From a virus (taxonomy: Duplodnaviria > Heunggongvirae > Uroviricota > Caudoviricetes): a DNA stretch of 64,000 nt. The stretch is from IMG/VR virus record IMGVR_UViG_3300029544_000001; one strand, 5' to 3'. The position numbers were made by a program, and so were the translations under genes. Shown one piece after another: positions 1-64,000 of this stretch. Every line of letters starts with the position of its first letter. Positions within the stretch are counted from its first letter, which is position 1. The notes under the pieces were generated by a model. That model ran no database searches, was not told where the DNA came from, and was given only the letters and a program-made list of their open reading frames with translations.

Positions 1-142
1 TTACGTAGCCACATTAAAAATACATAGAAATCGGCCGAAGTGATTCACCCGCATTTCTTTTATTTGGTTGTTAAGTTAGAAAAAACCATATAATGTATTC
101 ATTTTGGAATATGAATAGATGACATATTCTAAAAGAGGCAAG

Positions 143-176
143 GACGTCCGGCTTGTGAAAGCCGGACGTTTTTTTA
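143..176 (+). terminator. Rho-independent terminator: GC hairpin GACGTCCGGC/GCCGGACGT followed by T7
   Basis: 10-bp perfect stem, 8-nt loop, then TTTTTTT on the + strand. Confidence 0.6.
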
Positions 177-217
177 TATCAGTAAGAGAATAAAGTAAGA
201 GAGCTCATGCATTCATG

Positions 218-243
218 AGGGCTCACCCGATAATCATTGGGGG
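218..243. repeat. IS left terminal inverted repeat
   Basis: matches the reverse complement of 1612-1637 at about 21 of 26 positions. Confidence 0.65.
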
Positions 244-1226
244 TATGCATAAATCTTAGCCAGTCTAAAGAGGAAGAATTTCTCATCCACTACTCCTCTT
301 AATGCGGTTCTGAATTGTTTGATTTTCGCATTAAAGGATTCAGCCGCCGCATTAGAGGATCTTTTATTATAAAAGTTAAGAATATCATCATAATGTTCAT
401 AGAAGGTTGCTGCAATTACATTGAAAGCATGAAAGCCTGCCTCTTCCACTTTATTATACCATTTAGCCATACTCAATCTTGCCGCATCTTTGATTGTATT
501 TTTGGCAAGAATCATTCTGAGTGAATGACATAATCCATACGCCTGTCCCAATTCCGGATATTCCTTAAAAAGAATTTTGGCTCTTTGTTTTTGTGCTGGG
601 GTCCATTTTTCGGAGGATTTAAACAGCAGATAGCGGCTTCTTGCCAACAGTTCTTTCTTTGAATCTCCATTTTCATATCTCATAGGCACATATGATTCCC
701 CTTTCTGCTTTGCTTCTTCCATCTCATCATTGGCTTCCTGGATTGCGTCCCAGCGGAGTTTGATACGCATTTCCTGCACTGCATCGCAAGCTAATTTCTG
801 GATGTGGAACCGGTCTATTACACGAGATGCCTTGCGGAAACAGAAGCGGACTATTTTACGCATTGAGTCCGATAAATCAAGTGTCACTTCTTCTACACTG
901 TCCAACAGGTGTTCGGGAATATGGCGTAAAGCCGCTATGACCGTCTCTGACTTCGTCCCTGCAACAATGGCGACAAGGCACATCTCACGACCATGCCTGT
1001 CCCTGTTGGTTACTATTGTATAAAGGTCGCCATTCGACAGGGAAGTCTCGTCAATAGCCAGATTAGGTCCAATGTTCTCAGGAAAGACAAGCCACTCTTC
1101 CGCATGGCTCAACTCTTCCCAATTACGATAACCGCTTAGCACATCCTTGTATTGCTTCTCAAAGGTAGATGCGTCAATATGATAGAAATCATCAAGCGTA
1201 CGGCAGGTCACCGGGGATGTGTCCAT
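234..1226 (-). pseudogene. ISL3-family transposase, C-terminal DDE segment (orfB); frame-shifted relative to orfA at a T6A4 run, so either disrupted or needs a frameshift
   Basis: 330 aa; C-terminal ...NAAAESFNAKIKQFRTALRGV... is typical of ISL3 transposases; combined length ~440 aa matches an intact ISL3 transposase. Confidence 0.6.
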
Positions 1227-1572
1227 ACGTTTCTTTTAAAAAAGCCGCAAACTCCTTGGAGTAGCGGGTGCCTTCGGCGGCTATTTTAAGAGGTAGAATA
1301 AAACTCTTGCCGGTACGAATATCAACCCATTTACGGCGTCGGAGCAAAAGGATTACTTTGTGGTCGCGGATGGGGAAATCGGTGATGGAAACCGCAGGAA
1401 TAAAACCTTTGGATTCAAAGTGAACATCATTACGTAAAGTATCGTACATCTTTTCATCAAGATGAATGTTAATCTCGGTATCGGTACTTTCTACCTTAGT
1501 TATATCAAACGAGGAAAGGACTTCGCTTGGTAGTACTATTTGAGCTAAAGATATTAATGCTGCTTCTGTCAT
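1192..1572 (-). CDS. ISL3-family transposase, N-terminal segment (orfA; zinc-finger/HTH region)
   Basis: 126-aa ORF directly upstream of the DDE part and overlapping it by 35 nt in another frame. Confidence 0.6.
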   Translation of the reverse strand: MTEAALISLAQIVLPSEVLSSFDITKVESTDTEINIHLDEKMYDTLRNDVHFESKGFIPAVSITDFPIRDHKVILLLRRRKWVDIRTGKSFILPLKIAAEGTRYSKEFAAFLKETYGHIPGDLPYA

Positions 1573-1611
1573 ATTACAAAAGTAATCACTTTAAAGAAAG
1601 CTACAAATAGT

Positions 1612-1637
1612 TACCCCCAAGAAATTGCGGGTGAGCC
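1612..1637. repeat. IS right terminal inverted repeat
   Basis: see IRL at 218-243. Confidence 0.65.
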
Positions 1638-1928
1638 GTTTTCGGACTGACCCATTATTCCTTGATTTTCAGGCGGGCACTTGATATACAAAAAAAGAGG
1701 CAACCTTAGTTACCTCTTTTTTGTACACCCTCAGGGGGTAAAATTGATGTTGATAGTCAGATAATTATACATTTGGTATCATTTTAGTATCACATCCCAA
1801 TATTTCAATTCATCTACATTACCAACCATAGGTTAATAAATGTAGGATAGACTCACTTGTTTTATGTTTCAAAGATACAAAAGTTTTTAGACTATATAGA
1901 TTTAATTAGAGATTTTATTTTCGCTCTT

Positions 1929-2420
1929 CTAAGTATTTTCATCGGTCATACTATTTTGAATAACATCTGATATTTGTTGGAGGGAGTCAACAGATAACTG
2001 AAAAAGGTCTACTGACTTTATCTTGGTTATAAGTTGTTTCTTTCTTATCATTTCATAATATTGCTTTTTCAGACTTTCAGTAAGTACTGAAATGTAACTA
2101 CTACCCCATGTATCTGCCGGTATCTGACGACCATTTTGCTTTCTAAACTTTTCGGTTCCACAAATGATAGTAGTTGGAGTAACACGGTCTACTTTGAGTA
2201 TTTTTGAATAATAACGAGAATTATAATACACTTCATCTCCCGCTTCTATCTCATCCAGTGATTTTTTCATTTTCTGTTTTCTTATAAATGATTCGTAATG
2301 TTTACAAGGTTTCTTTCTGGCTGTAATTCGTCTTTTTAAGACTTTGCAATACATATAGAAATTCGTACATATCTCATAATGTTTACACTCGCTACAATGC
2401 CTATCATCATCTTCTTTCAT
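1929..2420 (-). CDS. hypothetical Cys-rich protein
   Basis: 163-aa ORF, CxxC pairs near the N-terminus. Confidence 0.4.
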   Translation of the reverse strand: MKEDDDRHCSECKHYEICTNFYMYCKVLKRRITARKKPCKHYESFIRKQKMKKSLDEIEAGDEVYYNSRYYSKILKVDRVTPTTIICGTEKFRKQNGRQIPADTWGSSYISVLTESLKKQYYEMIRKKQLITKIKSVDLFQLSVDSLQQISDVIQNSMTDENT

Positions 2421-2425
2421 ATCTT

Positions 2426-2947
2426 TTATTTCAGATATTCTTTATTAAAATGATGATTTTTAGTGAGCCATTCTATCATAGACACACAGCATTCAATTGG
2501 AGTATCCTCGATATGTGTTCCAACCAAACAATCTGCTGTATATCTCCGAATTGACAGATTATACCCCAAAGCATGTTTTATCAGTTCTGGATGATGTGCT
2601 TCAAATCCTGGTTTAGGATCTGGAACTTCATTAGGCAGCATTTCCAACAGTCTCGATAAGCTCCATGCTGGAATATCCCTACCCCATATTTCATCAAACG
2701 CTTCTTCTCCGGTCATAGGCGTTCCATCCGGATGCTTATGAAAAGGCAATTCTAACTTTGCTATTCTTTGAGGTGTCCAAAATTTGCCTCTCAATGTTGG
2801 TGGAGTTGGTTTTAATTCCCATTCTAATGCAGGTACTTTACTTTTGGTATAATGATACACCATATCGGCCGTTTCTAATTTCAATCCTAAAGAAAGCAAT
2901 CTTTCCGATTGCTTATGGGTAGTACATATTTGTGATTCAAAGTTCAT
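2426..2947 (-). CDS. hypothetical protein; paralog of 14604..15038
   Basis: shared motifs ETAD.VY, LEWEL, IPAWSL.RLLE.LP, HHPELIK, GTHIE, CVSMI.WL, KEYL. Confidence 0.55.
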   Translation of the reverse strand: MNFESQICTTHKQSERLLSLGLKLETADMVYHYTKSKVPALEWELKPTPPTLRGKFWTPQRIAKLELPFHKHPDGTPMTGEEAFDEIWGRDIPAWSLSRLLEMLPNEVPDPKPGFEAHHPELIKHALGYNLSIRRYTADCLVGTHIEDTPIECCVSMIEWLTKNHHFNKEYLK

Positions 2948-3018
2948 TTTTTGTTCCTTTTATTTTTAGTTTTCTATATAATGATTACCTTTGTAGTTCT
3001 AATTAAATCTGATAAATT

Positions 3019-3216
3019 ATGAAGAGTCGATATTCTTTATTCATCTCCGCTTGTAAAGGAGCTGATTCGCAAGGTAAATTTGTTTACCTGCATGGAAGAG
3101 GAGAGTTCTCTGGTGCGCGTGGTGCATATAATTACTGTAAACGCACAGGAGATAAGGTTGGCGAATTAGCCATATATAATTGTGTGGTTAACCGTAAAGG
3201 AAAAAAAGTTTATTAA
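3019..3216 (+). CDS. small hypothetical protein (65 aa) with its own terminator
   Basis: ORF followed by hairpin TGGACCGGAAAATTTTCCGGTCCA plus T-run at 3221-3250. Confidence 0.4.
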   Translation: MKSRYSLFISACKGADSQGKFVYLHGRGEFSGARGAYNYCKRTGDKVGELAIYNCVVNRKGKKVY

Positions 3217-3220
3217 TCTA

Positions 3221-3250
3221 TGGACCGGAAAATTTTCCGGTCCATTTTAT
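3221..3250 (+). terminator. Rho-independent terminator
   Basis: 10-bp perfect palindrome followed by TTTTATT. Confidence 0.6.
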
Positions 3251-3258
3251 TATTTTAA

Positions 3259-3975
3259 TCATTTTACAATCTCCCAATCTTCGGCAAACACATCACTGAT
3301 GGATGGAACCCACGAATCAGCACGACCAGTATTCTCGTTGTAAATAAGGCACTGGCTTGTATAGTCAATGAAACCCTTGCCTTTTAAAATAAGGTCTTTT
3401 GCCGATTGATGAAGTGACTGCATCTTCGGAACAATATCGCTTTCGATGTGTGCCGGGACTTGCTTGATGACCCACAACCCCTTTCCATTCCAACCTTTTC
3501 TACGAATAGCAAGACCAAATTTCAACGCTTCGATTGCAACTCCGAAAGACATCCGATTAAACGGAGCGTTAGGAGCACCGTCAAGACATCCAATACGACA
3601 TTCAAGTGTTTTCACGTAATTACCCATCACTACTTGCTGTAAACGTAACAAGAATTTTTGGTAGTTGTCTGTTACCACTTCATCCATCTTTCCAGAATCA
3701 ATGAAAGCAACAAGTTTATCCAACTTATCATACAAGTCTTTCATCTCAATGTGCAAACGATCAAGAAAGGTATCTGCATACTTGTAATATTTCTCAAACG
3801 GTTCGGCAGGCAACCAACTTCTGTAACCATCTTCACCTTTAACATAATAACCTTGCTCTGTTTCTTCATGGTTCTCAATGTCCTTACCATAGGGATTTCT
3901 ACCTGTTTTTTGAACGAAACTGCCCAATGTCATAGGTTCGGCTTCAATCTGTCTTGTTCCAATATACTTTTTCAT
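3259..3975 (-). CDS. phage protein with C-terminal DUF2829-like module (M.FG.A.EALK.G..IRRKGW...)
   Basis: 238 aa; C-terminal motif MSFGVAIEALKFGLAIRRKGWNGKGLWV recognised by eye. Confidence 0.4.
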   Translation of the reverse strand: MKKYIGTRQIEAEPMTLGSFVQKTGRNPYGKDIENHEETEQGYYVKGEDGYRSWLPAEPFEKYYKYADTFLDRLHIEMKDLYDKLDKLVAFIDSGKMDEVVTDNYQKFLLRLQQVVMGNYVKTLECRIGCLDGAPNAPFNRMSFGVAIEALKFGLAIRRKGWNGKGLWVIKQVPAHIESDIVPKMQSLHQSAKDLILKGKGFIDYTSQCLIYNENTGRADSWVPSISDVFAEDWEIVK

Positions 3976-3995
3976 AATTGTTTTTTCAGTTTCTA

Positions 3996-4193
3996 TTAAT
4001 AGTATTTGCGGAAAAATACTATTTGTGACGTTATGAACGAAAATAGAAATGTTAAAGCTATGCAGTAATTAGGAAGACCAAGCCAGCTAACAAATTCTGT
4101 GAGTGTACAAGCTATTGCCCATATACATAAGGCAATAACAGTTCCTTTTAATTCAATATAAAGTTTATCCATAATTATTTTACTTAAACACAT
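3996..4193 (-). CDS. small membrane protein (65 aa), uncertain
   Basis: hydrophobic ORF overlapping the next gene start by 14 nt. Confidence 0.25.
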   Translation of the reverse strand: MCLSKIIMDKLYIELKGTVIALCIWAIACTLTEFVSWLGLPNYCIALTFLFSFITSQIVFFRKYY

Positions 4194-4725
4194 TTAGAAA
4201 TGCCTTAATTGTCTGGCGCATATCATACACACACTGTGGAACAATGTCCTTTTCTGGAAGGCTATCAGCAAGTATCATATCACGCACCATAGTTGCTGAC
4301 ACGCCATCTTCACAAGTGTTTCTGGCAAGTAAAGATAGAGACACGTTATTCCTTAAAAGGAATCCTGGAAACCAAGATGTGATGGTCTCAAATCCATCAG
4401 AGTAATAGATTGTGAAATCAGATTGGTTGATTTTGCTAACAATAAACGAATAAAGATAAAAACCCCAATCGTGGCTGTTGTCAGATTCATCAGAAAGGTC
4501 AGCAAGCTCAACAATCTTCGTTTTTTCGTGAAGAGAATGGTCTTTAATCGCCTTTTCAACAAGTTGTTTTCGGATAGTCCAAGGTATCGGATTCCGTTTT
4601 GAGAGTTTATCTATTGAGCCAATAATAACTAAAACTTGCTCATTCTCGTCACAAGCCTTCTTTATCAGCTGTAGGTGTCCATTGTGTATAGGCTGGAACC
4701 GAGCCAATATTACTCCAGTTTTCAT
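4180..4725 (-). CDS. nadM: nicotinamide-nucleotide adenylyltransferase, NadM-type (nucleotidyltransferase HxGH superfamily)
   Basis: N-terminal ARFQPIHNGHL matches the archaeal/bacterial NMNAT GRFQPFHKGH motif; C-terminal GVSATMVRDMI matches the ISST..R-type motif; 181 aa. Confidence 0.65.
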   Translation of the reverse strand: MKTGVILARFQPIHNGHLQLIKKACDENEQVLVIIGSIDKLSKRNPIPWTIRKQLVEKAIKDHSLHEKTKIVELADLSDESDNSHDWGFYLYSFIVSKINQSDFTIYYSDGFETITSWFPGFLLRNNVSLSLLARNTCEDGVSATMVRDMILADSLPEKDIVPQCVYDMRQTIKAFLNVFK

Positions 4726-5152
4726 AATTACTATTTTTATCGAAAATAATTAGTTACTACTTCCATTTCTGGACACTTTAAGTTGATTGTTCACAACTCT
4801 ATTAGGATAATTTGTTGAGGAAGCAGGGAGAGTCGAAGACCCAGCCACTTTATAGCAGGACATTAACAGTGTGTTACTTTCATTTACCCATACTTCCTTT
4901 ACAAATGACAGCTTTTTGAGCAAAATATTTACCTTTGCAAGCAATATGACTAAACCTACGGGTAAATCGAATCATTTTAGCCAAGAGCGAAGAGACAATA
5001 TAGTTGCAATCAGTGTTGTCCTTCAGACAGTTATAGCTGTCATATCTCTTTTGATTCAACTTTGCGAATAGCCGCTGTCATTTTGATTTCACAACCATAT
5101 TAGCCCTATGGTTGTCATCTTTGGGGAGTAATTTCAACTCCCCATTTTTATG

Positions 5153-5223
5153 AGGCCCATGCAGGAATCGAACCTGCGATCATGGTTTTGCAGACCATTG
5201 CCTTACCACTTGGCTAATGAACC
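5153..5223 (-). tRNA. tRNA-Cys (GCA)
   Basis: 71 nt; acceptor GGTTCAT/ATGGGCC (two GU pairs), anticodon loop CTGCAAA, T-arm GCAGGTTCGATTCCTGC. Confidence 0.85.
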
Positions 5224-5306
5224 AGATAGCTGGAAGTTTCACAACTTCACAGCTTCGCGGAAAGAAAAATAAGCTAATCCAATAACAATCTTTTTAACCT
5301 TAAATG

Positions 5307-5378
5307 CGCTCTTAGATGGATTTGAACCACCGACCTGATGATTAACAGTCATCTGCTCTACCACTAAGCTATAAGAGC
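5307..5378 (-). tRNA. tRNA-Asn (GTT)
   Basis: 72 nt; acceptor GCTCTTA/TAAGAGC, anticodon loop CTGTTAA, T-arm GGTGGTTCAAATCCATC. Confidence 0.85.
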
Positions 5379-5423
5379 AAATGATGTCTTTATCTCCCTA
5401 ACCGACCCATCCCCTTTCGGCGA

Positions 5424-5447
5424 TGGTGGAGGAATCGAACACTCCCA
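5424..5447 (-). other. tRNA-like fragment: T-arm-like hairpin GGGAGTGTTCGATTCCTCC followed by ACCA; no complete cloverleaf could be folded
   Basis: GGTTCGATTCC-type T-loop motif without recognisable D or anticodon arms. Confidence 0.3.
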
Positions 5448-5470
5448 TAAAGACATCTAACATACCGATT

Positions 5471-5920
5471 CTACCAACAGCTCGGTATCACACTCCCGGA
5501 CCAACGATTCCGGACAGGGCTTAGTTTACTTGTATATTGACTTGTCTCAACATAACCTGCATGTTCGTTCCCTTGTACTTCGGGCTTGTTGTACTCGGTA
5601 ATGGAGTCGAACCATTCTTTTCTGCTCGAAAGGCAGATGTCCTTTCCGATAGACGAACCGAGCAAACAGCCGGATTTTTCACCGGCTTTTGGCCAAAAAG
5701 TTTTAACTTTGCAGCCGTAATGGAAATTTATTTGCTGTTGCTTGTCCTCCTTGTACGGGAAATTCGCGCCCTCGTAAAGGAAATCAAAAGACGATAAGCC
5801 GTCCGTAGGACGTAAAAACAACAATTGAGCTTTCTTGCCATTTGGAATGTGAAATACGATCGGTTCACAGGCATTCAAGCATTTTACATAATTTCCATCC
5901 AGAGGAATAAAGGGGTGCAA
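5471..5920 (-). CDS. hypothetical protein (149 aa), uncertain
   Basis: ORF with non-repetitive composition between tRNA genes. Confidence 0.3.
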   Translation of the reverse strand: MHPFIPLDGNYVKCLNACEPIVFHIPNGKKAQLLFLRPTDGLSSFDFLYEGANFPYKEDKQQQINFHYGCKVKTFWPKAGEKSGCLLGSSIGKDICLSSRKEWFDSITEYNKPEVQGNEHAGYVETSQYTSKLSPVRNRWSGSVIPSCW

Positions 5921-6028
5921 AACATTTTTCCAAGATGTTTCTTAACAACCCATGCAGCCATCCCAGCGAAACCAAAGTTGGAAACTACATGGATCGCACC
6001 CCTCCTCTTTCCAATTTATTTATGAGTT

Positions 6029-6820
6029 TTAATTCGTCATCTTCAGAAATTCTGGAATTACCCCATACAGCGGTGTTTTTCCGTCCCATTTATCAATAAA
6101 CTGTTTATATAGAATTTCTTTAGTTAACCCTTTCGATGTGATAAGAGCCTGTTCGGTTTTTAATCTTTCCAGTTCGTTTTGCTTTTTCTGCTCTTCGATT
6201 TTCTGATCAATAACGGAAATATTAGTGTTAACCTCGTTTCTATTATCAATCTTTTCCCGGACTCGATCGCTAAATTCTAATTGGGCTGAAAATGACTTCA
6301 GGTCCAATCCTCTATCTTTAAATTCCGCCCTAACAATATCCTCCAGCTTCTTCTCAAAAGCTAAAGAACCCCCATCAGCCATAAGTGTATCTGTTTTATA
6401 TTTCCGGCTTTCTTCTTTAATAAGGTCGTAAATACGTGGTTCCAGAATATTGTCTTCCAAAGATCTCATAAATCCATCTCCGTTTCCGATATGTTTATTA
6501 TCAAAAACAACGTCAATTGCCTTGTCTTTGATAACTCTATATGAGTATAACGGAGTAGCATTGAACTCTGTATTGTCAGCAGCTTTTAGGGTAACTGATT
6601 TCTGAAATCCTCCACGCTGTTCAAACAATGGCACCTGAAACAACTCTGTTCCCCATTCCCATGTGGAAACTTTTCCGGATACAATCTTAAAATCTTCTTT
6701 ACCTTCCTTACCATAATTCTCCATAAGGACACCGGCATAGTTAGGAGCAACACGCTCACAAGATGAAAAAATCACTGTTGCCATAAGAGCAACCAACATA
6801 AACTTAATCTTCGTTTTCAT
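6029..6820 (-). CDS. lipoprotein (signal peptide + lipobox VIFSSC) with coiled-coil C-terminal half
   Basis: N-terminal MKTKIKFMLVALMATVIFSSC; 263 aa. Confidence 0.55.
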   Translation of the reverse strand: MKTKIKFMLVALMATVIFSSCERVAPNYAGVLMENYGKEGKEDFKIVSGKVSTWEWGTELFQVPLFEQRGGFQKSVTLKAADNTEFNATPLYSYRVIKDKAIDVVFDNKHIGNGDGFMRSLEDNILEPRIYDLIKEESRKYKTDTLMADGGSLAFEKKLEDIVRAEFKDRGLDLKSFSAQLEFSDRVREKIDNRNEVNTNISVIDQKIEEQKKQNELERLKTEQALITSKGLTKEILYKQFIDKWDGKTPLYGVIPEFLKMTN

Positions 6821-7025
6821 GTTTTTTGATAATTAATTTAATGATGTTAATAACTGGATAGCAAACCCCAAAACATATAGCAATTCCCAACCAAGCGTCA
6901 ACATGATTGAATACTCTATTGCCTATGAATAAGACCGCTATCATAAAAAAGAATTGTTCTATATACTTTTTCATCGCATATTAAGTTTGGTATATTTCAA
7001 AGAACTCTTATTGACTTATGTCATT

Positions 7026-7111
7026 GTGCCGCAAACAGGAGTCGAACCTGCATTATCCATTCGGACAAATGGATTTTAAGTCCATCGTGTCTACCAATTC
7101 CACCATTGCGG
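7026..7111 (-). tRNA. tRNA-Leu (TAA), long variable arm
   Basis: 86 nt; acceptor GCCGCAA/TTGCGGC, anticodon loop CTTAAAA, T-arm GCAGGTTCGACTCCTGT. Confidence 0.85.
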
Positions 7112-7362
7112 CATCATCTTATCAAGCCTTAAAGAACAAAGAAAAAATCCGGATAAAGAATGAGTTTCGGGTTTTCATCTTCTCCAACTCTTTATTGTCT
7201 TTTCTCAATTTCTTAATGTCTGCTTTATTGGAAGACACGTGTGTTTTAGCTCTCGTATTCAACTCCACTAAGGACTGAACCAATTGTCTCAAATTGGCAA
7301 TAATATTTGCCCTTTCAGATATGATTTGCTCTTTCATACTATAATTAATTTAATTAGTTAGT

Positions 7363-7435
7363 GGCGGAGAGCCGGACTCGAACCGGCGACCTCTTGGTTA
7401 TGAGCCAAGCGAGCTACCAACTGCTCCATCCCGCT
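7363..7435 (-). tRNA. tRNA-Met (CAT) with defective acceptor stem (5' AGCGGGA versus 3' TCTCCGC); possible pseudogene or 1-nt indel
   Basis: D-arm, anticodon arm (CTTGG-CTCATAA-CCAAG) and T-arm (GCCGG-TTCGAGT-CCGGC) are canonical; only 4 of 7 acceptor pairs form; restoring GCGGAGA would give 7 of 7. Confidence 0.6.
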
Positions 7436-7720
7436 ATGTAACGGCTATTTATGACTAAGTATCTTAACAGCCGTTAGTTGACAGAATTTTGAAAAACTGT
7501 CCTACTTTGAAAGATTCTTCTTACCTTTGCGAATATATGCCAATCGCATGGGTGCTGATTGCCTTTACAATGAGAAAATGCCTACGAATAAGAGTGGATT
7601 TCGATGTAGCCGCATCGTTAAAATCTATCGCTGACATTATCTGGGCTTTCAGAGGAAGAAAGACTTCCAACAAATGATGATTTGTATATCTCAATCCTCC
7701 AGTTCTCTTGCTGGAGGGTT

Positions 7721-8119
7721 TTATTTGTTTCCAAAATCAGCAGGGGTCTCACCCCATTCTTTGTTGTTCCAGTGTCGGACTTCAATTGTATCAACATCCC
7801 ATGCAAGAGTTTTAAGAAATATCTCGGCTTTCTGAAGTTCTTTGCATTTCTTCTTGGATGCTGTTTTTTTGTTTTGAAACCAAGCTATAGCTGTTATACT
7901 ATCTGTATAGATAATTCTGGGAGAATAATCATTTTCTATGATATATTTTGCTGCTTCAACAACACCTAAGAACTCACCAATATTCACCGTTTTATTACCC
8001 AGGTTCTGATAAAAGATCCGCTTACCGGTCCGTAAATCTATCCCCTGAAACTCTGTTATTTTATTTTTCGTGGAATGAGCTGCGTCTGTAGCTATTCCCT
8101 CTACTGGAATTTCTATCAT
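7721..8119 (-). CDS. RNase H (RNase HI-like)
   Basis: IATDAA (Asp), GNKTVNIGEFLGVVEAAKY (Glu), IYTDS (Asp), HWNNKEWGETPAD (His/Asp) motifs in canonical order. Confidence 0.65.
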   Translation of the reverse strand: MIEIPVEGIATDAAHSTKNKITEFQGIDLRTGKRIFYQNLGNKTVNIGEFLGVVEAAKYIIENDYSPRIIYTDSITAIAWFQNKKTASKKKCKELQKAEIFLKTLAWDVDTIEVRHWNNKEWGETPADFGNK

Positions 8120-8122
8120 ATT

Positions 8123-8362
8123 CTACCAATATTGAGCGGGTGTGGGAATAAGAGCCACAGCACCATTTATCATTACCGGTTTTATTTCTACTGTCGAATT
8201 AACCCAAAATTTACAAGGCCACTCTCCTTCTACTTTAGCAAGATTAACAGTGCTATAATACGAAGCACGTCCTTGTGCTTTTATACAAGCCTTTTTTCTT
8301 TTTCTCGGAAGCTTAGGTTTTCTACTTTTTGAGAACTTTTTTTGCTGCGACATAATGACCAT
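8123..8362 (-). CDS. small basic hypothetical protein, uncertain
   Basis: 79-aa ORF abutting the RNase H start. Confidence 0.25.
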   Translation of the reverse strand: MVIMSQQKKFSKSRKPKLPRKRKKACIKAQGRASYYSTVNLAKVEGEWPCKFWVNSTVEIKPVMINGAVALIPTPAQYW

Positions 8363-8888
8363 CGTTCTGGAATGCGGTTAATACAATGTTTGCTGACTTA
8401 CAGAAATCATCAATTACCAGCAATAGATTTTTGATGTCTTTACGTTTTGACAGTTCCTCTACAACCCCATCAATAGTACGAACAGAATCTTTGACCCCAT
8501 CCAGCGGATCGTATTTGATTGTCTTGTTTCCGAACTTTACTTCCACTAAATACACAGCGTTCTTTACAACTGTAGAAGTAATCTTTGCATCAAAAGCATG
8601 TGGTTCCGCTGCTACAACGATGTATCCAGCCTTTTCATTTTTCATAGGAACCATTTGTACATCATAAAGCACATTCGGCTCAATAATTGGCTCTAGCTCA
8701 TGTGTTACAATACATACTTTTTTAGGACCCTTTGCGTCTTCTCTAACGCCCTTAATGTAACCGGTTTTAGTATTGATAGAAACAAATCCTACCCATGACT
8801 CTGTACGGTCTGACTTAATAAATTTCAATTTTGTTTTTATCTTATCCATATTCCTATGATTTTTGTTTACATATAAAAGCCTCACCAA
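8322..8888 (-). CDS. hypothetical protein
   Basis: 188-aa ORF. Confidence 0.4.
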   Translation of the reverse strand: MVRLLYVNKNHRNMDKIKTKLKFIKSDRTESWVGFVSINTKTGYIKGVREDAKGPKKVCIVTHELEPIIEPNVLYDVQMVPMKNEKAGYIVVAAEPHAFDAKITSTVVKNAVYLVEVKFGNKTIKYDPLDGVKDSVRTIDGVVEELSKRKDIKNLLLVIDDFCKSANIVLTAFQNDGHYVAAKKVLKK

Positions 8889-9076
8889 CTATTTTGTTAA
8901 GATGGTGAGGCAAAGGTACGACTTTGTTTTAAATTATGACATCAATTTATTAATTATTTTATATTTAATCAACTGTCACACAACAAATTAGCTATATATA
9001 AAACTAAATATAATACTTAATATAATTGACTATATTACAGATATTTACAAAAATCACTATTAGTATATCGAAAATG

Positions 9077-9394
9077 TCAATAATCAGCTTCAATATCATC
9101 CAAAATTTGTTTCACTTTTGGTATTGCGAATACCCCATTTTCATCTCGATATTCTATAGTCTTAACCGAGATACCAATCTGTACAAGGAACAACAAGGTG
9201 TTTTCAAGTTCATAATCCGGGAAACTACAGAATTTCACGCCTTCTTGCAGATATACTGGGAGATTCAGTACTGCCCCCAGTTGAATAGCATCATCTTCAT
9301 AAGCCTCAAAATGAGATTGGATATGAAATAATACTAAACCATGTGCGTAGTCATTCTTATAGAACTTATACGCTTCAATGTACAGATTGTCCAT
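9077..9394 (-). CDS. hypothetical protein
   Basis: 105-aa ORF in leftward operon. Confidence 0.4.
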   Translation of the reverse strand: MDNLYIEAYKFYKNDYAHGLVLFHIQSHFEAYEDDAIQLGAVLNLPVYLQEGVKFCSFPDYELENTLLFLVQIGISVKTIEYRDENGVFAIPKVKQILDDIEADY

Positions 9395-9397
9395 AAT

Positions 9398-9760
9398 TTA
9401 TAATTTTATTTGTTTAGAAATACACTTATCGCATATACCATCGTTCCGCATGTATTTGACTTTCGATAACTGGAGTCCACATTGCCTACAATAATATACG
9501 CGCTTGGGTTTAACTTTTATCGCATATAAAATTTTACGTTTATTGACATCATATATACCAGAAAGTTTTTCAAGTATCTGGTTATGTGTGAATTTGTTTG
9601 TTTTCATCAATTTCCAATAATCATGTCGGATTAACTTATCTCTTGCTTCTTTCTGATTCAACAAACCATTATCTCTCAATGCAATAATATAAGGATATGG
9701 AATATTGGTTATATCCGAAATCTTTTGAGCATACAAGTCATAAATCTGTGCATCACTCAT
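9398..9760 (-). CDS. hypothetical protein with C-terminal Cys4 cluster
   Basis: 120 aa; CRQCG...CDKC. Confidence 0.4.
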   Translation of the reverse strand: MSDAQIYDLYAQKISDITNIPYPYIIALRDNGLLNQKEARDKLIRHDYWKLMKTNKFTHNQILEKLSGIYDVNKRKILYAIKVKPKRVYYCRQCGLQLSKVKYMRNDGICDKCISKQIKL

Positions 9761-10080
9761 TTCTTTATCACTATTTTAGTTTGAAGGATTATAGATTTGG
9801 AGTCTTCAATATCACGTATAAGATTAAATGAATCTTCCAATAAGGCCAACATAACACGATTACTTTCTTCATGTGTCATATTTTCCCAGTCAATTTCTAA
9901 TTGTTTAGCTATTTCTTTCGCTAACTCATAAAACTTATTTGTCTTTGGAATATCCGTGACATCATATATTTCGTTTTGCTTTTGACCGAACAATAAACGG
10001 CTTAACTCATAATAACGAAAAAACGCCTCCAAAGTCTTCTTCTTATCTGGAGGCGCAATAGATAATTTGTTTTTTGTCAT
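9757..10080 (-). CDS. hypothetical protein
   Basis: 107 aa, 4-nt overlap with downstream gene. Confidence 0.4.
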   Translation of the reverse strand: MTKNKLSIAPPDKKKTLEAFFRYYELSRLLFGQKQNEIYDVTDIPKTNKFYELAKEIAKQLEIDWENMTHEESNRVMLALLEDSFNLIRDIEDSKSIILQTKIVIKK

Positions 10081-10099
10081 ATTTATAAATGATTATATA

Positions 10100-10345
10100 C
10101 GATTATCAACGATTTGTGTAATTTTGTAACCAACATGGTAAGATTAGTCATGTTGGTTGCCCTTTTAGTAGCAAACCTCACCGATGCGCCTGGAATATCA
10201 TGGATCAATTATGCTATTCTGGTTTATGATATTATTTCAGCCGCCATCGCAAGGTTTGCAGGACTAACCAAAAGGAGTCAGAAAGACTCTGCAAATTGAT
10301 GAATTTTATCTGTATGGCTGGAGAATATATCTCCGGCCTTTTTTA
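10100..10345 (+). ncRNA. candidate small RNA or short-peptide element, copy 1 (conserved 5' hairpin CCAACATG...CATGTTGG, 3' intrinsic terminator)
   Basis: nucleotide-level homolog of 13990-14238; terminator GGCTGGAGAATATATCTCCGGCC+T6 at 10316-10345; contains 61-aa ORF 10114..10299. Confidence 0.4.
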
Positions 10346-10412
10346 AGTAATAGTTGAAACTGGATAGGATTAGTTTAGAAAACCAAGTACATTATTGGAA
10401 AATTAATTGGCT

Positions 10413-10434
10413 ACAATTGTATTCAATTATCAAT
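10413..10434 (+). promoter_or_regulatory. conserved promoter/operator motif ACAATTGTATTCAATTATCAAT (palindromic core ACAATTGT) upstream of a -7 TAnnTTTG element
   Basis: near-identical 22-mer at 11229-11250; each is followed ~10 nt later by TAtcTTTG or TAtaTTTG and then a + strand small gene. Confidence 0.5.
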
Positions 10435-10479
10435 AAATAGCAGTATCTTTGCTGAAACGATTAATAAATATTTATCATT

Positions 10480-10653
10480 ATGAATATAGAAATTGGAGAC
10501 AGCGTAAAAATTGTCAATGCCATTGATCCCATAAAGATGGTTGTTATAGATAAAATAGACAATGATCATTTAACCGCAGTGTACTGGAGTCATACCCAAG
10601 GAGCATATCTTACAATAACAGGAAATATAAATGCTTTCGTAAAAATTGACTAA
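10480..10653 (+). CDS. small protein (57 aa), below ORF-track threshold
   Basis: ATG...TAA ORF downstream of the conserved promoter motif. Confidence 0.35.
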   Translation: MNIEIGDSVKIVNAIDPIKMVVIDKIDNDHLTAVYWSHTQGAYLTITGNINAFVKID

Positions 10654-10801
10654 CAAGCCCATTGCTTTTTATAATAAAATATAGGAACACACAAAAAACG
10701 TATCTCGACAACAATATACGAAGAATCAGTGTCCCTATATTTTTTTGCTTCAATAATAGCTTTCATATAACAAAATTTTATTCAATAATAATATTATAAT
10801 T

Positions 10802-11146
10802 TTAGCGTTGGTCCATATAGGCTAGTTCAACAAGGTCCCAAACCTTATCTGCTAAATATACTTCTATCAGCCTTACTTCATTTGCTATATTCGCATCATT
10901 AAGGGGGTATTTCCCCTTACATGATTGTTTTCCACGTAACCTTTCCAGAACATCCGTATCAACAGTTACCTTGAAAAGTTTAGGAGCTTTTTTATTCTCT
11001 TCTTCTATTTGAGGAATAATCTCAGTAATAAAATCAAAGGATGTCTTCTGCTTATCCAATATGAACTCTACCAAACGGTCGGTATTGTGTAAGGCATATC
11101 TACTTTTTAATGCCAAAAATAATTTTGCATTTTTAGGCTCTTCCAT
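10802..11146 (-). CDS. hypothetical protein; weak paralog of 11532..11903
   Basis: 114 aa; shared N-terminal L.LAL(K/H)(S/K)RY and identical leader motif. Confidence 0.45.
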   Translation of the reverse strand: MEEPKNAKLFLALKSRYALHNTDRLVEFILDKQKTSFDFITEIIPQIEEENKKAPKLFKVTVDTDVLERLRGKQSCKGKYPLNDANIANEVRLIEVYLADKVWDLVELAYMDQR

Positions 11147-11228
11147 ATTCTTTATCGTTTTCTATAGAATAGAATGAAAAAAGGGGAATGGTTATGTTAT
11201 TGGATTTATTTTGAAAAATTTATTAACC

Positions 11229-11250
11229 ACAATTGTGCTCAATTATCAAT
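11229..11250 (+). promoter_or_regulatory. second copy of the conserved promoter/operator motif ACAATTGTGCTCAATTATCAAT
   Basis: see 10413-10434. Confidence 0.5.
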
Positions 11251-11286
11251 GATTTTATATATTTGTGATTAAAAACAATTAATACT

Positions 11287-11535
11287 ATGAACATAAAAGA
11301 AAAAGAGCAAATTGAATTGTTAAGTAAAGTTATTGGAAGACGAATCAACCATGAAAACGACTCTTATATCGCAACACGTATTTGGGATGGGTGTTGCACC
11401 TATCTTTCTGCCAATAGACAACTTTTTTCAACTTTCAAGAACGGTATTCCCGAATATCATGTAGAAGAAGCTATAAAAGTTGTAATAATGTATATCAACG
11501 ACCGACATAAACCTGCTTTCTATCCAGAAGACTAA
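11287..11535 (+). CDS. small hypothetical protein (82 aa)
   Basis: + strand ORF downstream of the second promoter motif. Confidence 0.45.
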   Translation: MNIKEKEQIELLSKVIGRRINHENDSYIATRIWDGCCTYLSANRQLFSTFKNGIPEYHVEEAIKVVIMYINDRHKPAFYPED

Positions 11536-11903
11536 CGCACAGAAGAAGCCTGCATCGCAAAAGCAAGCACCTCTCCTGCAAAATTATTTATTACATTTAG
11601 AGCGTAATTTTTCCAATGTTCAGAAATTTGTACCCCATATTCCTCTTCCAATTTCTGAACATTGGAAGGATTAAATTCTATATTTATGAGTTTTGATAAA
11701 TGCACGCACTTATCCTCGATTTCTGCCAGTACGTCATATACATTCTCAACTGTTGCTTTATCATCTAATACCAATTCCTGAATATTATCTGCTGCCCATA
11801 TAACGGGGTATCTTTTATGCAACGCCAATGAAAGTTTTCTTTCTAAAGAAGTTGAATGTATATCTATATTGTTACTTTCGTTTGTATGCAACTCTTTTTC
11901 CAT
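11532..11903 (-). CDS. hypothetical protein; weak paralog of 10802..11146
   Basis: 123 aa. Confidence 0.45.
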   Translation of the reverse strand: MEKELHTNESNNIDIHSTSLERKLSLALHKRYPVIWAADNIQELVLDDKATVENVYDVLAEIEDKCVHLSKLINIEFNPSNVQKLEEEYGVQISEHWKNYALNVINNFAGEVLAFAMQASSVR

Positions 11904-12011
11904 ACTATCTTCTTAAAATTGTTTTCTATAGAATAGAAAAAAAAGAAGAAATACGGTTATGAAAAAGGCATTGAAATCAGAAATAATATGCCAGTTCTTA
12001 TTGCCAGACAA

Positions 12012-12281
12012 TCATCTTTTAGATCTAAAAAACGATATACCCAAAGCATAAATAACGATACCAATTACCCCAATAGCTAAGAAAAACTTATATAGTAATT
12101 CATAATGTTCGTCATACATATACAAAAGGAAAAAAGTAAATACAGACACTAATAACATACATGTACTATATCTTTTCCACGAAATACGTTGACTTTTTTC
12201 TTTTTTTAAAGACAACCCACATATAACAGCAATGCAAGGTGTTACTATAATCCAAATAATAACACAAATAAACGCAACCAT
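12012..12281 (-). CDS. small membrane protein (3 predicted TM helices)
   Basis: 89 aa, hydrophobic, immediately downstream of an HTH gene. Confidence 0.45.
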   Translation of the reverse strand: MVAFICVIIWIIVTPCIAVICGLSLKKEKSQRISWKRYSTCMLLVSVFTFFLLYMYDEHYELLYKFFLAIGVIGIVIYALGISFFRSKR

Positions 12282-12286
12282 AGCAA

Positions 12287-12643
12287 TTATTGTTTTTCGA
12301 TATTAATTGTATATCCCAGAACATCTACTGTTTTAAGTAATGTATCTATACTAATAGTAGTTGTTTTTCTCTCAATATTCGCAATTGTAAGGTGAGAATA
12401 CCCTGCTTTTTCAGCCAAAGCTCTCTGTGAAATTGCTTTTTCTTTACGAATTAATGCTAATATACTTCCTAATTCTTGTGCATCATTTGTACGATATGAA
12501 TGTTGGCCGTTCTCAATTACAAGAATATGCTGTAGTGCTTTAATATACGACATCATATTCCCCATCTCAAAATTGCTACTTCCTTTTTCTAAACGATATA
12601 TAGCAGTAGGCATAACCCCCATTTGAAAACAAATATCTTTCAT
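12287..12643 (-). CDS. XRE-family HTH regulator (HTH at the C-terminus)
   Basis: ISQRALAEKAGYSHLTIANIERKTTTISIDTLLKTVDVLGYTINI. Confidence 0.6.
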   Translation of the reverse strand: MKDICFQMGVMPTAIYRLEKGSSNFEMGNMMSYIKALQHILVIENGQHSYRTNDAQELGSILALIRKEKAISQRALAEKAGYSHLTIANIERKTTTISIDTLLKTVDVLGYTINIEKQ

Positions 12644-12702
12644 TTTAATGGTAGATTCAAAGGCAATTTGTAATAACTAAAGTTTTATTTTCCAAGTCCT
12701 TT

Positions 12703-13257
12703 TTATGATTCCCAATTAAAGGCTGCGTTCCAAATAGCACAAAGGGCAATAATAGTTATTATTAGGCTCATAATATATCCAAATATTCGAGCATTATTTC
12801 TCTCACTCATCCCCCAAACAATAGAATATGATCCGCCTAATACAAAAATGAAAAATAATGTATTGGCTATACCAGCATTACCAATAGCTAAAAAAATTAC
12901 AAAGAGTACAAACGATGCCAATACAATACCCATAAATTTAAATAACCAGCCCCATCTTTTGTCTGACTTAGATTCTGGTGAGGGAGTTATACCTTCCATA
13001 ATATAATTATAATAATCAGTATTAAGCAGAACTTCCTTTGCATAATCACCCATGTCACTTCTATCAAACAATAGTCTTACAATTATATCTTTAGATTCTT
13101 CTATACCTTTTCCTGTAATATTAGAATACCAATTTACAATATTATATATATTTTCTCCTTCCCTAAATTTTGCACATATCTGTTCGTCAGATATTGTAGG
13201 GCTAAACAGTTCTTTTTTCTCTATTTGATGAGGGTCCGAAGTGTTCATTGTTTTCAA
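12703..13257 (-). CDS. membrane protein, soluble N-terminal domain plus 4 C-terminal TM helices
   Basis: 184 aa; overlaps upstream HTH gene by 55 nt. Confidence 0.45.
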   Translation of the reverse strand: MKTMNTSDPHQIEKKELFSPTISDEQICAKFREGENIYNIVNWYSNITGKGIEESKDIIVRLLFDRSDMGDYAKEVLLNTDYYNYIMEGITPSPESKSDKRWGWLFKFMGIVLASFVLFVIFLAIGNAGIANTLFFIFVLGGSYSIVWGMSERNNARIFGYIMSLIITIIALCAIWNAAFNWES

Positions 13258-13687
13258 TTTTTATTGTATATCCTAAGACATCTACAATTTTAAGTAATGT
13301 ATCTATTCTAACAATATGTTTTTTCGATTCAATATTAGCGATTGTAACATACGTTATTCCGGCTTTATCAGCTAACGCACGCTGAGTATATTCAAGTTTA
13401 CGAGTGGATGTCATCCAATCTGCAAAACCCTCAAAATCACAAATAACTTTCCTTTTTTTGCCTTTTAACAAAACCATTTTAGATTTTATAGCCGCCAAAT
13501 AAGTACAAACAAGATTTATATTATAATTATTTGACGCTTTCTCTAAATACTGCAATTGATTAAATGTAAATCCTGTCAAACGACATAGTTCATTTTTACC
13601 TATACCCGCAGACTCACGTTGCACTATTAATTGTTGGCTAAACTCAATTCGATTCATTATATTATAATTTGTAGAACAAAAATACAA
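13202..13687 (-). CDS. tandem-HTH XRE-family regulator; paralog of 12287..12643
   Basis: N-terminal HTH (QRESAGIGKNELCRLTGFTFNQLQYLE) and C-terminal HTH (TQRALADKAGITYVTIANIESKKHIVRIDTLLKIVDVLGYTIKI). Confidence 0.6.
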   Translation of the reverse strand: MYFCSTNYNIMNRIEFSQQLIVQRESAGIGKNELCRLTGFTFNQLQYLEKASNNYNINLVCTYLAAIKSKMVLLKGKKRKVICDFEGFADWMTSTRKLEYTQRALADKAGITYVTIANIESKKHIVRIDTLLKIVDVLGYTIKIENNEHFGPSSNREKRTV

Positions 13688-13715
13688 TAAAGTATTTTAT
13701 ACTGCAAAATATTTA

Positions 13716-13955
13716 TTATCTTTTCTTTATTATTTTCTCTTCCACAAACCCAACGACCTCATCTATCTTGCTTATACAGTCCTCTATCAGGCCGATATAG
13801 TCCTGCATTTTTTCTCCTCTGGAAGACATTTGTAAGCCATCTGGGAGAGAATCGTAGGAGTCTTGTTCTTCATTTAAGATGTCCTCCAGTTCTCCCTTCG
13901 CTTCTTCCAGGGAACTAATAACATCGTTGAATCTACCTTTCCTTTCTTTGTTCAT
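13716..13955 (-). CDS. small acidic coiled-coil protein
   Basis: 79-aa ORF. Confidence 0.35.
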   Translation of the reverse strand: MNKERKGRFNDVISSLEEAKGELEDILNEEQDSYDSLPDGLQMSSRGEKMQDYIGLIEDCISKIDEVVGFVEEKIIKKR

Positions 13956-13989
13956 TTATTTAAATACGATTATATTCGATTATACACAT

Positions 13990-14238
13990 TATTATTAAAT
14001 TTGTAGCCAACTATGATAATGAATATCATGTTGGCTACTCTTTTAATGGCAAATTCCGTTGATTACCAAGAGGTAAGGGTTGCTATTGTTCTGTATGCTA
14101 TTGCCCAAGTATTACGACAATCAGCAGCCTTAATCAAGGCTATCACAAAATTTGCACGGGTGGTCAAGCGAGGCAAGACCTCTTACAATTGATTATTTTT
14201 ATCTTAGCTGGAGTGCGGAATATCGCACTCCTTTTTAT
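13990..14238 (+). ncRNA. candidate small RNA or short-peptide element, copy 2 (homolog of 10100-10345)
   Basis: hairpin CCAACTATG...CATGTTGG at 14008-14035; terminator GGAGTGCG-loop-CGCACTCC+T5 at 14208-14238; only a 48-aa ORF (14046..14192) remains in frame. Confidence 0.4.
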
Positions 14239-14560
14239 TTAGTTTCACACATGCTAATTTTATTCATATTCTCTATCAAAAAATTAAATGTTGTATATTT
14301 GTAACCCCTTTCAGCATCTTTGATATATAAACCAAATCAGAGGGCAAACTTAGGGTTAAGAAATATGTTTAACATATTTAATAGACAACCTCATTCTTTT
14401 TAGAACTGTTAGAATGAGGCTCTGTCTCAAAACTGCAAAACAGTCCAGTGTTGTGGCGATAAACCTGTGCATGTTCGTTCCTATTACAGATTTCGGTTTG
14501 GTAAATGGGAACACGTGACAGAACATTGCAGAAGACTACCGTGTCATTATCGCTAAAAGA

Positions 14561-14600
14561 CTAGTCTTTCCGAGGATACGTGACAGGTATCCTCGTTTCT
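14561..14600 (+). terminator. + strand intrinsic terminator (CGAGGATAC-gtgacag-GTATCCTCG+T-run) with no annotated + strand gene upstream
   Basis: 9-bp perfect stem followed by TTTCTTTTTT. Confidence 0.5.
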
Positions 14601-14603
14601 TTT

Positions 14604-15038
14604 TTAATCTGTATTAGACAAATATTCTTTACTAAAATACCCTTTTGCAATAAGCCACTTAATCATAGACACACAACTGTCAAAAGGGCTGTTCTCGATA
14701 TGGGTACCGGCAAAACAATCTACGGTATATCTACATACGGAGAAGTTATATCCAGCCTCATACTTAATCAATTCTGGATGGTGAAGAACATTTGGTTTGT
14801 CGCAAGGAATCTCATAAGGAAGCAGTTCAAGTAACCGGACCAAGCTCCATGCTGGAATGTCATTGTTGTCTATGTTTTCCAGTGATGGTGGACACAATTG
14901 TAGTTCCCATTCCAATGAATCAGTGCTTGATTTTGTACAGCGATATACCAAATCTGCTGTTTCAGGTTTTACACCTAGCTCTATTAATTGTTGCGACTGC
15001 TCTATGCTTGTTGCAACTTGTGTTGTAAACTGTGCCAT
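14604..15038 (-). CDS. hypothetical protein; paralog of 2426..2947
   Basis: see 2426..2947. Confidence 0.55.
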   Translation of the reverse strand: MAQFTTQVATSIEQSQQLIELGVKPETADLVYRCTKSSTDSLEWELQLCPPSLENIDNNDIPAWSLVRLLELLPYEIPCDKPNVLHHPELIKYEAGYNFSVCRYTVDCFAGTHIENSPFDSCVSMIKWLIAKGYFSKEYLSNTD

Positions 15039-15229
15039 ATCGTTATCATTTTTTCATTAGTTCTTCTTCAAATTCGGCAATGATACAGTCTGCATCACCA
15101 CCATGTACCCAATTCTCTAAAACAGAAGCCAGAATTTCTATAGCTCTTTTCTTGGCATCTTCTTCACCTTGCTTGTAGGTATCCATGCCTATTCGATCTA
15201 TGTCTCCTAAAAAATCATAACTCATTTCT

Positions 15230-15640
15230 CTAAACAGATTTAAAATGTTCTATAAGCTCTTTCACCGTTGCCTTATGACTACAATGGAACCATGCCGCCT
15301 GTACACTATCTTTAATATTTTCTCGTGCATAATTGATGTCATCGTCATCGCATATAAACCAAATATTTTCAGGAGGATATACAAACCATTGTGAATCGTC
15401 AGTATCGTCTCTCAATGCGGCTATGGCAAGGAACAAAGCCTCATTAGTTCCGCAATGAATATACCCATTACATTGTTCAGGAGGATATGGAACATCAATT
15501 CCAAACATCTCATCATTGTCTGTCGCTAAAAAATCATCGTTTATATACCTTTCATATCCTATTTTATACCCTAAACGAACTAACTTATCTCGAAGCTCCG
15601 GTGTGTTTTTGAGTATAAACACAGGTGTTGTAAATCCCAT
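15230..15640 (-). CDS. hypothetical protein
   Basis: 136-aa ORF. Confidence 0.4.
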   Translation of the reverse strand: MGFTTPVFILKNTPELRDKLVRLGYKIGYERYINDDFLATDNDEMFGIDVPYPPEQCNGYIHCGTNEALFLAIAALRDDTDDSQWFVYPPENIWFICDDDDINYARENIKDSVQAAWFHCSHKATVKELIEHFKSV

Positions 15641-15642
15641 AG

Positions 15643-15855
15643 TTAATCCTCCGTTTCTATCTTTACTTTGGCACGTATTACAAATATTCCACTACATGAA
15701 TTAAAAACATCGCATGGATCTGAATACAACCTATCACCTAAATAAGTACCACACTCATTCTTTAAAGAACACTCTAAACAAGGGGATTCGCTCGGTATGA
15801 CAAACTCATGCAAAACTCCATTAATTATTATTCCATTATTTACTTCCATAATCAT
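15643..15855 (-). CDS. small Cys-containing hypothetical protein
   Basis: 70 aa. Confidence 0.3.
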   Translation of the reverse strand: MIMEVNNGIIINGVLHEFVIPSESPCLECSLKNECGTYLGDRLYSDPCDVFNSCSGIFVIRAKVKIETED

Positions 15856-16032
15856 TTCTTTCTTCTATGTGTTTTCTTATTTTTGTTTTTCTTTCAATTC
15901 TTCAATCATCCGTTCAAGGCGATTGTATTCATCTCTCCCAGCTTTATAAGACTGGTCAATGCAATCACGACAGAATTCCAGACGTTTAATTTGTTGTTCC
16001 AATGTTTCGTTCATATTTCTTATTATTATATT

Positions 16033-16248
16033 TTATTCCAGAGGACAATCACTGGGAATATCAACTTCGTCACTTTCGTAGGGTCGAAGTGCAGCGGCTA
16101 CTGTCCTTTTTAATTTTTCACAGAAGAGTTTTACGTCATCGTCACAAAACCAATCATACGGTTCTGGGTCTGGAAGAATTGTACAATGCGGACATTGTAC
16201 ACACTTCTTTATTTCATTAATTTTTGTTTTACCCATATTGTATATCAA
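16033..16248 (-). CDS. small zinc-ribbon-like protein
   Basis: 71 aa; CVQCPHC ... C..C. Confidence 0.35.
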   Translation of the reverse strand: MIYNMGKTKINEIKKCVQCPHCTILPDPEPYDWFCDDDVKLFCEKLKRTVAAALRPYESDEVDIPSDCPLE

Positions 16249-16254
16249 CTTTAA

Positions 16255-16644
16255 TTAAACCAATGTTTTCAATATTCCAATCGCTTTTGCTATACTCAAA
16301 ACTTCCTTCTTTGTTTTTACAGCAGCTGGAATAATTGTCCCATTTGCAGACTTAGAATAGGTCTTGCCACGACATAATACATAATCGTAACCCATTACTT
16401 GCTTCTTACGAGAGAAACCTATACATCCATATTGCAGCGTCCATTCAGAACCACCTCCAAACGGCATATAGTTACCTTTATCATCAGACCACGAATTTTG
16501 ATGACGTCTTGCATGAAAATAACGAGTACCAGGTTGATTATACAATAGCACTTCGTATGCACTATTAATTGAACGATTATGTAAATTCAATCGTTCGCAA
16601 TTCAATCGTTGTTGAGTATCAATCGGTAAATCACAGAATTTCAT
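16255..16644 (-). CDS. hypothetical protein
   Basis: 129 aa. Confidence 0.4.
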   Translation of the reverse strand: MKFCDLPIDTQQRLNCERLNLHNRSINSAYEVLLYNQPGTRYFHARRHQNSWSDDKGNYMPFGGGSEWTLQYGCIGFSRKKQVMGYDYVLCRGKTYSKSANGTIIPAAVKTKKEVLSIAKAIGILKTLV

Positions 16645-16652
16645 ATTTATTC

Positions 16653-16886
16653 TTATCTGAGTGTTGGTTTCTCGAATGTAATATTAGGCAGAAGAGAGTC
16701 GACTTTATTAGCAATTCTACAATTCCATTCTTGTTCTACATTTGATATAGCTTCCATTATCTTACCGAAAAGGCAAACTGGAATTTCATCGCAGCAGGGG
16801 TCTATAAAAGAGACACATCCTTTTTCATCTATCTTATACCGTATTAAAAGCTGTTTACGGTCATCTGTAATTCTCTTTTTACTCAT
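16653..16886 (-). CDS. small hypothetical protein
   Basis: 77 aa. Confidence 0.3.
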   Translation of the reverse strand: MSKKRITDDRKQLLIRYKIDEKGCVSFIDPCCDEIPVCLFGKIMEAISNVEQEWNCRIANKVDSLLPNITFEKPTLR

Positions 16887-17100
16887 TTACGATATTTAAT
16901 AAGTTAAATTTCCATCTTTACTAATAGTAATCACCCCGCTCGTTACCCCAACAAAATAATACTCGGCCTTTGAGATGATGCCTTTGTTTTTCTCCAACAT
17001 GTGTTCTGCTTCTATTTTATCAAAAGCGGTAACTAAGCAAAGTGTATTATCAATGCATAGTCTAAAAATAAATGTTCCCATATTAATTACTATCTTTTTA

Positions 17101-17412
17101 TTAGTTAATTTTCACCCAAATACGAGAACCGGGTAAATCTGACTTAGCTGACATTACATGAAATGCCAACACCTTTTTCACATCTACGCGGTTCCCTTTG
17201 ATTGTTCTTTTAACTTTTTCAGCACTCACAAAATAAGTGTATTCACGTTCACCATTTAGATGTTTGTTAAGAGCTTCTTTTGCGTCAGATTCCTCTTTAA
17301 AAACATCATAAGAATATGCGTTATAGGTCCGTTCTCCATCCAATTTAAATTGTAGCTGATAAAAGACTTCATTTGTTTCTTTATCAAAAGATTTTCCTAT
17401 TCTTATCTTCAT
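17101..17412 (-). CDS. hypothetical protein (start trimmed to MKIRIGKSF...)
   Basis: the ORF-track N-terminal extension (17413-17724) is hydrophobic low-complexity and overlaps the + strand repeat gene. Confidence 0.4.
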   Translation of the reverse strand: MKIRIGKSFDKETNEVFYQLQFKLDGERTYNAYSYDVFKEESDAKEALNKHLNGEREYTYFVSAEKVKRTIKGNRVDVKKVLAFHVMSAKSDLPGSRIWVKIN

Positions 17413-17548
17413 TTCTATACATTTATTAGTTAAAGAGCACACCCTAATAAAAATAAAGTGTCGAATTTTAAAATTATTGCTGAAATGGATGCGCCCTTTG
17501 TTTTTTATTACTACTTTTACAACTGTCGAATTTAAAAAATTATTGTTT

Positions 17549-17767
17549 ATGAAATTAACTAGTGAAATTATCAACATCCTCAACGCAGGTGGAAGTGTAA
17601 AGATTAACTGTAAATCAAAACTAACTTCAGAACTAATCAACATTGCTATGGCTGCGTCAAAGAATAACGTAACTCTCATTTGTACCAATGCAGGATGCAA
17701 ATTAACATCAGAGCTAATTAACATAGCTGCTGCTGGTAAAGGACATGTTGTTTTTGAATTAGACTAA
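17549..17767 (+). CDS. small protein with three tandem ~13-aa repeats KLTSE(L/I)INI..A..
   Basis: repeat copies 2 and 3 differ at 7 nt, 5 of them synonymous third positions; preceded by two 21-22 nt direct repeats (17459-17479, 17524-17545) and followed by a 9-bp hairpin at 17773-17809. Confidence 0.5.
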   Translation: MKLTSEIINILNAGGSVKINCKSKLTSELINIAMAASKNNVTLICTNAGCKLTSELINIAAAGKGHVVFELD

Positions 17768-17819
17768 TGTTTAAAGTCAGGGCGTGCACAACTATTGCTA
17801 CCTGACTTTACGTCATTTT

Positions 17820-18206
17820 CTATTGTGTAATCCATTTGTACAGTTTTTCGGCAACTTCAATGATGGATTCTTTATCACAGATTTTCACCGATACTTCCAC
17901 ACACCATCTACGCAAATCCATTTCCTGTTCTTTAGGTGTCATTGCTAAATCTTTTGTTTCTGATTTTTCTTTCATACATTCTTGTTTTTTGTTTTGTTCC
18001 TCTAATTTGCAACAATTATGTTTATCATCTTGCTTCCAACATGGAAGCCCTGAACCTGAATATAAGTCACAATAGTCACAACCGTCCCAATTTGGGCGTG
18101 CTCTACATACATTGATAATATTTTCCCTTTGTTTGTGAGAAAGAAAATAACTTCTTAATCTTTCCGCATTATTAACATTAGTTGCCATGTTCTCAAAATT
18201 TATCAT
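17820..18206 (-). CDS. Cys-rich hypothetical protein
   Basis: 128 aa. Confidence 0.4.
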   Translation of the reverse strand: MINFENMATNVNNAERLRSYFLSHKQRENIINVCRARPNWDGCDYCDLYSGSGLPCWKQDDKHNCCKLEEQNKKQECMKEKSETKDLAMTPKEQEMDLRRWCVEVSVKICDKESIIEVAEKLYKWITQ

Positions 18207-18218
18207 TTATAGACTCTC

Positions 18219-18914
18219 TTATCTTCTTGTCGGTGCCGGTTTAGTTTTAAACATATACAAATCTTTACCATTATTATCAAGAAGATAATAATCCGGTTTT
18301 ACTAATGTGATCCAGTAATCTGTAGGCAGCAAACGTTCGTCTCCAAAAGAAGGAGACGTGTATTGGCTAGTTGGAACATAATGAGCTTGAAACAAAACCT
18401 TATCATTGTTATATGTTGACATGATTCTTGTTATATCTACATCAGAAAAATGTTCCAAGACCCCATGTGTTACCACTACTGTAGATGATTCAAAAAACTT
18501 AGGTTCACAAATATTCTCTTTAACATAAAACAATGGGACTTTTCCTAAGTAATTATCCGTGGATATTGAGAGTGTGTTCTTGCAACATAGCTCCAACATA
18601 GGAATATTGATGTCAGAGAAGACGACTTTTGAAATTTTCTTTACATCAGAAACACCTGTTAATCCAAAATAATTAAACAATCTCTCTCCTATTTGCGAAA
18701 TAGCAAGGCTTACAGTACCTATTCCACATCCTTCCTCCTTTAAGATAAGGGGTGCTTTCAGGTCGTAGGATATTTGTTGTATATTGATAATTATTTCTTC
18801 TATAAACCGGTTATATTTTTTACAAAAGACATTCACATAACTGTCGTTACAGACACGACTTTGATAGAAATTATCCCATGTATTCACAGACTCTGTAATA
18901 TTATCTTTGCTCAT
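18219..18914 (-). CDS. class I SAM-dependent methyltransferase
   Basis: motif I ILKEEGCGIGTVSLAI; no DPPY/NPPY motif, so substrate unknown. Confidence 0.5.
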   Translation of the reverse strand: MSKDNITESVNTWDNFYQSRVCNDSYVNVFCKKYNRFIEEIIINIQQISYDLKAPLILKEEGCGIGTVSLAISQIGERLFNYFGLTGVSDVKKISKVVFSDINIPMLELCCKNTLSISTDNYLGKVPLFYVKENICEPKFFESSTVVVTHGVLEHFSDVDITRIMSTYNNDKVLFQAHYVPTSQYTSPSFGDERLLPTDYWITLVKPDYYLLDNNGKDLYMFKTKPAPTRR

Positions 18915-19120
18915 ATCTCCTTTTGATTCTCAAATTATTCCTCATCAACATACACCTCTTTCTTATTGTCAGGCCAAGATTTACGAATCAGGGAAGTGAT
19001 CTTCTTTCTTTGAAGTCTCTCGATAGCTTTTCTTTTGGCTTCGGCTTTATTATTAGCCGAAACCACTATTTCAAAAGCATCCAAGTCAATCGTCACTCGG
19101 TATTTTTTCATATCATTTTT

Positions 19121-19339
19121 CTATACTTTTTCCAGATCACTGCTTGCTGCAATTCCTTTTAAAACAGCTCCTCCAACTTCAACACGATAAAAGTAAGAAG
19201 GCTGAACATTGTTATCTGAATCTTCAGAAAATGACGGATACACTTTCTTTACTCGACCAATTTTCCCAACCATTGCCGGTTGCAAATCATTAGAGACAAT
19301 TTTCACATTATCCCCAACATTAAATTTTAAATTTTCCAT
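19121..19339 (-). CDS. small hypothetical protein
   Basis: 72 aa. Confidence 0.35.
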   Translation of the reverse strand: MENLKFNVGDNVKIVSNDLQPAMVGKIGRVKKVYPSFSEDSDNNVQPSYFYRVEVGGAVLKGIAASSDLEKV

Positions 19340-19354
19340 ATTATTGTTGTTGAA

Positions 19355-20992
19355 TTATGCAACCTTACGTTGCGTTGTTACTAATATTTTACATAATGCC
19401 TCACAAAGAACTCGTGCCATATTAACTTCTACGGCATTTCCTATATACTTTTTCTGTTCTGCTTTTGTTCCTATTAGCATATAATCTTCTGGGAATCCCA
19501 TAATACGTTTCAACTCTGGAATCGTTAGCATTCTCATTTTTATGTCGGAAATACCATACATAGCCATGAATTCCTTTATTTTCTTCATTACATCACTATC
19601 TGTGTCATATATCTCATATACCAGTCCTCCTGGAAACATCTTAATAAAGCCAGGTAGCTCTCCCTCTCCAGATGCTTCAATCAAATATGGTGGCATCTTA
19701 TCCATTCTAGCGATTAACGTAAAACAAGGTTTATCTACTGATCCACCAGCAGAATTAAATTGAGGATTCATCAAGTAATGCCATTTACGGTTTGCAGTAA
19801 TTACTGGTGCCGGTTGATTTATACTTGTGCCAACATTCTTAAAATTTGTATTTAAAATCCAAGGTTTACAGCTTACAAGGCTATATTTGGGATTAACAGT
19901 AATACAACCTAGTGGTTTATCCAGCGAAGAAGGCTTACTGTTTCCGTATTGTTGGTCAATAAACACAGAAGAAATTAATGAAAATCGGTCTTTTGTTGTT
20001 ACAGTTGGTGCTGGTTCATCTACAGATTTACAAAATCCATTTCCATAATGAACAGAAATAAATGCTTTTCCGGTTAGAATATTTAAACGGTTTATGCAAG
20101 CAACACCAAGTCGATTTTGAGTAGATATTACTGGACATGGATCCTCAACTCCCAGAGCATTGTACTTTCCAGCTTTACTCATTGAGTTATACTTAACCAT
20201 GAAGGCATCTTTTCCACCTGCTACAAACTTAATAAGTCCTGCATAAATTCTTAATAAAGAAGAATCTACTAAAGGTGTTTTCCGACCAAATATACTTTTC
20301 CCTTCATCATCAAAGTCTAACACTTCTCGTACTGCCTTCCAGTTCTTTAATTTTGGGTCTGGCTTTTTAGAATGGGTTTGCTCTGGAAAAACAATAGGTA
20401 AACTCCCTTTCGCAAATATTCCGAAAAATCTCTTCCTAGAAGTGTAAGCCCCATAGTCTGCTGAATTTAATATTTTATGTTCAAATTTGTAGCCATAAGA
20501 CCTTACGCTATCCAGCCATCTCAAATAAGATTTACCTTTATCACGACTAATGGGTTTACCGTACTCATCCAAATCTCCCCATGACATAAACTCTTCTACA
20601 TTCTCAATTTGAATATAGTCTGGGTTAATAGCCTCAATATACCGAAACAAGTGCTCTGCAAGTGTTCTACTATCTGCATCTCGTGGTTGACCACCTTTAG
20701 CTTTCGAGAAATTAGTACATTCCAACGAAGCCCATAAAACTATCAATGCTTCAGGGTATTCAGCTCTGCATTTTTGTAGATGGGAAACTAAAGGAGATAA
20801 ATTTAGTGTACGAATATCTTCTGTAAAATGAAGAGCGTCCGGATGATTAGCAGCATGACTTGCAATCGCATTTTTATCATGATTTACACATGCTATTACC
20901 TTAGCACATTGTTCATTCTCTAAACGGGCTTTTTCTACCCCTGTGCTGGTTCCACCGGCACCACAAAATAAATCTATATAAAGTAATTTCAT
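19355..20992 (-). CDS. DNA (cytosine-5)-methyltransferase, no recognisable adjacent restriction endonuclease
   Basis: motif I DLFCGAGG, PC-like ASLECTNFSKAKGG, ENV in IQIENVEEF, motif X GNAV; 545 aa. Confidence 0.75.
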   Translation of the reverse strand: MKLLYIDLFCGAGGTSTGVEKARLENEQCAKVIACVNHDKNAIASHAANHPDALHFTEDIRTLNLSPLVSHLQKCRAEYPEALIVLWASLECTNFSKAKGGQPRDADSRTLAEHLFRYIEAINPDYIQIENVEEFMSWGDLDEYGKPISRDKGKSYLRWLDSVRSYGYKFEHKILNSADYGAYTSRKRFFGIFAKGSLPIVFPEQTHSKKPDPKLKNWKAVREVLDFDDEGKSIFGRKTPLVDSSLLRIYAGLIKFVAGGKDAFMVKYNSMSKAGKYNALGVEDPCPVISTQNRLGVACINRLNILTGKAFISVHYGNGFCKSVDEPAPTVTTKDRFSLISSVFIDQQYGNSKPSSLDKPLGCITVNPKYSLVSCKPWILNTNFKNVGTSINQPAPVITANRKWHYLMNPQFNSAGGSVDKPCFTLIARMDKMPPYLIEASGEGELPGFIKMFPGGLVYEIYDTDSDVMKKIKEFMAMYGISDIKMRMLTIPELKRIMGFPEDYMLIGTKAEQKKYIGNAVEVNMARVLCEALCKILVTTQRKVA

Positions 20993-21621
20993 TGTTTTTC
21001 CAAGTATTCTACAATATCTTCATCAGGCATATTAAAGGTATCTTCATCCAGATAGAAATAAATCTGTTCATCTACAAATTCTGCTTCTCGTGTACTCCAA
21101 TTACCCATATCATCTAATAATTGTCGCGCTAACCGTTCTACAGATACAGTCACCTTTTCTTCATCAGGAGTATTTTCAAAGATTACTACCGTTTTTATTG
21201 GATAATCAGCACCATTCCAATCAATATAATCTGGATTTTGGCAAAACATCCCACGAATAATCGACCATATTTTTTCTGACTGAAAATCAGAATTTTGTAT
21301 ATGCCAGTAACATTCCCAGTATGTAAATCCGGCACTGCGTAGCATTTCCTGAATAACCATATCAGAGGCACCATTACTTATTGCATCTTGAAGTGCGCAC
21401 CAGTACCCTTGATTGAAGTCAGTCAATTTTGGAGTTAATTCGTCGGCCTTTACTTTTACACTCCCTTTTTTATCAGAAAAAATTAGAGAAACTAATGTGT
21501 CATTTTCAACAGGATAAGAAACCGAGGTGCATATTTGCATAACTTTCTGCTCGTCACTATTTTCAGGGTGCCATATTACTTCAGCACCAATATTTATAAA
21601 ATAGTATTTATTCATGTTCAA
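20989..21621 (-). CDS. hypothetical protein
   Basis: 210 aa, 4-nt overlap with the methyltransferase start. Confidence 0.4.
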   Translation of the reverse strand: MNMNKYYFINIGAEVIWHPENSDEQKVMQICTSVSYPVENDTLVSLIFSDKKGSVKVKADELTPKLTDFNQGYWCALQDAISNGASDMVIQEMLRSAGFTYWECYWHIQNSDFQSEKIWSIIRGMFCQNPDYIDWNGADYPIKTVVIFENTPDEEKVTVSVERLARQLLDDMGNWSTREAEFVDEQIYFYLDEDTFNMPDEDIVEYLEKQ

Positions 21622-21630
21622 TTTTATATA

Positions 21631-21882
21631 TTAGGACATATTTAGCGAATCTAACAATTGTTTTAAAGGTTGTTTGTCATCTTCACTCTTAGCTGTTAAT
21701 AGTTTCACTTCTCCGTCAGCTAATTGATAAAATTCATCTTTTTCAGCATAGTTCATAGCTTTTATATACAATTCAAAAGCATCTTCAATAGACATGCCAT
21801 CTGCCGAAATATTAGCTAACAATTCTCCCATACACACTTCGCTTTGTGCATATTGTCTTATAATCTTTTTAAATGTTTCCAT
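21631..21882 (-). CDS. small hypothetical protein
   Basis: 83 aa. Confidence 0.35.
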   Translation of the reverse strand: METFKKIIRQYAQSEVCMGELLANISADGMSIEDAFELYIKAMNYAEKDEFYQLADGEVKLLTAKSEDDKQPLKQLLDSLNMS

Positions 21883-21935
21883 GTGTCAAAAATATTCTGC
21901 CACCCATACCATATCAAATATGGGTGGCGATAATA

Positions 21936-22634
21936 TTAAATAGTCAAGGTCTTAGTCAATTCGCCTTTATAACCACGTTCACGTAACATGTTTATAAGAG
22001 CTTCGTCACTATGCAGACAATCGTTACTTTTTGCCTCGCCTGTCAACAGGCTCGGCGAAGGCTGAAATGCTGCAACCGCTCTCACCATGCCACTGTTGCA
22101 CTTGCCGTTGCTGCCGAAGATGCCACCACTAAAGAGCACGCCCCAGCTGCCGCCCCGACTGTCCTCACTGCTACTCCAGACCCAGGTTTCATCAGAATCT
22201 TCTGTAGGAAGTAAACATTCATCGGGACATCCAATTTCTTTCATTGCTTTGTTTATCTCATCATGATATGCGCAAAGCACTCCTAGCTCCATCAAACAAG
22301 GCAAATACCACTGGAGGCCACCTTTTTGATAGTTCCAGCAGCGTTTGGCGGCAGTCATTCCATCAATATCAGTTTGTGCTTCTACAATACGTTTGGTTAG
22401 ATCAAGTCCGGAGAAAGTTTGCATAGCAACGGATTCATTCTGCTCTTCCGTTAAGATCCTATCAGTATTTCCCCATTGTTCTTGCCAAGTGTCAAACGCC
22501 AAAATACGGCTCATAAATTCTGTTGTTACGATAATGCCAATAGCATTAGTATAATTCATACCTCTTGCTCTGAAATCTGCGATTTCATACTGTTTCTTGT
22601 CGGCTCCTAAAACCGAAATAGAATACTTTTCCAT
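21936..22634 (-). CDS. DUF1566-like (C-type-lectin-fold) protein with a GC-rich C-terminal patch rich in NNC codons; candidate DGR variable protein
   Basis: RCWNYQKGGLQWYLPCLMELGVL (W.LPT..EL..L-like), VWSSSE (YWSST-like), MVRAVAAF (VRCVR-like); residues 153-186 encoded at 22077-22178 are almost all AGC/AGT/GGC/GAC/AAC/TGC/ATC/TTC. Confidence 0.5.
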   Translation of the reverse strand: MEKYSISVLGADKKQYEIADFRARGMNYTNAIGIIVTTEFMSRILAFDTWQEQWGNTDRILTEEQNESVAMQTFSGLDLTKRIVEAQTDIDGMTAAKRCWNYQKGGLQWYLPCLMELGVLCAYHDEINKAMKEIGCPDECLLPTEDSDETWVWSSSEDSRGGSWGVLFSGGIFGSNGKCNSGMVRAVAAFQPSPSLLTGEAKSNDCLHSDEALINMLRERGYKGELTKTLTI

Positions 22635-22661
22635 ACTTGTAAATTATTATTAATATTGATT

Positions 22662-22928
22662 TTAGAACCACACCAATAGCCTTGGAGTCTTCCAATAAAA
22701 ATTGAATACTGGGAATATCTCTTTAAGTGTGGTGGTTATTTTTCCTGTAATATTTTTCACATGTCTAATTCGCAAATGATTAGCTGTTACGATATAGTCT
22801 ATTCCTGGGTGTAAACCTATTTGCGAAAGAAGCGATTTCAAGAATATTTTTATATGTTGCTTTGCATCAGTAATTGAACGATAGCCAAAATCAATGTTAG
22901 CTACATACTTGATACGCTTGCGTTTCAT
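22662..22928 (-). CDS. hypothetical protein
   Basis: 88 aa; overlaps the upstream HTH gene by 4 nt. Confidence 0.4.
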   Translation of the reverse strand: MKRKRIKYVANIDFGYRSITDAKQHIKIFLKSLLSQIGLHPGIDYIVTANHLRIRHVKNITGKITTTLKEIFPVFNFYWKTPRLLVWF

Positions 22929-23233
22929 TTATTTTTCAACTTGTTATTAAACTTGATCTTTCCATTTTTATATAAATCAATTTTCTTTTTTCGATACTTC
23001 CGTTTTAACTCTGTCCAATATTCTGTTGGATATTGTTTAGAGTGCTTGCGAACAGGAGGAGATAGTATAGATTGTATAAGCCGCTTACTAACATTGAACA
23101 TAGCGGCCAGTCTTCTTTGGCTATATCCTTCACGGGCCAAAATCTGAATAGCCTGGCGTTGTTCTGGTGACAACTTAGCGCGACCATCAAATTTGGTTCC
23201 TGCCAACTTGATATTCTCAATTCTCAATGGCAT
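22925..23233 (-). CDS. small basic HTH protein; paralog of 28915..29238
   Basis: MPLRIENIKLAGTKFDGRAKLSPEQRQAIQILAREGYSQRRLAAMFNVSKRLIQSI aligns with the paralog. Confidence 0.55.
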   Translation of the reverse strand: MPLRIENIKLAGTKFDGRAKLSPEQRQAIQILAREGYSQRRLAAMFNVSKRLIQSILSPPVRKHSKQYPTEYWTELKRKYRKKKIDLYKNGKIKFNNKLKNK

Positions 23234-23368
23234 ATTTGTTACTGTTTTAATGTGAATAGATTTTATAGTTTTATATGGTGTGAATAGTTGTCCACTTTAA
23301 CCATTGTTTAACACAAAAGGCTGCTCTATTTTGTTAGAACAGCCTTTGCTTTACAGACATCATTTTAA

Positions 23369-23551
23369 CTATGGTCGATTGTACCTTAGTCCGTCTGTAT
23401 GAATAAACCATTTTTTCAAACTTCCGTCTGGCTTCTGAACTTTCTCAATATCCACTGTTAACCAATGAATAGCTCCCTCACCGAACTTAATTTCCCTTTT
23501 GGTTGGGTGTCTCCAATAATCAATCGTCTTTTTATGCCCCATATTAATCAT
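23369..23551 (-). CDS. small hypothetical protein
   Basis: 60 aa. Confidence 0.3.
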   Translation of the reverse strand: MINMGHKKTIDYWRHPTKREIKFGEGAIHWLTVDIEKVQKPDGSLKKWFIHTDGLRYNRP

Positions 23552-23912
23552 CGTTTATTGCCACTGATTTTACCTTGTCTGTAACAGGCATGTATTCAAT
23601 AATATAAGAAAGATGTCCTGGAGAAATGTCATCCAATTCAATATTTATTTTATTTCCCCATCCATTATCATATACAGATAATTTAATAGAATTATTATTC
23701 AACCATACCTTATGTACAACAACATCCATAGGACCACCGTCTAAATTTACTAATATTATAGGCGGACTATATATCTGCTGTTCTATGTTATTGTCATCAA
23801 TCCATGTAAATTCACCACCATGAGCTTTCAATGCTAATCGTAATTCATCAGCTTCTTTCTTTCTAATTTCATTATACATAGCATAAAAGTTGGTATGTTT
23901 CATATACTCCAT
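23544..23912 (-). CDS. hypothetical protein
   Basis: 122 aa. Confidence 0.4.
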   Translation of the reverse strand: MEYMKHTNFYAMYNEIRKKEADELRLALKAHGGEFTWIDDNNIEQQIYSPPIILVNLDGGPMDVVVHKVWLNNNSIKLSVYDNGWGNKINIELDDISPGHLSYIIEYMPVTDKVKSVAINDD

Positions 23913-23924
23913 GATAATTCAATT

Positions 23925-25097
23925 TTATGATCTACAAACACAGATATATTCCCCAGCAATCTTATATTCTTCATGCCGTCCATCCCAAGAATTAAGTACC
24001 GAGCACCAACCATCCTCATTTATGATTGAATCCAACCAATCACTCAATGAATCAGTAGTTCTTTGAGCCGCCACAGATTCACGCCATAAATACGCGTATT
24101 CATCATCATTATGTACTATATCATTAGCTATATTGGTCAGTTCATCTTCCGTGCCAATATAATAATCAATACCATTTGCACAGTATAGTTGTTCACCATA
24201 GGAACATTCTTCAAATGTATCATTCAAATCACCGAATGTACATCCCAAATGTACTCCCAAAGCTACGAAGCGTTTTGCTTCATCTTCGTCACATTCACGT
24301 AAATCCATTACTTGCTGGATGATTTCTTTTGTGGCAATAAACCCTTCTTTCCCCATGTCAAAAACCGCTTCCAGTTCTTCTGTTAACGCAGTTTCTTCTT
24401 CTTCAACAAGGTCACAAATATTATTTATGATCCCTTCAATATTATCTGGAAGCGGACTGTATAACCAGCCATTACCATATTTATATCCATTATCTACATA
24501 TAAGCCTTTTATAGCAAGAAAGAAACATTTTACGTTGTAGTCTGAAGATGTATGGAAGCATTTGTTTGACAATCCAAGGATATATTGAATGGGATTATTC
24601 CTCATTTTCTCATAAAGCACATTTCTCACCTGTATTATAGCCGCGTCACTAATATTAAAATTCTTAACAAGAATCTGAAAAGAAATATCATCAAACTGTT
24701 CACGGTAATGTTCATTATATGTTTTAAACAACTCCACAAAGTAATTGTAGTCGTTAACATATTGCTCACCGTTTAAATATTCATCTTGACGAACTGTACC
24801 GCCAGACATACCACCTAGATGATATTTGTTCCAAAATTCCAAAAGTTTCTTTTGTCCTTCTGTACGAGGATTTATATGATCGTAGCATTGCCCAGCACTC
24901 ATACCACCAGCCCCACATACCGAAACGCTGAAACTTTGTTTAAATTTTTGCAATGTTTCACGGTTTATACGAGTAGATTCTTCTTTATAAACCTCAAAAT
25001 CTACAGTCCAACTGTTTTTATTTTGGTCCCGAAATTGGACGGAACGTTTGAATATTATATCGTTTCTCATAATCAATCTTTCTAATTTTATTTTCAT
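23925..25097 (-). CDS. hypothetical protein
   Basis: 390 aa; no P-loop. Confidence 0.45.
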   Translation of the reverse strand: MKIKLERLIMRNDIIFKRSVQFRDQNKNSWTVDFEVYKEESTRINRETLQKFKQSFSVSVCGAGGMSAGQCYDHINPRTEGQKKLLEFWNKYHLGGMSGGTVRQDEYLNGEQYVNDYNYFVELFKTYNEHYREQFDDISFQILVKNFNISDAAIIQVRNVLYEKMRNNPIQYILGLSNKCFHTSSDYNVKCFFLAIKGLYVDNGYKYGNGWLYSPLPDNIEGIINNICDLVEEEETALTEELEAVFDMGKEGFIATKEIIQQVMDLRECDEDEAKRFVALGVHLGCTFGDLNDTFEECSYGEQLYCANGIDYYIGTEDELTNIANDIVHNDDEYAYLWRESVAAQRTTDSLSDWLDSIINEDGWCSVLNSWDGRHEEYKIAGEYICVCRS

Positions 25098-25148
25098 AAA
25101 CCAGAGGAAATGTACCTAAACTGGTTTATGAAAACTGCCTTGATTAAG

Positions 25149-26138
25149 TTATTTACGCCATTCCTTCATTTTAGCAACCACATCAATGTTGTTGTCATCC
25201 AGCGTTTTCTTCAACATACCAATCAAACGCCAACCTTCTCTATTCTCGTACAACTTTGCCTTCTTATTCAAAAAAGCAAGGGACGCGTTTTTACTTAATG
25301 TTTTTCCATTGTCATCAATGATAACGCAATTATGAAAACGAATCATGTTCTGCATTGTAAAGAACGCTCCAGCTCCTTTGTAAGCATCTAGCCATGCTGC
25401 ATTTTGAGGAGTACCCCAATGCATTTTGATACGCCTTTTATTGAACTCCTGCACCGAATGCCAAAGTTCATAAGTGTTTTCGGCATGTTGTATTTTATGT
25501 ACTGCAAACAACAATGGCTTGATTACTTTTTTATCAAAATCATCAACGAAAATGTTTTGGCCGTTGATACGTTTATACGGTACCCCTTTACATTTTCTCA
25601 ATTTCAACTTCTCAAATCTCTTTTTGAGTTTCTCGATATAGTCTTTTGCCATATCTAATACCACTCTTTTGTTGAACCAGCGATTTCGATCTCTGAAATT
25701 ATCGACATCACCATTCTGCATCATTTTGTGCTGGGCGTACAACTCGTTATTTAGCATCTTCCACTGATATTCATATCCCATATTACGAATCACCTCTGAA
25801 ACTCCAATTGGCTTATAAGCACCGTGGGTATTGGTAGTTATATAAATTATGCGGAACATCTGTGCCATTACCCAACGTCTGAATAATTGCCGATTAGGAA
25901 TTGTGCCTTGAATTATAATGGCCTGGAAGATTGGATCATCTTCTTCCAAGATACTAATGACACCATCTCTTTTTGAGGCTATAAACTCCAAACCATCTGC
26001 ACTTTGCATTGCAAAAAGCTCACTAACATCAACACCAGCTTTCTTTAGAGCTTCAATACGCTCCTTAGCTTTGGTTTGATTAGCTGTAAGCGTAAACTCG
26101 GTACCACACTCAGGACATTCAAATTTTAACTGTTTCAT
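25149..26138 (-). CDS. hypothetical protein with N-terminal zinc ribbon (CPECG)
   Basis: 329 aa. Confidence 0.45.
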   Translation of the reverse strand: MKQLKFECPECGTEFTLTANQTKAKERIEALKKAGVDVSELFAMQSADGLEFIASKRDGVISILEEDDPIFQAIIIQGTIPNRQLFRRWVMAQMFRIIYITTNTHGAYKPIGVSEVIRNMGYEYQWKMLNNELYAQHKMMQNGDVDNFRDRNRWFNKRVVLDMAKDYIEKLKKRFEKLKLRKCKGVPYKRINGQNIFVDDFDKKVIKPLLFAVHKIQHAENTYELWHSVQEFNKRRIKMHWGTPQNAAWLDAYKGAGAFFTMQNMIRFHNCVIIDDNGKTLSKNASLAFLNKKAKLYENREGWRLIGMLKKTLDDNNIDVVAKMKEWRK

Positions 26139-26172
26139 AACTTATTAATAATTTAATTTTTAGTCTGATTAT

Positions 26173-26769
26173 TTATTTCTCTACTGTAACCCAGTTTTTG
26201 AGAATTACTAAATCTCTATCTTTGTTGCTTTGCCAAAACCATTTACCCATTTTATTAGCATCCCAACCTATACCCAATATTATTTGACAGAGAATGTATA
26301 ATTCCAATTCGACTTGTGCTATATCTCGACCAACTCCAAACAACATGTCTTCATCCTCCAAATCTTTATCAGACAAAGCCTTAAAGTATTTTCGGCTTTT
26401 ACATTCACTCATTGTTGATGGAATAGAATGTTTATATCGAGTATATAAATGCTCTACATTAGACAGAAACTCATCAAGAGAAGCGCATAATTCCACACCT
26501 AAGTCTCCCTCATACTGCGAATTCTGTATAATATATTGGCCATTAAGTTTGAAACTTCGTGTTTTAAAATCTACTTTAAACTTGGTTCCGTTCTCTACAG
26601 CCTGTATTGATTCTTGATAAATATTTTTCATAATGTTTACTTTTGATTTTATACTCAAACCTTTGACACATTTCTTTAAAAGCCTGATATTAACATCCAG
26701 AATACGCCGGAATAAAGGTTTATAAAACCGTAGATGCCGGCGTAATTGTCGGATAGTTGTTAAACGCAA
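26173..26769 (-). CDS. hypothetical protein
   Basis: 198 aa. Confidence 0.4.
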   Translation of the reverse strand: MRLTTIRQLRRHLRFYKPLFRRILDVNIRLLKKCVKGLSIKSKVNIMKNIYQESIQAVENGTKFKVDFKTRSFKLNGQYIIQNSQYEGDLGVELCASLDEFLSNVEHLYTRYKHSIPSTMSECKSRKYFKALSDKDLEDEDMLFGVGRDIAQVELELYILCQIILGIGWDANKMGKWFWQSNKDRDLVILKNWVTVEK

Positions 26770-26866
26770 GGTTCTTGTATAAATGAAAGTTGTGTTACTT
26801 ATAAAACAGCCCCCATTTAGCGTGACACATGTCTATATGTTTATGATATATACTGTATCAAGTAAT

Positions 26867-26918
26867 GCCCGCGTAATCCTAGGTCATACATAGGATGACC
26901 GTCATCACGCGGGCATCA
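26867..26918. repeat. nested perfect hairpins (ATGCCCGCGT...ACGCGGGCAT enclosing GGTCAT...ATGACC)
   Basis: 10-bp outer and 6-bp inner perfect inverted repeats. Confidence 0.5.
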
Positions 26919-27099
26919 TATCTTGTCCAGTATGTTAAATTACTAAATCCCAGACTGTAAACTTTGTGTTAAGTAATAAGTTGTAATTCTCAAAATATTG
27001 GCACATTTCTATACTTATTCGATTTAAAGCTGGTGTGATCAGGAACGGACCAGGACAATTAGTACTCGGCCCTTCCTGATATATAACCAGCTATATAAA

Positions 27100-27649
27100 T
27101 GATATTTCTTGAATTACATTTCTGTGCTAAATAGTTATCCTCATAATACTGATACATTACTTTACCCAATAGATGTAATCCGGTTGGATTATCCTGGACC
27201 CGACAGATATAATCTTCGGTTCCAGGATATAATTTCTACCGGAGTAGTGAAAATATATTCCTTGGATAACTTCGATGTATTTCGCTTATTTTACAAGTCC
27301 TCAAATGAATGGCACATCACTTTACTCTCATGATAATTATAAATATGACCTGATCGAGAACCTGAGGTGAGAGGCTATGCAGCCTTGTAACCTCCGGTGA
27401 ACGATCAATAGTTCATACTTTAGAATATGAAATTTTCTTCTTGAACTTGCCTGCTGTGCTGCTTTATAAACCCTCATAACAATCGACACATTTCTTTATC
27501 TTCATTGATATAATCCAGATGATTATATGGTACCCGGAGTAGATACTGAAGGATGTAATCCTTCAAGGATAGAATCGGGGTACCTAATATATAATCTGGA
27601 TATTAAACACTTGTTCCTCGGATTCATTTACTGTGTGTTCAGATTGTAG
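27100..27649 (-). other. structured non-coding region downstream of the RT gene with two related hairpin modules (27160-27290 and 27500-27600)
   Basis: shared CCGGAGTAG and GATATAAT motifs; long-range pairs GGTACCCCG/CCGGGTACC and TCCTGGAACCG/CGGGTCCAGGA. Confidence 0.35.
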
Positions 27650-28918
27650 TTACAATATTGCCACTAAAGTATTGTACGCTGCTCTTCTGGTCAAAATAGC
27701 ATTCTGCATACAACCTATTGTCAAATAACCTTCAATTTCTTTACTCTTAGATTTATTTCGATTAGCCTTTACGTTCCGACCAATACCTCTAACAACACAA
27801 CCATCCGGCTTATCCTTAACATAGCCAAGGCCACCAACTTTATGTTTCCCAGTTTCAACGGCTCTAAGGCAATCCATTACGAATTTATTCAATTCATTAA
27901 TATCAACCCGAACATTACATACTGGAAGGGTCTGAGTCGCCCAACTATATTCTCCATTGCCTTTATATAAATATCGGTTAACCGAATCCACAGCCTTCTT
28001 CAACGTAATACCACGTTTTCTGATGGTTCTTGATTCTATTTCTTTCTGGAAGGTTTTAAGACGATTGGGAGAGAAAGAAATCATACTTCCCTTAATGCTG
28101 AAACCTAGAAATTTGAACCACTTGTCCATAGTCAGGTACTCTACTTTCTTGGGATTCAAATTCATTGATTTTTCGGCCAATCTCTTTTGTAAAATGGTCA
28201 TAGCCTTTTCATAGTCCGGACCAACGAACAACATATCATCCGAATACCTTACGTAAAACCCATTCAATTGGGACAGTTCATCATCCAAGCTATATAGCAA
28301 CACGTTGGCTAACCAGCTTGCTACTGCGCATCCTTGTTTAAGTGATTGATATTTCTCATGCAGTTCGTTGTTCTCATCGAAATACAATCCGCAATGATAG
28401 TATTTTCTTAATACATCAATTAACACAGAGTGACCATACTTAGCTTCCACCTTATCAAAAGCTGCGTCAATAAACCGGATAGGAACAGTGTCGAAATATT
28501 TACTTAAATCAGATTTCCAGCCCACATAACCATCACTTTTCATGTCAACAATTGTGTGACTTACTTCCAGAACCACTTTACCGCAACCAATACCGACCTG
28601 ATAAGATTTACAAGCAGGATGAATCATCTCTGGCATTAAATCAAATAGCAAATCATTCGCGATGCTTAGGATTATACGATCAATAGGTTCGTTGACATAT
28701 ACAGTACGAAACTCTCCGTTATCCTTCGGAATTTGTGCAATATGTGGTGGTGTTATTTGATATTTACCATTCAACATAGCTTCTGCCATACGAATTCTGG
28801 TTGGTTCTTCTGTCAGTTTGATAAGTTCGCTCTTCCGAATATCCTTCAGAACGCCTTTCTCAATTGCTTTTGTCCATCTATTAATGTCGAAGAACATTGT
28901 AAGAATCTTATCTTTCAT
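27650..28918 (-). CDS. reverse transcriptase (RT domains 1-7; class unresolved)
   Basis: IPKDNGEFRTVYVNEPIDRII, DLSKYFDTV, QGCAVASWLANVLL, YVRYSDDMLFVG, NPKKVEYL, FLGFSI. Confidence 0.75.
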   Translation of the reverse strand: MKDKILTMFFDINRWTKAIEKGVLKDIRKSELIKLTEEPTRIRMAEAMLNGKYQITPPHIAQIPKDNGEFRTVYVNEPIDRIILSIANDLLFDLMPEMIHPACKSYQVGIGCGKVVLEVSHTIVDMKSDGYVGWKSDLSKYFDTVPIRFIDAAFDKVEAKYGHSVLIDVLRKYYHCGLYFDENNELHEKYQSLKQGCAVASWLANVLLYSLDDELSQLNGFYVRYSDDMLFVGPDYEKAMTILQKRLAEKSMNLNPKKVEYLTMDKWFKFLGFSIKGSMISFSPNRLKTFQKEIESRTIRKRGITLKKAVDSVNRYLYKGNGEYSWATQTLPVCNVRVDINELNKFVMDCLRAVETGKHKVGGLGYVKDKPDGCVVRGIGRNVKANRNKSKSKEIEGYLTIGCMQNAILTRRAAYNTLVAIL

Positions 28919-29238
28919 TTTATATCTCCTTTCTTTTTGAGTTGTTCCTTATATCTCCTGTGCTCACGAATTGTTGCTGCCCATTCTGCTTTTGTAGGTT
29001 TGTATCGCCCTTCTGCTTTACGTTGTTTTAAACTCTCTTTATTTTTCAAATATTTGTCTGGGCAACAAATAAATTGAATAAGACGCTTGCTCACTCCAAA
29101 TATTTTAGCAAGTTTAGAGTAACTGATTAATTGCTTTTCTCTCAACCATTTTATATATTCTTTTTGGTCTGGAGTGAGCTTTATTCGTCTATCATATTTG
29201 GTTCCAGCGATACGAATCTTTTCTGATTTATACGGCAT
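28915..29238 (-). CDS. small basic HTH protein; paralog of 22925..23233, upstream of the RT with 4-nt overlap
   Basis: MPYKSEKIRIAGTKYDRRIKLTPDQKEYIKWLREKQLISYSKLAKIFGVSKRLIQFI. Confidence 0.55.
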   Translation of the reverse strand: MPYKSEKIRIAGTKYDRRIKLTPDQKEYIKWLREKQLISYSKLAKIFGVSKRLIQFICCPDKYLKNKESLKQRKAEGRYKPTKAEWAATIREHRRYKEQLKKKGDIK

Positions 29239-29830
29239 CGTTTTGAGGAAACATTAAATCATCGTGCAGGTTATTGAGACACCGTTCATCGAACCAACGC
29301 CAGACATCGAACTTTGGTGTTCCGGCTGGGAAGTTGAGGAAGTCTTCTTCAATCTCATCATCATTGTTTACCGGAATATCCCCAAACATTTCCCATAATT
29401 CTGAAAGGGTGCATAATTCTACATGCTCTTCACAAATATTACACCAGCAATCTTCTTCCTCAACTGAATCATTATAGCTGATTTCATCTGTGTTTGGATT
29501 TACCCATGCTCTTTCTTCAACATTATTACTTCCACATTTGGGGCAATACAATGTGTCTAATGACCTTATCCCCTTCTTTTTAAACACTATGTCAAACTGT
29601 TTGAGATTTGAAAGTTCGGTGAGAACCATTTCTGTAATAAAGGCTCTCATCTTATTAATCTGTTCATCTGATGATATTCCCCATATATTAGCCGCAGCTT
29701 GTACTGCATTTTGTATGGAAAAACAGATTTGAGTCCAATCATCATACTCTTTTTTATCTTCGAGGATTTCATGGATTAGCGTTTTTGCTTTCTCAATATA
29801 TTCTTGATTGAATGATTTTGATGTTTTCAT
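29228..29830 (-). CDS. hypothetical protein with zinc ribbon
   Basis: 200 aa; CPKCG ... CNIC. Confidence 0.4.
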   Translation of the reverse strand: MKTSKSFNQEYIEKAKTLIHEILEDKKEYDDWTQICFSIQNAVQAAANIWGISSDEQINKMRAFITEMVLTELSNLKQFDIVFKKKGIRSLDTLYCPKCGSNNVEERAWVNPNTDEISYNDSVEEEDCWCNICEEHVELCTLSELWEMFGDIPVNNDDEIEEDFLNFPAGTPKFDVWRWFDERCLNNLHDDLMFPQNDAV

Positions 29831-30059
29831 ATCCTATTGTGTTAAGTTCTTCTAACAATGACCGATATTCTTGTTCAGTAGCTAAAGGCCAATTTTTCAG
29901 AATGTCAGGAGAGCAACCGGCGTGTTGTCCGATGTGCATATAGCTTGTCAATTTAGTTTTGGACCTATCCCAAAATTCATTCACAAATACAGCACATATT
30001 TCTCCTTCTTCTGGAGATTTTACGAAAGTTATTTTTGTTTCATTTTTCATACATATCAA
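29793..30059 (-). CDS. small hypothetical protein
   Basis: 88 aa. Confidence 0.3.
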   Translation of the reverse strand: MICMKNETKITFVKSPEEGEICAVFVNEFWDRSKTKLTSYMHIGQHAGCSPDILKNWPLATEQEYRSLLEELNTIGYENIKIIQSRIY

Positions 30060-30406
30060 TTGTTGTTATACCATTCTATTTCAGCATCATTTGCTTCACG
30101 ATACAGCATATATACACCACCAATAGTTGAGTTGTAAATAAGGATGTATCCATCCTTTTGATGTACGGAATCAGTGCCATTATTCACCCACCTTGGTTCT
30201 TCGCTGCGAATATCATCGTCAGCCCATTCATCGCTATCCCATTGCTTCAGATAATCAATAACAGCTTCTCCATTCGCATCGGTAAAGACAGTTCCAGACC
30301 CTTTACCATCGTACAGTTTATCACATTCGTCCAGCATATCTCCGTACTGGACATCAATTACAATTCTATAAAGCTTTCGATTTTCCATTGAACTTAAATG
30401 CGGCAT
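30056..30406 (-). CDS. hypothetical protein
   Basis: 116 aa. Confidence 0.35.
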   Translation of the reverse strand: MPHLSSMENRKLYRIVIDVQYGDMLDECDKLYDGKGSGTVFTDANGEAVIDYLKQWDSDEWADDDIRSEEPRWVNNGTDSVHQKDGYILIYNSTIGGVYMLYREANDAEIEWYNNN

Positions 30407-30592
30407 AACTATCTTTTCTTATTGCGTTTACGATCTCTTCTTATTTGTTTCTTATTGCGCCCACTTTTAGTGGACGAACCTTTATATGCAGGAGGAACCC
30501 GTCTCCACGGAGTCGATTTCTCTTCATAGTCTTCTACTCTCTCAAAATAGACGGTAGGTGGATTTTCAAATAATATCATATTCATTCTTTAT

Positions 30593-30841
30593 TTAATCTC
30601 TTGCATCAGCCATTTTTCGGCCTTTAGCTGTTGCTGAATAGATATTCGGTTTATCACCTTTGAAACATTTAGTCTTTATCCATTCATATCTTTCAGCTTC
30701 CCGGAGATAGAATAATATTCCATATTCAGATGTATTTTTCAACCAATCTAATTTCTTGATTTGCTCAAATGTCATAGGGCCGCCATATACAAGCGACGAT
30801 GTTAACATCTGAACTCTTTCTTTCAATGAATATTCACTCAT
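30593..30841 (-). CDS. small hypothetical protein
   Basis: 82 aa. Confidence 0.35.
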   Translation of the reverse strand: MSEYSLKERVQMLTSSLVYGGPMTFEQIKKLDWLKNTSEYGILFYLREAERYEWIKTKCFKGDKPNIYSATAKGRKMADARD

Positions 30842-31037
30842 ATCTATTCTGTTTTGAGGGCTATTTAATTTCTCCTATTTCATATTTCTGTTTACCGAAG
30901 TAAAATCCAAAACATAGCCATTCAAACTCAAATTCATGGTTGTGTAAATTGATATTTATTGCCGGCAACAATGCCCAAAACTGAACATCAAAGTCAATAT
31001 CTATTTTAAAAGTCCTTCTATTCATATCTTATTTATT

Positions 31038-31340
31038 TTATACTATTAATATTGTCCTTTTTTCTATACGAAGTAAGTTGTGATTTGTGTCAGGGGCAAG
31101 CCATACAAGATACCATTCCCCTTTTATAAATCCTTTCCACATTTTACCTTCGTATCTTCCTGTAGGTATTGAAGTCGAATATTCTTTCAGCCCCTTAAAC
31201 GTTTGTTCGCTCATAAGTGCATGGGTATCGTCCAATTCAATAAATCTTCTGTGAGGTTGTTGCCAATGTTTCCCTAATGGATCAGTAATTGGCGGTATTA
31301 TCTGTTCTCCGTTCATTTCTTGACCACTTAAAATTACCAA
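31038..31340 (-). CDS. hypothetical protein
   Basis: 100 aa. Confidence 0.35.
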   Translation of the reverse strand: MVILSGQEMNGEQIIPPITDPLGKHWQQPHRRFIELDDTHALMSEQTFKGLKEYSTSIPTGRYEGKMWKGFIKGEWYLVWLAPDTNHNLLRIEKRTILIV

Positions 31341-31543
31341 ATCCTGATATCATAGTCTCTAAAATAATCTTCCAGTTCTTTTAGTCCTTCCAAACTGTGC
31401 AGTCCACCCTCGCCAACTACTTCAATATCAACAGATATTTCATAGTCTGTTTTAATACTTACCTTTGAGTTATTGAAAGTTTTTCTCACGTATTCTAAAA
31501 TGCTCGAAGAATCAGTACCATTTTTTACTATATTGAGTACCAT
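31334..31543 (-). CDS. small hypothetical protein
   Basis: 69 aa. Confidence 0.3.
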   Translation of the reverse strand: MVLNIVKNGTDSSSILEYVRKTFNNSKVSIKTDYEISVDIEVVGEGGLHSLEGLKELEDYFRDYDIRIW

Positions 31544-31560
31544 TGTTTTTTGAATTTTAA

Positions 31561-32262
31561 TTATGCAACATCATCTAACGGTCCACTATAAACTCTTCCA
31601 TCCATATAATACAACCTGTCCTCATACTGGTTGTTATGTAATTCCTCCCGGATTGCATTTTCATCATTGGCCCAATACTCATATTCTTCATGCCAGCATT
31701 TGAAAAAACTGTCGTAGCATTGTTCTATTAAGTCTGTGAGCGAAAAGTTGTCCGGATAACTGCACCAAGTTTTATAATATTTAATGATAGGTTCAAGCAA
31801 GTAATAATCGTAACACATACCAGTTAGTGGACAATCCTCTAAAGATTTAATAACCCTACTTCGTCTATGCTTATAAGTGCGTTTCCCGTCTATACACTCA
31901 CCTGAAGTTGAATAATATTGGCCATGCGTAATGTATGGCATAATATTATTATTGATATATCGGAACAGTAACTTCCCACACAAATCCTCTGCGTAAATGT
32001 CATTATCACAATTAACTGGACATTCAAAAATTGGGTTATAACTACATTTAAAATTAAAATCGTATCCGCTATAGTTAACACTCCAACTATATGATTGGGT
32101 GTTTGTCAATTTCTCGAAAGCTCTTAGAGACGTTACATAATCCGAACCATAACCCTCCATGCACTGCTCCATTATATTCCAGCGTTCACGCTCAATAATT
32201 TCCTTTTGTACCTCATCCGACAATTCATCAAAAGTGTACAGTTGCAATGTTATTGTTTTCAT
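31561..32262 (-). CDS. Cys-rich hypothetical protein (start trimmed to MKTITLQ...)
   Basis: the ORF-track start at 32418 would overlap the upstream gene by 150 nt. Confidence 0.4.
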   Translation of the reverse strand: MKTITLQLYTFDELSDEVQKEIIERERWNIMEQCMEGYGSDYVTSLRAFEKLTNTQSYSWSVNYSGYDFNFKCSYNPIFECPVNCDNDIYAEDLCGKLLFRYINNNIMPYITHGQYYSTSGECIDGKRTYKHRRSRVIKSLEDCPLTGMCYDYYLLEPIIKYYKTWCSYPDNFSLTDLIEQCYDSFFKCWHEEYEYWANDENAIREELHNNQYEDRLYYMDGRVYSGPLDDVA

Positions 32263-32266
32263 TGAT

Positions 32267-32731
32267 TTAAGATTGTTGGTTTTCAAACTCCATATAAAGG
32301 AACTCTGATATATTTGACTGGAAATTATAGGATATTCCCCATGTTCCAAAAGTTTCAAAGAACCAGTCAGCAAGAAAGTCCCGGTCCTCGTTAGCTTGTT
32401 CGCTGTCTTCACCGGCATCTAATCTAGCGATCATAGCATTTACAAGAGGCGTATCGTATGTAACCTCTCCATAAATATGATAAGGGTAGTCATAATCAAT
32501 GTTATTGAAATTACCACAAATCCTGTGGTCTGGATTATGCAAGTATTTCTTCATATCAGAATTAAATTGCCAAGCCATTACATTGCTGTAATCTTCCAGA
32601 TACTCATCCGAAAAGTTCTCCATGATAAAATCTTTATTTTCATCATCAACCATGCTTTCACGTGCATCTTTGAGAATTTGACAAAGGCGTGTCGCCATAT
32701 TGTCAATATTTATATACTTCTTTTCTTCCAT
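32267..32731 (-). CDS. acidic hypothetical protein
   Basis: 154 aa. Confidence 0.4.
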   Translation of the reverse strand: MEEKKYINIDNMATRLCQILKDARESMVDDENKDFIMENFSDEYLEDYSNVMAWQFNSDMKKYLHNPDHRICGNFNNIDYDYPYHIYGEVTYDTPLVNAMIARLDAGEDSEQANEDRDFLADWFFETFGTWGISYNFQSNISEFLYMEFENQQS

Positions 32732-32735
32732 TTTA

Positions 32736-32993
32736 CTACTTTATTTGAAGTTGAAGATTATCATTACCATAAGAATACATCATTACAGAAGCTCCACAAG
32801 GAGCATTTTTACCAGCATGGAAACATCTCACACCTATTTCACGAAGTTTCTGAAAAGCATCAAATGATTGATTTTCGTTTGGAAAATGCAAATCAATAGA
32901 ACTACCAATATCTACATGCTGTACCTGCAAGGATACTTTGTTTTTGTGATTTAAGACTATTACATCCATATTATTCATCGTTTTCTTGTTCAC
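32736..32993 (-). CDS. small hypothetical protein
   Basis: 85 aa. Confidence 0.3.
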   Translation of the reverse strand: MNKKTMNNMDVIVLNHKNKVSLQVQHVDIGSSIDLHFPNENQSFDAFQKLREIGVRCFHAGKNAPCGASVMMYSYGNDNLQLQIK

Positions 32994-33348
32994 GTCTATA
33001 TTGTCTGTATCTATCGTATGCTTTAAATGTCTCTGCTATAGTTTCAGAGAGATCATCAAATTTTAGAGGAGTAATTTTTGCAAAATATGCAATCCCTTTA
33101 GTTGTATAACAACAATTTGTTACAAGTCTATCTGGAGTGCCAAACAAACCACGAACTTTAAATCGGTCATCTGATCTTACTTGGAAATGTTCTGACAACA
33201 CCTTCAATGTTTCATTACCAGCTTTGACTGCTTCTTCCAAAGTATCAAATATACCTATGGCAATTGTCTTACTACAAGAAGTAGCTGGGCAGCTACCTAT
33301 CGGTCTGTCATGATAACGAAATTCTATTTCTAACAATTCCTTTTGCAT
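32971..33348 (-). CDS. hypothetical protein
   Basis: 125 aa. Confidence 0.4.
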   Translation of the reverse strand: MQKELLEIEFRYHDRPIGSCPATSCSKTIAIGIFDTLEEAVKAGNETLKVLSEHFQVRSDDRFKVRGLFGTPDRLVTNCCYTTKGIAYFAKITPLKFDDLSETIAETFKAYDRYRQYRREQENDE

Positions 33349-33528
33349 ATTTCCTTTTGTTTTTATTATCGAATAGTTTTTTGATGGTGTCCATAGTTGT
33401 CCACTTTTTGAATATTAACTCGCTTTAACTTTAAAGGAAAAGGCGCAACCAGAACAATAACATTCTGATCGCGCCACCCTTCAAACAAAAACATGTCGAA
33501 CAACACACATGGAAACAACAAATATATG

Positions 33529-33568
33529 TAGTGTTCCGGGAATCGAACCCGGATTTCTACCATAACAC
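33529..33568 (-). other. tRNA-like minihelix: 6-bp acceptor-like stem AGTGTT/AACACT enclosing a perfect T-arm CCGGG-TTCGATT-CCCGG; no D or anticodon arm
   Basis: GGTTCGATTCC motif in an otherwise coding-poor spot. Confidence 0.35.
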
Positions 33569-33569
33569 T

Positions 33570-34022
33570 TTACTCGTGCTTACGATACTCTTTCACTTGT
33601 TCAATATCATCCATATTGTTCCACCAATTTGAAAAGTCATAGTAAACAAGATCTTCATCAAATTCTTCTTCCCCATTTTCATCTGTAGAAATATAGTCTT
33701 CTCTGTCAAGGCTGGCTATATCAATCATATCTTCGGTGTCTGTGATACCGTCAAACCAATCTTGCGCTTCTTTCACATCATCTTCACTAACTCCTGCATC
33801 AAAATGTTCTCCATCCTTGTATCCAAGCCAGTCTGCAATTGTATCAAAGTCAAACCAAAAGAAATTATTTATGTCATCATCGGTCCAACCACTTTCAGGA
33901 GCAGCACTCTCCATTATGGATTCAATTTTATCCAGTTGTTCATCGGTACAGTTCTTTGCCCGATCCTCACCCCCACTCCAAAATTTGAAATCTCGAAGTG
34001 AAATTTCTGATATAACTTTCAT
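33570..34022 (-). CDS. highly acidic protein (~30% Asp+Glu, Trp/Phe-rich); candidate DNA-mimic anti-restriction protein
   Basis: 150 aa; long D/E runs; call from composition only. Confidence 0.3.
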   Translation of the reverse strand: MKVISEISLRDFKFWSGGEDRAKNCTDEQLDKIESIMESAAPESGWTDDDINNFFWFDFDTIADWLGYKDGEHFDAGVSEDDVKEAQDWFDGITDTEDMIDIASLDREDYISTDENGEEEFDEDLVYYDFSNWWNNMDDIEQVKEYRKHE

Positions 34023-34336
34023 AGTTCGTTTGCTTTTAAAAGTTCCTTAGCAACTCTTCCTACCCGCAGCAAGTATTCATTCCAGACTCTCCCATCAGAG
34101 ATTCTGTTCTGAACAACAGCACTATAACCGCATTTAATATTCAATTCTCTCACATCATAAGGGGAAACAAGCATACCTCCATGTTGTGCCAAGTTATAAT
34201 CCGGTTCTTTAGGAAATGATTTTATATACCTCTTAATAATTTGAATACTCTCTTGCTTATCCTTTCCTTTGGATAACAATAGTTTCTCAATACTATTCAT
34301 AACAGCATTGAGATTAGGATTTACTGAATACTTCAT
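34019..34336 (-). CDS. hypothetical protein
   Basis: 105 aa. Confidence 0.35.
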   Translation of the reverse strand: MKYSVNPNLNAVMNSIEKLLLSKGKDKQESIQIIKRYIKSFPKEPDYNLAQHGGMLVSPYDVRELNIKCGYSAVVQNRISDGRVWNEYLLRVGRVAKELLKANEL

Positions 34337-34348
34337 ATTACAACTGTT

Positions 34349-35026
34349 TTATGTATGAATACTCCAACGTCTTTCAGTCGCATTTGGGGACATAATTATC
34401 CCGCCGCAAATTTTGCGTTCGCCATTTACCACCTCAGAGAATCCAAAGCTATTTTTCGCAAAATCACCATATATTTCAATATGTTGGTTAACGGCAAATC
34501 TCACCCATTTTTGTAGACTTTTCAAGCAATCTTCAAAACTTGAATCTTGCAATTCCGAAGCAATATTCTTGACCTCTTTTACACGCTCTGATATTTCTGG
34601 GGACATTTTTAATTCCAATGGTTTGTTTATGGCTGCATACTCTTCAGGGTATTGAATGGAAAGTTGATGTATCCGGCTTCCCCAAATATTATTGAATATT
34701 GAAATAACCTTATCCTTGGATACTTTCTGAAGCTGTGCTCCATCCCAATAAAAATACTTATTATAGTCCAAATCGTCCCAATAAACAATACTTGCGATAA
34801 TAGCATGAGAATCTTTCATAATTGCAAACCGGTTACTTTCTGACGAAAAAAGACTTTCTACACTGGGGCCAATAAAACACAAATGTGTTCCGTGTGTGCG
34901 CACTAACCAAAAAAATGGCTCATTGGTCTTTTCAAGAGTTTTCAAATCATACTTCTCGAAATCAGAGATGCACAATTTAGTATCGTATAACTCTTTGCGC
35001 ATTTGTTCAATAATTTCTGGTATCAT
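34349..35026 (-). CDS. hypothetical protein
   Basis: 225 aa. Confidence 0.4.
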   Translation of the reverse strand: MIPEIIEQMRKELYDTKLCISDFEKYDLKTLEKTNEPFFWLVRTHGTHLCFIGPSVESLFSSESNRFAIMKDSHAIIASIVYWDDLDYNKYFYWDGAQLQKVSKDKVISIFNNIWGSRIHQLSIQYPEEYAAINKPLELKMSPEISERVKEVKNIASELQDSSFEDCLKSLQKWVRFAVNQHIEIYGDFAKNSFGFSEVVNGERKICGGIIMSPNATERRWSIHT

Positions 35027-35216
35027 ACTTCTTTATTTTAATTTTCACTTTTTATCAATCTTCCAGTATAACCACGGTATTCAAGCAATGTCACAATAAG
35101 ATGATCTGGCACATCTCTCAAACGTCTGTAATTTTCCGTTAACACTTCAAGCAGATATTCCTCATCTTGTCCCTGCAAAAAATTAGTCAATTCCCAGCCA
35201 TAACTTGTGTACATAC

Positions 35217-35480
35217 CTATATATTTACTACTTTGGAATAACGTAATTCTCCAGTGTATCCACGTCTACGCAATTCAGCAAACAACATGTTGTCATCAAA
35301 GTCAGACATTTTCAGAGTAGCTTTTACTCCTTGTTGAGTTATGCCCCCACTGGATTTGCGTCTTCTTTCTTTGTCACACTTCTTACAATAGTTTGCCAAC
35401 CCATCTTTGGTTGCCTTGTTCTTAGAAAAATTTGATTTGGGCAAACTCTGACCACATTCTTTACACACTTTTGTTTCCAT
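35217..35480 (-). CDS. zinc-ribbon protein
   Basis: 87 aa; CKECG ... CKKC. Confidence 0.4.
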   Translation of the reverse strand: METKVCKECGQSLPKSNFSKNKATKDGLANYCKKCDKERRRKSSGGITQQGVKATLKMSDFDDNMLFAELRRRGYTGELRYSKVVNI

Positions 35481-35493
35481 TATTGTCTTGATA

Positions 35494-35769
35494 TTAATTG
35501 TTCTCTTCAGGATGGAGTTTCAAATACTCGGTAAGTTCACAGTCATATATTTGTTCCTTAGCAATTTCAGAAACAAGGGAATCTCCTATAGTCTCCCAGA
35601 ATTTTACCAACAAATCAATATTGGCGCATTCTGGGTGCTCTGTAATTATGCGCTCTCGGATTTCTTTTGGGATGCTATCAACTACATCGCACACATAATT
35701 TAAGCGGCAGGCTTTTAATGTTAGTATAACAATAACACATCCCACGATTACTTTGAATATCTTTTTCAT
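35494..35769 (-). CDS. small secreted protein or lipoprotein (signal peptide)
   Basis: MKKIFKVIVGCVIVILTLKAC. Confidence 0.4.
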   Translation of the reverse strand: MKKIFKVIVGCVIVILTLKACRLNYVCDVVDSIPKEIRERIITEHPECANIDLLVKFWETIGDSLVSEIAKEQIYDCELTEYLKLHPEENN

Positions 35770-36020
35770 TTGATACGTTTTTTACCGCTGTACATTTCCA
35801 GTGCACGCTCTACGAGTAAGTTCTGATTCCTGTCATCCAAATTGGCAAAAAATTCTTCTACCGCTCCATAATGACCATTTTGACTATTATATTCACGCCA
35901 CTTGTTCCATAAATGTCTCCATCCACATTCGGCTTTTTCAAAAGCAACAGCACATTCGTGCTCATCCCAGCAATTCCACATATAGTAGAAGAAACTGGCT
36001 ATATCATTCTTTTTTACCAT
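35766..36020 (-). CDS. small hypothetical protein
   Basis: 84 aa. Confidence 0.3.
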   Translation of the reverse strand: MVKKNDIASFFYYMWNCWDEHECAVAFEKAECGWRHLWNKWREYNSQNGHYGAVEEFFANLDDRNQNLLVERALEMYSGKKRIK

Positions 36021-36354
36021 TATCTTTCACATCAATCATTATAAACTTGAAATATTTCCAACTCTCCAATACAATACTATATTGCTTCTCATCCTCTAGT
36101 TGGTACATGGTACCATCTTTCAATGTTAGGAAGTAAGTGTTTCCATCTATTCTCACAGTCTTCTCCACGCGCTGTATGTTTCCTGTAAATACCCTTATAG
36201 TTTTGGCATTTATCGCAATACAGGAAAACAACAGGCATATAACTACCAAGATTCTATAGAATTTACTACCAATTGCAGTAGCTACTTTGATATACTTTTT
36301 CCGCTTATATACCACAACATACTTCTTCATAGATTTACGCTTTAAATAAATCAT
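36004..36354 (-). CDS. membrane-anchored hypothetical protein
   Basis: 116 aa; N-terminal TM helix. Confidence 0.35.
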   Translation of the reverse strand: MIYLKRKSMKKYVVVYKRKKYIKVATAIGSKFYRILVVICLLFSCIAINAKTIRVFTGNIQRVEKTVRIDGNTYFLTLKDGTMYQLEDEKQYSIVLESWKYFKFIMIDVKDNGKKE

Positions 36355-36662
36355 ACACAGTTTTCCGCTTCACAGTAACATTTTGAGATTTAGGCAAATA
36401 AAATGTCATACTTGCACAAGAGGTAGAAATGATTTTCACGCTCGTTCTTTGGATTCTTGCTCGTTTCATGCTTTATTTTTTAAAATTTACAATCAGACAC
36501 AAAAATGGCACGCACTCAAAAGTACATGCCACAATTAAAGTGGGTAACAAAGACTCGCACTTCTTGCACGCTGCGCTTCCACGTTCGTTTTACCCATAAA
36601 AATAGCACGCCTGTATTCACCTCCAGACGTGCTATATATGTTATGACTTACCAGTTCTTTAT

Positions 36663-37355
36663 TTATGCAGCCATTCGCGCATCATATTCCGCACGCTTTT
36701 GAGCATTTCCCAGAACTTCCCATGCTGCATTTACCTCTTGCATCTTTTCATTGGAACCACCGGCATCAGGATGAGCAGATTTAGCAGCTTGTTTGTATGC
36801 AGCTTTAATTTCCGCTTCCGTAGCATCATGCTTCACACCCAAGATTTCATAATAGTTAGCGGCTTTTGCGACTACTTCTTCAAAGTTCAAACGGAATTTC
36901 AGAGCATCGAAAGACGCTTTTGTAGCAGCATGGATTTTCTTCTTAAAATCACGCGCTGCACAATCCAGGTCTTTCTTTGTAGGCACCAAACCAATACGGC
37001 TCCATACACTTCCCTCAACATCCCACTTCTTTGACACTTTGCAATCACTTGTACGCACTATGATTTCAGCCGGTGTACCGCTACGCAATTTGGATGCAAT
37101 ACCACCATTATCTTCACGCAGCCCAGCTTCCACCGCTTTCACAGTCCAGAACGTAGCTACCACATTCTTCCACACGCGGAAAATCTCGTCCTGTGTCTTA
37201 TCCTTTGGCGTGTATTCATCACCGGCAAAATTCAGTCCTGAATAATGCGTTTCTCCGTCACGGTTTACACTCTTATACACCAAAGTTACGCCTACCAACT
37301 CGTTTGCGTTCAAGTTCTCAAATTGTACACTGTTATACCTACTAATTGTTCCCAT
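36663..37355 (-). CDS. J-domain (DnaJ-like) protein with unknown N-terminal domain
   Basis: C-terminal YYEILGVKHDATEAEIKAAYKQAAKSAHPDAGG...AWEVLGNAQKRAEYD with the HPD tripeptide. Confidence 0.65.
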   Translation of the reverse strand: MGTISRYNSVQFENLNANELVGVTLVYKSVNRDGETHYSGLNFAGDEYTPKDKTQDEIFRVWKNVVATFWTVKAVEAGLREDNGGIASKLRSGTPAEIIVRTSDCKVSKKWDVEGSVWSRIGLVPTKKDLDCAARDFKKKIHAATKASFDALKFRLNFEEVVAKAANYYEILGVKHDATEAEIKAAYKQAAKSAHPDAGGSNEKMQEVNAAWEVLGNAQKRAEYDARMAA

Positions 37356-37390
37356 GATTACTGTTTTTTAGGAATTTTCTGCAATAGCGC

Positions 37391-37430
37391 ATTGTAGGCA
37401 ATCGGGGAATCGAACCCCGACCTACCAAAA
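37391..37430 (-). other. tRNA-like T-arm minihelix (TCGGGG-TTCGATT-CCCCGA) at the left edge of the 1.7 kb non-coding region
   Basis: perfect 6-bp T-stem with canonical T-loop; no complete tRNA could be folded. Confidence 0.35.
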
Positions 37431-39102
37431 TAGGAACGCACCACCGAAAACGTTTACACGCTTTCGATTGCGTTAAAGCCCAATCAGAGCATACTGGACA
37501 TTCACCTATCCAGCACACTCTATGTACAACTTTTTGCCCGTCACTAACAGCGCAACGGAGCCGTGCGCCCTGTGTATGAGTGCTCACCAACTGCAACCAA
37601 ACCGATTGAATTGCAGCTTTTTACATACGCTTTCGCCTATGTGGTAGGTAATTTCCATCGTTACCGTTAAAGCACACTTTTGGCATACACTTTTTCACTG
37701 TTAGGGCTGCGTTGCGTTGGTGATTACATATATACGCAAGGGCATATATCTTTCTCAGTTCGCATTAGGGGCAGATTTTCACACCTTTGTGTAAACATCC
37801 GTTTTTCGGTATGCAGTTGGCAACTGGGCACAACTATGGCACAAAGTTTACACTTTTCCCTTTTGCTGCATGGAGCTACGCACCTATGGCACGCTTTTGA
37901 AGCAGACTTATGTATATAGCTCCCCCATAGTGCCAGCGACGGTTTGCATGACAATCTTTAATAACTGACCATTACAGTTATGGGTATTCTTTTCCCGTTC
38001 ACAAAACATCCCGTTTTATGTCTGAGCGTGCGCTTTTGCTTTCGCTTTCGCACTCCTTTTGCTTTTATGTACTACTTTCTTTTGTCCGTTTCTTACTTCT
38101 TGTTTTTACGGTTATTAATTACGTTTATTATCTCGTATCTGTTTGCGGTTTTCGCTTTTTGTAGGTTTACAGATAAAACCAAAACGGAAAGTAAACACTT
38201 TATCAAGTAGCCGTTATCTTAACTTGACGTTGCAAAGATATGGCAAACATTTGGAACTGCAAAGTATTTTAGCAAAAAACTTTCATTTTAAGGCTAAAAT
38301 AATTTGCAAACACTTGATTTTCAGATACATAAAAACATCAACAAAACAGATAAATCTATAAATAGCTGATAATCAACAAAATAATCATCTCAACACGTGC
38401 GCGTGTACGCGGGGTTATTTATTAGGGCAAATCGTGACACACATACACACACATATACGCGCGGGATGTTGTTACCTGGATGCAAAAAGGAACGGGAACA
38501 AATCACATACACAAAAGGGTAAATTTGTAATAATTTCAAAAGAGTATCAAAAACAAAAGAATAGGCAAAACAAAGAACAAAAGCACATTTGTTTCACTTT
38601 TGTATATTAGTGAAACAATATAATTAACTGATTTACAGCAATATGGCAATAAAAAATATAAAAAAAAGAAGGCAGAGCCGGTCAATTATGGAGCGAATAC
38701 CGTATATATAATCCGACCTGATTTTTCAATCTCGTTTTTTCAAAAGTCGATCATAGTACAAAAAGCCAATTCTCTTCCAGACCACGTTATTCAATACAAT
38801 AAAATTATCTCCAATTTCTAACATCAATTTTATAATATATCGAATCTGGAAGTAGAGATTTCGTAATTATCCCAGCATCAATTTATTAACTTTATTTTTT
38901 ATAATACAGAGAAATAATTATTTTCCAATATATTCAAATTGACAACGATATAAAAATTCAATATATAAGTTTTCTGATTTTTTTCAGCCACCTATTTTTT
39001 CAGTCTCGTTTTGTGGTAATTAAGCTAAATTTTTATATCCAAATTGATGTTTATCAAAAAATCATATTACATTTGCCTAACAATTGATTATTTTATCCAA
39101 AT

Positions 39103-40017
39103 ATGAAAACTAAAAAACAAGTAGAGCATTTTCTAAGAAAAAGAAAATATAAGTCTGAAATTGATTTTAAAGGAATCAGTTCTTATTGCAAAACAGAATA
39201 TAATATTAAGCTGCATGTACCTTCCAGTTATTCAGACGATCCTGAATCTCTCGATTACGCTACATTTGCCAACTGGTTTGACAAAGGATTTGGAGCTGGA
39301 GATGCAGTAAAATGGAACGATTCTATAGGTTTGGTACAAGAAGGGAATGTGAATACAGTTTTAATATGCCTTAGAATTGACGGAAACACGCCTAATTTCG
39401 ACAAAATAACAATTCCTGTAGACATTATAACCCCAGCCGGAGAAAATGCTTTAAATCGCCTCTATTTAGTTTTAGATGAAAATGGCCAGGAATTTGGCAA
39501 CCCATTTTTCGTAATAAGCGATAAATATATTCCCAAATCATGTGATTTAGTATGCTTCCATAATCATAAAACTGGTCAAGAAGGATATGGGGTAGTAAGA
39601 CTTGTAGATAAATCCTCTGGAGACATTGTTATGTATTGCTATGTTATCAAAGGGGAACCAGTTAAATACAGCATGAACGAGTATTTGGGAAAAATAGATG
39701 ATTTTTCGTTCACAACTTTCAAGCCAGCGGATTATCAAAGAAAGGCTCTGGATGTAGAATTAGCTAAGGTCGGTAAAACATGGAATCATTTTCTAAAACG
39801 AATTGAGCCTTTGAACATGAAAGTAGCTACAGGAGAACGATACTGGTATATTACGGATAAGATGCAAGTTACTTCAGATGTGGAAAAAGGAACTGTAACA
39901 AGCAATAAACGTTATCTGGCAGGCAATTATTTTCGAAGAGAGAAAGATGCGATTAGAATACTGTCTGAAGAAATAGAAATTAGAAGAAACTTTTTAGCCG
40001 AACCCGAAATAAGATAA
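39103..40017 (+). CDS. hypothetical protein (isolated + strand gene)
   Basis: 304 aa. Confidence 0.45.
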   Translation: MKTKKQVEHFLRKRKYKSEIDFKGISSYCKTEYNIKLHVPSSYSDDPESLDYATFANWFDKGFGAGDAVKWNDSIGLVQEGNVNTVLICLRIDGNTPNFDKITIPVDIITPAGENALNRLYLVLDENGQEFGNPFFVISDKYIPKSCDLVCFHNHKTGQEGYGVVRLVDKSSGDIVMYCYVIKGEPVKYSMNEYLGKIDDFSFTTFKPADYQRKALDVELAKVGKTWNHFLKRIEPLNMKVATGERYWYITDKMQVTSDVEKGTVTSNKRYLAGNYFRREKDAIRILSEEIEIRRNFLAEPEIR

Positions 40018-40062
40018 TCAAGTCCGGCTAAGGAAAAGGATTCTGGAAGGTGGCAAAAGACT

Positions 40063-41622
40063 TCATGGTTGTTCTGCCATCTTTTTGTTATAAAGCTCCT
40101 CCACATCACTTGCCTGATTTACCTGCACGTTATAGCTTATAATCTTACCAACTGACAACTGTTGAGGATGAAGTTTAACTGTATTTTTTTGAGGAAGCTC
40201 TTTCCATAGGGTTCTCAAATCTTCTACAGGCACCTTCGATTCGTTCGAGAAACGTTTAAGCAAATCTTCATAAGCAGCTTTCGTCACTTCTGATGGACGA
40301 GGTTGCTGATTACTTTCCCGTTCTTTCACAAACTCAATCATAAGCCATATTGCATACTCGGCGTCCGTCAACATATTCGTATCTTTTTCGGCGACTTGCC
40401 GGAGAGATTCAAGAAATATCAATCTGGAGGTTCGGTCCTCTACTCCTTTTCGTTTAATTTTTCTGGAAGATGAGGGAGATTGATTGATGTTTTTAATTTT
40501 ACTGGGAGTCACATAACATACAGGTTCTCCATTTTGCATCTTAACATCGAATCCAAAAATATTCTTCATGTCTTGTTCTGAAAGAGAGAAATCAGGATTG
40601 ATAGTTTTTAAATCATTCCAAGCACGGTAAAGAATATCTTTGAAATATTCAACTGGAATGTAATTATCTGGAGAGTCTTCATCATATTGCAAATATCCCC
40701 AAACTTCTCTTATTGCCATATCAAAATCATTATCGGCAAAATCTGGAAGGTTAATGATGGTTTCAAAATCAGAAGAAGAAAGATCTGGAAAAGATAAGTC
40801 ACGAGAATTGAACCATTCCAAAATCTTCATATCAGTTTCTTTATTAAACTCACTTCGTTCGTTATGATTCTCTTTATTCTCTATATTATCTATATATATC
40901 TTATTCTGTTGTTCAATATGAGCGGACCCTCGTTCAATATGAACACACCCTCGCTCATATTGAGCGCACCCTCGTTCATATTGAGCGGACCCCTGTTCAT
41001 ATTGAACGAGGTTAGATTGCTCTTTGACTACATTTTCTGATAGTTTTTCTATGTCTTCACCTTTTTCTTCGTCTATTTGCGAGGGTGTGTTCATATTGAG
41101 CGAGGGTGTGTTCATATTGAGCGAGGGTGTGTTCATATTGAGCGAGGGTGTGTTCATATTGAGCGAGGGTGTGTTCATATTGAGCGAGGTGTGTGGATAT
41201 TGACGAACGACATCGTTCAATATGGTCAATGGAATCGCTGAAATTGGACGTACCTCGCTATTTAAGCACAAGCCTCGCAGATATACCCATCCTTTATCTG
41301 ATATTTGAGAACTTACTTTATGTATTGCTCGTATCTCACTCCAATTTACATAGAATGTGCAAAGTGCCCCTTTATTTTGAGAACAGCTGATAAGATTAAG
41401 TTGCTTCAAGGTATCTATTGCCCGGCGTACTGAACTAATAGAAGTTCCCATGACGTCAGCTAGTTCTTTGTTGGATATGGCGCATGTTGTCTTATCTCCA
41501 TCCGTATAGCCTCTTCGTAACAGATGAAATAAAATCATAAAGCCATCACTGGATGTTAATGTTGCCATTGCGTATGGGATGCACTTCCAGTGGTTATCGA
41601 ATTTCTCGGAAAACGTACTCAT
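40063..41622 (-). CDS. putative replication initiator: N-terminal winged-helix/HTH domain, internal TPSLNMN x5 and QYERG(C/S)A repeats encoded by iterons
   Basis: 519 aa; N-terminal ...LRRGYTDGDKTTCAISNKELADVMGTSISSVRRAIDTLKQLNLI...; iteron arrays embedded in the ORF. Confidence 0.45.
   Translation of the reverse strand: MSTFSEKFDNHWKCIPYAMATLTSSDGFMILFHLLRRGYTDGDKTTCAISNKELADVMGTSISSVRRAIDTLKQLNLISCSQNKGALCTFYVNWSEIRAIHKVSSQISDKGWVYLRGLCLNSEVRPISAIPLTILNDVVRQYPHTSLNMNTPSLNMNTPSLNMNTPSLNMNTPSLNMNTPSQIDEEKGEDIEKLSENVVKEQSNLVQYEQGSAQYERGCAQYERGCVHIERGSAHIEQQNKIYIDNIENKENHNERSEFNKETDMKILEWFNSRDLSFPDLSSSDFETIINLPDFADNDFDMAIREVWGYLQYDEDSPDNYIPVEYFKDILYRAWNDLKTINPDFSLSEQDMKNIFGFDVKMQNGEPVCYVTPSKIKNINQSPSSSRKIKRKGVEDRTSRLIFLESLRQVAEKDTNMLTDAEYAIWLMIEFVKERESNQQPRPSEVTKAAYEDLLKRFSNESKVPVEDLRTLWKELPQKNTVKLHPQQLSVGKIISYNVQVNQASDVEELYNKKMAEQP
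40912..41011. repeat. iteron array 1: about 4.7 imperfect 21-bp direct repeats TTCA(A)TATGA(G/A)C(G/A)(C/G)(A/G)CCCTCG, next to an AT-rich stretch at 40871-40910
   Basis: units at 40912, 40933, 40954, 40975, 40996. Confidence 0.7.
41080..41205. repeat. iteron array 2: five perfect 21-bp tandem repeats CGAGGGTGTGTTCATATTGAG plus a degenerate sixth, inverted relative to array 1
   Basis: units at 41080, 41101, 41122, 41143, 41164; the reverse complement matches the array-1 unit TTCAATATGAACACACCCTCG. Confidence 0.8.
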
Positions 41623-41807
41623 TTACTTGTATCATCTTTTATATAAAAACTAATAATCTGCCCTTTAACCATCTGTTTGGTAAGACGGAAACCTATTTGT
41701 TTTGCAAATCGTCCTATGCGTTGATTATTGGGTGCATACGGAAATCTTTCAGCATAACATGTTCTCATATCTTCTACAGAAACCCTGTTTTTATTTTCTA
41801 TATCCAT
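41619..41807 (-). CDS. small hypothetical protein
   Basis: 62 aa. Confidence 0.3.
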   Translation of the reverse strand: MDIENKNRVSVEDMRTCYAERFPYAPNNQRIGRFAKQIGFRLTKQMVKGQIISFYIKDDTSK

Positions 41808-41842
41808 ACTTTTATTAAATTAGTTCGTTATACATCTATTTA

Positions 41843-42025
41843 TTATTTCTCTTCGTTTTGACTTGGCATATTATTTTGTTGGCACAAGTTAAGTTGATTT
41901 TGGCTCAACAATTCATCGCATGTCCGTTTAAAAGGACAATCTTTACAAGCTGTATTCTGTGCAACCACAATGGTTATAGCCGCGATTGAGACAAGCGACA
42001 ATACAATTAAAAGAATAACAATCAT
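41843..42025 (-). CDS. small single-TM membrane protein
   Basis: 60 aa. Confidence 0.3.
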   Translation of the reverse strand: MIVILLIVLSLVSIAAITIVVAQNTACKDCPFKRTCDELLSQNQLNLCQQNNMPSQNEEK

Positions 42026-42026
42026 T

Positions 42027-42761
42027 TTATTTCAAGTTTTTTGTCATTAATATAAAATCATATTTTAATGGATCCTCTGCATCCCATTGGCGATAAACAT
42101 GAGTGAGTTCCATAACAGCCTTCCAGCTTTCTTTAGGATAAGATATAATCCCCATACGTTGTGCTTGCTGCGCAACATGGGTATCCATAACAGCGTATAG
42201 TTTTTTAGGTTTGATTAAGTCAGTCTGCCATACTCCTAAATCTATTTCATCTTTACGAACCATCCAACGCAATAGCATATTAATACGTTTACAAGCAGAG
42301 TTACGATATGGACTTCCAAGACGGGCCGGTTCACACCAATTACATAGCGTGAGTAATAAATCATCAAGTGAAATGGGATGTTTTTTTAAATATTCCTGAA
42401 TAGAATCGTGTTTACTGTAGAAGTATCTTAATTGATGACACACCTCTTTAAATATTTTTCCTGTAAGAGTACGGTAAATATTACATTCGTCCGGAATATC
42501 ATAAAAATCACCAAATTTAATATACTTACCTGGCTCCCATCCACATACGTCCATCAACTTCTCTGCACAATATATTATATGACTATATTGTCCCCATGAA
42601 ACCATAGCCGTCCATATTGCACAAACCTCAATATCCGCTGTAGTTCTCCCAGAAAGATTCCGTATCTGGTGTACTATTTGAATAGGATCATTTGAGATAA
42701 ACGCTTTATGGTCAAACTGATTCCACATTCGTTCCATCTCATTTTTTAATGTATATATCAT
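42027..42761 (-). CDS. hypothetical protein
   Basis: 244 aa. Confidence 0.45.
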   Translation of the reverse strand: MIYTLKNEMERMWNQFDHKAFISNDPIQIVHQIRNLSGRTTADIEVCAIWTAMVSWGQYSHIIYCAEKLMDVCGWEPGKYIKFGDFYDIPDECNIYRTLTGKIFKEVCHQLRYFYSKHDSIQEYLKKHPISLDDLLLTLCNWCEPARLGSPYRNSACKRINMLLRWMVRKDEIDLGVWQTDLIKPKKLYAVMDTHVAQQAQRMGIISYPKESWKAVMELTHVYRQWDAEDPLKYDFILMTKNLK

Positions 42762-43071
42762 TATTATCTGCTTTTAAATTGTTACGATAAAAAGTTATCA
42801 TATCAGCTATAATATTAGTTGCTACTTTGGCTTGTTGTGCCATTTCATAATTTTCTGCTTTTACTAAGTTTTCATTCCAGCACCATATATCATATCTGAT
42901 TTTCCATAAAATCATTTCATTGGCATCATTCGTAAATTGAGAGTGAGATAACATTAGCTTCTGAAGATAATATATCTCTTGAAGAGTTTTGTATTGCTTA
43001 GATAGTTTACGAAGTGCATAAATGGCAATGGCAAACAATATTAAGCATAGTATAAAAATTGCATATATCAT
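42739..43071 (-). CDS. membrane-anchored hypothetical protein
   Basis: 110 aa; N-terminal TM helix. Confidence 0.35.
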   Translation of the reverse strand: MIYAIFILCLILFAIAIYALRKLSKQYKTLQEIYYLQKLMLSHSQFTNDANEMILWKIRYDIWCWNENLVKAENYEMAQQAKVATNIIADMITFYRNNLKADNNDIYIKK

Positions 43072-43655
43072 ATTTTTAATTCGTTTATATTTATAAATGA
43101 AGGACAGTTTTCATCGCCAATAGTATGATTGGCCGGAATCTTATTGAAAGGTCCATCTCGTTCGCAAGATAAATTATATCTAAGACAATTATAGCGATCC
43201 CAACATCCTTTAGCCTGACACTTATGAGGGTCGTTAGATAATTTGGTATAAGTTATCAATGATAGGAAATTGGCAGTATCTGGTAATTGCTTTCTAAAAT
43301 GTTTAGGGATTTCACCTTGATGCCATATATTATTGGATTTGATTAGTGTTCCATCAAATCGCCGAATATAAAATTCTTTACCTTCAGAACCTTTAATAAC
43401 GTTATTGGGTCGTTTTACAAATGGATATACAATATAATAATGAGAACCAATAACTTCATTACCTATATCCGGATGAGCTATTTTATCCATCCAGAAAGCA
43501 CATTTAGAACAGACATTTCGTTTACTCATAATACGCAAAATATCTCCCGGAGGATTACATTCATCCAGGTTCTCCAGCGTATTACATAATTCACAAGTAA
43601 TGATGATGGGTGGGGATACAGACAGTCCCCTCTTTTGTTGTATAAACATGGTCAA
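43068..43655 (-). CDS. Cys-rich hypothetical protein
   Basis: 195 aa. Confidence 0.4.
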   Translation of the reverse strand: MTMFIQQKRGLSVSPPIIITCELCNTLENLDECNPPGDILRIMSKRNVCSKCAFWMDKIAHPDIGNEVIGSHYYIVYPFVKRPNNVIKGSEGKEFYIRRFDGTLIKSNNIWHQGEIPKHFRKQLPDTANFLSLITYTKLSNDPHKCQAKGCWDRYNCLRYNLSCERDGPFNKIPANHTIGDENCPSFININELKI

Positions 43656-43730
43656 TTTTATTTATCCGATTATGGAATAAAGATAGGGGCACATGTCGTG
43701 CAAATCAAAATGTAAAATGTAGCGAAGAAG

Positions 43731-44318
43731 TTAGAGACGGATAGAATCGAATATAGAATTTATTTCATCTTCTCTAATACAGATGTATATTTTAGTTATT
43801 TCAATGTTAGAGTGATTGAATATCCTGTTCAATAGTAACAATGCTTCTGACTTGTTTTCGCTTGTATCATAAACATATCGTCCAAATGTTTTTCTAAAAG
43901 TATGCGTAGAAAAATTCTCTATATCCAATTTATATTTAGCCTTCCATTCTTTCATTATCCGATTAAGATATTGGGAAGAGATAGATACTCCTGTAAATTT
44001 GCTTTTAAATATTAATTCATTCGGATTAGGGCGTTTAAGCAATATATAAAGTTCCTCTATTCTCGTTTGAATACTTAAATTAAATGGGATTTTTCGTACC
44101 TTTCCAGTTTTCTTCTCAATTTTAGTCAATGAACCTTTATGGAGAATATCAGCCCATGCTAAAGACAATACATCTGATACTCGTAGTGCAGTGCAGAATG
44201 CCAGTCGAGCATATAGTTCCCATAAATATTGCCGATCCTTATGAAGAAGGCGTAGTAATTTCTTATATTCTTCCATAGGAAGATAATCACTTTTGGTTAA
44301 CTGATTTTTCTTTGCCAT
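43731..44318 (-). CDS. tyrosine-type site-specific recombinase, catalytic domain only (no N-terminal core-binding domain)
   Basis: ALRVSDVLSL (Arg I), HTFRKTFGRYVY (His-x-x-Arg), ITKIYI (catalytic Tyr); only 195 aa. Confidence 0.6.
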   Translation of the reverse strand: MAKKNQLTKSDYLPMEEYKKLLRLLHKDRQYLWELYARLAFCTALRVSDVLSLAWADILHKGSLTKIEKKTGKVRKIPFNLSIQTRIEELYILLKRPNPNELIFKSKFTGVSISSQYLNRIMKEWKAKYKLDIENFSTHTFRKTFGRYVYDTSENKSEALLLLNRIFNHSNIEITKIYICIREDEINSIFDSIRL

Positions 44319-44439
44319 AATTATATCAATTCATTTACTCAATGCAAAAGTATGATATTACATCCAATTATACAAATTTAGAAGCGATTAATATCAATTT
44401 AAATCAATATTAATCGCTAATATATTGCAATACAACAAT

Positions 44440-46398
44440 TTAACCATTCAAAAATTCACAGAATTCTTCAATTGATAAAATTGGTATCCCCAATAATTTG
44501 GCCTTGGATATTTTTGATGAGTTGGCAGATTTGTCCTTCACCACCAAATGTGTTGTTTTTTTAGACACCCCACTAACAATTTTTCCTCCTTCGTTGGTGA
44601 TTACTTCTTCAAGATTACTATCTCGAAATCCTGATACACAGATGGACAAACCTTTACATTTACCTTCCAGCACAACGGTCTTTGGGGACAATTTGTAAGG
44701 TATTTTAGTTTCCTCTAAAAAGGCCATAAATGGAAAATACCCTAACAATAAGTTTTGTACAGTTATAGGACAATTTTTAAAGTCTTCGCTTTGAACATCC
44801 GGTTCGTGATTGATATACCACCCTTGACAGAACGAGCATAAATCCTCATCATCCATTTCATCCAATATTTTTTGGGCTTTTATTTTTCCTATTCCTTTAA
44901 AGCAATCGCTGGCTTGCATTAAAGTCGCCAAATCAACTCCTTGCATGATTTTTCTGTTATTCTCCAATATTATATTTGAAATACTGTCTCCGAATCCTTC
45001 GATTTTTATCAGATCGTTAAAAGTAACGTTAAGAATCGCCGGTATAGAAGTAAAGCCTGCATTGAATATTTTGGATAATGTTTCTTCTCCCATATTTTCA
45101 GCCCCACATGTCAAATAGAAAAATATAATTTTAGCTAATTGAACACCTGGACAACTAGGATTAGTGCAACACAGTTCTATGTGATTCTCATTCCACATAG
45201 TCGATGAACCACAATGAGGACACTCTGACATTTCATCCCATAATTTTTCTTGTTCTTCTTGTGTTGCTGGGCTAAGAGTTGAGAGAATCTTAGGAATTAC
45301 CCCTCCAGAACGGGTAACTAATATTTCAGCCCCCTTCGCTATTTCGTGATCATTAATCCAACCGGCATTATATCCAGTAGGATTTTCCATGTTACAATCT
45401 CCAGTATCAACCATTTCAATATTGACCACAGGTTTAAGGGCACCTGACTTACTGACTTTCCATACAATACCCTTAACTGTTGTTTCAAAAGATTCTGTAA
45501 AATCTGGATGTTTGTAGGCAATAGCATATAATGGATTTCCAGATGTTTGATGTCTGCCAATAACTTCCCATAAGCGCAAATCATCAACATAAATTACAAT
45601 ACCATCAATTGGATATATCTTACTCCACTCTTTGAATAAATTCATCAGTAGCTCTTCATTCAGTTCATCTATAAAAGCGAAATGGTAAAGATGCTCTTGT
45701 TGATAGATATTACAAATAGTTTCTATCAGACTATGGAAGTTGTTATAATCATGTAGGGAACTCTCATCCACTCCATATCTGAAAAAAGAAGCGTGTTCAA
45801 GATAATCACACGGCTCATCTCTATTTAAAAGACCGGCAGCTGTATTACGTGGTGATTTAAAAATATCTCCTGTGAATTTAGAACGTTTTCCATGAAAATG
45901 TTGCTCCCAATCACTTCTGTTGATGACAAATTCTCCAAAAGTATAATGAAAACTGCTGGCCGGATTATAACATTGAGTGGATGCTTGATAATGGTTAGTA
46001 CAATCTTGTCCTTCATTTTCTATCCCGCCACGAGAATATGCCTCACCTGTTAATTCATTATATAGTAGAGAAAGACCATCCAGCTTAGGCATACATACTA
46101 CACCTGCATTTCCTTTCAAGCCTAAAGACATATACCATTTTTTAAGTTCTGATATATCCTTTACTTTATTTAAAGATTTCATTGGGATTGGCAAAGCCCG
46201 TTTTCGGGTTTCAGACACAAAAGCGGGTTCGGTATGTTTGAACCATTCATTGTCTGGATCAAGTGTTTTTAATAGTTCTATTTCTGCATCATACTCCGCA
46301 TCTGAGATTTCTGGCGTACCCATACGATACATTTTATTGTGTCGCTTGACCCTATCAAGCAACGCATCTTTTGTTTCAACTGTAAAATTAAGCTCCAT
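44440..46398 (-). CDS. ligA: NAD+-dependent DNA ligase (LigA-type)
   Basis: adenylation motif MPKLDG (KxDG), Cys4 zinc finger CPHCGS...CTNPSCP, C-terminal BRCT-like segment; 652 aa. Confidence 0.8.
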   Translation of the reverse strand: MELNFTVETKDALLDRVKRHNKMYRMGTPEISDAEYDAEIELLKTLDPDNEWFKHTEPAFVSETRKRALPIPMKSLNKVKDISELKKWYMSLGLKGNAGVVCMPKLDGLSLLYNELTGEAYSRGGIENEGQDCTNHYQASTQCYNPASSFHYTFGEFVINRSDWEQHFHGKRSKFTGDIFKSPRNTAAGLLNRDEPCDYLEHASFFRYGVDESSLHDYNNFHSLIETICNIYQQEHLYHFAFIDELNEELLMNLFKEWSKIYPIDGIVIYVDDLRLWEVIGRHQTSGNPLYAIAYKHPDFTESFETTVKGIVWKVSKSGALKPVVNIEMVDTGDCNMENPTGYNAGWINDHEIAKGAEILVTRSGGVIPKILSTLSPATQEEQEKLWDEMSECPHCGSSTMWNENHIELCCTNPSCPGVQLAKIIFFYLTCGAENMGEETLSKIFNAGFTSIPAILNVTFNDLIKIEGFGDSISNIILENNRKIMQGVDLATLMQASDCFKGIGKIKAQKILDEMDDEDLCSFCQGWYINHEPDVQSEDFKNCPITVQNLLLGYFPFMAFLEETKIPYKLSPKTVVLEGKCKGLSICVSGFRDSNLEEVITNEGGKIVSGVSKKTTHLVVKDKSANSSKISKAKLLGIPILSIEEFCEFLNG

Positions 46399-46454
46399 AT
46401 CTTATAATATTTATAAATTAAATAATGGGGCACATAAAACGTACCCCATATTTC

Positions 46455-46898
46455 TTATTTTATTCCAGAATGCCCAAATCCTTGTTCACCGCGTTCTGTG
46501 GCCTCTAAATCTTCGATTGAAGAAACAGGCTCCCATTCTGCTTGTTCATATTTAGAGATAATCATTTGAGCAATCCGTTCCCCGTCATTAACAGTAAACG
46601 GCTCTGTTCCATGATTAATAAGAATTACACCTACATCACCTCGATAGTCGGCATCCACGCATCCAGGAGAATTAAGACAAGTGATTCCTTTTTTAAGAGC
46701 CAATCCACTTCTAGGCTGAATTCTTGCTTCAAAACCTTCTGGAAGTTGTATGTGTAATCCTGTTGGAACCAATACACGTTCTCTAGGATTAATAGTAATT
46801 GGAGCATCAATATTTGCTCTTAGGTCCAGTCCTGCTGATTGCTTAGTTGCGTATTGAGGCAACGGATGTTTTGATGTACTATAAACTTTTACTTTCAT
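46455..46898 (-). CDS. dut: dUTP diphosphatase (trimeric dUTPase)
   Basis: [43 protein letters not shown]. Confidence 0.85.
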
Positions 46899-47226
46899 AC
46901 GTTCTATTGTTTTTATTATATTTCCATTTTTTACGATTCATCGCCATCGTAGGATATGTCTGACGTTCGATACCACATAATTTGTCATATTCCTCTAACT
47001 TTAATGAACCTATATCTGATAATTCTATTTCAACATTACTGCCTATATATCTAAAATAATACATACCATTGGAAATCAATGTACCGACACAGGCCTTAGA
47101 AATATTTCCAGGCTTTAAACCGCTGATTTTAGCTGCCTCATTTACTGAAGCAGCCATAAGAGCCAATGTTTTTCTGCGATTAAATATTAAGACAGCTTTG
47201 GGTTTACGAAAAATCTTCTCTGCCAT
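46879..47226 (-). CDS. protein with homing-endonuclease-associated DNA-binding module (NUMOD/IENR-like); no nuclease domain seen
   Basis: [49 protein letters not shown]. Confidence 0.35.
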
Positions 47227-47668
47227 CCCAAATTTGTTTGAGCAATTCTGGAGGAAGCCTTTTCTTTACCAACGAAATTAAATGTGTATCTGACACAACA
47301 ACTCCAGTAACAAACATTTCGTCTATTATTTCATTGATATATGCGCAGAATTGCGGATCAACATAAGATAAAAACGGATAGCATAAACATCCGTCAATCA
47401 ATTGATGCCCCTCCGTGTTGATTGATACCAGTTTCTCTAAAGGCAACTTGTAAGTTTCTGCAATAGCCTTGATTTGGAAATCAAACTTATGAAAGAAGTC
47501 TTCTATGCTTAATTTATTGTCGGGGTCTTTAGATTGGAGATAATATGTAGCATCAAAAATTCTGCTACCATCAAAATGAGTTCCAAAAAGGAGATTAGGA
47601 AATTCCGGGAGTGAGACTTCTGTACATTTGATATTTATAATTTTCCCGGTTCCCTTAGGAGAAGTCAT
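47204..47668 (-). CDS. hypothetical protein
   Basis: 154 aa. Confidence 0.4.
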   Translation of the reverse strand: MTSPKGTGKIINIKCTEVSLPEFPNLLFGTHFDGSRIFDATYYLQSKDPDNKLSIEDFFHKFDFQIKAIAETYKLPLEKLVSINTEGHQLIDGCLCYPFLSYVDPQFCAYINEIIDEMFVTGVVVSDTHLISLVKKRLPPELLKQIWDGREDFS

Positions 47669-48201
47669 TATACCCTAATGTTGTTTTGATGAGTTTCAGG
47701 TGTAACCATGACCGATTGTGCTTTGTCATATTTGACATTGCGAATAGTATATTCACGTGTTTCCCCAGCCCGTTTTAAGTAAGTGCGAATATTTTCTATC
47801 GCTTCAGATGAAGAATAAGCCGGTACATAAATTGTACTGTTGGAACTTTTGGTTTTACCAGTCTTTTCGTCCACATCATAATAAACAAGAGATACTTGAT
47901 ACAACCCAACTTCTGTATCTTCACTTTCTTCAAAAAAATAGGATATTAATCCACAAATTAGTTCAGTATCAGTAGCAAATGTATCGTTATAAGCAACTTC
48001 TGAAATTTTGGTGCGGACAATTTCTATATCTACATCACCAAACTCATCTTTTCCTTCAGCCAACTTATATGCGATTTGTTCTGCTTCGGTATAGCATGTA
48101 GCCATTACCAGATCTTCTGATTTGATGGGAACAATAGCACCTAGATCATTTGTGCCTTTGTATGCCATCTTAATGCGAAAATAATTAAAATCTTTACTCA
48201 T
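47668..48201 (-). CDS. hypothetical protein
   Basis: 177 aa. Confidence 0.4.
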   Translation of the reverse strand: MSKDFNYFRIKMAYKGTNDLGAIVPIKSEDLVMATCYTEAEQIAYKLAEGKDEFGDVDIEIVRTKISEVAYNDTFATDTELICGLISYFFEESEDTEVGLYQVSLVYYDVDEKTGKTKSSNSTIYVPAYSSSEAIENIRTYLKRAGETREYTIRNVKYDKAQSVMVTPETHQNNIRV

Positions 48202-48423
48202 TTTAATGACGTATTATTTGTTAAACATTAAATTATCGACGCAAAGATATTTTATTTTATCATATTGACAATACAAAAACATATATTTAACACATATTTT
48301 ATAGCTATATGTCTATAATACTGATATTTATAAATTCCAAATTATAATACATATACTCCTACCCTATCATATATATAGAAACCAACTTTAGACTCGCTAT
48401 CTATTCTTTCAAAAACTCTTAAT

Positions 48424-49761
48424 ATGAATGTAATTAGTGCAGAAACAACATTTCACGGCACTCCTTTAGAAAGCATATTTAAAACTAGCAAAAAAACTAT
48501 TCAAGAATATGTTAGGGAGATTGACCGTCATTGTAGATACAAATCCATTCAATCCCAAGTAACACGCGGGGTTGTTTTAGATGATCGTGGCCCACTGATA
48601 GATTTATACGAAGCATGTGTAGAGCAGGATGCTCATTTACGTGCAGTATTAGAAACTGTAGAATCACAGATTATAGGCGAACGATACATGTTGGCAAGAC
48701 AAAATGAACGAGGAAAATATATTAAGGATGTAGAAGAAACCAAAAAGATACAAGGTTCTCAATTCACTAAAATCATAAAAGGTATTGTTGAAGCCAAATG
48801 GTACGGTTACACCTTATTAGAAATAATGCCTGATATTAATCCTTTAACAGGAAAGCTAGCTGAAGTAAATATTATTGAGAGAAGAAATGTATTGGCAAGT
48901 CAATTACGAGTTGTGCAAAGACAAGGGCAGTGGAATCCTGGATGGGATATTGCTTCATCGCAATATTCCAAGAATTATATACTTATTGATAATGGTGATT
49001 TGGGGCTATTCTCTGCAACTACTCCAACTATCCTTGCAAAAAAATTCACTCTTGCTAATTATGTTAATTTTAGTCATACTTATGGCCAGCCTATCATACA
49101 TGGTAAGACTGAATCAGAAAGCATTCAAGATCGACAACGATTAGCACAAAACATTGCAAATGCAGCTCAGAATAAAATAATAGTTACAGGATTGAACGAT
49201 GATATTGACATTAAGACATTTACAATGTCAAATTCCGAACACATATATACTAGTTTAATAAATTTTGCCAATACAGAAGTTTCTAATCTGATAGTTGGCT
49301 CTGAATCTATGGCTGGAGCAACCCAATCTTATGTTGGATCAACAAATGCTCACCAAGACATTTTTCGGGAGCGCATAGAGATGTATCGCGGTTTCATTGA
49401 AAATGTAATGAATGAAGAGATCGTTCCTAGATTAGTATCTATGGGATATATCAAGCCGGGATTAGAATTCAAATATGCCAACCGTGTAGAAATGAGTAAT
49501 AAAGACAAGATTAGCTTATATTCTTTTATTACAGATAAGTATGAAGTATCAGCAGATGAAATCGAAAAAGAATTTGGTATTGTCGTAGGGAAACAATTTA
49601 ACGCTATATCGGAAATGGCAAGTAATAGCGGGAGTATAAATGGAAGTTCCAATGATAGACGCATTATGTCCGATGAAGAATATTACAAAAGATATGGGCA
49701 TAGACGTGGCGAACGAAAAAATTCAAGCAACGTTGAAAATTTTCTAATGGAAGGAGAATAA
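48424..49761 (+). CDS. portal protein (Mu gp29/DUF935-like)
   Basis: 445 aa; first gene of the rightward head module, followed directly by a Mu-F-like gene. Confidence 0.5.
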   Translation: MNVISAETTFHGTPLESIFKTSKKTIQEYVREIDRHCRYKSIQSQVTRGVVLDDRGPLIDLYEACVEQDAHLRAVLETVESQIIGERYMLARQNERGKYIKDVEETKKIQGSQFTKIIKGIVEAKWYGYTLLEIMPDINPLTGKLAEVNIIERRNVLASQLRVVQRQGQWNPGWDIASSQYSKNYILIDNGDLGLFSATTPTILAKKFTLANYVNFSHTYGQPIIHGKTESESIQDRQRLAQNIANAAQNKIIVTGLNDDIDIKTFTMSNSEHIYTSLINFANTEVSNLIVGSESMAGATQSYVGSTNAHQDIFRERIEMYRGFIENVMNEEIVPRLVSMGYIKPGLEFKYANRVEMSNKDKISLYSFITDKYEVSADEIEKEFGIVVGKQFNAISEMASNSGSINGSSNDRRIMSDEEYYKRYGHRRGERKNSSNVENFLMEGE

Positions 49762-49907
49762 AAGATAGCACTTCTCCTTCCGTCCTTGCAGAATCTAAAT
49801 CAAACAAAGATGAAGAGAATGCTGAATACCTTGCTATCTATGCTGTTTTCCAGAAGTTTTTACAGGACTATGGCAATATAGAGGATCGTTGGGATTTATT
49901 AGAAGAA

Positions 49908-50621
49908 ATGATGACGTTACGTGCGGAATTTGCATTTAATCATGCAATCAAAGGTTTTGGTATGGACTTTGAAAAAGCACTGGAATTACTTCGTAATCAC
50001 AATGATGGATTAACCAAATTAGAAAAAGAGCAACGTAATATATTAGTAGCTGCATTAGATAATCTTGTTGATTTTGCAGTAGCTGAAGAATTTCAGATGT
50101 TGGAGAACCTTCCAGACAATTTTAATATTGACAATGAAGCAGATCTGACAGAAGCTGAAAATGTTTTTCACAGATACAATAGCATATACGCGAATATTGA
50201 AAACGAAGATATTGAATATGCGATGGGAATTGCTGCTGGTTGGATTTTGTATAGTAATAATACAGTGTTAACATATATGACACAGGGAGACAATAGGGTT
50301 CGCCCTTGGCATCTTGCATTAGAAGGGACTAGCTACCGCAAAGCATCTTTCCCAGCATGGTTAATCCCCCCAATTGAACATGGATGCCGTTGTTTTCTAG
50401 TGGAAGAAAGTGCTGACGTTCTCAACCAATCCAAATTATCACAGGTGATGGGACAAATTATTGAGATGCCCGATTTTGTTAATCCAGTATTTAAAGAAAG
50501 TGTAGCAAAAGGTGGGCGAATATTTAGTGATGCACATTCATACTTTATTATTCCTAAAAAGCATAAAAAGAGGCTGCGCACCATTGCTAATAAAATTAAG
50601 GACAAATGGCTGGAAAAGTAA
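49908..50621 (+). CDS. head morphogenesis protein, Phage_Mu_F/SPP1 gp7 family
   Basis: RVRPWHLALEGTSYRKASFPAWLIPPIEHGCRCFLVE. Confidence 0.7.
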   Translation: MMTLRAEFAFNHAIKGFGMDFEKALELLRNHNDGLTKLEKEQRNILVAALDNLVDFAVAEEFQMLENLPDNFNIDNEADLTEAENVFHRYNSIYANIENEDIEYAMGIAAGWILYSNNTVLTYMTQGDNRVRPWHLALEGTSYRKASFPAWLIPPIEHGCRCFLVEESADVLNQSKLSQVMGQIIEMPDFVNPVFKESVAKGGRIFSDAHSYFIIPKKHKKRLRTIANKIKDKWLEK

Positions 50622-51100
50622 TAACTCCAAGACAATTAGCTCAACAATGGTTGAGGTTGCCTAATAAATTTGAAGTTAATGTATTCAATTTTGAAATATT
50701 GGTAGGTAATGCCGCAAAAAAAATATTTAGAGACTCTTTTTATCTCCGGCGGTTCAATTCATCCGGAACTTTTTCTTGGCAATCCAGACGTGATCATAAG
50801 CCACACCCTATATTGGAAGAAACAGGAGCATTAAAACATTCAATAGTATGGGAACGCTTTTATTCTAATAAGAATCGTGGTGTTAAATTATTCACAGATC
50901 CAGACATGTTCAAATTTAGTAATAGGCAATATGGAAGAAACTTTTGTTATGCAGCAATACATAATGAAGGAGGGAAAATTGCCAAACCCGGTTCTCCAGC
51001 ATCCTATATTAGACAAAGGCAATTTATAGGATATTCTACAACCGTAGCTGATAAAATTTCATCTTACAGTATTCGTATTTTTGATGGCTTTCCAAAATGA
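50606..51100 (+). CDS. putative virion morphogenesis protein (Mu gpG-like), uncertain
   Basis: 164 aa; position between the Mu-F and protease genes. Confidence 0.3.
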   Translation: MAGKVITPRQLAQQWLRLPNKFEVNVFNFEILVGNAAKKIFRDSFYLRRFNSSGTFSWQSRRDHKPHPILEETGALKHSIVWERFYSNKNRGVKLFTDPDMFKFSNRQYGRNFCYAAIHNEGGKIAKPGSPASYIRQRQFIGYSTTVADKISSYSIRIFDGFPK

Positions 51101-51870
51101 TAGTAGATAAATATAAAACAGATTTACCGGACAGTTTAAAAGACACGCCTGCAAAAGACACCTCTCCCCTTCCCGATGATGACGATACTACTTTGGAGGA
51201 AGTAGACAACAACCCTTTAGAGGATGTGTATTTAGCAGTAAAACGTGTATTAGAGTCCTTACATACAGACCCTAACGATAATAATTCGCCCAAACTATTC
51301 CAAACTGTAAAAATAGATAACGGACAGTTTGAACGTATTGTTCGTACTCGTGGTAATACAGAATATGCTATACCTTTTCCTGCGGCATTTATTCGGTTTG
51401 TAAATGTACGTTATTTAGTTGCCCAACAAAGAATTGGAGAAGGGCGTGCCACTATGCGTATCAGATTTGTACTTAATGATTTAAACAATAGTGACGATAT
51501 TGTTGAGACACATGGATTTCGCGTTTTTCAACAGATTAATGATGCAATTCAAGATGCGAAAGATTATGAAGAAGCATTAAATGAACGTTGCAATCTTACC
51601 TATTTTGATATGCCGGAATCTTTAGATCATGGGCTACAGCCATACTGGATTGACTACGAGATATGGTTTAGAACATCTTCTTCTTTCCAGTATCGCAAAT
51701 GGGTAGACAGGTATTTAGTTATGCCCCCATTCACTAACCATTCTGATGCACCAGAACATGATTCAGAAGCACATGGTAATCACAAGGAACCTAAAATCGA
51801 AGATGTAGCTAAGTATGAACCTTCTGTAGAAATGCCTTCAACTGCTCCTCCAACCGATCAAGTCGAATAA
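51097..51870 (+). CDS. hypothetical head-module protein with acidic N-terminus
   Basis: 257 aa. Confidence 0.4.
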   Translation: MIVDKYKTDLPDSLKDTPAKDTSPLPDDDDTTLEEVDNNPLEDVYLAVKRVLESLHTDPNDNNSPKLFQTVKIDNGQFERIVRTRGNTEYAIPFPAAFIRFVNVRYLVAQQRIGEGRATMRIRFVLNDLNNSDDIVETHGFRVFQQINDAIQDAKDYEEALNERCNLTYFDMPESLDHGLQPYWIDYEIWFRTSSSFQYRKWVDRYLVMPPFTNHSDAPEHDSEAHGNHKEPKIEDVAKYEPSVEMPSTAPPTDQVE

Positions 51871-51922
51871 CAAACTTACAACCATTAAAGAAGCTGATAC
51901 CTATTCTTGTGAAAAAGCTCAA

Positions 51923-53194
51923 ATGAAAGTAGATGAATTAAAATATGTAGTTGGAGAAGCGCAAGAAGCAAAGCCGGTATATATGCGCTTCTATGGCAAA
52001 ATTGACGAAGAGAGCACACGTAATTTCAATGATGAATTTTTATGGATACAAGATTACGTTAAACCCTCGAAAATTGTAATCAGCATTAATAGTGAAGGTG
52101 GAAGCGTTCTGTACGGAATGGGAACATTCTCCATTATACAGCAATGTCCCATTGAAGTTGAAACAATTGTAGAAGGATTGGCAGCATCAATGGCTTCAGT
52201 ACTGTGGGCGGCAGGAACTCGTTCTTACATGCGTGACTATTCTATTTTAATGATCCATAACCCCTTCATACGTGACGAAAACTCACGCAACCCAGACAAT
52301 GAACAAATTGTAAATGCTTTTCAGAAACAGATTGAGACCATATATCATAAAAGATTTGGTCTGACGAAAGCTAAGGTTCGAGAAATCATGGATGGCAAAG
52401 AAGGTTGTGATGGAACTTACTTTGATGCAAAATCTGCCGTAAACGCCGGTATATTATCAGCAGAATGTGTTTTAAAAACCTCTAAACAGGTTTGTAATAA
52501 AGTAAAAGATCAAATTGAAGGAGTAGTGGAAGCGAACGCCCTTCAAAAAATCATGGCTTCTATCAATACAGAACTGGGCAATTTTAAACCACTTGATGAT
52601 TCCAGTTCTATTCCTAATCAAAATCAAATAGAAAATTCAAATTCACAAAAAACAATGGACAAAGAACAAGAATTTGCATTTGGTTCTGTATGCGCCCAGC
52701 TTGGTTTGGAGAAAAACTCTGAAGTTTCAGCTGTTATTACCCGAATTGACGCATTGAAAAATGCGGAAAACAAGGCAGCAGAAATTCAGGCTTCATACAA
52801 TGCTTTGAAAATTCAGAAAGAAGGATTGGATGCGCAACTTACCAATGTTCAAAACGAATTGACAACTGTCAAGAACGAATTGAAAAGTTACAAAGATGCT
52901 GAAGAAGCAAAACGTAAAGAAACTATCGAACAGTTCGTTGACAATGCAATTGCTGAAGGTAAAATCAATTCTGATGCAAAACCTAAATGGGTGGAAATGG
53001 CTCAAAACGATTTTGAGATGGTACAGGCAACACTGAATTCCATTCCAAAACGTGATAAAATTTCTGCTGAAATTGCAAATGATCCTGCCAACATTGAAAA
53101 TGCAGAAAATCAGATGACCGAGGCAGAAAAGAAAATGGCTAAGGCTGTTGAAGCTGTCGTAGGAACAGATTTCCAATTTAAAACACTTGACTAA
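51923..53194 (+). CDS. prohead protease (ClpP/S14-like) fused to a coiled-coil scaffold domain
   Basis: ISINSEGGSVLYG, GLAASMASVLW (Ser nucleophile), MIHNP; C-terminal coiled coil. Confidence 0.6.
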   Translation: MKVDELKYVVGEAQEAKPVYMRFYGKIDEESTRNFNDEFLWIQDYVKPSKIVISINSEGGSVLYGMGTFSIIQQCPIEVETIVEGLAASMASVLWAAGTRSYMRDYSILMIHNPFIRDENSRNPDNEQIVNAFQKQIETIYHKRFGLTKAKVREIMDGKEGCDGTYFDAKSAVNAGILSAECVLKTSKQVCNKVKDQIEGVVEANALQKIMASINTELGNFKPLDDSSSIPNQNQIENSNSQKTMDKEQEFAFGSVCAQLGLEKNSEVSAVITRIDALKNAENKAAEIQASYNALKIQKEGLDAQLTNVQNELTTVKNELKSYKDAEEAKRKETIEQFVDNAIAEGKINSDAKPKWVEMAQNDFEMVQATLNSIPKRDKISAEIANDPANIENAENQMTEAEKKMAKAVEAVVGTDFQFKTLD

Positions 53195-53214
53195 AACAAA
53201 ATAACATAAACAAC

Positions 53215-54285
53215 ATGGCAAGTTCAGTAAATTTTGCGCAAAACACATATTCTGGTGAGGTCCTTAATGACCTCCTGACATATACCGCGCAAGGGAATGA
53301 TACATACAAAGAAGGTTTGATTCATATCAAATCTGGAATCCAGTTCAAATACACCATCCCCACTATCCAATTGGGAAAAGTAATTCAAGATAACGTCCCC
53401 ACTCCAAACTCAACTCATGGCGCAGGAGCAGGAACTACTGGTGGATTGAACCAATACACATTAACAGAACGTTACCTGGAACCGCAAGAATTCATGGTGT
53501 ACCTTGAATTTAACCCCCGTGACTATGAAAAGTATTACAAATTTGCCCAGCCGGAAGGTAATTTGGTATTCCGTGACTTAGACCCCAAAGTACAAGCTAA
53601 AATGCTGCGCCTCTTGATGGATCGAAAGAATGAGTATATCGGTGAGTCTATTTGGTGCTCCGCAAAAGGTGGTTCAGCTGCCGCAAAAATTACCGCTCCT
53701 GAAGGTTGTACAACGATTGGAGGTGAAAATGCCGGTGGCCCAATGAAATACTTTGATGGTGCAATCAAACGTATTCTGGCAAATACCGCAACAAATGCAA
53801 CAGAGGTAGAGAAAGCTGGTGGACAAGTTATTATTGCCGGTACTACAGAATTGAGTACAGGTGCCAATGTAGAAGCCGCTCTCAATGCTATGTGGAAGAA
53901 ATGCCCGAAACAAATCCGTAAAAAAGCAGGACTGGTATTTGTATGTGGTTGGGATATTTGGGATTTATATGATCAATATCTAAGTGACAAAACAGTGAAA
54001 TACTCCGACAACACTAAGGTTAACGAGTATCGTTTTAAAGGTAAGCGTATTGTACCTATTGTCGGCATTCCAGAACATACTATCGTACTCGGAGAATTTA
54101 CTACCGGCATGGAATCTAACCTGTGGATGGGGGTTGACTATGCAAATGACGCTGAAGTAGTAAAGGTTGAACGGCTACAAGCTAACAGCGAATTGTATTT
54201 CTTCCAGATGCGAATGAAAATGGATGTAAACATCGTTCGTCCGGCAGAAATCGTAGCATGGACCGCTTACAAAAATGCAGAATAA
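53215..54285 (+). CDS. major capsid protein (assigned by position after protease/scaffold)
   Basis: 356 aa immediately downstream of the protease/scaffold gene. Confidence 0.5.
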   Translation: MASSVNFAQNTYSGEVLNDLLTYTAQGNDTYKEGLIHIKSGIQFKYTIPTIQLGKVIQDNVPTPNSTHGAGAGTTGGLNQYTLTERYLEPQEFMVYLEFNPRDYEKYYKFAQPEGNLVFRDLDPKVQAKMLRLLMDRKNEYIGESIWCSAKGGSAAAKITAPEGCTTIGGENAGGPMKYFDGAIKRILANTATNATEVEKAGGQVIIAGTTELSTGANVEAALNAMWKKCPKQIRKKAGLVFVCGWDIWDLYDQYLSDKTVKYSDNTKVNEYRFKGKRIVPIVGIPEHTIVLGEFTTGMESNLWMGVDYANDAEVVKVERLQANSELYFFQMRMKMDVNIVRPAEIVAWTAYKNAE

Positions 54286-54364
54286 CAAATTGAATTAAAT
54301 ATCTCATCATAGTTTATTACAAGGGAGTGGAGTCGGTACTCCATTCCCTTTTTTAATTTAAGTT

Positions 54365-54718
54365 ATGGCTAGAAAAAAGAATACAGAAACTCCGGTTACA
54401 GAAGAGGTTAAAACACAAGATCCTACAGTTACTTCAGAAACACCGGTTATTTCAAATGAAGAATCTGAAAAACAAGAGCAAGACACTGTTGAAACTCCAG
54501 ATACCTCCTCTATCAAAGAGCCTTCTCAAAAACCTGAAAAAAAAGACAAAACAAAAGAAGAGGATGAAATACCAGAATTCGTAAAAGAACTATTACAAAA
54601 ATATCCTGGCTATCCAGCATTGTATATTGATTCCAAAGGTGGTGTATTCACCGCAGATGCACAACCTAATTGGGTGAAGGATGCTATTCTTTATCAAAAT
54701 CCGTATTACAAACAATAA
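54365..54718 (+). CDS. acidic low-complexity structural protein
   Basis: 117 aa; T/E/P/K-rich. Confidence 0.35.
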   Translation: MARKKNTETPVTEEVKTQDPTVTSETPVISNEESEKQEQDTVETPDTSSIKEPSQKPEKKDKTKEEDEIPEFVKELLQKYPGYPALYIDSKGGVFTADAQPNWVKDAILYQNPYYKQ

Positions 54719-54729
54719 AATTTACAAAT

Positions 54730-56043
54730 ATGGCATTAGGTGGCGTTTTTATGAGTGATACCGATGGAAACATTGGAACAAGCTCTACAACCTCAACTGA
54801 AAAAGTCACAGGTTTGCTGTTTGATATTTCCAAACAAGCTAAATTCTTTGAAGAAGGTGCTGGTTTGGCCGTAAAAGACAAATTACAAGGTAATGTTATT
54901 GAAATCAACTCTATGGATGATTTGAAAGAACTTGGCATTACCGCATACTCCGGTGACACTGAAAAGGATTTACTGTTTGGAATTCCTTATTATCATATCA
55001 ATCATTTCTTTGGAATACAAGGAAGCACAGGACGTTTGTTTATCATGTTTGCAGACTGTGGTGTAGATTGGAATGCTATAGAACAAATGCAACGCGCAGC
55101 ACATGGTATGATTAACCAACTCGGTGTTTGGACTGAACAATCGTTGTGGAAACAAACAGATCCGGAAGCAGAAACATATAGCATTGACCTAGTTACAGAT
55201 CTGCAATCCAAAGCTGCGTCTTTAGCTGATGAAAATGCTCCTTTATCAATCTTGTTATGTGCAAATTCCGCAGTAATTGCAACAGCTGAAGAATCTGTGA
55301 AGAAAGTAGAACTGGGCAAAATACCTACGTGTGTCATTAATGCTCGGTTTGTCAGTGTATTGCTTGGCCAGGGATTAGACGCTGATGTATCAGCTATGCA
55401 GCTTGCTAACCCGAACCTCACTCCTGTAGGAAATATTGGAGCCGCACTCGGATGTATCGCTTCAGCAAGCGTACAAGAATCATTCGCATGGGTAAATAAG
55501 TTCAATTTGATTGGTTATTTCCCAGATATTGAAATGGGATTCGGAGATGTCACTTTAAATAGCGAGGATAAGTTAACAAGTACATTAAAGTACTCATCTT
55601 TGAATAAAATCCAATTGGATGATCTGGACGATAAGGGATATGTCTTCTTGTGCAAATATTCTGGTTTGGAAAGCGGAGTCTTTTTCTCTAAAGACCAAAC
55701 GTGTTCAAACGGAGATTACCGAACAGTTGCTAGAAACCGTACAATTCATAAGTCAAGACGCGCTGTACGTAACGCATTATTACCTTATGTCAACTCTCCG
55801 TTGAAAGTAGACCCCAGCACTGGATATTTATCTTCTGCAAAGATTACGATGTTTCAAAATATTGTTTCTGACATCCTCACAACCATGCAGACTAATGAAG
55901 AAATCTCTGGCTTTTCTGTAACAATTGATAAGAATCAAAATGTATTAAAGAATGATACACTGATCATTAAATATTCACTTGTTCCGGTGGGTGTAGCGTC
56001 CCGTATTGAAGTAGTCGAGGGCTTGGCATTAACCAATAAATAA
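54730..56043 (+). CDS. putative tail sheath protein (start trimmed to MALGGVFM)
   Basis: 437 aa; precedes the putative tube, G/GT chaperone and tape measure in canonical contractile-tail order. Confidence 0.4.
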   Translation: MALGGVFMSDTDGNIGTSSTTSTEKVTGLLFDISKQAKFFEEGAGLAVKDKLQGNVIEINSMDDLKELGITAYSGDTEKDLLFGIPYYHINHFFGIQGSTGRLFIMFADCGVDWNAIEQMQRAAHGMINQLGVWTEQSLWKQTDPEAETYSIDLVTDLQSKAASLADENAPLSILLCANSAVIATAEESVKKVELGKIPTCVINARFVSVLLGQGLDADVSAMQLANPNLTPVGNIGAALGCIASASVQESFAWVNKFNLIGYFPDIEMGFGDVTLNSEDKLTSTLKYSSLNKIQLDDLDDKGYVFLCKYSGLESGVFFSKDQTCSNGDYRTVARNRTIHKSRRAVRNALLPYVNSPLKVDPSTGYLSSAKITMFQNIVSDILTTMQTNEEISGFSVTIDKNQNVLKNDTLIIKYSLVPVGVASRIEVVEGLALTNK

Positions 56044-56051
56044 TTAACAAG

Positions 56052-56513
56052 ATGGCAATAATTAACAATGTAGCATACAGCTGGTCTATGATCCGCATTT
56101 CCATACCAGCATTGGATATTTCAGAAGATTCTACTATTATGCAAGGAGTTTCTGAAATCAAGTGGAACAAGACTCGTAAAGTTGAAAACAACTACGGTAT
56201 TGGAGGAAATGCTATCAATCGTGGTTTTGGCAATAAAACCTGTACAGCCTCCATTACAATGGATTATAATACCGTTTCCCAACTCCGAGCATTGGCTGGT
56301 TCTTTAATGGATTTGGGAGAATTTGACTTGATCATCTCATTTACTAATGCTTATGCCGGTGAAGACTGGACCGCCGAAACTGTAACGCTAAAGGGATGCC
56401 TCTTTAACGAAGACGGAATGGAAAGTAAACAAGATGATACAAACATTACAAAAGAATTCAATTTGAATCCTTTCGACATTATCACAGGAGAAGGAACTAG
56501 TTCTTGGCTATAA
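56052..56513 (+). CDS. putative tail tube protein
   Basis: 153 aa directly after the sheath candidate. Confidence 0.4.
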   Translation: MAIINNVAYSWSMIRISIPALDISEDSTIMQGVSEIKWNKTRKVENNYGIGGNAINRGFGNKTCTASITMDYNTVSQLRALAGSLMDLGEFDLIISFTNAYAGEDWTAETVTLKGCLFNEDGMESKQDDTNITKEFNLNPFDIITGEGTSSWL

Positions 56514-56583
56514 CTTCTAGTATAATACGTTTTTGAAAAGGCGAGTTGAAAACGGCTCGCTTTTCATTTTATCTATAAAATAA

Positions 56584-56612
56584 AAAGGGATGCGTTAACA
56601 CATCCCTTTATT
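56584..56612. terminator. bidirectional intrinsic terminator AGGGATG-loop-CATCCCT flanked by A5 and TTTATT; a weaker hairpin at 56541-56564 precedes it
   Basis: 7-bp stem with U-runs on both strands; separates the + tube gene from the - Abi gene. Confidence 0.6.
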
Positions 56613-56681
56613 ATCCGTTTTATAGTGCAGAATTGACGACTAAGCTCAAATATGCACTTTTTACGTTGCAAAAATAATGTT

Positions 56682-57572
56682 TTATTTCCAATCTACAAAA
56701 TTCAGTAAGTGTATTTTTGAGCAATCCTTAATTATTTGGTTTGTTTTACCACTTCTTTTTATGTTTACCAGATGATTTATGTCTTGTTCAAGCTCTTTTT
56801 GCCTATTTATTGATATTTTACCAAGTATATAATCAATAACACCAATAATGCCACTAACATATTGCCGGGATTGATTATCGACATTTGCTGGATGTACCTT
56901 TACGCCCAATGGCAATGTGATATTATACAAACAACTACCATGTGCACATTTGTTTCTGATAAACATGATTGTTTCAAGATAATTCTTGAATATTCCTATT
57001 GTACAACCGTATTTGTTTGCTATCTGTAATTGAACATCTTTATCTCGCAAACTTTTGTACAACATGCAAACATTGCCGATTGTCATAAATTCCAACGTTT
57101 TCCATGCAGGTGCATATCGGTCATTTATGTGAGTTTTATGATGACGCAGAATAACCGGATTCTTAGAAATCTGTGCATACACCATATCGTCAAATGTATT
57201 GATAAAAGATGAAAGCATAATTGCAGGATCTACAAACCATGTAGGAGAATTTTTATAATGGTTTGATATAATATATGTGATAGTTGTGCGGATATTGACT
57301 TCTATTCTATTTAATGCGTTCAATAGAACCCTTCTCAAATCATAATCGAAATAATACAAATCCACAATTTCCTTAAAAGAAGTGCCTTTACACAGTTTAT
57401 GGTTGCGATTCCTTAGACTGGGAAAAGTTTTTTCAAACGGAAAAGAATAGAATCCCAATCTATAATACCCCACATCTAGTAAAATCTCCTTTGCCTTCTC
57501 TTCATCCTCAAAGACCATACCATGTTCTTTGAGTTTATTTATCTGTTCTTCTATATTCAATGCGTGTTTCAT
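56682..57572 (-). CDS. Abi_2-family abortive infection protein (AbiD/AbiF-like) inserted antisense in the tail module
   Basis: N-terminal MKHALNIEEQINKLKEHGMVFEDEEKAKEILLDVGYYRLGFYSFPFE matches the conserved Abi_2 start (..EQI..LK..G....DE.KA...L..I.YYRLS.Y); 296 aa. Confidence 0.7.
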   Translation of the reverse strand: MKHALNIEEQINKLKEHGMVFEDEEKAKEILLDVGYYRLGFYSFPFEKTFPSLRNRNHKLCKGTSFKEIVDLYYFDYDLRRVLLNALNRIEVNIRTTITYIISNHYKNSPTWFVDPAIMLSSFINTFDDMVYAQISKNPVILRHHKTHINDRYAPAWKTLEFMTIGNVCMLYKSLRDKDVQLQIANKYGCTIGIFKNYLETIMFIRNKCAHGSCLYNITLPLGVKVHPANVDNQSRQYVSGIIGVIDYILGKISINRQKELEQDINHLVNIKRSGKTNQIIKDCSKIHLLNFVDWK

Positions 57573-57799
57573 ATAACAAAATATCTCATAAAAATAATAA
57601 AAGCCACTTATGAGTGGCTCATTTCCTTACAAGAAAGTAAGGCGTTGCTTTTTATATGTTGTAAAGGTAATAGATTTTATTTTATATACCAAATAAAATA
57701 ATACAGAGAATATACATTTAACATTTTATTTGCATTCACACACAACCTACCAACATTATAATTACTATTCTTGGATAAACATCAATAATCATAATTATA

Positions 57800-58186
57800 A
57801 TGGAAAATGTAAACGAAGACCTTTTCTTGCCTGAAGATATTCAGACCGAGATTGAAAAGAAAGTAAAAGAGCTGAAAGATTCAGATCCCAAACTAAAACG
57901 TGTATTCCCGATTTTTGTGGAAGGAGATGAAGACGAAGGCGAAAAGCCATATTATATCGGTTATTTTAAACAGCCGCCTTTCCCGACATTCAGTAAATAT
58001 TTGTCCCTCTCCCAAAAGGACCAGGCCGGTGCCATGCGAGAATTGGCAAAAGATTGCTTTGTCGATGGCGATAAAGAACTGATTAAAGATGATTCCTTAT
58101 TCATCTATGGCTTGATGCCACATCTGGCTCAAATCATCGAGTTGCGCAAAGGAAAACTCGTAAATTTATCAAAAGCTGGGAAGTAA
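57800..58186 (+). CDS. tail assembly chaperone (gpG-like)
   Basis: 128 aa between the tube and tape measure genes. Confidence 0.45.
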   Translation: MENVNEDLFLPEDIQTEIEKKVKELKDSDPKLKRVFPIFVEGDEDEGEKPYYIGYFKQPPFPTFSKYLSLSQKDQAGAMRELAKDCFVDGDKELIKDDSLFIYGLMPHLAQIIELRKGKLVNLSKAGK

Positions 58187-58359
58187 AAGACGATCAACTT
58201 ATTCGTCATAGACTGATATTTATCCGTCATTATTTTCCCAGCGTAAACCTTGATGAGTTAAACGATGAAGAATTTGCAATGCTTTCTGAAGATGCCGTAT
58301 GGCTCCACAGCAAAATGCTCATAACTCAACAAGCAAGTGCACTTGGAATGCTTGCGTAA
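58169..58359 (+). other. -1 frameshift extension (gpGT-like): slippery A_AAA_G at 58171-58175, -1 frame open to 58359
   Basis: -1 frame reads IKSWEVKDDQLIRHRLIFIRHYFPSVNLDELNDEEFAMLSEDAVWLHSKMLITQQASALGMLA then stop. Confidence 0.4.
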
Positions 58360-58388
58360 AGTGTCTTATTACTCGTTTTTTCTACGTA

Positions 58389-58422
58389 GCCCTTTATCCT
58401 CTGTCGGATAAGGGGCTTTTTC
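58389..58422 (+). terminator. intrinsic terminator or attenuator between the chaperone and tape measure genes
   Basis: GCCCTTTATCC-tctgtcg-GGATAAGGGGC+T5, one mismatch in the stem. Confidence 0.45.
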
Positions 58423-58474
58423 AATCTTTCAGGGTACCAAACCGCTATTCTTTAGAAAATCAAAATACAAAAAG

Positions 58475-61400
58475 ATGGCAGAAAATTATATTGTTAATTA
58501 TCAGATAAACGTTAACTCTAATCCAGCTTTAGAGTCTATACGTAAATTTCAGCAGGCCACAGCTGAAATGGAAGCATTAACAAAGCGATTTGATGTTGTT
58601 GCAAAAAGCATCGGTAAGGTTAATTCAGCATTGGCTTCTATTAAAACTAAGCCTATCAATATACAGATTAACACAAGCGCGGCAGAAGCTAGTTTAGAAC
58701 GTGTTTTAAAGCAACTAAGCAATATTAAATCACAGGCTAAGACTGCATTAGGTAAACCTTTATATTCAACTTCGGATATAAAGAAATTGGATCAAGCTAT
58801 TAGTTCTATAAATGGTAAAACGATCAATCCAAAGGCTAATACAGAAAGAGCAATAAGTAGTCTTGATAAGTTAATACAGAAAATAGAACAGATTAAGTCG
58901 AATAGTAAAATAACCATTACAGCCAGTGCCGCTGGCGCATCTAAGGGGGTATCTGGTAGTACAACTAGAAATACGACTTCCACTTCAACACGACAGACTG
59001 GAGCAGGACGAAGTACTTATCTGTATCCATCTACTCGGCAAGTATTAGGTCCAACATACGCCAACACAGGTACAAATGTTGCAGGCGAAATGATTAAGGG
59101 TATGGGAATTGCCTATGGGCTTAGCTCTTTAATGTCTGGGGTAACTTCTGTATTTAGAGATGCTTCTACCTATGATAATATAGCCAAAACGACAAAAAAT
59201 ATCCTCCAAACTCACGATAAAGGTGTAGGGTTTGAAGGTCGGTTTAATGAAATGAACCAACTCATGCGCCAAGTCGGTGTTGAGACTAAATATACAGCCC
59301 CACAAGTTGCATCAGCTGGAAAATTCTTAGCTATGGCAGGATTTAATGTCGATCAAATAAAACATGCCATCCGGCCTATATCAGATATTGCACTTGTAGG
59401 TGATACAGACTTGGGAGAAACAGCGGATGTTGTAACAAACATTATGACCGCTTATGAAATCCCAGCAAAACAAATGGATAACACAGCAGACATTCTTACG
59501 ATGACGTTCACAAAAACGAATACAACATTGTTAGAATTAGCTGAATCATTTAAATATGCCGGTACTGTCGCCCATCAATCAGGGTTAGATTTTGAAACTG
59601 CTTCGGCAGCTTTTGGTGTATTAGGCGATGCCGGTATCAAAGGTTCTCACGCAGGTACTACGTTACGTATGATGCTATTAAATATGATGAACCCTACTAA
59701 AAGAGGTCAAGAAGCATGGGACATATTAGGCATCAACACAAAAGATAAAAACGGAAATCTTCGGAATCTCTCAGACATTTTAAGTGATTTACATGAAAAA
59801 CAGCAAACCATGAGTGCTGGTGATTTCTCAACACTAATCAACAAGATGTTTCGGGTAACAGCGGCTCCAGGTGCACTAGCATTAATAAATAATGTAGCAA
59901 AAATGCAAGAAGTAACCGGACTCAATAAAAAGTCAATGGGGCTTGCATCCGACCTTGCCGACGAAAAGAAAAACACCATACAGGGTCTTTGGTATCAGAT
60001 GACCTCAGCATTTACAGAAACTGGAATGCAAGGGTTTGAACAAATGCAAGGAGTAATCCGAGACTTCCTGCAACGCATGATTGAGTTAATGAAATCCACA
60101 GAATTTGCAACTGCATTGAGAAATGCAATGGACATGTTCATTAAACTATTAAATGTTGTAGTCAGTGTTTTTAAACAAATAATGACTTTTTGGAATCTTT
60201 TGCCCAATTGGGCAAAAGATGGTATTGTATGGTTTGTAAAAATTCAAATGACATTAGGGGTTATTGCTGGCATTGGACAAAGTATATTAAGTACATGGAT
60301 AATGATTCGAGGTGTAATGATGGGTTCATGGCTGTCTACTATTATATCCAAATTCACTTTTTTATTCAGAACAATTCACAATGGATACAAATACTTTTTA
60401 CTATCGCGAGCCTTGGGTAATGGTGTTGGCTCTTCTGTAATTAATGCTATAGGCACGAGGACCACCAGTGCTATTGTTGCCACAGGAGTTACAGCAAATG
60501 CCAATGGATTTACAGCATTAAGTGCAGCATCTGGGTTATTAAGAGGATTATTTACTACTCCAATAGGTTGGATGATAGGAGCCGTTACTGTCTTAGGAAC
60601 ATTGGTTTATAAAATATATCAAGCACATAAAGCTACAGAGGCTGCTCGTCAAGCCAATGAAGCATGGGCACAAAGCTATCGTAATTTGAATATTGACAAG
60701 TTAAATCTATCCGATCCAGATGCCTTAATGATTGGAAATATGCGTATTTTCAATAATGAATTGTTAACCCAAAACGAGCGTATCGCCCAGTCTACCGAAT
60801 TATGGCATCGTTACTGGATAGAAAAGAATGGTCCCAAACAAAGTGTAGACGACCAAACCAAATTCTTTGACACAGCCGCAGGTAGAGACCCGGAATTACT
60901 AAAACGATTAGAAGCCGCAGACCAATGGACAGGTGTAGATAAAGCCTTCCAGTCATTATCCGGCGCACTGGGAATGAAACAGACTGTCAAAAAAGGTCTG
61001 AACGGTGAAAATTATTATGCGTATGAGTTACATGGCCGTACTTTAAGTGGAACGAATACAAATGTTTTTGCAAGAAACGGAGATATAAGCGAACAAGTGG
61101 CCGTCCAAATGATGCTGGCCCAATTAGCAGACCATAATTCTAAAGAGAATATGGCTTTGAGCAAATATCTTTTGCATAACGCTGTGTCTGCTAATAGTTC
61201 AGAAGATTTATCAAGAATATTAGACAATGCAGCAGAGCGTTTTATACCTAAGATGAATAGTTGGGATTCTCGATGGGACTGGATTAGCACAGAAACATTC
61301 CATGACGAGATGACTGAAGGTGATGTGCATCGTTCACAAGCATATATCCGGCACCTTATGCAAATTATGCAGAAAACAATAAATACATGGAATGATTTTG

Positions 61401-62158
61401 CTTCTGTGTTAAAAGATGCCGATGCAGGAAAGACTATTGATCCAATGAAGATCCAAACTGTATTGCAAAACCGTTTCGGACTTTTGTTTGATACTAAAGC
61501 TGGTCTATTTGGAACTGAAGGATGGTTGAAGTATGTACAGGATATATACAATAACCCCTCTAAATTTGGATTACCTGAAAAATCTAATGTTAAAGAAATT
61601 TCCGGTCATATCACAAAAACATTTGATGATATTTTAGCCTTTTACAATGAACTTGATGTTAAATACAAACCACTTTTCGCCCCATTTATAAATAGATCTT
61701 CTTTCCAAAATATACTTAAAAATGGGTACGAACTTCCTACGGGCGGTTTTTATGGTCCACAGAAAGAAGGTGATAAAGCGATTTTTGACGGGGCACAGTA
61801 TATAGCTAAAACAATAGCTCCATACGCTACTCCACAGTGGGTAGATAAAAGTGGGAAAATATATACCCCTAAAAATGCTAAAGATACATTTAAGTGGGAC
61901 CCTACGGCTGGTAACAAAGAGCAAGATTTAGCCTCCAGCCTTCATAACGGAGCCGACCAGTCTCAATATAGGAGTCATAATAATTATAATGCAGCTCCTA
62001 AACAATTAATAGTACGAATAGAAAATCTAATGCGCGTGGATCATCAAACAATTGATATGACAGATGATAGACAAGTTGCGGCAATAACAAACGTAAAACA
62101 AGAATTAGCAACCGCCTTGTTAGATGTAGTTCAAGATTTTAATGCAAATATGATGTAA
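58475..62158 (+). CDS. tail tape measure protein
   Basis: 1227 aa; conserved TMP core (GVETKYTAPQVASAGKFLAMAGF ... TADVVTNIMTAYEI); helical with hydrophobic segments. Confidence 0.8.
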   Translation: MAENYIVNYQINVNSNPALESIRKFQQATAEMEALTKRFDVVAKSIGKVNSALASIKTKPINIQINTSAAEASLERVLKQLSNIKSQAKTALGKPLYSTSDIKKLDQAISSINGKTINPKANTERAISSLDKLIQKIEQIKSNSKITITASAAGASKGVSGSTTRNTTSTSTRQTGAGRSTYLYPSTRQVLGPTYANTGTNVAGEMIKGMGIAYGLSSLMSGVTSVFRDASTYDNIAKTTKNILQTHDKGVGFEGRFNEMNQLMRQVGVETKYTAPQVASAGKFLAMAGFNVDQIKHAIRPISDIALVGDTDLGETADVVTNIMTAYEIPAKQMDNTADILTMTFTKTNTTLLELAESFKYAGTVAHQSGLDFETASAAFGVLGDAGIKGSHAGTTLRMMLLNMMNPTKRGQEAWDILGINTKDKNGNLRNLSDILSDLHEKQQTMSAGDFSTLINKMFRVTAAPGALALINNVAKMQEVTGLNKKSMGLASDLADEKKNTIQGLWYQMTSAFTETGMQGFEQMQGVIRDFLQRMIELMKSTEFATALRNAMDMFIKLLNVVVSVFKQIMTFWNLLPNWAKDGIVWFVKIQMTLGVIAGIGQSILSTWIMIRGVMMGSWLSTIISKFTFLFRTIHNGYKYFLLSRALGNGVGSSVINAIGTRTTSAIVATGVTANANGFTALSAASGLLRGLFTTPIGWMIGAVTVLGTLVYKIYQAHKATEAARQANEAWAQSYRNLNIDKLNLSDPDALMIGNMRIFNNELLTQNERIAQSTELWHRYWIEKNGPKQSVDDQTKFFDTAAGRDPELLKRLEAADQWTGVDKAFQSLSGALGMKQTVKKGLNGENYYAYELHGRTLSGTNTNVFARNGDISEQVAVQMMLAQLADHNSKENMALSKYLLHNAVSANSSEDLSRILDNAAERFIPKMNSWDSRWDWISTETFHDEMTEGDVHRSQAYIRHLMQIMQKTINTWNDFASVLKDADAGKTIDPMKIQTVLQNRFGLLFDTKAGLFGTEGWLKYVQDIYNNPSKFGLPEKSNVKEISGHITKTFDDILAFYNELDVKYKPLFAPFINRSSFQNILKNGYELPTGGFYGPQKEGDKAIFDGAQYIAKTIAPYATPQWVDKSGKIYTPKNAKDTFKWDPTAGNKEQDLASSLHNGADQSQYRSHNNYNAAPKQLIVRIENLMRVDHQTIDMTDDRQVAAITNVKQELATALLDVVQDFNANMM

Positions 62159-62159
62159 T

Positions 62160-63200
62160 ATGAGTTTTATAAGCTCTACATTTTCTAATTTAACGATTAA
62201 TGTTGGTAAAGGGCTGGCAAACACCGGTGTGAATGCCGCCTTTTATGCAGCTAATTATAGAAAAAGAGATGGACAATTGAAATTTATATCCAATAGAGGA
62301 TATAGTAATGTATTTGTTTATGCAGCCAAAAGAACGATGATGCAAATGACTTTTGCTACCATCAACGATCTTTATCCCAAATATATACGCCAGTTGGACA
62401 GAAAGAATGCCACCGCAGCCTATCAGAAGAACCAAGGTCAAGAGCTTCAGAAAATCATAACGAACGGTCAGAAGGCAGATGAAGATACCTTTAATAAACA
62501 AGGGGTTGTATTAAAGTATCAAGGTAAACCTGCCAATGAAGGTTTACTTCTTTGGATTAAAAATGAAAGCGGCCAGGTTCAAACGGTTCAATTCAATACT
62601 TATTGGGATAAAATAAAAGGATTGAGCAATGAAGCTGCTGCCAGTTCATCACTTAACACTGCTACGGAAGTAAAGGTGCCCGGCGATCCTGTTTTCTTAG
62701 ACTTAGGTGCTATAGTGCAAGCACAAAGTTCTAACAATCTTGTATTAACCAAGGTACAAGGAAGAGATTATTCACGTAAAGAATTGATTTCAGGAGGCGA
62801 TATAAATTTTACTGTAACAGGAAAGATTGTTAGCAATTATCCGGATGTATATCCGTATGCAGAAGTTTCCAAATTTATAACATTGATGCAACATAAAGGA
62901 GTTATCCAGGTATTTAATCTCATGTTTCAACAGTTCAATGTGACACAAATTCTGATAAAAGACTTCAATATGGGGCAAAATGAAGGCTTTAAGAATGTTC
63001 AACCATATAGTTTTACATGTGTTGCCGTTGAACCGGATGACGCGGTTAATGTAGTGCAAGATACCATAAATGGAACAAACCTTGAAATCTCTCAAATGAA
63101 AAAACAAGGTTGGGCCAAAGTTCTTCTTGATAAGGTTAAAGCATCTGCTGCTAATCAAGCCGCTCAAATGATTGAATCATTAACTTCTAACACCATTTAA
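62160..63200 (+). CDS. tail protein of unknown function
   Basis: 346 aa, 1-nt gap after the tape measure stop. Confidence 0.4.
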   Translation: MSFISSTFSNLTINVGKGLANTGVNAAFYAANYRKRDGQLKFISNRGYSNVFVYAAKRTMMQMTFATINDLYPKYIRQLDRKNATAAYQKNQGQELQKIITNGQKADEDTFNKQGVVLKYQGKPANEGLLLWIKNESGQVQTVQFNTYWDKIKGLSNEAAASSSLNTATEVKVPGDPVFLDLGAIVQAQSSNNLVLTKVQGRDYSRKELISGGDINFTVTGKIVSNYPDVYPYAEVSKFITLMQHKGVIQVFNLMFQQFNVTQILIKDFNMGQNEGFKNVQPYSFTCVAVEPDDAVNVVQDTINGTNLEISQMKKQGWAKVLLDKVKASAANQAAQMIESLTSNTI

Positions 63201-63202
63201 GT

Positions 63203-64000
63203 ATGAAACTTCCAGAAGCAATAATTATAGATGGTAAAGAATGCCTTGATATATTGTGCTGTAAAATCCTAATATGGGAAGCTAATAGTGACGTTATAGA
63301 AATTAACGATCCAGATGAAAATAAATGCCTTGTTATTCGGGAATGTGAAAGTATTGAGATAAACGATACTTATAAGAAACTTATTAATTCAGCTTCTGTC
63401 AGATTCCCAAGAGGAACCGTAATTAAACGCACTATAACTTCCGAGAACATAGAAAAAGAAGGTGCAACTACTGTTTATACAGAGCGTTTAATAGACGGTA
63501 CAGTTGTAGAAAAGCGAAAAGGATATTCGACAGCCCAGCCGACTGATTTTAAGGTAGGACAACGTATCCGGATATATTTAGGCTATTATAAAGATAGAGG
63601 AAAGGTCTTCAAAAATGCGACCGAGAGACTTCAGGCAATGGAGAAAGAGGCATTTGTCAAGAACGTTCCCGATTTTGACGGTTATATCGTAAAATGCAGT
63701 GTAAGCACACCTATTGAAATCAAATGTGAGAATCTGGCAAGTGGGCTAAAACGAAAAAATGTCGTTAAATTAGGCCCAATGACTGTTACAGTAAACGATT
63801 TGTTGAAAGAGGGAGGAAAATACGATTTATTAAAAGGAACAGGGTTAAAATTGCATCCCAAAACAGCAGAAAGGGACATTAATATTGGCAAGATTCAGTT
63901 AACGGAAGATTTGACAGTTGCGGATGTATTAACAGAATGGAATAAATACGGGCTATATAGTTTTATTAGGAAAGATACAGATGGAACTCCTTATGTTATG
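63203..64000 (+). CDS. tail or baseplate-associated protein, partial (runs off window)
   Basis: ATG at 63203, open to the window end. Confidence 0.4.
   Translation, partial: MKLPEAIIIDGKECLDILCCKILIWEANSDVIEINDPDENKCLVIRECESIEINDTYKKLINSASVRFPRGTVIKRTITSENIEKEGATTVYTERLIDGTVVEKRKGYSTAQPTDFKVGQRIRIYLGYYKDRGKVFKNATERLQAMEKEAFVKNVPDFDGYIVKCSVSTPIEIKCENLASGLKRKNVVKLGPMTVTVNDLLKEGGKYDLLKGTGLKLHPKTAERDINIGKIQLTEDLTVADVLTEWNKYGLYSFIRKDTDGTPYVM

Follow-up and report, generated by a model that had tools for sequence, protein, structure and literature searches.

The locus holds, with hardly any doubt, all the parts of a UG27 system, one of the Class 2 UG/Abi reverse transcriptase (RT) systems, in the genome of a tailed Bacteroides phage, and it is highly probable that the DNA between the RT gene and its partners forms a tandem array of structured RNA units on the RT-sense strand. 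The system is encoded on the minus strand in the order RT, RNA array, cluster 346, cluster 337, and lies within a 64-kb window (the whole stretch of DNA that was analysed) in which we also found a portal, a head protease, a tail sheath and a tape measure, in agreement with an earlier reading of the sequence alone that had called the RT phage-borne. We propose that the RT may act on the RNA units, and give the explanation as a whole, with the identity and anatomy of the locus weighted above the proposed mechanism, a probability of roughly 0.7.

The RT gene (27650..28918, minus strand) encodes a protein of 422 aa that matched the PADLOC model RT_UG27 end to end, with residues 1-421 aligned to positions 1-419 of the 420 in the model (E 4.4e-231). 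The second-ranked model was RT_UG26 (2.8e-32), followed by UG17 (1.2e-21), Drt9 (2.2e-21) and Drt2 (3.5e-14), all far below UG27, and the protein is kin to the defence-associated RTs. The Pfam search returned RVT_1 alone (residues 63-275, E 3.6e-20), with no second fused domain. The core motifs YSDD, QGCAVASWLAN and FLGF, which the sequence-only reading had listed, are all present in the translation; that reading had left the class of the RT unresolved and suggested a profile search against RT-class models, which resolved it as UG27. The RT is 100% identical to RTs on contigs of IMG/VR, one of the databases searched by Mestre et al. (2022, NAR, PMC9226505).

UG27 was described by Mestre et al. 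as an RT accompanied by proteins of clusters 346 and 337 and by a putative ncRNA encoded in the intergenic stretch that follows the RT gene. In the part of that paper available to us, its carriers are human-gut phages of Bacteroidetes and Firmicutes, the complete system is counted in 1447 dereplicated viral genomes, and UG27 is described as lacking enrichment in defence islands (PMC9226505). Relative to this part of the published description nothing essential differs at the window locus, which shares the RT family, both partners, a structured ncRNA downstream of the RT, and carriage by a gut phage of Bacteroidetes. The RNA is presented there as one putative ncRNA with three long stem-loops, whereas here we find 5-7 or more paralogous units arranged in tandem. 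The family is thus already described, and the array has probably been reported as well, since a bioRxiv preprint of September 2026 (10.64898/2026.09.22.753630) pairs "ncRNA array" (10 occurrences) with "UG27" (74 occurrences).

The first two genes downstream of the RT and the non-coding gap encode the UG27-associated proteins of cluster 346 (26173..26631, minus strand, 152 aa; PADLOC RTas346, E 3.9e-67) and cluster 337 (25149..26138, minus strand, 329 aa; RTas337, E 4.9e-142), and these are the conserved partners of the RT. Homologues of both are present on Bacteroides and Phocaeicola contigs. A fold search of the PDB gave no significant match for either protein; the cluster 337 protein has a CxxC zinc-ribbon-like motif at its N-terminus, followed by helical domains. 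Both had been missed by the sequence-only reading, which took as the partner of the RT a small helix-turn-helix (HTH) protein encoded at 28915..29238 (minus strand, 107 aa). This ORF does overlap the RT start by 4 nt and its product is basic, but the product matches HTH models only weakly (Pfam HTH_3, E 0.009; PHROG transcriptional regulator, E 3e-4), and the ORF is not conserved upstream of the RT in diverged UG27 loci, where the gene in that place differs almost every time. In the fetched flanks, homologues of the HTH-like protein were found in three lineages only, at a different position each time, including positions elsewhere in the locus rather than upstream of the RT (L077/78 and L082/83). 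The HTH-like ORF is a neighbour within this phage lineage and not a conserved component of UG27.

The non-coding stretch between the RT and cluster 346 extends over 1018 nt (26632..27649). An earlier estimate of 850 bp, with a boundary at 26770, was wrong because it rested on a spurious TTG-extended ORF; homologues of the next gene are about 152 aa long, and its start is therefore the ATG at 26631. No conserved ORF was found within the gap in diverged loci. The best-conserved parts of the gap are sequence boxes that lie between hairpins, not the hairpins, of which six long ones have folding z-scores of -3.6 to -7.2 relative to dinucleotide shuffles. The two related hairpin modules and the nested hairpin previously picked out in this region are real, and correspond to the long hairpins of units 0, 2 and 4 as numbered below, but the modules number six plus a half-module, not two.

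The array spans 26632..27675 on the minus strand, starting 26 nt inside the 3' end of the RT gene and ending at the start codon of cluster 346. It was mapped with an nhmmer motif and with a covariance model, R1, built on unit-3 orthologues from 19 loci, one of which (L025) is a 94% relative of this phage. The units, all on the minus strand, are 150-175 nt long, and the period of the array is roughly the same. The 5' boxes of unit 0 (27513..27675; R1 E 0.026) overlap the final 26 nt of the RT ORF, and an equivalent of this unit directly follows the RT stop in other loci too; its long hairpin (27514-27601, z -5.7) is the module first seen at 27500-27600. Unit 1 (27337..27511) was found by nhmmer at 27521..27452 (E 1e-7) and in part by R1 (27423-27511, E 4e-5), and has its long hairpin at 27349-27408 (z -4.6). 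The long hairpin of unit 2 (27178..27336; R1 E 1e-6) lies at about 27178-27244 (z -4.3), corresponding to the module first placed at 27160-27290, and its tip is the hot spot of diversity among close relatives, with a nucleotide diversity of ~0.2 at 27191-27280 as opposed to 0.02-0.03 in the flanking genes. Unit 3 (27027..27176; R1 E 4.6e-17; long hairpin 27027-27092, z -5.5) is followed by unit 4 (26850..27025; R1 E 3.5e-14), in which the long hairpin (26850-26933, z -7.2) encloses the nested perfect hairpin at 26867-26918. Unit 5 (26691..26849), which overlaps the spurious TTG-extended ORF, has degenerate boxes and was found by nhmmer at 26859..26789 (E 3e-7), with a partial R1 match at 26822-26849 and a long hairpin at about 26683-26770 (z -3.6). 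The array closes, directly ahead of the cluster 346 ATG, with a half-unit consisting of 5' boxes only (26632..26690; nhmmer 26695..26646, E 7e-5; R1 26584-26690, E 0.012). Together the R1 matches cover most of 26584-27675, and all six array matches are on the minus strand.

Each unit contains the boxes AYAUCAA, UAAAG and AUGUGYC and three helices, P1, P2 and P3. P2 is a small hairpin whose loop, AGCACA, is conserved; P3 is a long hairpin, nearly all Watson-Crick, with a hypervariable tip. The units were aligned by unit position and covariance model; the hypervariable hairpin defeats global alignment with MAFFT/RNAalifold. Among 120 unit copies, 86.1% of cells were paired, a proportion somewhat inflated by the fitting of the alignment to the model structure, compared with 55.5% in shuffles, none of which reached the observed value in 500 trials. 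In the same copies two-sided changes were found in 745 cells (about 230 in shuffles) and at 29 of 29 pairs, and the covariation score was 0.448, against at most 0.081 when the partners were slid. U.G pairs are abundant in P1, which makes sense solely on the RT strand. Covariance folding and a search for homologues, both suggested by the sequence-only reading, thus yielded sense-strand covariation and, as described below, the array in related loci. P3 was present in all 92 non-redundant units (mean z-score -6.9). G.U pairs make up 3.1% of its pairs compared with 13.3% in the predicted scaffold helices, and identity among unit-3 orthologues is 29% in the tip compared with 68% in the scaffold. 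A candidate loop-loop pairing between UGUGY of the third box and RCACA of the P2 loop was rejected, as the two are complementary but their variable positions combine at chance level, with no covariation. In a comparison made to see whether P3 is selected on the antisense strand, that strand was on average 3.5 kcal/mol more stable than the sense strand, a gap that is mostly due to base composition, given that shuffled sequences already differ by 2.3.

Related loci at greater distance were retrieved with an alignment query of the RT, single-protein queries having given little. The 80 related loci contain 53 distinct gaps, in which the unit motif occurred in 4-7 copies, mostly at a spacing of 150-197 nt, and all 502 matches were on the RT-sense strand; in most of these loci the last copy lies ~50 nt ahead of the cluster 346 start. 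The array persists beside RTs of 54-75% identity (241 motif matches, none on the minus strand), while in one RT group of 58-59% identity we found neither an array nor the partner genes in the 4 kb after the RT. The array follows cluster 337 in one locus (L145), and in another (L082/83) a second array is found there; the shift in position relative to the genes favours a self-contained RNA module over a promoter of cluster 346. We discarded the idea that cluster 337 is followed by a direct repeat of the 3' end of the RT, as the alignment scores lay in the range obtained with random controls. The same UG27 system is encoded by a related, cultured Bacteroides phage, BS-TP1, so that its function is directly testable.

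Models for what the array might do come from the characterised Class 2 systems DRT2, DRT9 and DRT10, whose RTs each bind a cognate ncRNA and copy a portion of it. UG27 shares with DRT2 (UG2), DRT9 (UG28) and DRT10 (UG17) a stand-alone RT without fused domains and a dedicated structured ncRNA. Those three serve in bacterial defence and have one ncRNA each, located upstream of the RT. UG27, by contrast, is carried by phages, has its multi-unit array after the RT or at another site in the locus, and comes with two partner proteins of its own; the defence-RT analogy may not extend to function, because the available part of PMC9226505 describes UG27 as not enriched in defence islands.

Following this analogy, the array would be transcribed in the direction of the RT, probably with the operon, and would then work in the form either of several RNAs the size of one unit or of a single multi-unit RNA. 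The scaffold conserved at the 5' side of each unit could serve as an RT-binding platform, as suggested by DRT2, DRT9 and DRT10, and part of each unit would be copied into DNA by the RT; we consider the odds about even that the RT acts on the units of the array. The likeliest template would be the Watson-Crick-only P3, giving rise to a set of different hairpin ssDNAs, but we put this forward tentatively; no template region was identifiable by sequence. The proteins of clusters 346 and 337 would be accessory or effector proteins. More speculatively, the array might be a multiplexed template bank, a kind of "multi-retron" in which six or more units are each copied to a different hairpin ssDNA; if so, the fast-evolving tips could be specificity determinants, or decoys directed against host defences or rival phages. 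For the phage itself, the gain may be counter-defence, the exclusion of competing phages, or a role in replication or regulation.

It seems unlikely that the units instead act purely as RNA, for instance as decoys or sponges that occupy RNA-binding host factors of defence or processing, with the RT using a separate template or none. The hypervariable and fast-evolving tips would fit such an arms race, and there are UG/Abi RTs, such as AbiK, that synthesise DNA without a long RNA template. However, the array, the RT and clusters 346 and 337 are inherited together even where gene order has been rearranged, and the near absence of G.U pairs in P3 would be unusual for an element that functions only as RNA.

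Improbable, too, is a purely regulatory role, in which the array would supply clusters 346 and 337 with promoters, terminators, attenuators or processing sites without serving the RT directly as a substrate. The position of the half-unit just ahead of the cluster 346 start in most related loci is consistent with it, as are a variant of the 5' half-motif found after cluster 337 in many diverged loci and the AYAUCAA box that immediately follows each long hairpin, like punctuation. A general phage promoter is nevertheless rejected by the confinement of the nhmmer motif to the gap within the 64-kb window, and a host promoter by the absence from the region of a Bacteroides -7 box (TAnnTTTG) in sense orientation; nor are the hairpins followed by U-runs. 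The covariation in P1 and P2 includes G.U pairs on the sense strand, which points to an RNA fold and not a DNA site. The five to seven diverged paralogous units are individually kept across lineages, and an array that can follow cluster 337, or occur twice, also argues against this role.

The architecture had originally been likened to retrons and to defence-associated RT systems; the kinship with defence RTs and the structured RNA were borne out, but the retron assignment and the HTH partner were not. Retrons do share with UG27 an RT, accessory proteins and an ncRNA in which a small-helix scaffold precedes a long Watson-Crick hairpin, and each unit could be read as an msr-msd giving branched msDNA primed from the 2'-OH of a conserved guanosine. 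This msr- and msd-like layout, the conserved loop containing UUAGC, and the rarity of G.U pairs in P3, which is expected where the DNA copy has to fold as well as the RNA, speak for such a reading, which we regard as very improbable all the same. The RT lies in UG27, outside the retron clade (the best retron model in PADLOC, RT_Ec107-like, matched residues 191-266 only, E 1.6e-9), and no a1/a2-type inverted repeat brackets any unit, the inverted repeats of the gap being mostly hairpin stems or similarities between units. To our knowledge, retrons have one ncRNA each and never arrays, and we know of no 2'-5' branching among characterised UG/Abi RTs, which, from the material available to us, use protein priming or other modes. 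That the RT is a group II intron maturase or belongs to a diversity-generating retroelement (DGR), to which its generic RT motifs could point, as could the solved structures nearest to it in sequence, which are of group II intron RTs (E 1e-13) and not close, can be practically dismissed, and was correctly doubted from the sequence, as the RT matches the UG27 model over its full length, no Rfam family was found in 25000-31000 at E<=1, hence no group II intron RNA, Pfam gave no maturase or X-domain match, and there is no template/variable repeat pair within the 64-kb window.

The alternation of a conserved element with variable segments at a regular period, and a copy number that varies among close relatives (L023 has one unit more), are features that the array shares with CRISPR arrays and with the repeat arrays of phage RNA anti-CRISPRs. 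The "repeats" of UG27 are only about 70% alike, though, and its variable parts are self-complementary hairpins, not spacers; in contrast to CRISPR arrays, there are no cas genes at the locus. We rejected the idea that the units are guides to, or copies of, other phage sequences, as comparison of the array with the rest of the 64-kb window gave only chance matches of 13-15 nt.

UG27 is unusual among UG/Abi RT groups in occurring mainly in phages and not in bacterial defence islands. If a multi-unit array does serve its RT, one enzyme would have many RNA partners or templates, unlike every characterised defence RT, and a template bank would put reverse transcription to work on the side of the phage, in a way for which we found no characterised counterpart in the literature. 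Units copied into defined hairpin ssDNAs might also provide a tool for producing multiplexed ssDNA in gut Bacteroides. Separately, the 5' boxes, which recur without a hairpin at the cluster 346 start and in variant form after cluster 337, are possibly signals at the DNA level.

The 422-aa ORF on the minus strand at 27650..28918 carries the reverse transcriptase (RT) motifs listed in the sequence-only reading, and Pfam RVT_1 matched it over residues 63-275. That reading had left the RT class open, but a PADLOC profile search identified the protein as UG27, a Class 2 UG/Abi RT (Mestre et al., 2022; PMC9226505), with RT_UG27 matching end to end at E 4.4e-231 and the second-ranked model, RT_UG26, at E 2.8e-32. 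This match and the published definition settle the class; the system, known since 2022, had already been described together with an ncRNA. A search of 25000-31000 retrieved no Rfam family at E<=1, indicating, as the earlier reading had held, that no group II intron RNA surrounds the RT. Group II intron and DGR readings were excluded by Pfam, Rfam, and a comparison of array and window sequences.

Two partner genes follow on the minus strand: cluster 346 (start ATG 26631; RTas346, E 3.9e-67) and, as the next ORF, cluster 337 (25149..26138; RTas337, E 4.9e-142). Among 80 IMG/VR loci compared, with RTs 73-100% identical to that of the window, all that had sufficient flank showed the RT followed by the gap, then cluster 346, then cluster 337. 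The automatic ORF list placed the start of the cluster 346 gene at a TTG, position 26769, making it run over unit 5 and the half-unit of the array (window 26632-26769). Because the RTas346 match starts at residue 48 of this extended ORF, and homologues are nearly all ~152 aa, the true start is ATG 26631. The extended ORF explains why the non-coding region behind the RT, which does exist, had been given a wrong end and a length of 850 bp; it measures 1018 nt (26632..27649). Homologues of the partner proteins (window 25149-26138 and 26173-26631) were P0036, P0048, P0083, P0104 and P0132, and the large size of the Bacteroides contigs that carry some partner-protein homologues (0.5-6.8 Mb) points to integrated copies, in prophages. 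Cluster 337 homologues are named "ubiquitin carboxyl-hydrolase" at NCBI, a name without support in the present data.

When the gap was compared with diverged gaps by BLAST, conservation was confined to three short, mutually similar islands. These are copies of an RT-sense motif, roughly AYAUCAA-N6-UAAAG-NN-AUGUGYC-N7/8-UGAGAAY...AGCACA, that starts near 27511, 27336, 27176, 27025, 26849 (degenerate) and 26690 on the RT-sense strand; nhmmer found none elsewhere in the 64-kb window. Across 53 distinct gaps the motif occurs 4-7 times per gap at spacings of mostly 150-197 nt, with 502 of 502 hits on the RT-sense strand, and in most loci the final copy lies ~50 nt ahead of the cluster 346 start. 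A near-identical phage (L023; RT 99%) has one extra unit, ~168 nt longer, with a gap of 1191 nt (5267-6457) versus 1018-1025 nt (26632-27649 in the window), indicating that unit number varies among close relatives. In alignments by unit position, same-position units of different phages are more alike than units inside one phage; the unit paralogues are therefore old and individually kept.

The same alignments show single-stranded 5' boxes and three helices per unit: P1, in which UUYUGA pairs with UYRGRR; P2, a small hairpin with a conserved AGCACA loop and a freely covarying stem (CUU/AAG, CUG/CAG, CGC/GCG, CCC/GGG); and P3, a long GC-rich hairpin. A covariance model, R1, was built on a hand-derived structure from unit-3 copies of 19 loci, one of which (L025) is a 94% relative of the window phage. 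On the minus strand R1 matched 27027-27176 (E 5e-17), 26850-27025 (E 4e-14), 27178-27336 (E 1e-6), 27423-27511 (E 4e-5), 26584-26690 (E 0.012) and 27513-27675 (unit 0; E 0.026), jointly spanning most of the gap. The 5' end of the unit 0 match overlaps the final 26 nt of the RT ORF, and an equivalent unit directly behind the RT stop was seen in other loci.

In 120 unit copies from 30 sources, in an alignment fitted to R1 that favours pairing, 86.1% of cells were paired versus 55.5% in shuffles (0 of 500 as high), both sides had changed in 745 cells versus ~230 in shuffles and in all 29 of 29 pairs, and the covariation score was 0.448 versus <=0.081 with partners slid. The margin over shuffles is large despite the model-fitted alignment. 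P1 contains many U.G pairs, and read from the opposite strand these would become C.A mismatches, so the folded molecule is predicted to be RNA of the RT-sense strand. In all units the box UGUGY is complementary to the P2 loop RCACA, both of them among the best conserved elements (in unit 4 of the window, UGUGC 27006-27002 and ACACA 26967-26963); no covariation across units supported their pairing, and a tertiary contact or a template-product relationship might account for the complementarity.

P3 was present in 92 of 92 non-redundant units, averaging 76 nt, 27 bp and a z-score of -6.9. The three hairpins noticed earlier are real and belong to units 0, 2 and 4, but what had been described as two related modules is a tandem array with six long hairpins (z-scores -3.6 to -7.2). 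Among unit-3 orthologues, identity was 68% in the scaffold, 58% in the basal stems and 29% at the tip, and across 15 close variants the unit-2 tip (27191-27280) was the diversity peak, at ~0.2 versus 0.02-0.03 in genes. The unit-2 tip of one locus (L027) is wholly different in sequence with pairing kept. G.U pairs make up 3.1% of pairs in P3 versus 13.3% in predicted scaffold helices.

The Class 2 relatives DRT2, DRT9 and DRT10 have been described as systems in which the RT binds a dedicated ncRNA and copies part of it. By analogy, the most likely model is that the conserved scaffold of each unit would recruit the RT, which would copy part of the unit. P3 is weakly favoured as the template, since its near-absence of G.U fits pairing both as RNA and as a DNA copy, or pairing at the DNA level. 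That the units act as RNA-only decoys has a low probability, and a true retron mechanism is likewise improbable.

Layouts vary among relatives. The periodic motif recurred in 80 further loci with RTs 54-75% identical (241 hits, 0 on the minus strand). In L082 (7750-8425) and L083 (7758-8650), cluster 337 is followed by a second array, of about five units; in L145 (6992-7800) the array comes last, after RT, cluster 346 and cluster 337, and its box is the variant AUAUGAAAC-UUU-UAUAG; and L146 (2276-3754) has both partner genes upstream of the RT. From these arrangements, the array behaves less like a single-gene promoter than like a module that accompanies the RT and both partners; its use as regulatory punctuation has little probability. 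Many diverged loci carry, ~120 nt past the cluster 337 stop (e.g., L049:8316-8420, L028:8026-8130), a short palindromic hairpin and, behind it, the half-motif ACAUCRAA-N4-6-UAAAG-NCAUGYCCC, a variant of the unit 5' half; it was not detected at that position in the window. In one group of RTs 58-59% identical to that of the window (L091, L099, L104, L127, L131, L132, L134, L136, L137, L147), the 4 kb downstream contained neither partner gene (cluster 346, cluster 337) nor the unit motif; these RTs may represent a UG27-like lineage that is laid out differently.

Upstream of the RT, a 107-aa ORF (28915..29238, minus strand) had been proposed as an HTH partner. It is basic and its stop overlaps the RT start by 4 nt, as claimed, but its HTH matches are weak (Pfam HTH_3, E 0.009; PHROG transcriptional regulator, E 3e-4) and it is not conserved beside the RT in diverged loci, where the RT-upstream gene differs almost every time. 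Among the 80 IMG/VR loci, this gene and its 200-aa upstream neighbour were confined to the near-identical group. Within the fetched flanks, homologues occurred in only two other lineages (L077/78, L082/83), downstream of cluster 337; that of L082 (~40% identity) follows the second array. The gene is a backbone neighbour in this phage rather than a core UG27 component.

In full-text term counts for a bioRxiv preprint (10.64898/2026.09.22.753630; 24 September 2026), UG27 occurs 74 times, "ncRNA array" 10, hairpin 33, cDNA 24, cryo-EM 4 and Bacteroides 8. Judging from these counts, the UG27 array has very probably already been reported, perhaps with experiments, and the present work correctly rediscovers a system that is known but still poorly understood.

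Genes for a portal, head protease, tail sheath and tape measure mark the window as a tailed phage, and it also encodes a transposase-like ORF (234-1226), a large DNA methyltransferase (19355-20992) and an NAD-dependent DNA ligase (44440-46398). The whole UG27 system is also present in the cultured Bacteroides phage BS-TP1 (L081, PQ571274.1), where the RT, gp79 (4381-5643; RT_UG27, E 4e-228), is annotated "tail protein" and is followed by an unannotated 1350-nt gap tiled with unit matches. BS-TP1 has an extra 133-aa gene between its cluster 346 and cluster 337 homologues.

Follow-up and report, generated by a model that had tools for sequence, protein, structure and literature searches.

A probable replication origin built from phased palindromic repeats inside the putative initiator gene of a Bacteroides prophage

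The window analyzed here, meaning the whole 64-kb stretch of DNA, carries on its minus strand a gene for a putative replication initiator of 519 aa, recognized from the open reading frame list, its homologs, PHROG matches and an AF2 model. The start of the gene shares 4 nt with the stop of the 62-aa ORF upstream of it. Two tandem repeat arrays, the spacer between them and an AT-rich tract lie within the coding sequence, and the features of the locus are listed below from the upstream to the downstream end of the gene.

40063..41622, minus strand: putative replication initiator gene, 519 aa
41200..41565, minus strand: N-terminal winged-helix DNA-binding domain, the proposed iteron-recognition module (aa ~20-141)
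41194..41225, no strand assigned: two degenerate core-like sites, GGATATTGACGAA and TCGTTCAATATGG, just past array A
41079..41203, no strand assigned: array A, five perfect 21-bp units plus one degenerate unit, with palindromic cores at 41089-41185, encoding (TPSLNMN)n
41012..41078, no strand assigned: inter-array spacer, 67 bp, 70% AT
40911..41011, no strand assigned: array B, five palindromic cores on a 21-bp grid, ~4.7 units, spacer inverted relative to array A
40862..40910, no strand assigned: AT-rich tract, candidate DNA-unwinding element, 82% AT, with a loose ATTCTCTAT repeat (TRF 40867-40907)
40837..41166, minus strand: region coding for a predicted disordered linker (aa 153-262), which includes both arrays, the spacer and the AT-rich tract
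40066..40836, minus strand: C-terminal domain, the conserved core of the family (aa 263-519)

Arrays A and B are by a wide margin the two strongest tandem arrays detected by TRF in the window. Array A spans 41079-41203 (period 21, 6.0 copies, 97% matches, score 229) and array B spans 40911-41005 (period 21, 4.5 copies, 84% matches, score 106), while the next array scores 59. Each 21-bp unit is composed of a 13-bp palindromic core (GYTCAWWWTGARC), with the pattern G[C/T]TCA-WWW-TGA[A/G]C, and an 8-bp asymmetric GC-rich spacer that reads ACACCCTC in array A and as its complement, GAGGGTGT-like, in array B. Because the core is palindromic, the inversion of the two arrays resides mainly in this 8-bp spacer; the central ATA of the array A cores is also present in the first units of array B. 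The pair forms an inverted repeat with arms of 95 nt (40913-41007 and 41089-41183) that are 77% complementary. Exact matches to the core number 10 in 64 kb, against 0.07 expected, and all of them are at the initiator-gene locus and in 21-bp phase, falling (40911-41185) in codons 146-238 of the ORF. The last core of array A is separated from the first core of array B by 94 bp (~8.95 helical turns), a distance that is unchanged in relatives. The two degenerate sites just past array A, seen by eye and in the repeat search, fall outside the strict core pattern even when one mismatch is allowed and may be extra weak sites. Array B, whose copies are degenerate yet stable in number, is adjoined by the AT-rich tract, which includes the least stable 40-bp duplex between 39 and 43 kb and ranks in the top 0.09% in the window.

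The AF2 model of the protein was built from an alignment (a single-sequence AF2 run gave only pLDDT 35) and contains a single winged helix, with pLDDT >90 in both flanking domains (aa 20-150 and 263-519) and <50 for residues 153-262. In this predicted disordered linker, array A encodes TPSLNMN x5 and array B encodes QYE(R/Q)G(C/S)A x4, such that one DNA unit in opposite readings yields the unrelated peptides TPSLNMN and QYERGCA. The N-terminus has initiator-type matches to PHROG 186, 391, 270 and 678. The best of these is phrog_186, 'DnaD-like helicase loader' (7e-7, aa 5-96 only), which is matched by 9 of 34 family members, and across the family the matched PHROGs are those of DnaD-like loaders, O-like initiators and replication initiation proteins. 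The best BFVD match is itself a member of the initiator's family, titled 'Replication initiator A family protein', and the family is currently annotated only as 'hypothetical' or 'HTH' protein. The C-domain had no match in Pfam (even at E<=10), NCBIfam, or PDB sequence and fold searches, and it is kept in all 63 representative clusters found for this small family. We infer an effector role for it, either in oligomerization or in recruiting a helicase or helicase loader. Much of this had been anticipated in a first-pass annotation made from the letters alone, which described five perfect 21-bp repeats with a degenerate sixth, ~4.7 opposite-orientation copies ~70 bp away, an AT-rich stretch near the latter, the location of both arrays and their encoded peptides within the 519-aa ORF, and a winged-helix/HTH N-terminus of a putative initiator; each of these agrees with the repeat search, the ORF translation, the AF2 model and the best family matches.

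Homologs of the gene were found in Bacteroides ovatus, xylanisolvens, thetaiotaomicron and faecis, as well as in Caudoviricetes MAGs. Complete Bacteroides chromosomes carry the element in integrated form, as a myovirus-like prophage; in CP041395.1 (B. ovatus) it lies at ~0.52 Mb, with the initiator gene at 522,412-524,076. Among relatives that are >90% identical, array A is a hypervariable VNTR with ~2-11 copies in four sequence backgrounds, although part of this variation may be short-read assembly collapse; in the complete chromosome CP041395.1 it has 10 copies. This range in near-identical relatives fits recent and recurrent expansion and contraction, in line with the very recent expansion initially proposed from the perfect identity of the units. 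Array B mostly has 4 units by peptide count, with a range of 3-5 across 120 homologs, and array-B-type units occur within array A in the relatives P0047 and L006. An assembly artifact was rejected as a source of the arrays, which recur in many independent assemblies, including the complete B. ovatus chromosome.

The relatives also allowed us to compare conservation at third codon positions along the gene. At these positions, array A shows 95-98% identity to the relatives L006 and L007 and array B 79%. The N-domain reaches 63%, the inter-array spacer 59-64% and the C-domain 53-54%; the difference between arrays and domains has a Fisher p=2e-8. The repeats are constrained as DNA, beyond the codons they supply, which is a defining property of the in-gene class of origins. 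The sequence of the inter-array spacer is not constrained, its third-position identity being like that of ordinary coding domains.

Repeat type and DNA-binding domain were found to co-vary independently of the rest of the protein. In the relative L010, the C-domain is 97% identical and the DNA flanks are 94-96% identical, the N-domain is 56% identical, and ~600 bp comprising the recognition part of the winged helix and the repeats have been swapped for a different 21-mer; the C-domain can thus be exchanged independently of the N-domain. L006 and L007 are more diverged overall (N-domain 82%, C-domain 75%), yet they have the same N-domain type and the same 21-mer. Further types are added by L014/L016 and L017-L019. 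The repeats of L014 and L016 are dispersed CTATGCA-N5-TGCAnAGG palindromes plus a 15-bp VNTR (x3 and x8), and L017 has at least 12 ATCTGCTGCAAAT-type sites. Each of ~25 more family representatives has its own peptide repeat followed by an AT-coded motif, and linker length across the family runs from ~100 to 330 aa. An AT-rich tract coding for 'IY(I/N/K)..K' occupies the same place, in the order repeats, tract, C-domain, in L007, L010, L014, L016 and L017 and in most family representatives. The flanking AT-rich element that characterizes in-gene origins is therefore also found in relatives with other iteron types. The L010 arrays are direct rather than inverted, and the inverted orientation of arrays A and B is specific to a lineage and is no feature of the family. 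A dimer of the iteron occurs in only 12 of 2.9 M viral contigs, all of which have the cognate gene, and in one place each. Taken together, the comparative results (synonymous conservation, the L010 swap and subfamily-specific repeats) support a putative cis-acting site bound by the gene's own N-domain.

The genome context was also surveyed. The window yielded no phage helicase, primase or polymerase; it covers about two-thirds of a ~96-kb phage, so that the remaining third could carry another origin. A phage J-domain protein is encoded at 36663-37355. An adjacent helicase or loader gene, equivalent to lambda P or SPP1 G39P/G40P, was likewise not found. An inflection of GC skew at the arrays, suggested in the first-pass annotation as a check, did not appear. 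The cumulative skew gave no origin signal, with a mere plateau over 38-44 kb and a minimum at 48565 that corresponds to the switch from minus- to plus-strand genes, and it was set aside as an uninformative marker. A sigma-70 promoter and terminator scan, which is ill-suited to Bacteroides promoters, gave no excess over shuffles. No match was obtained by megablast and tblastn against phage and plasmid collections, no confirmed relative in a scan of GTDB representative genomes, nothing in IMG/VR scans with the distant representatives P0130, P0144 and P0141, and nothing beyond five tRNAs in Rfam. Mu-like transpositional replication, considered on account of a Portal_Mu match and a transposase, was rejected, the transposase being a 330-aa ISL3 IS-type enzyme. 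A literature search for an earlier description of this locus returned nothing relevant, and a crAssphage phage-plasmid preprint was unrelated.

We consider it likely that the locus is the replication origin of the prophage, situated inside its own initiator gene in the layout of lambda O and SPP1 G38P. The repeats lie within the initiator coding sequence, between the DNA-binding and the effector domains, as the in-gene class of origins requires. In the mechanism that we propose, dimers of the 519-aa protein would bind the 13-bp palindromic cores via the N-terminal winged helix. Because the cores recur every 21 bp (two turns) and the arrays are 94 bp (~9 turns) apart, all bound dimers would lie on one face of the DNA, where they could build a wrapped nucleoprotein complex. 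Strain in this complex would open the adjacent 82% AT tract (40862-40910), and the C-terminal domain would then recruit the replicative helicase or its loader, probably that of the host. Array B is probably the core origin and the likely core set of initiator sites, because its copy number is stable and it is next to the AT tract, whereas array A, being perfect and variable in copy number, probably supplies accessory, slippage-prone sites. For this probable origin of the lambda/SPP1 type we infer firing, binding, melting and helicase recruitment, the last being conjectural because the C-domain has no known relative.

There are other possible explanations for the arrays. First, they could be regulatory operators. 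The protein would then be mainly a transcription factor binding within its own gene, for example to set up an autoregulatory roadblock or to control a lysis-lysogeny switch, and the locus would not fire as an origin. The DNA-level constraint and the co-variation would indicate self-binding and not initiation, and the predicted winged-helix fold is generic, which counts against an origin: the structural and PDB-sequence neighbors of the N-domain are mostly MarR, CRP, ArsR and GntR-type regulators, and one homolog is titled 'putative GntR-family transcriptional regulator' by its source. We nevertheless find operators unlikely, since 10-15 phased sites with a conserved mid-gene AT-rich tract have the architecture of an origin rather than of an operator, the upstream promoter region was scanned and contains no core sites, the PHROG matches are specifically to initiator families, and a conserved C-domain of 260 aa, unrelated to any ligand-binding regulator domain, is retained. 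Additionally, the two roles are not exclusive, as known iteron systems combine autoregulation with origin function.

Second, the arrays could serve plasmid-style maintenance in an extrachromosomal phase. They would then act either as iterons for copy control or incompatibility, through handcuffing, or as a centromere for partition, with a TubR/ParB-like winged-helix protein bound to it. The N-domain does give a weak profile match to TubR (6tey, E 0.019-0.19), many contigs of ~94-116 kb could be circular episomes, and two separate arrays recall incC and incA of P1. However, no ParA, TubZ or ParM-type NTPase was found beside the gene, in the 47 window ORFs tested (Pfam/PHROGs) or in the called genes of the relative L020, and the locus does not belong with partition centromeres of the TubR, ParB or ParR type and their cognate NTPases. 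The element is integrated in complete Bacteroides chromosomes such as CP041395.1, a collection of 72,556 plasmid records gave no match, and centromere-binding proteins are small and have no 260-aa C-domain, making maintenance very unlikely.

Third, the inverted arrays could act via secondary structure, as a cruciform, a single-stranded DNA hairpin that signals priming or nicking, for example, or an extended hairpin in the mRNA that throttles translation. The 291-nt region is indeed predicted to fold at -74 kcal/mol as single-stranded DNA (z = -13.6) and at -111 kcal/mol as mRNA (z = -11.5), but such a hairpin is an automatic consequence of two inverted arrays. The inversion is not conserved, with direct arrays in L010 and dispersed individual palindromes in L014 and L016, and the family-wide feature is therefore the presence of multiple sites and not a long stem. 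A primary role for structure is highly improbable on this evidence, and in the inverted-array lineage it could be an add-on to origin melting. Least credible of all is that the repeats matter only at the protein level, as a disordered linker of variable length (a VNTR) with no cis-acting DNA role, for although the region is predicted to be disordered, ranges from ~100 to 330 aa in the family and varies freely in copy number, synonymous sites are strongly conserved in the arrays but not in the intervening spacer, palindromes recur in the units at exactly two helical turns, unrelated peptides arise from one DNA unit in the two arrays, and repeat type switches along with the DNA-binding domain.

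Given an in-gene origin, a more speculative and on balance doubtful extension is that the iteron VNTR is a fast-evolving replication rheostat and specificity cassette. Slippage of array A (~2-11 units) would then change together how many initiator sites the origin has and how long the initiator linker is, while exchange between the inverted arrays (as in P0047 and L006) and swaps of winged helix plus iterons (as in L010) would generate new replication-incompatibility types. Co-resident or competing Bacteroides prophages of an abundant lineage would diversify their origins as immunity regions do, and the C-domain would be a new kind of host-replisome adaptor in Bacteroidota.

To our knowledge, virtually no replication origins have been mapped in Bacteroides phages and prophages. 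The initiator family occurs widely among human-gut Bacteroides (B. ovatus, xylanisolvens, thetaiotaomicron and faecis). If the origin and its cognate initiator were defined, a common lineage of gut prophages would have a replication module that can be tested, and Bacteroides vectors a possible part. The family may also offer a natural set of orthogonal initiator/iteron pairs, with at least four specificities seen. The hypervariable 21-bp VNTR could be used as a strain marker, and the repeat arrays would explain assembly breaks at the initiator gene in these phages.

Among known systems, iteron plasmids and the P1 replicon (RepA/RepE/Pi, 17-22-bp iterons) differ: their iterons lie outside the rep gene, are asymmetric and are bound by monomers of a two-winged-helix Rep, whereas the present locus combines a single winged helix, palindromic cores and intragenic sites in an integrated prophage. 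The initiator has no Rep_3 or RepA_N match in Pfam, the N-domain's fold matches to 4pta, 5kbj and 7ur0 are not better than those to generic regulators, and the protein does not group with iteron-plasmid Rep proteins. Nor does it qualify as a DnaD-like protein or replisome organizer (PF09681, phrog_186), as PF09681 Phage_rep_org_N scored below threshold (17.8 versus 23.3 bits) and no DnaD/DnaB_2-type C-terminal domain was detected in the 519-aa protein by Pfam. [quoted passage not shown] SPP1 differs in that a loader and a helicase (G39P, G40P) are encoded alongside and that it has a further origin, oriR; no counterpart of these was found here.

In lambda, the middle of O contains both the iterons and an AT-rich tract; the iteron number is 6 in Stx phages as against 4, making the protein 13 aa longer (PMC7466680). 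Lambda ori, like the Bacteroides locus, falls mid-gene in the initiator, in the stretch whose product joins an N-terminal DNA-binding domain to a C-terminal effector domain. It consists of several ~20-bp dyad-symmetric sites, at 20-24 bp spacing (lambda annotation) rather than on the exact 21-bp grid seen here, and in both cases the AT-rich tract is promoter-distal of the sites. In lambdoid/Stx phages and Bacteroides prophages alike, iteron number differs between relatives and alters protein length. Unlike the one set of four sites in lambda, there are two arrays here (5-11 plus 5 sites) with inverted spacer orientation, and one of them is a VNTR of perfect units whose number is highly variable. 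The C-domain is unrelated, there is no loader gene of the P type downstream, and the host is Bacteroides and not Enterobacteria. The lambda O-like layout noted at the outset stands for the order of N-domain, iterons, AT-rich tract and C-domain; homology with lambda O proper is at most tentative. PF04492 Phage_rep_O reached 17.7 bits against a cut-off of 28.7, with sub-threshold matches in 4 of 34 family members, and an hhalign comparison between lambda O and the N-domain profile (26 sequences) gave a probability of 14.7% (E 0.0018) for a topologically sensible alignment of aa 4-96 with 21-121. In lambdoid phages the N-domain and iterons together constitute a specificity cassette, to which the L010 swap is the Bacteroides parallel. 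The origin design proposed here is thus familiar from lambda and SPP1 and involves no new principle, although it occurs in an uncharacterized protein family; the conceptual gain is the extension of the lambda O/SPP1 G38P design to Bacteroidota.

The two strongest tandem arrays that TRF finds in the whole window both lie inside the 519-aa ORF of the putative initiator gene (40063-41622, minus strand), and an AT-rich tract adjoins one of them.

41079-41203: array A, six 21-bp units, five of them perfect (TRF score 229)
40911-41005 by TRF: array B, 4.5 units (TRF score 106)
40862-40910: AT tract, 82% AT, directly adjoining array B

TRF and inverted-repeat pairing agree with the first-pass annotation, which had accurately placed two inverted arrays of 21-bp repeats, about 70 bp apart, inside this ORF and next to an AT-rich stretch; the measured gap is 67 bp. 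The inverted arms span 95 nt and are 77% complementary. Each 21-mer consists of a 13-bp palindrome, G[C/T]TCA-(ATA/TAT)-TGA[A/G]C, and an asymmetric GC-rich 8-bp spacer. Array A has ACACCCTC as this spacer and array B a GAGGGTGT-like sequence, so that the inversion resides mainly in the spacer. The strict 13-bp core matches at 10 places in the 64 kb (0.07 expected), all at the initiator locus and all on a 21-bp grid, and allowing one mismatch added no further sites. All relatives examined, a complete chromosome among them, have 94 bp (8.95 turns) between the last A core and the first B core; this distance and the 21-bp grid therefore place all sites on one side of the helix. Within 39-43 kb, no 40-bp duplex is less stable than one in the AT tract (top 0.09% of the window). 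Besides an origin, we considered that the repeats could function as operators only, or that the arrays could be a plasmid copy-control or centromere element.

Third codon positions were compared between the window gene and two related loci, L006 and L007 (75-82% protein identity). Identity is 63% in the N-domain, 53-54% in the C-domain and 59-64% in the inter-array spacer, against 95-98% in array A and 79% in array B (arrays versus domains, Fisher p=2e-8; array B alone, p=0.011). The two arrays read one DNA unit as two different peptides, TPSLNMN and QYERGCA, in line with those first described (TPSLNMN and QYERG(C/S)A). The repeats were also considered as a VNTR of the protein only; third-position conservation and the sharing of one unit by two peptides argue that selection on the arrays acts on DNA and not on peptide.

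An AF2 model of the 519-aa protein, built with a 34-sequence alignment, has two confident domains (aa ~20-150 and 263-519, pLDDT >90), and the disordered part between them (aa 153-262, pLDDT <50) coincides exactly with the stretch that the repeats encode. As had been read from the sequence, the N-domain is a winged helix. In PHROG, both the protein and its family match initiators, namely the DnaD-like loader family phrog_186 and the O-like or replication-initiation families phrogs 391, 678 and 270. Pfam matches of the N-domain are all sub-threshold (HTH_Crp_2, HTH_36, Phage_rep_O at 17.7 vs 28.7 bits, Phage_rep_org_N), and hhalign to lambda O is weak (14.7%). The C-domain is an orphan, with no relatives in Pfam, NCBIfam or PDB. 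Among 1.84 billion representatives, 63 clusters at 50% identity match the initiator at E<=1e-3, which makes it a small family; it is so far unannotated, and we found no paper or database record describing the initiator/array locus.

Across related IMG/VR contigs, the recognition domain and its sites behave as one exchangeable cassette. In L010 the C-domain is 97% and the flanking DNA 94-96% identical to the window, yet ~600 bp (codon ~55 to ~255) are unalignable; they encode an N-domain of 56% identity, and their 21-mer is another one, with cores of the TGTCA-WWW-TGACA type. L006 and L007 are more diverged overall than L010, yet keep the N-domain type and iteron of the window. Each of the 12 IMG/VR contigs with the cognate gene region has the iteron dimer once, and no other IMG/VR contig has it. 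L014 and L016, from a 39-51% relative lineage, carry eight dispersed CTATGCA-N5-TGCAnAGG palindromes at spacings of 24-75 bp (5/7 are 31-33 or 43 bp). These are identical between the two contigs, which differ in a perfect 15-bp VNTR, CCTATGCAGAAAATG, with 3 copies in L014 (3410-3455) versus 8 in L016 (3409-3530); the pattern of a stable site core and one expanding array therefore recurs independently. In L017-19 there are at least 12 sites of the ATCTGCTGCAAAT type, which occur in both orientations, and ~25 more family representatives each have their own peptide repeat mid-protein; in most of them an AT-coded 'IY(N/K/I)..K' motif comes next, right before the C-domain. A hairpin-based function of the arrays was also considered, but the potential for a long hairpin (z about -12 to -14) follows from their inversion, an arrangement that the family as a whole does not conserve.

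Among 120 homologues (>90% identical), array A has ~2-11 units, so that its copy number is not invariant. Array B usually has 4 (range 3-5). Copy number of array A differs within each of four sequence backgrounds, and its changes are therefore recurrent. Most of the highest counts (8-11) were obtained in isolate genomes with megabase contigs, and 4 of the 19 related IMG/VR contigs (L008, L009, L011, L015) start or stop exactly within array A. This VNTR breaks short-read assemblies; low counts may thus be exaggerated by short-read collapse, and assembled counts, perhaps the window's five among them, may be too low. Variant array-A units of the form GCTCAATATGAGCGGACCC (peptide SLNMSGP), in the relative P0047 and in the last A unit of L006 (3518-3545), resemble the reverse complement of array-B units, which hints at gene conversion or exchange between the inverted arrays.

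The window is a low-GC (~36%), myovirus-like Bacteroides prophage, and complete Bacteroides chromosomes such as B. ovatus CP041395.1 (at ~0.52 Mb) hold near-identical copies of it. Structural genes (portal, protease, sheath, tape measure, hub) occupy the plus strand from 48.4 kb, preceded by a long minus-strand block with dUTPase, NAD-ligase, a short tyrosine recombinase, DUF2400, methyltransferase, reverse transcriptase and five tRNAs.

234-1226, minus: ISL3-family transposase (Pfam DDE_Tnp_ISL3 4e-49)
5152-7434 and 4180-4725, minus: five tRNA genes (Cys, Asn, Glu, Leu, Met) and nearby nucleotidyltransferase
27650-28918, minus: reverse transcriptase, 422 aa (Pfam RVT_1 3.6e-20; phrog_1423)
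36663-37355, minus: J-domain protein, 230 aa (C-terminal DnaJ domain, Pfam 1.3e-19)
38031-38065 (CGCTTT-type), 38106-38130, 38437-38455: small repeats in 37355-39100
39103-40017, plus: 304-aa ORF, convergent with the initiator gene
43731-44318, minus: tyrosine recombinase, 195 aa, catalytic domain only (Pfam Phage_integrase 2e-21)
44440-46398: NAD-dependent ligase
56682-57572, minus: Abi-like gene (phrog_2158, 6e-46)

About 3 kb separate the J-domain gene from the initiator gene. In lambda, O-P-DnaB complexes are remodelled by host DnaJ/DnaK, which also activate P1 RepA, and by analogy the phage J-protein could serve as a helper of the candidate origin. The interval 37355-39100 (~1.75 kb) lacks long ORFs; GC-skew slope changes within it from ~-0.22 to ~0, and its 12-bp repeat is kept in relatives (for example L001 6567-6601). 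Synteny of the 304-aa ORF extends to relatives of only 39-47%, with ORFs of 302-314 aa in L014 and L017, and the ORF has no family match except a sub-threshold hit to a cap-snatching-endonuclease model. The 195-aa recombinase, which adjoins the NAD-ligase gene here and in relatives, may be a dimer-resolution or inversion enzyme and not the integrase. The nucleotidyltransferase resembles nicotinamide-nucleotide adenylyltransferase and might act together with the NAD-dependent ligase. The reverse transcriptase may belong to a diversity-generating retroelement, a retron or a group II intron; no intron RNA came up in Rfam. The transposase is apparently an IS element inserted in or beside the prophage, and the Abi-like gene, inside the plus-strand tail module on the opposite strand, looks like a moron or defence cargo.

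The locus runs from N-domain through phased dyad-symmetric sites and AT-rich tract to C-domain, and this order, with the cassette behaviour, matches the lambda O-gene ori layout proposed in the first-pass annotation. Because ori-lambda in gene O (PMC7466680 and the lambda annotation) and SPP1 oriL in gene 38 (PMC6316719) share this design, we read the locus as quite probably the prophage's origin with its cognate initiator, for which we infer binding, melting, helicase recruitment and firing. The principle of an origin within a gene is textbook, and the locus would add one more case. Array B and the AT tract would likely form the core of the candidate origin, and array A is likely an accessory, slippage-prone site set, much like the additional distal iterons in Stx phages.

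What the first reader, a model, noticed from the sequence alone, without database searches (positions are those of the whole stretch)
56541..57800. Antisense Abi_2-family abortive-infection gene inserted as a moron between the tail tube and tail chaperone genes
The only minus-strand gene within the 15.6 kb of plus-strand structural genes. Its N-terminus matches the conserved Abi_2 (AbiD/AbiF-like) start motif. It is bracketed by a bidirectional terminator (56584-56612) and its own AT-rich promoter region (57573-57799). A defence gene carried by the phage itself argues that this is a temperate phage that protects its lysogen.
Basis: partly seen in the sequence, partly recalled or inferred. Interest (0 to 1): 0.7.

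Follow-up and report, generated by a model that had tools for sequence, protein, structure and literature searches.

The report
Phage Abi toxin with partner RNA
A gut Bacteroidales phage carries, in a swap-prone slot between two tail genes, an AbiF-like RNA-cutting defence/toxin gene together with a conserved small RNA gene that was absent from the RNA-family library and papers I could search and is probably the toxin's antidote.

Summary
Window 56682-57572 (-) encodes a 296-aa Abi_2/AbiD-F protein (Pfam 1.7e-43; PADLOC AbiD 2.4e-53). It has an invariant HEPN RNKCAH motif and the full fold of PbAbiF (8vz6, TM 0.81). It is cargo: the tube-chaperone junction is a hotspot that is empty in some relatives and holds AbiE, AbiL, SIR2, Panacea TA and other genes in others.

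This gene has its own Bacteroidota -7 promoter box. The RNA accompanies about 56 of 60 loci of this Abi subfamily, in phages and bacterial chromosomes. Its inner stem shows strong compensatory covariation. It matches no Rfam family and is mutually exclusive with the canonical abiF RNA (RF03085), which sits upstream of 20/20 PbAbiF-type genes. In a distant clade the same RNA lies upstream of the gene.

Eight near-identical phages have deleted the Abi ORF between 7-bp repeats but kept the RNA. Most likely this is an AbiF-like type III toxin-antitoxin/abortive-infection module with a new RNA partner. A temperate lifestyle is plausible but not shown.

The parts
56052..56513 (+). Tail tube-like gene; left edge of the cargo hotspot
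   Evidence: phrog_4579 tail protein 7e-06. It follows the sheath (DUF2586/phrog_907). It is 100% identical in loci that carry three different junction alleles.
56537..56564 (+). Intrinsic terminator after the tube gene
   Evidence: 12-bp stem followed by a T-run, plus strand.
56519..57691 (.). Variable cargo segment of the tube-chaperone hotspot in this phage
   Evidence: Alleles diverge a few bases after the tube stop codon and re-converge at about 57692. GC is 0.316 against 0.375 in the flanks.
56575..56664 (-). Small RNA gene: 58-nt conserved core (56664-56608), which is a hairpin plus a single-stranded AUAAAACGGA tail, followed by an intrinsic terminator (56609-56584) and a U-run
   Evidence: Covariance model R1 gives a single hit in the window at 68.2 bits, E = 6.9e-14. 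The transcript folds as modelled with z = -4.84. Covariation: 51 double-change cells against 13.4 +/- 3.6 in shuffles, 0/500; 73 against 18 on 36 distinct sequences. RNAalifold gives the same fold. No Rfam match.
56669..56676 (-). Bacteroidota -7 promoter box TATTTTTG for the small RNA
   Evidence: Perfect TAnnTTTG box ending 4 nt before the model start. All 28 distinct downstream-type RNA genes have such a box 4-13 nt upstream.
56682..57572 (-). Abi_2 / AbiD-F family HEPN protein, 296 aa (predicted RNase toxin)
   Evidence: PF07751 1.7e-43. PADLOC AbiD 2.4e-53. 8vz6 PbAbiF 1.5e-25 by sequence and TM 0.81 by fold. 28% identical to PbAbiF and 26% to AbiFCd.
56940..56957 (-). Codons of the HEPN catalytic motif R206-N-K-C-A-H211
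   Evidence: R206, N207, C209 and A210 are invariant, and H211 is invariant or nearly so, across the subfamily. The motif aligns with PbAbiF RNSCCH (R210/H215) and AbiFCd RNQCAH (R202/H207), which are required for toxicity in those proteins.
56695..56701 (.). Left copy of the 7-bp direct repeat ACAAAAT, an endpoint of the natural Abi deletion
   Evidence: The 406-bp allele equals 56514-56701 joined to 57576-57799.
57576..57582 (.). Right copy of the 7-bp direct repeat ACAAAAT
   Evidence: Same as above. The deletion removes 881 bp (56702-57582). It is seen in L003, L004, L005, L007, L012, L014, L015 and L017.
57577..57584 (-). Degenerate -7-like box ATATTTTG, 5 nt before the Abi start codon
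   Evidence: At the same position the 86% homologue has the canonical TACATTTG. The 77%, 72% and 67% homologues have TACTTTTG or TATTTTTG.
57587..57642 (-). Two tandem hairpins plus a U-run (terminator-like) upstream of the Abi gene; clade-specific and of unexplained role
   Evidence: Terminator scan and fold. Absent from the 86%, 77%, 72% and 67% homologues. Retained in the deletion alleles. No R1 or Rfam hit.
57692..57799 (+). Block shared by all junction alleles, upstream of the chaperone gene; probable promoter/leader of the downstream tail genes
   Evidence: About 76% identical in the unrelated 290-bp allele. The last 35 bp are identical.
57800..58186 (+). DUF6848 gene in the tail-chaperone position; right edge of the hotspot
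   Evidence: PF20941 4.1e-06. It is followed by the tape measure gene 58475-62158 (PF10145 2.4e-47).

Best explanation
The feature is a compact two-gene cassette (about 56575-57584, minus strand) carried as exchangeable cargo in a hotspot between the tail tube and tail chaperone genes of a large Bacteroidales (probably Prevotellaceae) myovirus.

Gene 1 encodes an AbiF-like HEPN protein. Gene 2, immediately downstream on the same strand, has its own promoter box and terminator and encodes a structured RNA of about 90 nt.

By analogy with the characterised AbiF systems (PbAbiF/AbiFr, AbiFCd/RCd22), the protein is a dimeric RNase toxin whose active site (R206/H211) is kept blocked by the cognate RNA. 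When a competing phage perturbs host transcription or RNA stability, the RNA is lost and the RNase is freed. The cell then stops growing and the infection aborts. The same logic would also stabilise the carrier element.

Shown here: family membership and fold of the protein, the conserved catalytic motif, the reality and structure of the RNA, its strict association with this protein subfamily, and the cargo/hotspot nature of the site.

Inferred: RNase activity, RNA-protein binding, the antitoxin role, the trigger, and expression from a lysogen.
For: Protein: PF07751 149.5 bits, PADLOC AbiD, an invariant RNxCAH motif, and a confident model (pLDDT 87.9) whose only PDB match is 'PbAbiF dimer bound to ncRNA' at TM 0.81 over the full length.

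RNA: a single 68-bit hit in the window. All six inner-helix pairs carry compensatory changes, exceeding shuffled and slid controls. RNAalifold independently gives the same fold. Promoter boxes are present in 28/28 distinct genes, with strong terminators.

Association: R1 hits flank the Abi gene on the same strand in 52 of 58 viral/metagenomic loci. There are two more weak hits with filters off, and 4 of 4 additional bacterial loci chosen blind. There is no hit in about 1.8 Mb of other sequence except at this hotspot.

Position independence: the RNA is downstream in most clades and upstream, in a promoter-RNA-terminator-ATG layout, in a distant clade.

Mutual exclusivity with RF03085: 20/20 PbAbiF-type loci have RF03085 and none has R1. 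The window and its subfamily have R1 and no RF03085 even at E <= 10.

TA-like asymmetry: 8 phages lost the toxin ORF but kept the RNA at 100% identity, and 3 more keep an orphan RNA next to other cargo. No hotspot allele has the toxin without the RNA.

Cargo status.

Literature: AbiD/F proteins are two-component protein+ncRNA type III TA systems (PMC12373285, PMC13064643, PMC12737573).
Against: Nothing here is experimental. Toxicity, RNase activity, RNA binding and anti-phage activity are all inferred by homology at 26-28% identity.

The RNA shares no detectable sequence or model similarity with the known AbiF RNA, so its antitoxin role is an analogy.

Two subfamily loci (L262, L264) gave no RNA hit, and two gave only weak ones.

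In the window's clade the Abi-proximal promoter box is degenerate and is preceded by a terminator-like hairpin of unknown function, so expression level is uncertain.

The Abi ORF has been deleted in most of the closest relatives (8 deletion versus 3 intact among the loci held), so it is dispensable and perhaps costly.

I could not read the primary PbAbiF paper, so the RNA may already have been described there.
Confidence: 0.7

Rival explanations
1. Single-gene Abi moron. The protein acts alone. The conserved downstream element is only a 3'-UTR/terminator-associated stabiliser, or an unrelated sRNA that hitch-hikes with the cassette.
For: The element lies between the stop codon and the terminator (17-96 nt after the stop), where 3'-UTR elements occur. 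It has no similarity to the known AbiF antitoxin RNA.
Against: Every distinct copy has its own TAnnTTTG promoter box at a fixed distance (28/28). In a distant clade the same RNA, with its own promoter and terminator, lies upstream of the gene, which a 3'-UTR element would not do. It survives intact at 100% identity after the ORF is deleted. The protein has the full fold of an RNA-bound AbiF, and the literature reports that AbiD/F members need an RNA partner.
Confidence: 0.12
2. The cassette is primarily an addiction (post-segregational killing) module that stabilises the phage genome in its host, for example as an episomal prophage, rather than an anti-phage defence.
For: Type III TA logic works equally for maintenance. 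The only recombinase in the window is a short Xer-like catalytic domain. BS-TP1, the syntenic cultured relative, has no chromosomal homologues according to PMC12694917, which is compatible with a non-integrating lifestyle. Other cargo at the same site includes classical TA pairs (AbiE, Panacea).
Against: The same hotspot also holds non-TA defence genes (SIR2/PDC-S65, AbiL, PDC-S01). The module also occurs as a lone island in bacterial chromosomes among housekeeping genes, where no element needs to be stabilised. More distant relatives of the phage are clearly integrated in Mb-scale contigs. The two roles are not exclusive.
Confidence: 0.2
3. The gene is a decaying, non-functional passenger.
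For: It has been deleted in 8 of the 11 closest loci that retain the RNA. Its proximal promoter box is degenerate in this clade.
Against: The ORF is intact and full length, all catalytic and core residues are conserved, and the model is confident. The 98%-identity cluster has 200 member sequences in public assemblies. Copies at 96-100% identity exist in several independent contigs.
Confidence: 0.05

Closest known systems
PbAbiF-AbiFr (Prevotellaceae AbiF type III toxin-antitoxin; PDB 8vz6; Zilberzwige-Tal et al., Cell 2025, as described in PMC12373285 and PMC12737573)
   Same: Same Pfam family. Same full-length fold (TM 0.81). The HEPN R-N-x-x-x-H motif aligns. Similar size (296 versus 300 aa). 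Bacteroidales setting. A dedicated, cis-encoded structured small RNA sits next to the gene.
   Different: Only 28% identical. PbAbiF-type genes carry the RF03085 abiF motif ending about 18 nt before the ATG in 20/20 loci. This gene and its subfamily have none. Instead they have a different RNA family (R1), usually downstream with its own promoter and terminator, and R1 is absent from all 79 PbAbiF/phiC2 loci.
AbiFCd-RCd22 of C. difficile prophage phi027 / phages phiC2 and CD2301 (PMC12373285)
   Same: A phage-borne Abi_2 HEPN toxin with an RNA partner, inserted as a moron inside a late gene module. It is 26% identical over the full length, with RNQCAH against RNKCAH here. The upstream-RNA clade of the present subfamily has the same promoter-RNA-terminator-ORF layout.
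   Different: There the module lies between holin and endolysin on the same strand as its neighbours. Its RNA has two RF03085 motifs and is co-transcribed with the toxin by read-through. Here the module is antisense, sits between tube and chaperone, and has one unrelated hairpin RNA downstream.
Lactococcal AbiD / AbiD1 / AbiF / AbiD-like (AbiD/F group; PMC13064643)
   Same: The best PADLOC model is AbiD. All are HEPN proteins. The review states they are protein+upstream-ncRNA two-component systems that are toxic without their native upstream region.
   Different: Those are plasmid-borne in Firmicutes and the RNA is upstream. No sequence-level relation of the RNAs was found.
Type III TA systems ToxIN / AbiQ
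   Same: The general logic of an RNase toxin neutralised by a cis-encoded structured RNA, acting in abortive infection (my knowledge).
   Different: The toxin folds are unrelated (not HEPN). Their antitoxins are tandem repeats processed by the toxin. Here there is a single hairpin RNA.
Prophage defence hotspots, such as the P2/P4 hotspots of E. coli (from my own knowledge; not tested here)
   Same: A fixed position between conserved phage genes whose content varies between close relatives and is enriched in defence and TA systems.
   Different: A different phage lineage (Bacteroidales, Mu-type portal, contractile tail) and a different position (tube/chaperone junction). I did not check the literature for a prior description of this particular hotspot.

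Membership tests
Pfam Abi_2 (PF07751) / AbiD-F group | Profile match above the curated threshold over the whole domain | tested here: met
   149.5 bits against a cut-off of 25.6, profile positions 1-184/184. PADLOC AbiD 179.6 bits. phrog_2158.
Pfam Abi_2 (PF07751) / AbiD-F group | HEPN catalytic motif R-[NHD]-x-x-x-H at the position equivalent to PbAbiF R210/H215 | tested here: met
   RNKCAH at residues 206-211. It aligns to RNSCCH of 8vz6 and is conserved across the subfamily.
Pfam Abi_2 (PF07751) / AbiD-F group | Full-length AbiF fold | tested here: met
   AF2 model with pLDDT 87.9. Foldseek gives 8vz6_A at TM 0.81/0.81 and E = 1.9e-11, the only significant PDB hit.
Pfam Abi_2 (PF07751) / AbiD-F group | Homodimer with a composite active site; RNase activity; toxicity | not testable with these tools
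   Requires multimer modelling or biochemistry.
Canonical AbiF type III TA (AbiF + abiF RNA, Rfam RF03085) | RF03085 motif immediately upstream of the gene | tested here: not met
   No RF03085 hit at E <= 10 in 56400-58500 or 57560-57810, nor in 13 loci of the subfamily. Positive controls: phiC2 at 37.6 bits and 20/20 PbAbiF-type loci at 41.6-58.5 bits.
Canonical AbiF type III TA (AbiF + abiF RNA, Rfam RF03085) | A conserved, structured, cis-encoded small RNA stably associated with the gene | tested here: met
   Met, but by a different RNA family (model R1).
Canonical AbiF type III TA (AbiF + abiF RNA, Rfam RF03085) | The RNA binds and neutralises the toxin | not testable with these tools
   Only indirect evidence: the toxin ORF is lost while the RNA is kept in 8 + 3 loci, and never the reverse at the hotspot.
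Phage moron / hotspot cargo | Presence/absence polymorphism between close relatives with conserved flanks | tested here: met
   Loci with a 100% identical tube gene carry alleles of about 290 bp, about 406 bp or about 1290 bp. Gaps range from 114 to 5147 bp across 80 viral loci and from 115 to 4872 bp in 47 genome loci. BS-TP1 has an empty site.
Phage moron / hotspot cargo | Own transcription signals and deviant composition | tested here: met
   Minus-strand terminator and a canonical -7 box for the RNA. There is only a degenerate box for the Abi ORF in this clade, although it is canonical in the 86-67% homologues. GC is 0.319 against 0.375.
Temperate phage | Integrase or other lysogeny module; found integrated in host genomes | tested here: inconclusive
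   There is a 195-aa Xer-like tyrosine recombinase catalytic domain only. Relatives with 61-82% capsid identity are in genomes of cultured Bacteroidales, several within 0.3-3.9 Mb contigs. This phage itself was not found integrated, and no repressor was identified.
Any Rfam 15 RNA family (for the small RNA) | Match at gathering score | tested here: not met
   Only tRNAs reach gathering score in the window. At E <= 10 only noise hits overlap 56575-56666, with best scores of 21-25 bits against cut-offs of 52-85.

The most novel reading that the evidence does not exclude
The downstream RNA (model R1) defines a second, previously uncatalogued class of AbiF-type antitoxin RNA. A whole Bacteroidales subfamily of Abi_2 HEPN toxins (at least 1,200 homologues at E <= 1e-10) would then be type III TA systems that use a partner RNA unrelated to RF03085. 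That RNA is transcribed from its own promoter, and its position relative to the toxin gene, upstream or downstream, has been permuted during evolution. Its invariant single-stranded UAAAA tail, rather than an internal bulge, would be the candidate active-site plug. Since AbiF/AbiFr is the proposed ancestor of Cas13/crRNA, a second protein-RNA lineage would bear on how RNA partners are exchanged in that ancestry.
Probability: 0.5. Interest if true: 0.72.

Novelty: new variant of a known kind. Interest (0 to 1): 0.62.

Why it matters
AbiF-type HEPN toxins and their RNAs have recently been proposed as the evolutionary source of Cas13 and its crRNA. So far one RNA motif (RF03085) stands for the whole family in Rfam.

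Here a large Bacteroidales branch of the family proves to have a different partner RNA, supported by covariation, with its own promoter and a variable position relative to the toxin gene. This gives a directly testable second example of toxin-RNA pairing.

The tube-chaperone junction of a widespread lineage of gut Bacteroidales phages and prophages is also shown to be a defence/TA cargo hotspot. It can be mined for new systems, and it explains strain-level differences in phage susceptibility in the gut.

In practical terms, annotation pipelines that call this locus a single 'Abi family protein' miss half of the module.

Tried and rejected
(1) The upstream hairpins (57642-57587) as an AbiFr/RCd22-like antitoxin in the canonical upstream position. 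This was my first hypothesis. I rejected it because the block is absent from the 86%, 77%, 72% and 67% homologues, which have only a -7 box before the ATG. It also gets no RF03085 or R1 hit, and its fold z-score is unremarkable (-1.88). Its role remains unexplained.

(2) RF03085 in the window or the subfamily: absent, with positive controls working.

(3) The sigma-70 promoter scan is not informative (11 found versus 12.1 expected). The host uses Bacteroidota-type promoters.

(4) Close DNA relatives in GenBank phages: none. The best Abi protein matches there are below 30% identity.

(5) Integrase search among the large ORFs: only a short Xer-like domain. Lifestyle is left open.

(6) DGR template/variable repeats near the reverse transcriptase: none found in 20-34 kb.

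(7) Reading the primary PbAbiF paper: not held, and no PMC id was found in reference lists.

It was redone with A4.

(9) A second R-[NHD]-xxx-H string (RHHKTH, residues 143-148) was considered as a second HEPN motif. H148 is not among the conserved columns, so I do not count it.
Full report
OBSERVATION

The window has minus-strand genes up to about 48.2 kb and a plus-strand morphogenesis block from 48424 to the end. That block runs Mu-type portal, MuF-like protein, protease, capsid, sheath, tube, chaperone-position gene, tape measure and DUF6046 protein.

Inside that block the only credible minus-strand gene is the 296-aa ORF at 56682-57572. It matches Pfam Abi_2 over the entire profile (149.5 bits), PADLOC AbiD (2.4e-53) and phrog_2158, 'abortive infection resistance protein'. 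GC is 0.32 in the cassette against 0.374/0.376 in the flanking structural genes.

THE PROTEIN

The only solved relative by sequence is 8vz6 (E = 1.5e-25). According to PMC12373285 and PMC12737573, 8vz6 is PbAbiF, a Prevotellaceae AbiF homodimer bound to two copies of its ncRNA antitoxin.

Identity is 28% to PbAbiF and 26% to the C. difficile phage AbiF. The HEPN motif RNKCAH (residues 206-211) aligns with the residues whose mutation abolishes toxicity in both characterised proteins. It is conserved across the subfamily.

An AlphaFold2 model (pLDDT 87.9, pTM 0.84) has a single significant PDB match, 'PbAbiF dimer bound to ncRNA', at TM 0.81 over the full length. Membership of the Abi_2/AbiD-F family is therefore secure. 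Enzymatic activity is inferred.

CARGO IN A HOTSPOT

IMG/VR holds 217 contigs encoding relatives of the tube protein. Among the 80 loci kept, the distance from the tube stop codon to the chaperone start ranges from 114 bp to 5147 bp.

Loci with a 100% identical tube gene carry three alleles:
- About 290 bp of unrelated spacer, seen in six loci.
- About 1290 bp with the Abi gene (L001, L010, L016).
- About 406 bp, seen in eight loci.

The 406-bp allele is the Abi allele with 881 bp (56702-57582) removed between two ACAAAAT repeats.

Other alleles carry the following cargo, mostly on the minus strand:
- AbiLi+AbiLii
- AbiEi+AbiEii with a metallophosphoesterase
- a SIR2 protein (PDC-S65)
- PDC-S01 with a DUF4209 protein
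- a SocA/Panacea antitoxin pair
- UmuC/UmuD-like genes
- thioredoxin+Dam
- signal-peptide proteins of unknown family

The same junction is equally variable in relatives found inside genomes of cultured Bacteroidales, including Alistipes, Bacteroides, Phocaeicola and Butyricimonas. It is empty (142 bp) in the cultured, syntenic Bacteroides phage BS-TP1.

Homologues of the Abi gene at 86% and 77% identity occupy this same junction in other relatives. Homologues at 72-54% identity sit as lone islands in bacterial chromosomes. The 'moron' reading is thus confirmed and generalised: the site is a cargo/defence hotspot.

LOOKING FOR THE RNA PARTNER

The literature describes AbiD/F proteins as two-component systems with an upstream ncRNA carrying the Rfam abiF motif RF03085.

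A terminator-like hairpin 30 nt upstream of the Abi start (57620-57601) first suggested such an RNA. That did not hold:
- RF03085 is not detected in the window even at E <= 10.
- The hairpin block is missing from the 86-67% homologues, which have only a canonical Bacteroidota -7 box (TAnnTTTG) before the ATG.

The Rfam model itself works. It finds phiC2 and 20 of 20 PbAbiF-type loci at 42-58 bits.

THE DOWNSTREAM RNA GENE

A BLAST of the variable segment against all loci showed that the 77 nt between the Abi stop codon and the minus-strand terminator are conserved in every homologue. A 58-nt piece of it also follows the unrelated Panacea cargo.

Inspection of twelve loci showed a common architecture:
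- the stop codon;
- a TAnnTTTG box;
- about 10 nt later, a hairpin with an invariant outer stem AGUGC/GCACU;
- an inner stem whose sequence changes but whose pairing is kept;
- an invariant single-stranded UAAAA stretch;
- a strong intrinsic terminator.

The evidence that this is a real structured RNA is as follows.
- On a MAFFT alignment of 23 distinct sequences, all six inner-stem pairs have double compensatory changes. There are 51 such cells against 13.4 +/- 3.6 in shuffles (0/500). The covariation score is 0.455 against 0.05-0.11 for slid partners, and 88% of cells are paired against 18-48%.
- RNAalifold predicts the same fold without being told.
- A covariance model (R1) gives one hit in the window, 56664-56608 minus strand, at 68.2 bits and E = 6.9e-14. 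The next best is 12.9 bits.
- The 90-nt transcript folds exactly as modelled, with z = -4.84.

ASSOCIATION AND SPECIFICITY

Among 58 loci of the subfamily, 39 have strong hits (43-69 bits), always downstream and on the same strand.

Thirteen have weaker hits (20-26 bits). Ten of these lie upstream of the ORF in a promoter-RNA-terminator-ATG layout, which is the canonical AbiF arrangement. Two more loci have marginal downstream hits and two have none.

All 28 distinct downstream genes have a promoter box 4-13 nt before the model start, and the loci with enough sequence have a terminator.

Four further homologues from long bacterial contigs, chosen before their flanks were seen, all have the RNA 37-40 nt after the stop codon. 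On 36 distinct sequences the covariation holds (73 double-change cells against 18 +/- 4.9).

R1 finds nothing in 79 PbAbiF/phiC2 loci (238 kb) or in 47 Bacteroidales genome loci (735 kb). In 80 hotspot loci (797 kb) it hits only the three Abi alleles, the eight deletion alleles (at full score) and the three Panacea alleles (51.9 bits).

The two RNA families therefore partition exactly with the two protein subfamilies.

MECHANISM

The best-supported reading is an AbiF-like type III toxin-antitoxin/abortive-infection module. A dimeric HEPN RNase is held inactive by a cognate small RNA that is transcribed separately and probably in excess. The RNase is released when an infecting phage disturbs transcription or RNA stability.

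The asymmetry seen in nature fits this reading: the toxin ORF is lost and the RNA kept in 8 + 3 loci, and never the reverse at this hotspot.

The antisense orientation, the plus-strand terminator after the tube gene (56537-56564) and the conserved block before the chaperone gene (57692-57799) suggest that the cassette is insulated from late transcription. They also suggest that late transcription, when it reads through, would oppose Abi expression during the phage's own lytic growth. This last point is inference only.

A maintenance (addiction) role is an alternative that does not exclude the first.

LIFESTYLE AND HOST

The absence of Shine-Dalgarno sequences, the TAnnTTTG boxes and the taxonomy of relatives point to Bacteroidales. 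The closest capsid match in a cultured isolate genome is Segatella copri at 82%; an 'Eubacteriales' MAG contig scores 86%.

The window encodes a 195-aa Xer-like recombinase domain next to an NAD-ligase, syntenic with BS-TP1's annotated 'integrase'. More distant relatives are integrated in chromosomes.

Whether this phage integrates, persists as an episome or is virulent is not settled.

NOVELTY AND LIMITS

The gene alone is an ordinary new member of a well-known family. Abi_2 genes in prophages are documented.

Two things are new with respect to Rfam 15 and the literature I could search: the partner RNA family with its variable placement, and the definition of this hotspot.

I could not read the primary PbAbiF paper, which may treat ncRNA diversity, so the novelty claim is provisional. 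All functional statements are inferred from homology and comparative genomics.

Noticed in passing
window 57587-57642 (-): Two tandem hairpins followed by a U-run, terminator-like on the Abi strand, lie only 15-70 nt upstream of the Abi start. They are specific to this clade, retained in the Abi-deletion alleles and absent from the 86-67% homologues. Their function is unknown; they may be an insulator, an attenuator or a relic of earlier cargo.
   Followed up: partly
L028-L030, about 6807-6862 (-): An apparently full-length copy of the Abi-associated RNA (51.9 bits) sits next to a SocA/Panacea antitoxin + 150-aa gene pair, with no Abi gene and no obvious -7 box. It is probably a footprint of cargo replacement.
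   Followed up: partly
window 57692-57799 (+), and the equivalent in L002, L018, L025, L035: All junction alleles share the last ~35-108 bp before the chaperone start. A TTAACATnTTAAAT-like motif lies about 80 nt upstream. This may be a late promoter that restarts tail-gene transcription after the cargo.
   Followed up: no
L105-L108 and L141 (genome loci): An identical 3300-bp cargo (three minus-strand ORFs of 327, 260 and 254 aa, not run against family libraries; they resemble the genes flanking the SIR2 protein in the L079 allele), with identical coordinates, occurs in prophages of Phocaeicola coprophilus, three Bacteroides species and an Alistipes chromosome. This implies very recent spread of one prophage across genera.
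   Followed up: no
window 27650-28918 (-): A reverse transcriptase (RVT_1 3.6e-20; best NCBIfam resemblance is group II intron RT, below cut-off). The relative BS-TP1 is reported to carry a DGR, but no template/variable repeat pair was found in 20-34 kb.
   Followed up: partly
window 3259-3975 (-): A protein with a Tad2-like (Thoeris anti-defence 2) domain and a crAss001_48-related domain. The phage thus carries a candidate counter-defence gene as well as a defence gene.
   Followed up: no
window 234-1226 (-): An ISL3-family transposase (4e-49) at the start of the window: an IS element inside or next to the phage genome.
   Followed up: no
window 43731-44318 (-): A 195-aa tyrosine recombinase consisting of the catalytic domain only (PF00589 2e-21; Xer-like), next to an NAD-dependent ligase and a dUTPase. 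It is syntenic with the 'integrase' of BS-TP1. It could be a dimer-resolution enzyme rather than an integrase.
   Followed up: partly
window 5153-7434 (-): A cluster of five tRNA genes among small minus-strand ORFs.
   Followed up: no
window 58388-58417 (+): A strong terminator-like hairpin (12-bp stem) in the 289-bp gap between the chaperone-position gene and the tape measure gene. This is an unusual place for a terminator, and no frameshift-extended chaperone ORF was examined.
   Followed up: no
L148 5098-5580: In the phage carrying the 86% Abi homologue, an extra 160-aa gene lies between the Abi+RNA cassette and the tube gene, so cargo can be stacked at the hotspot.
   Followed up: no
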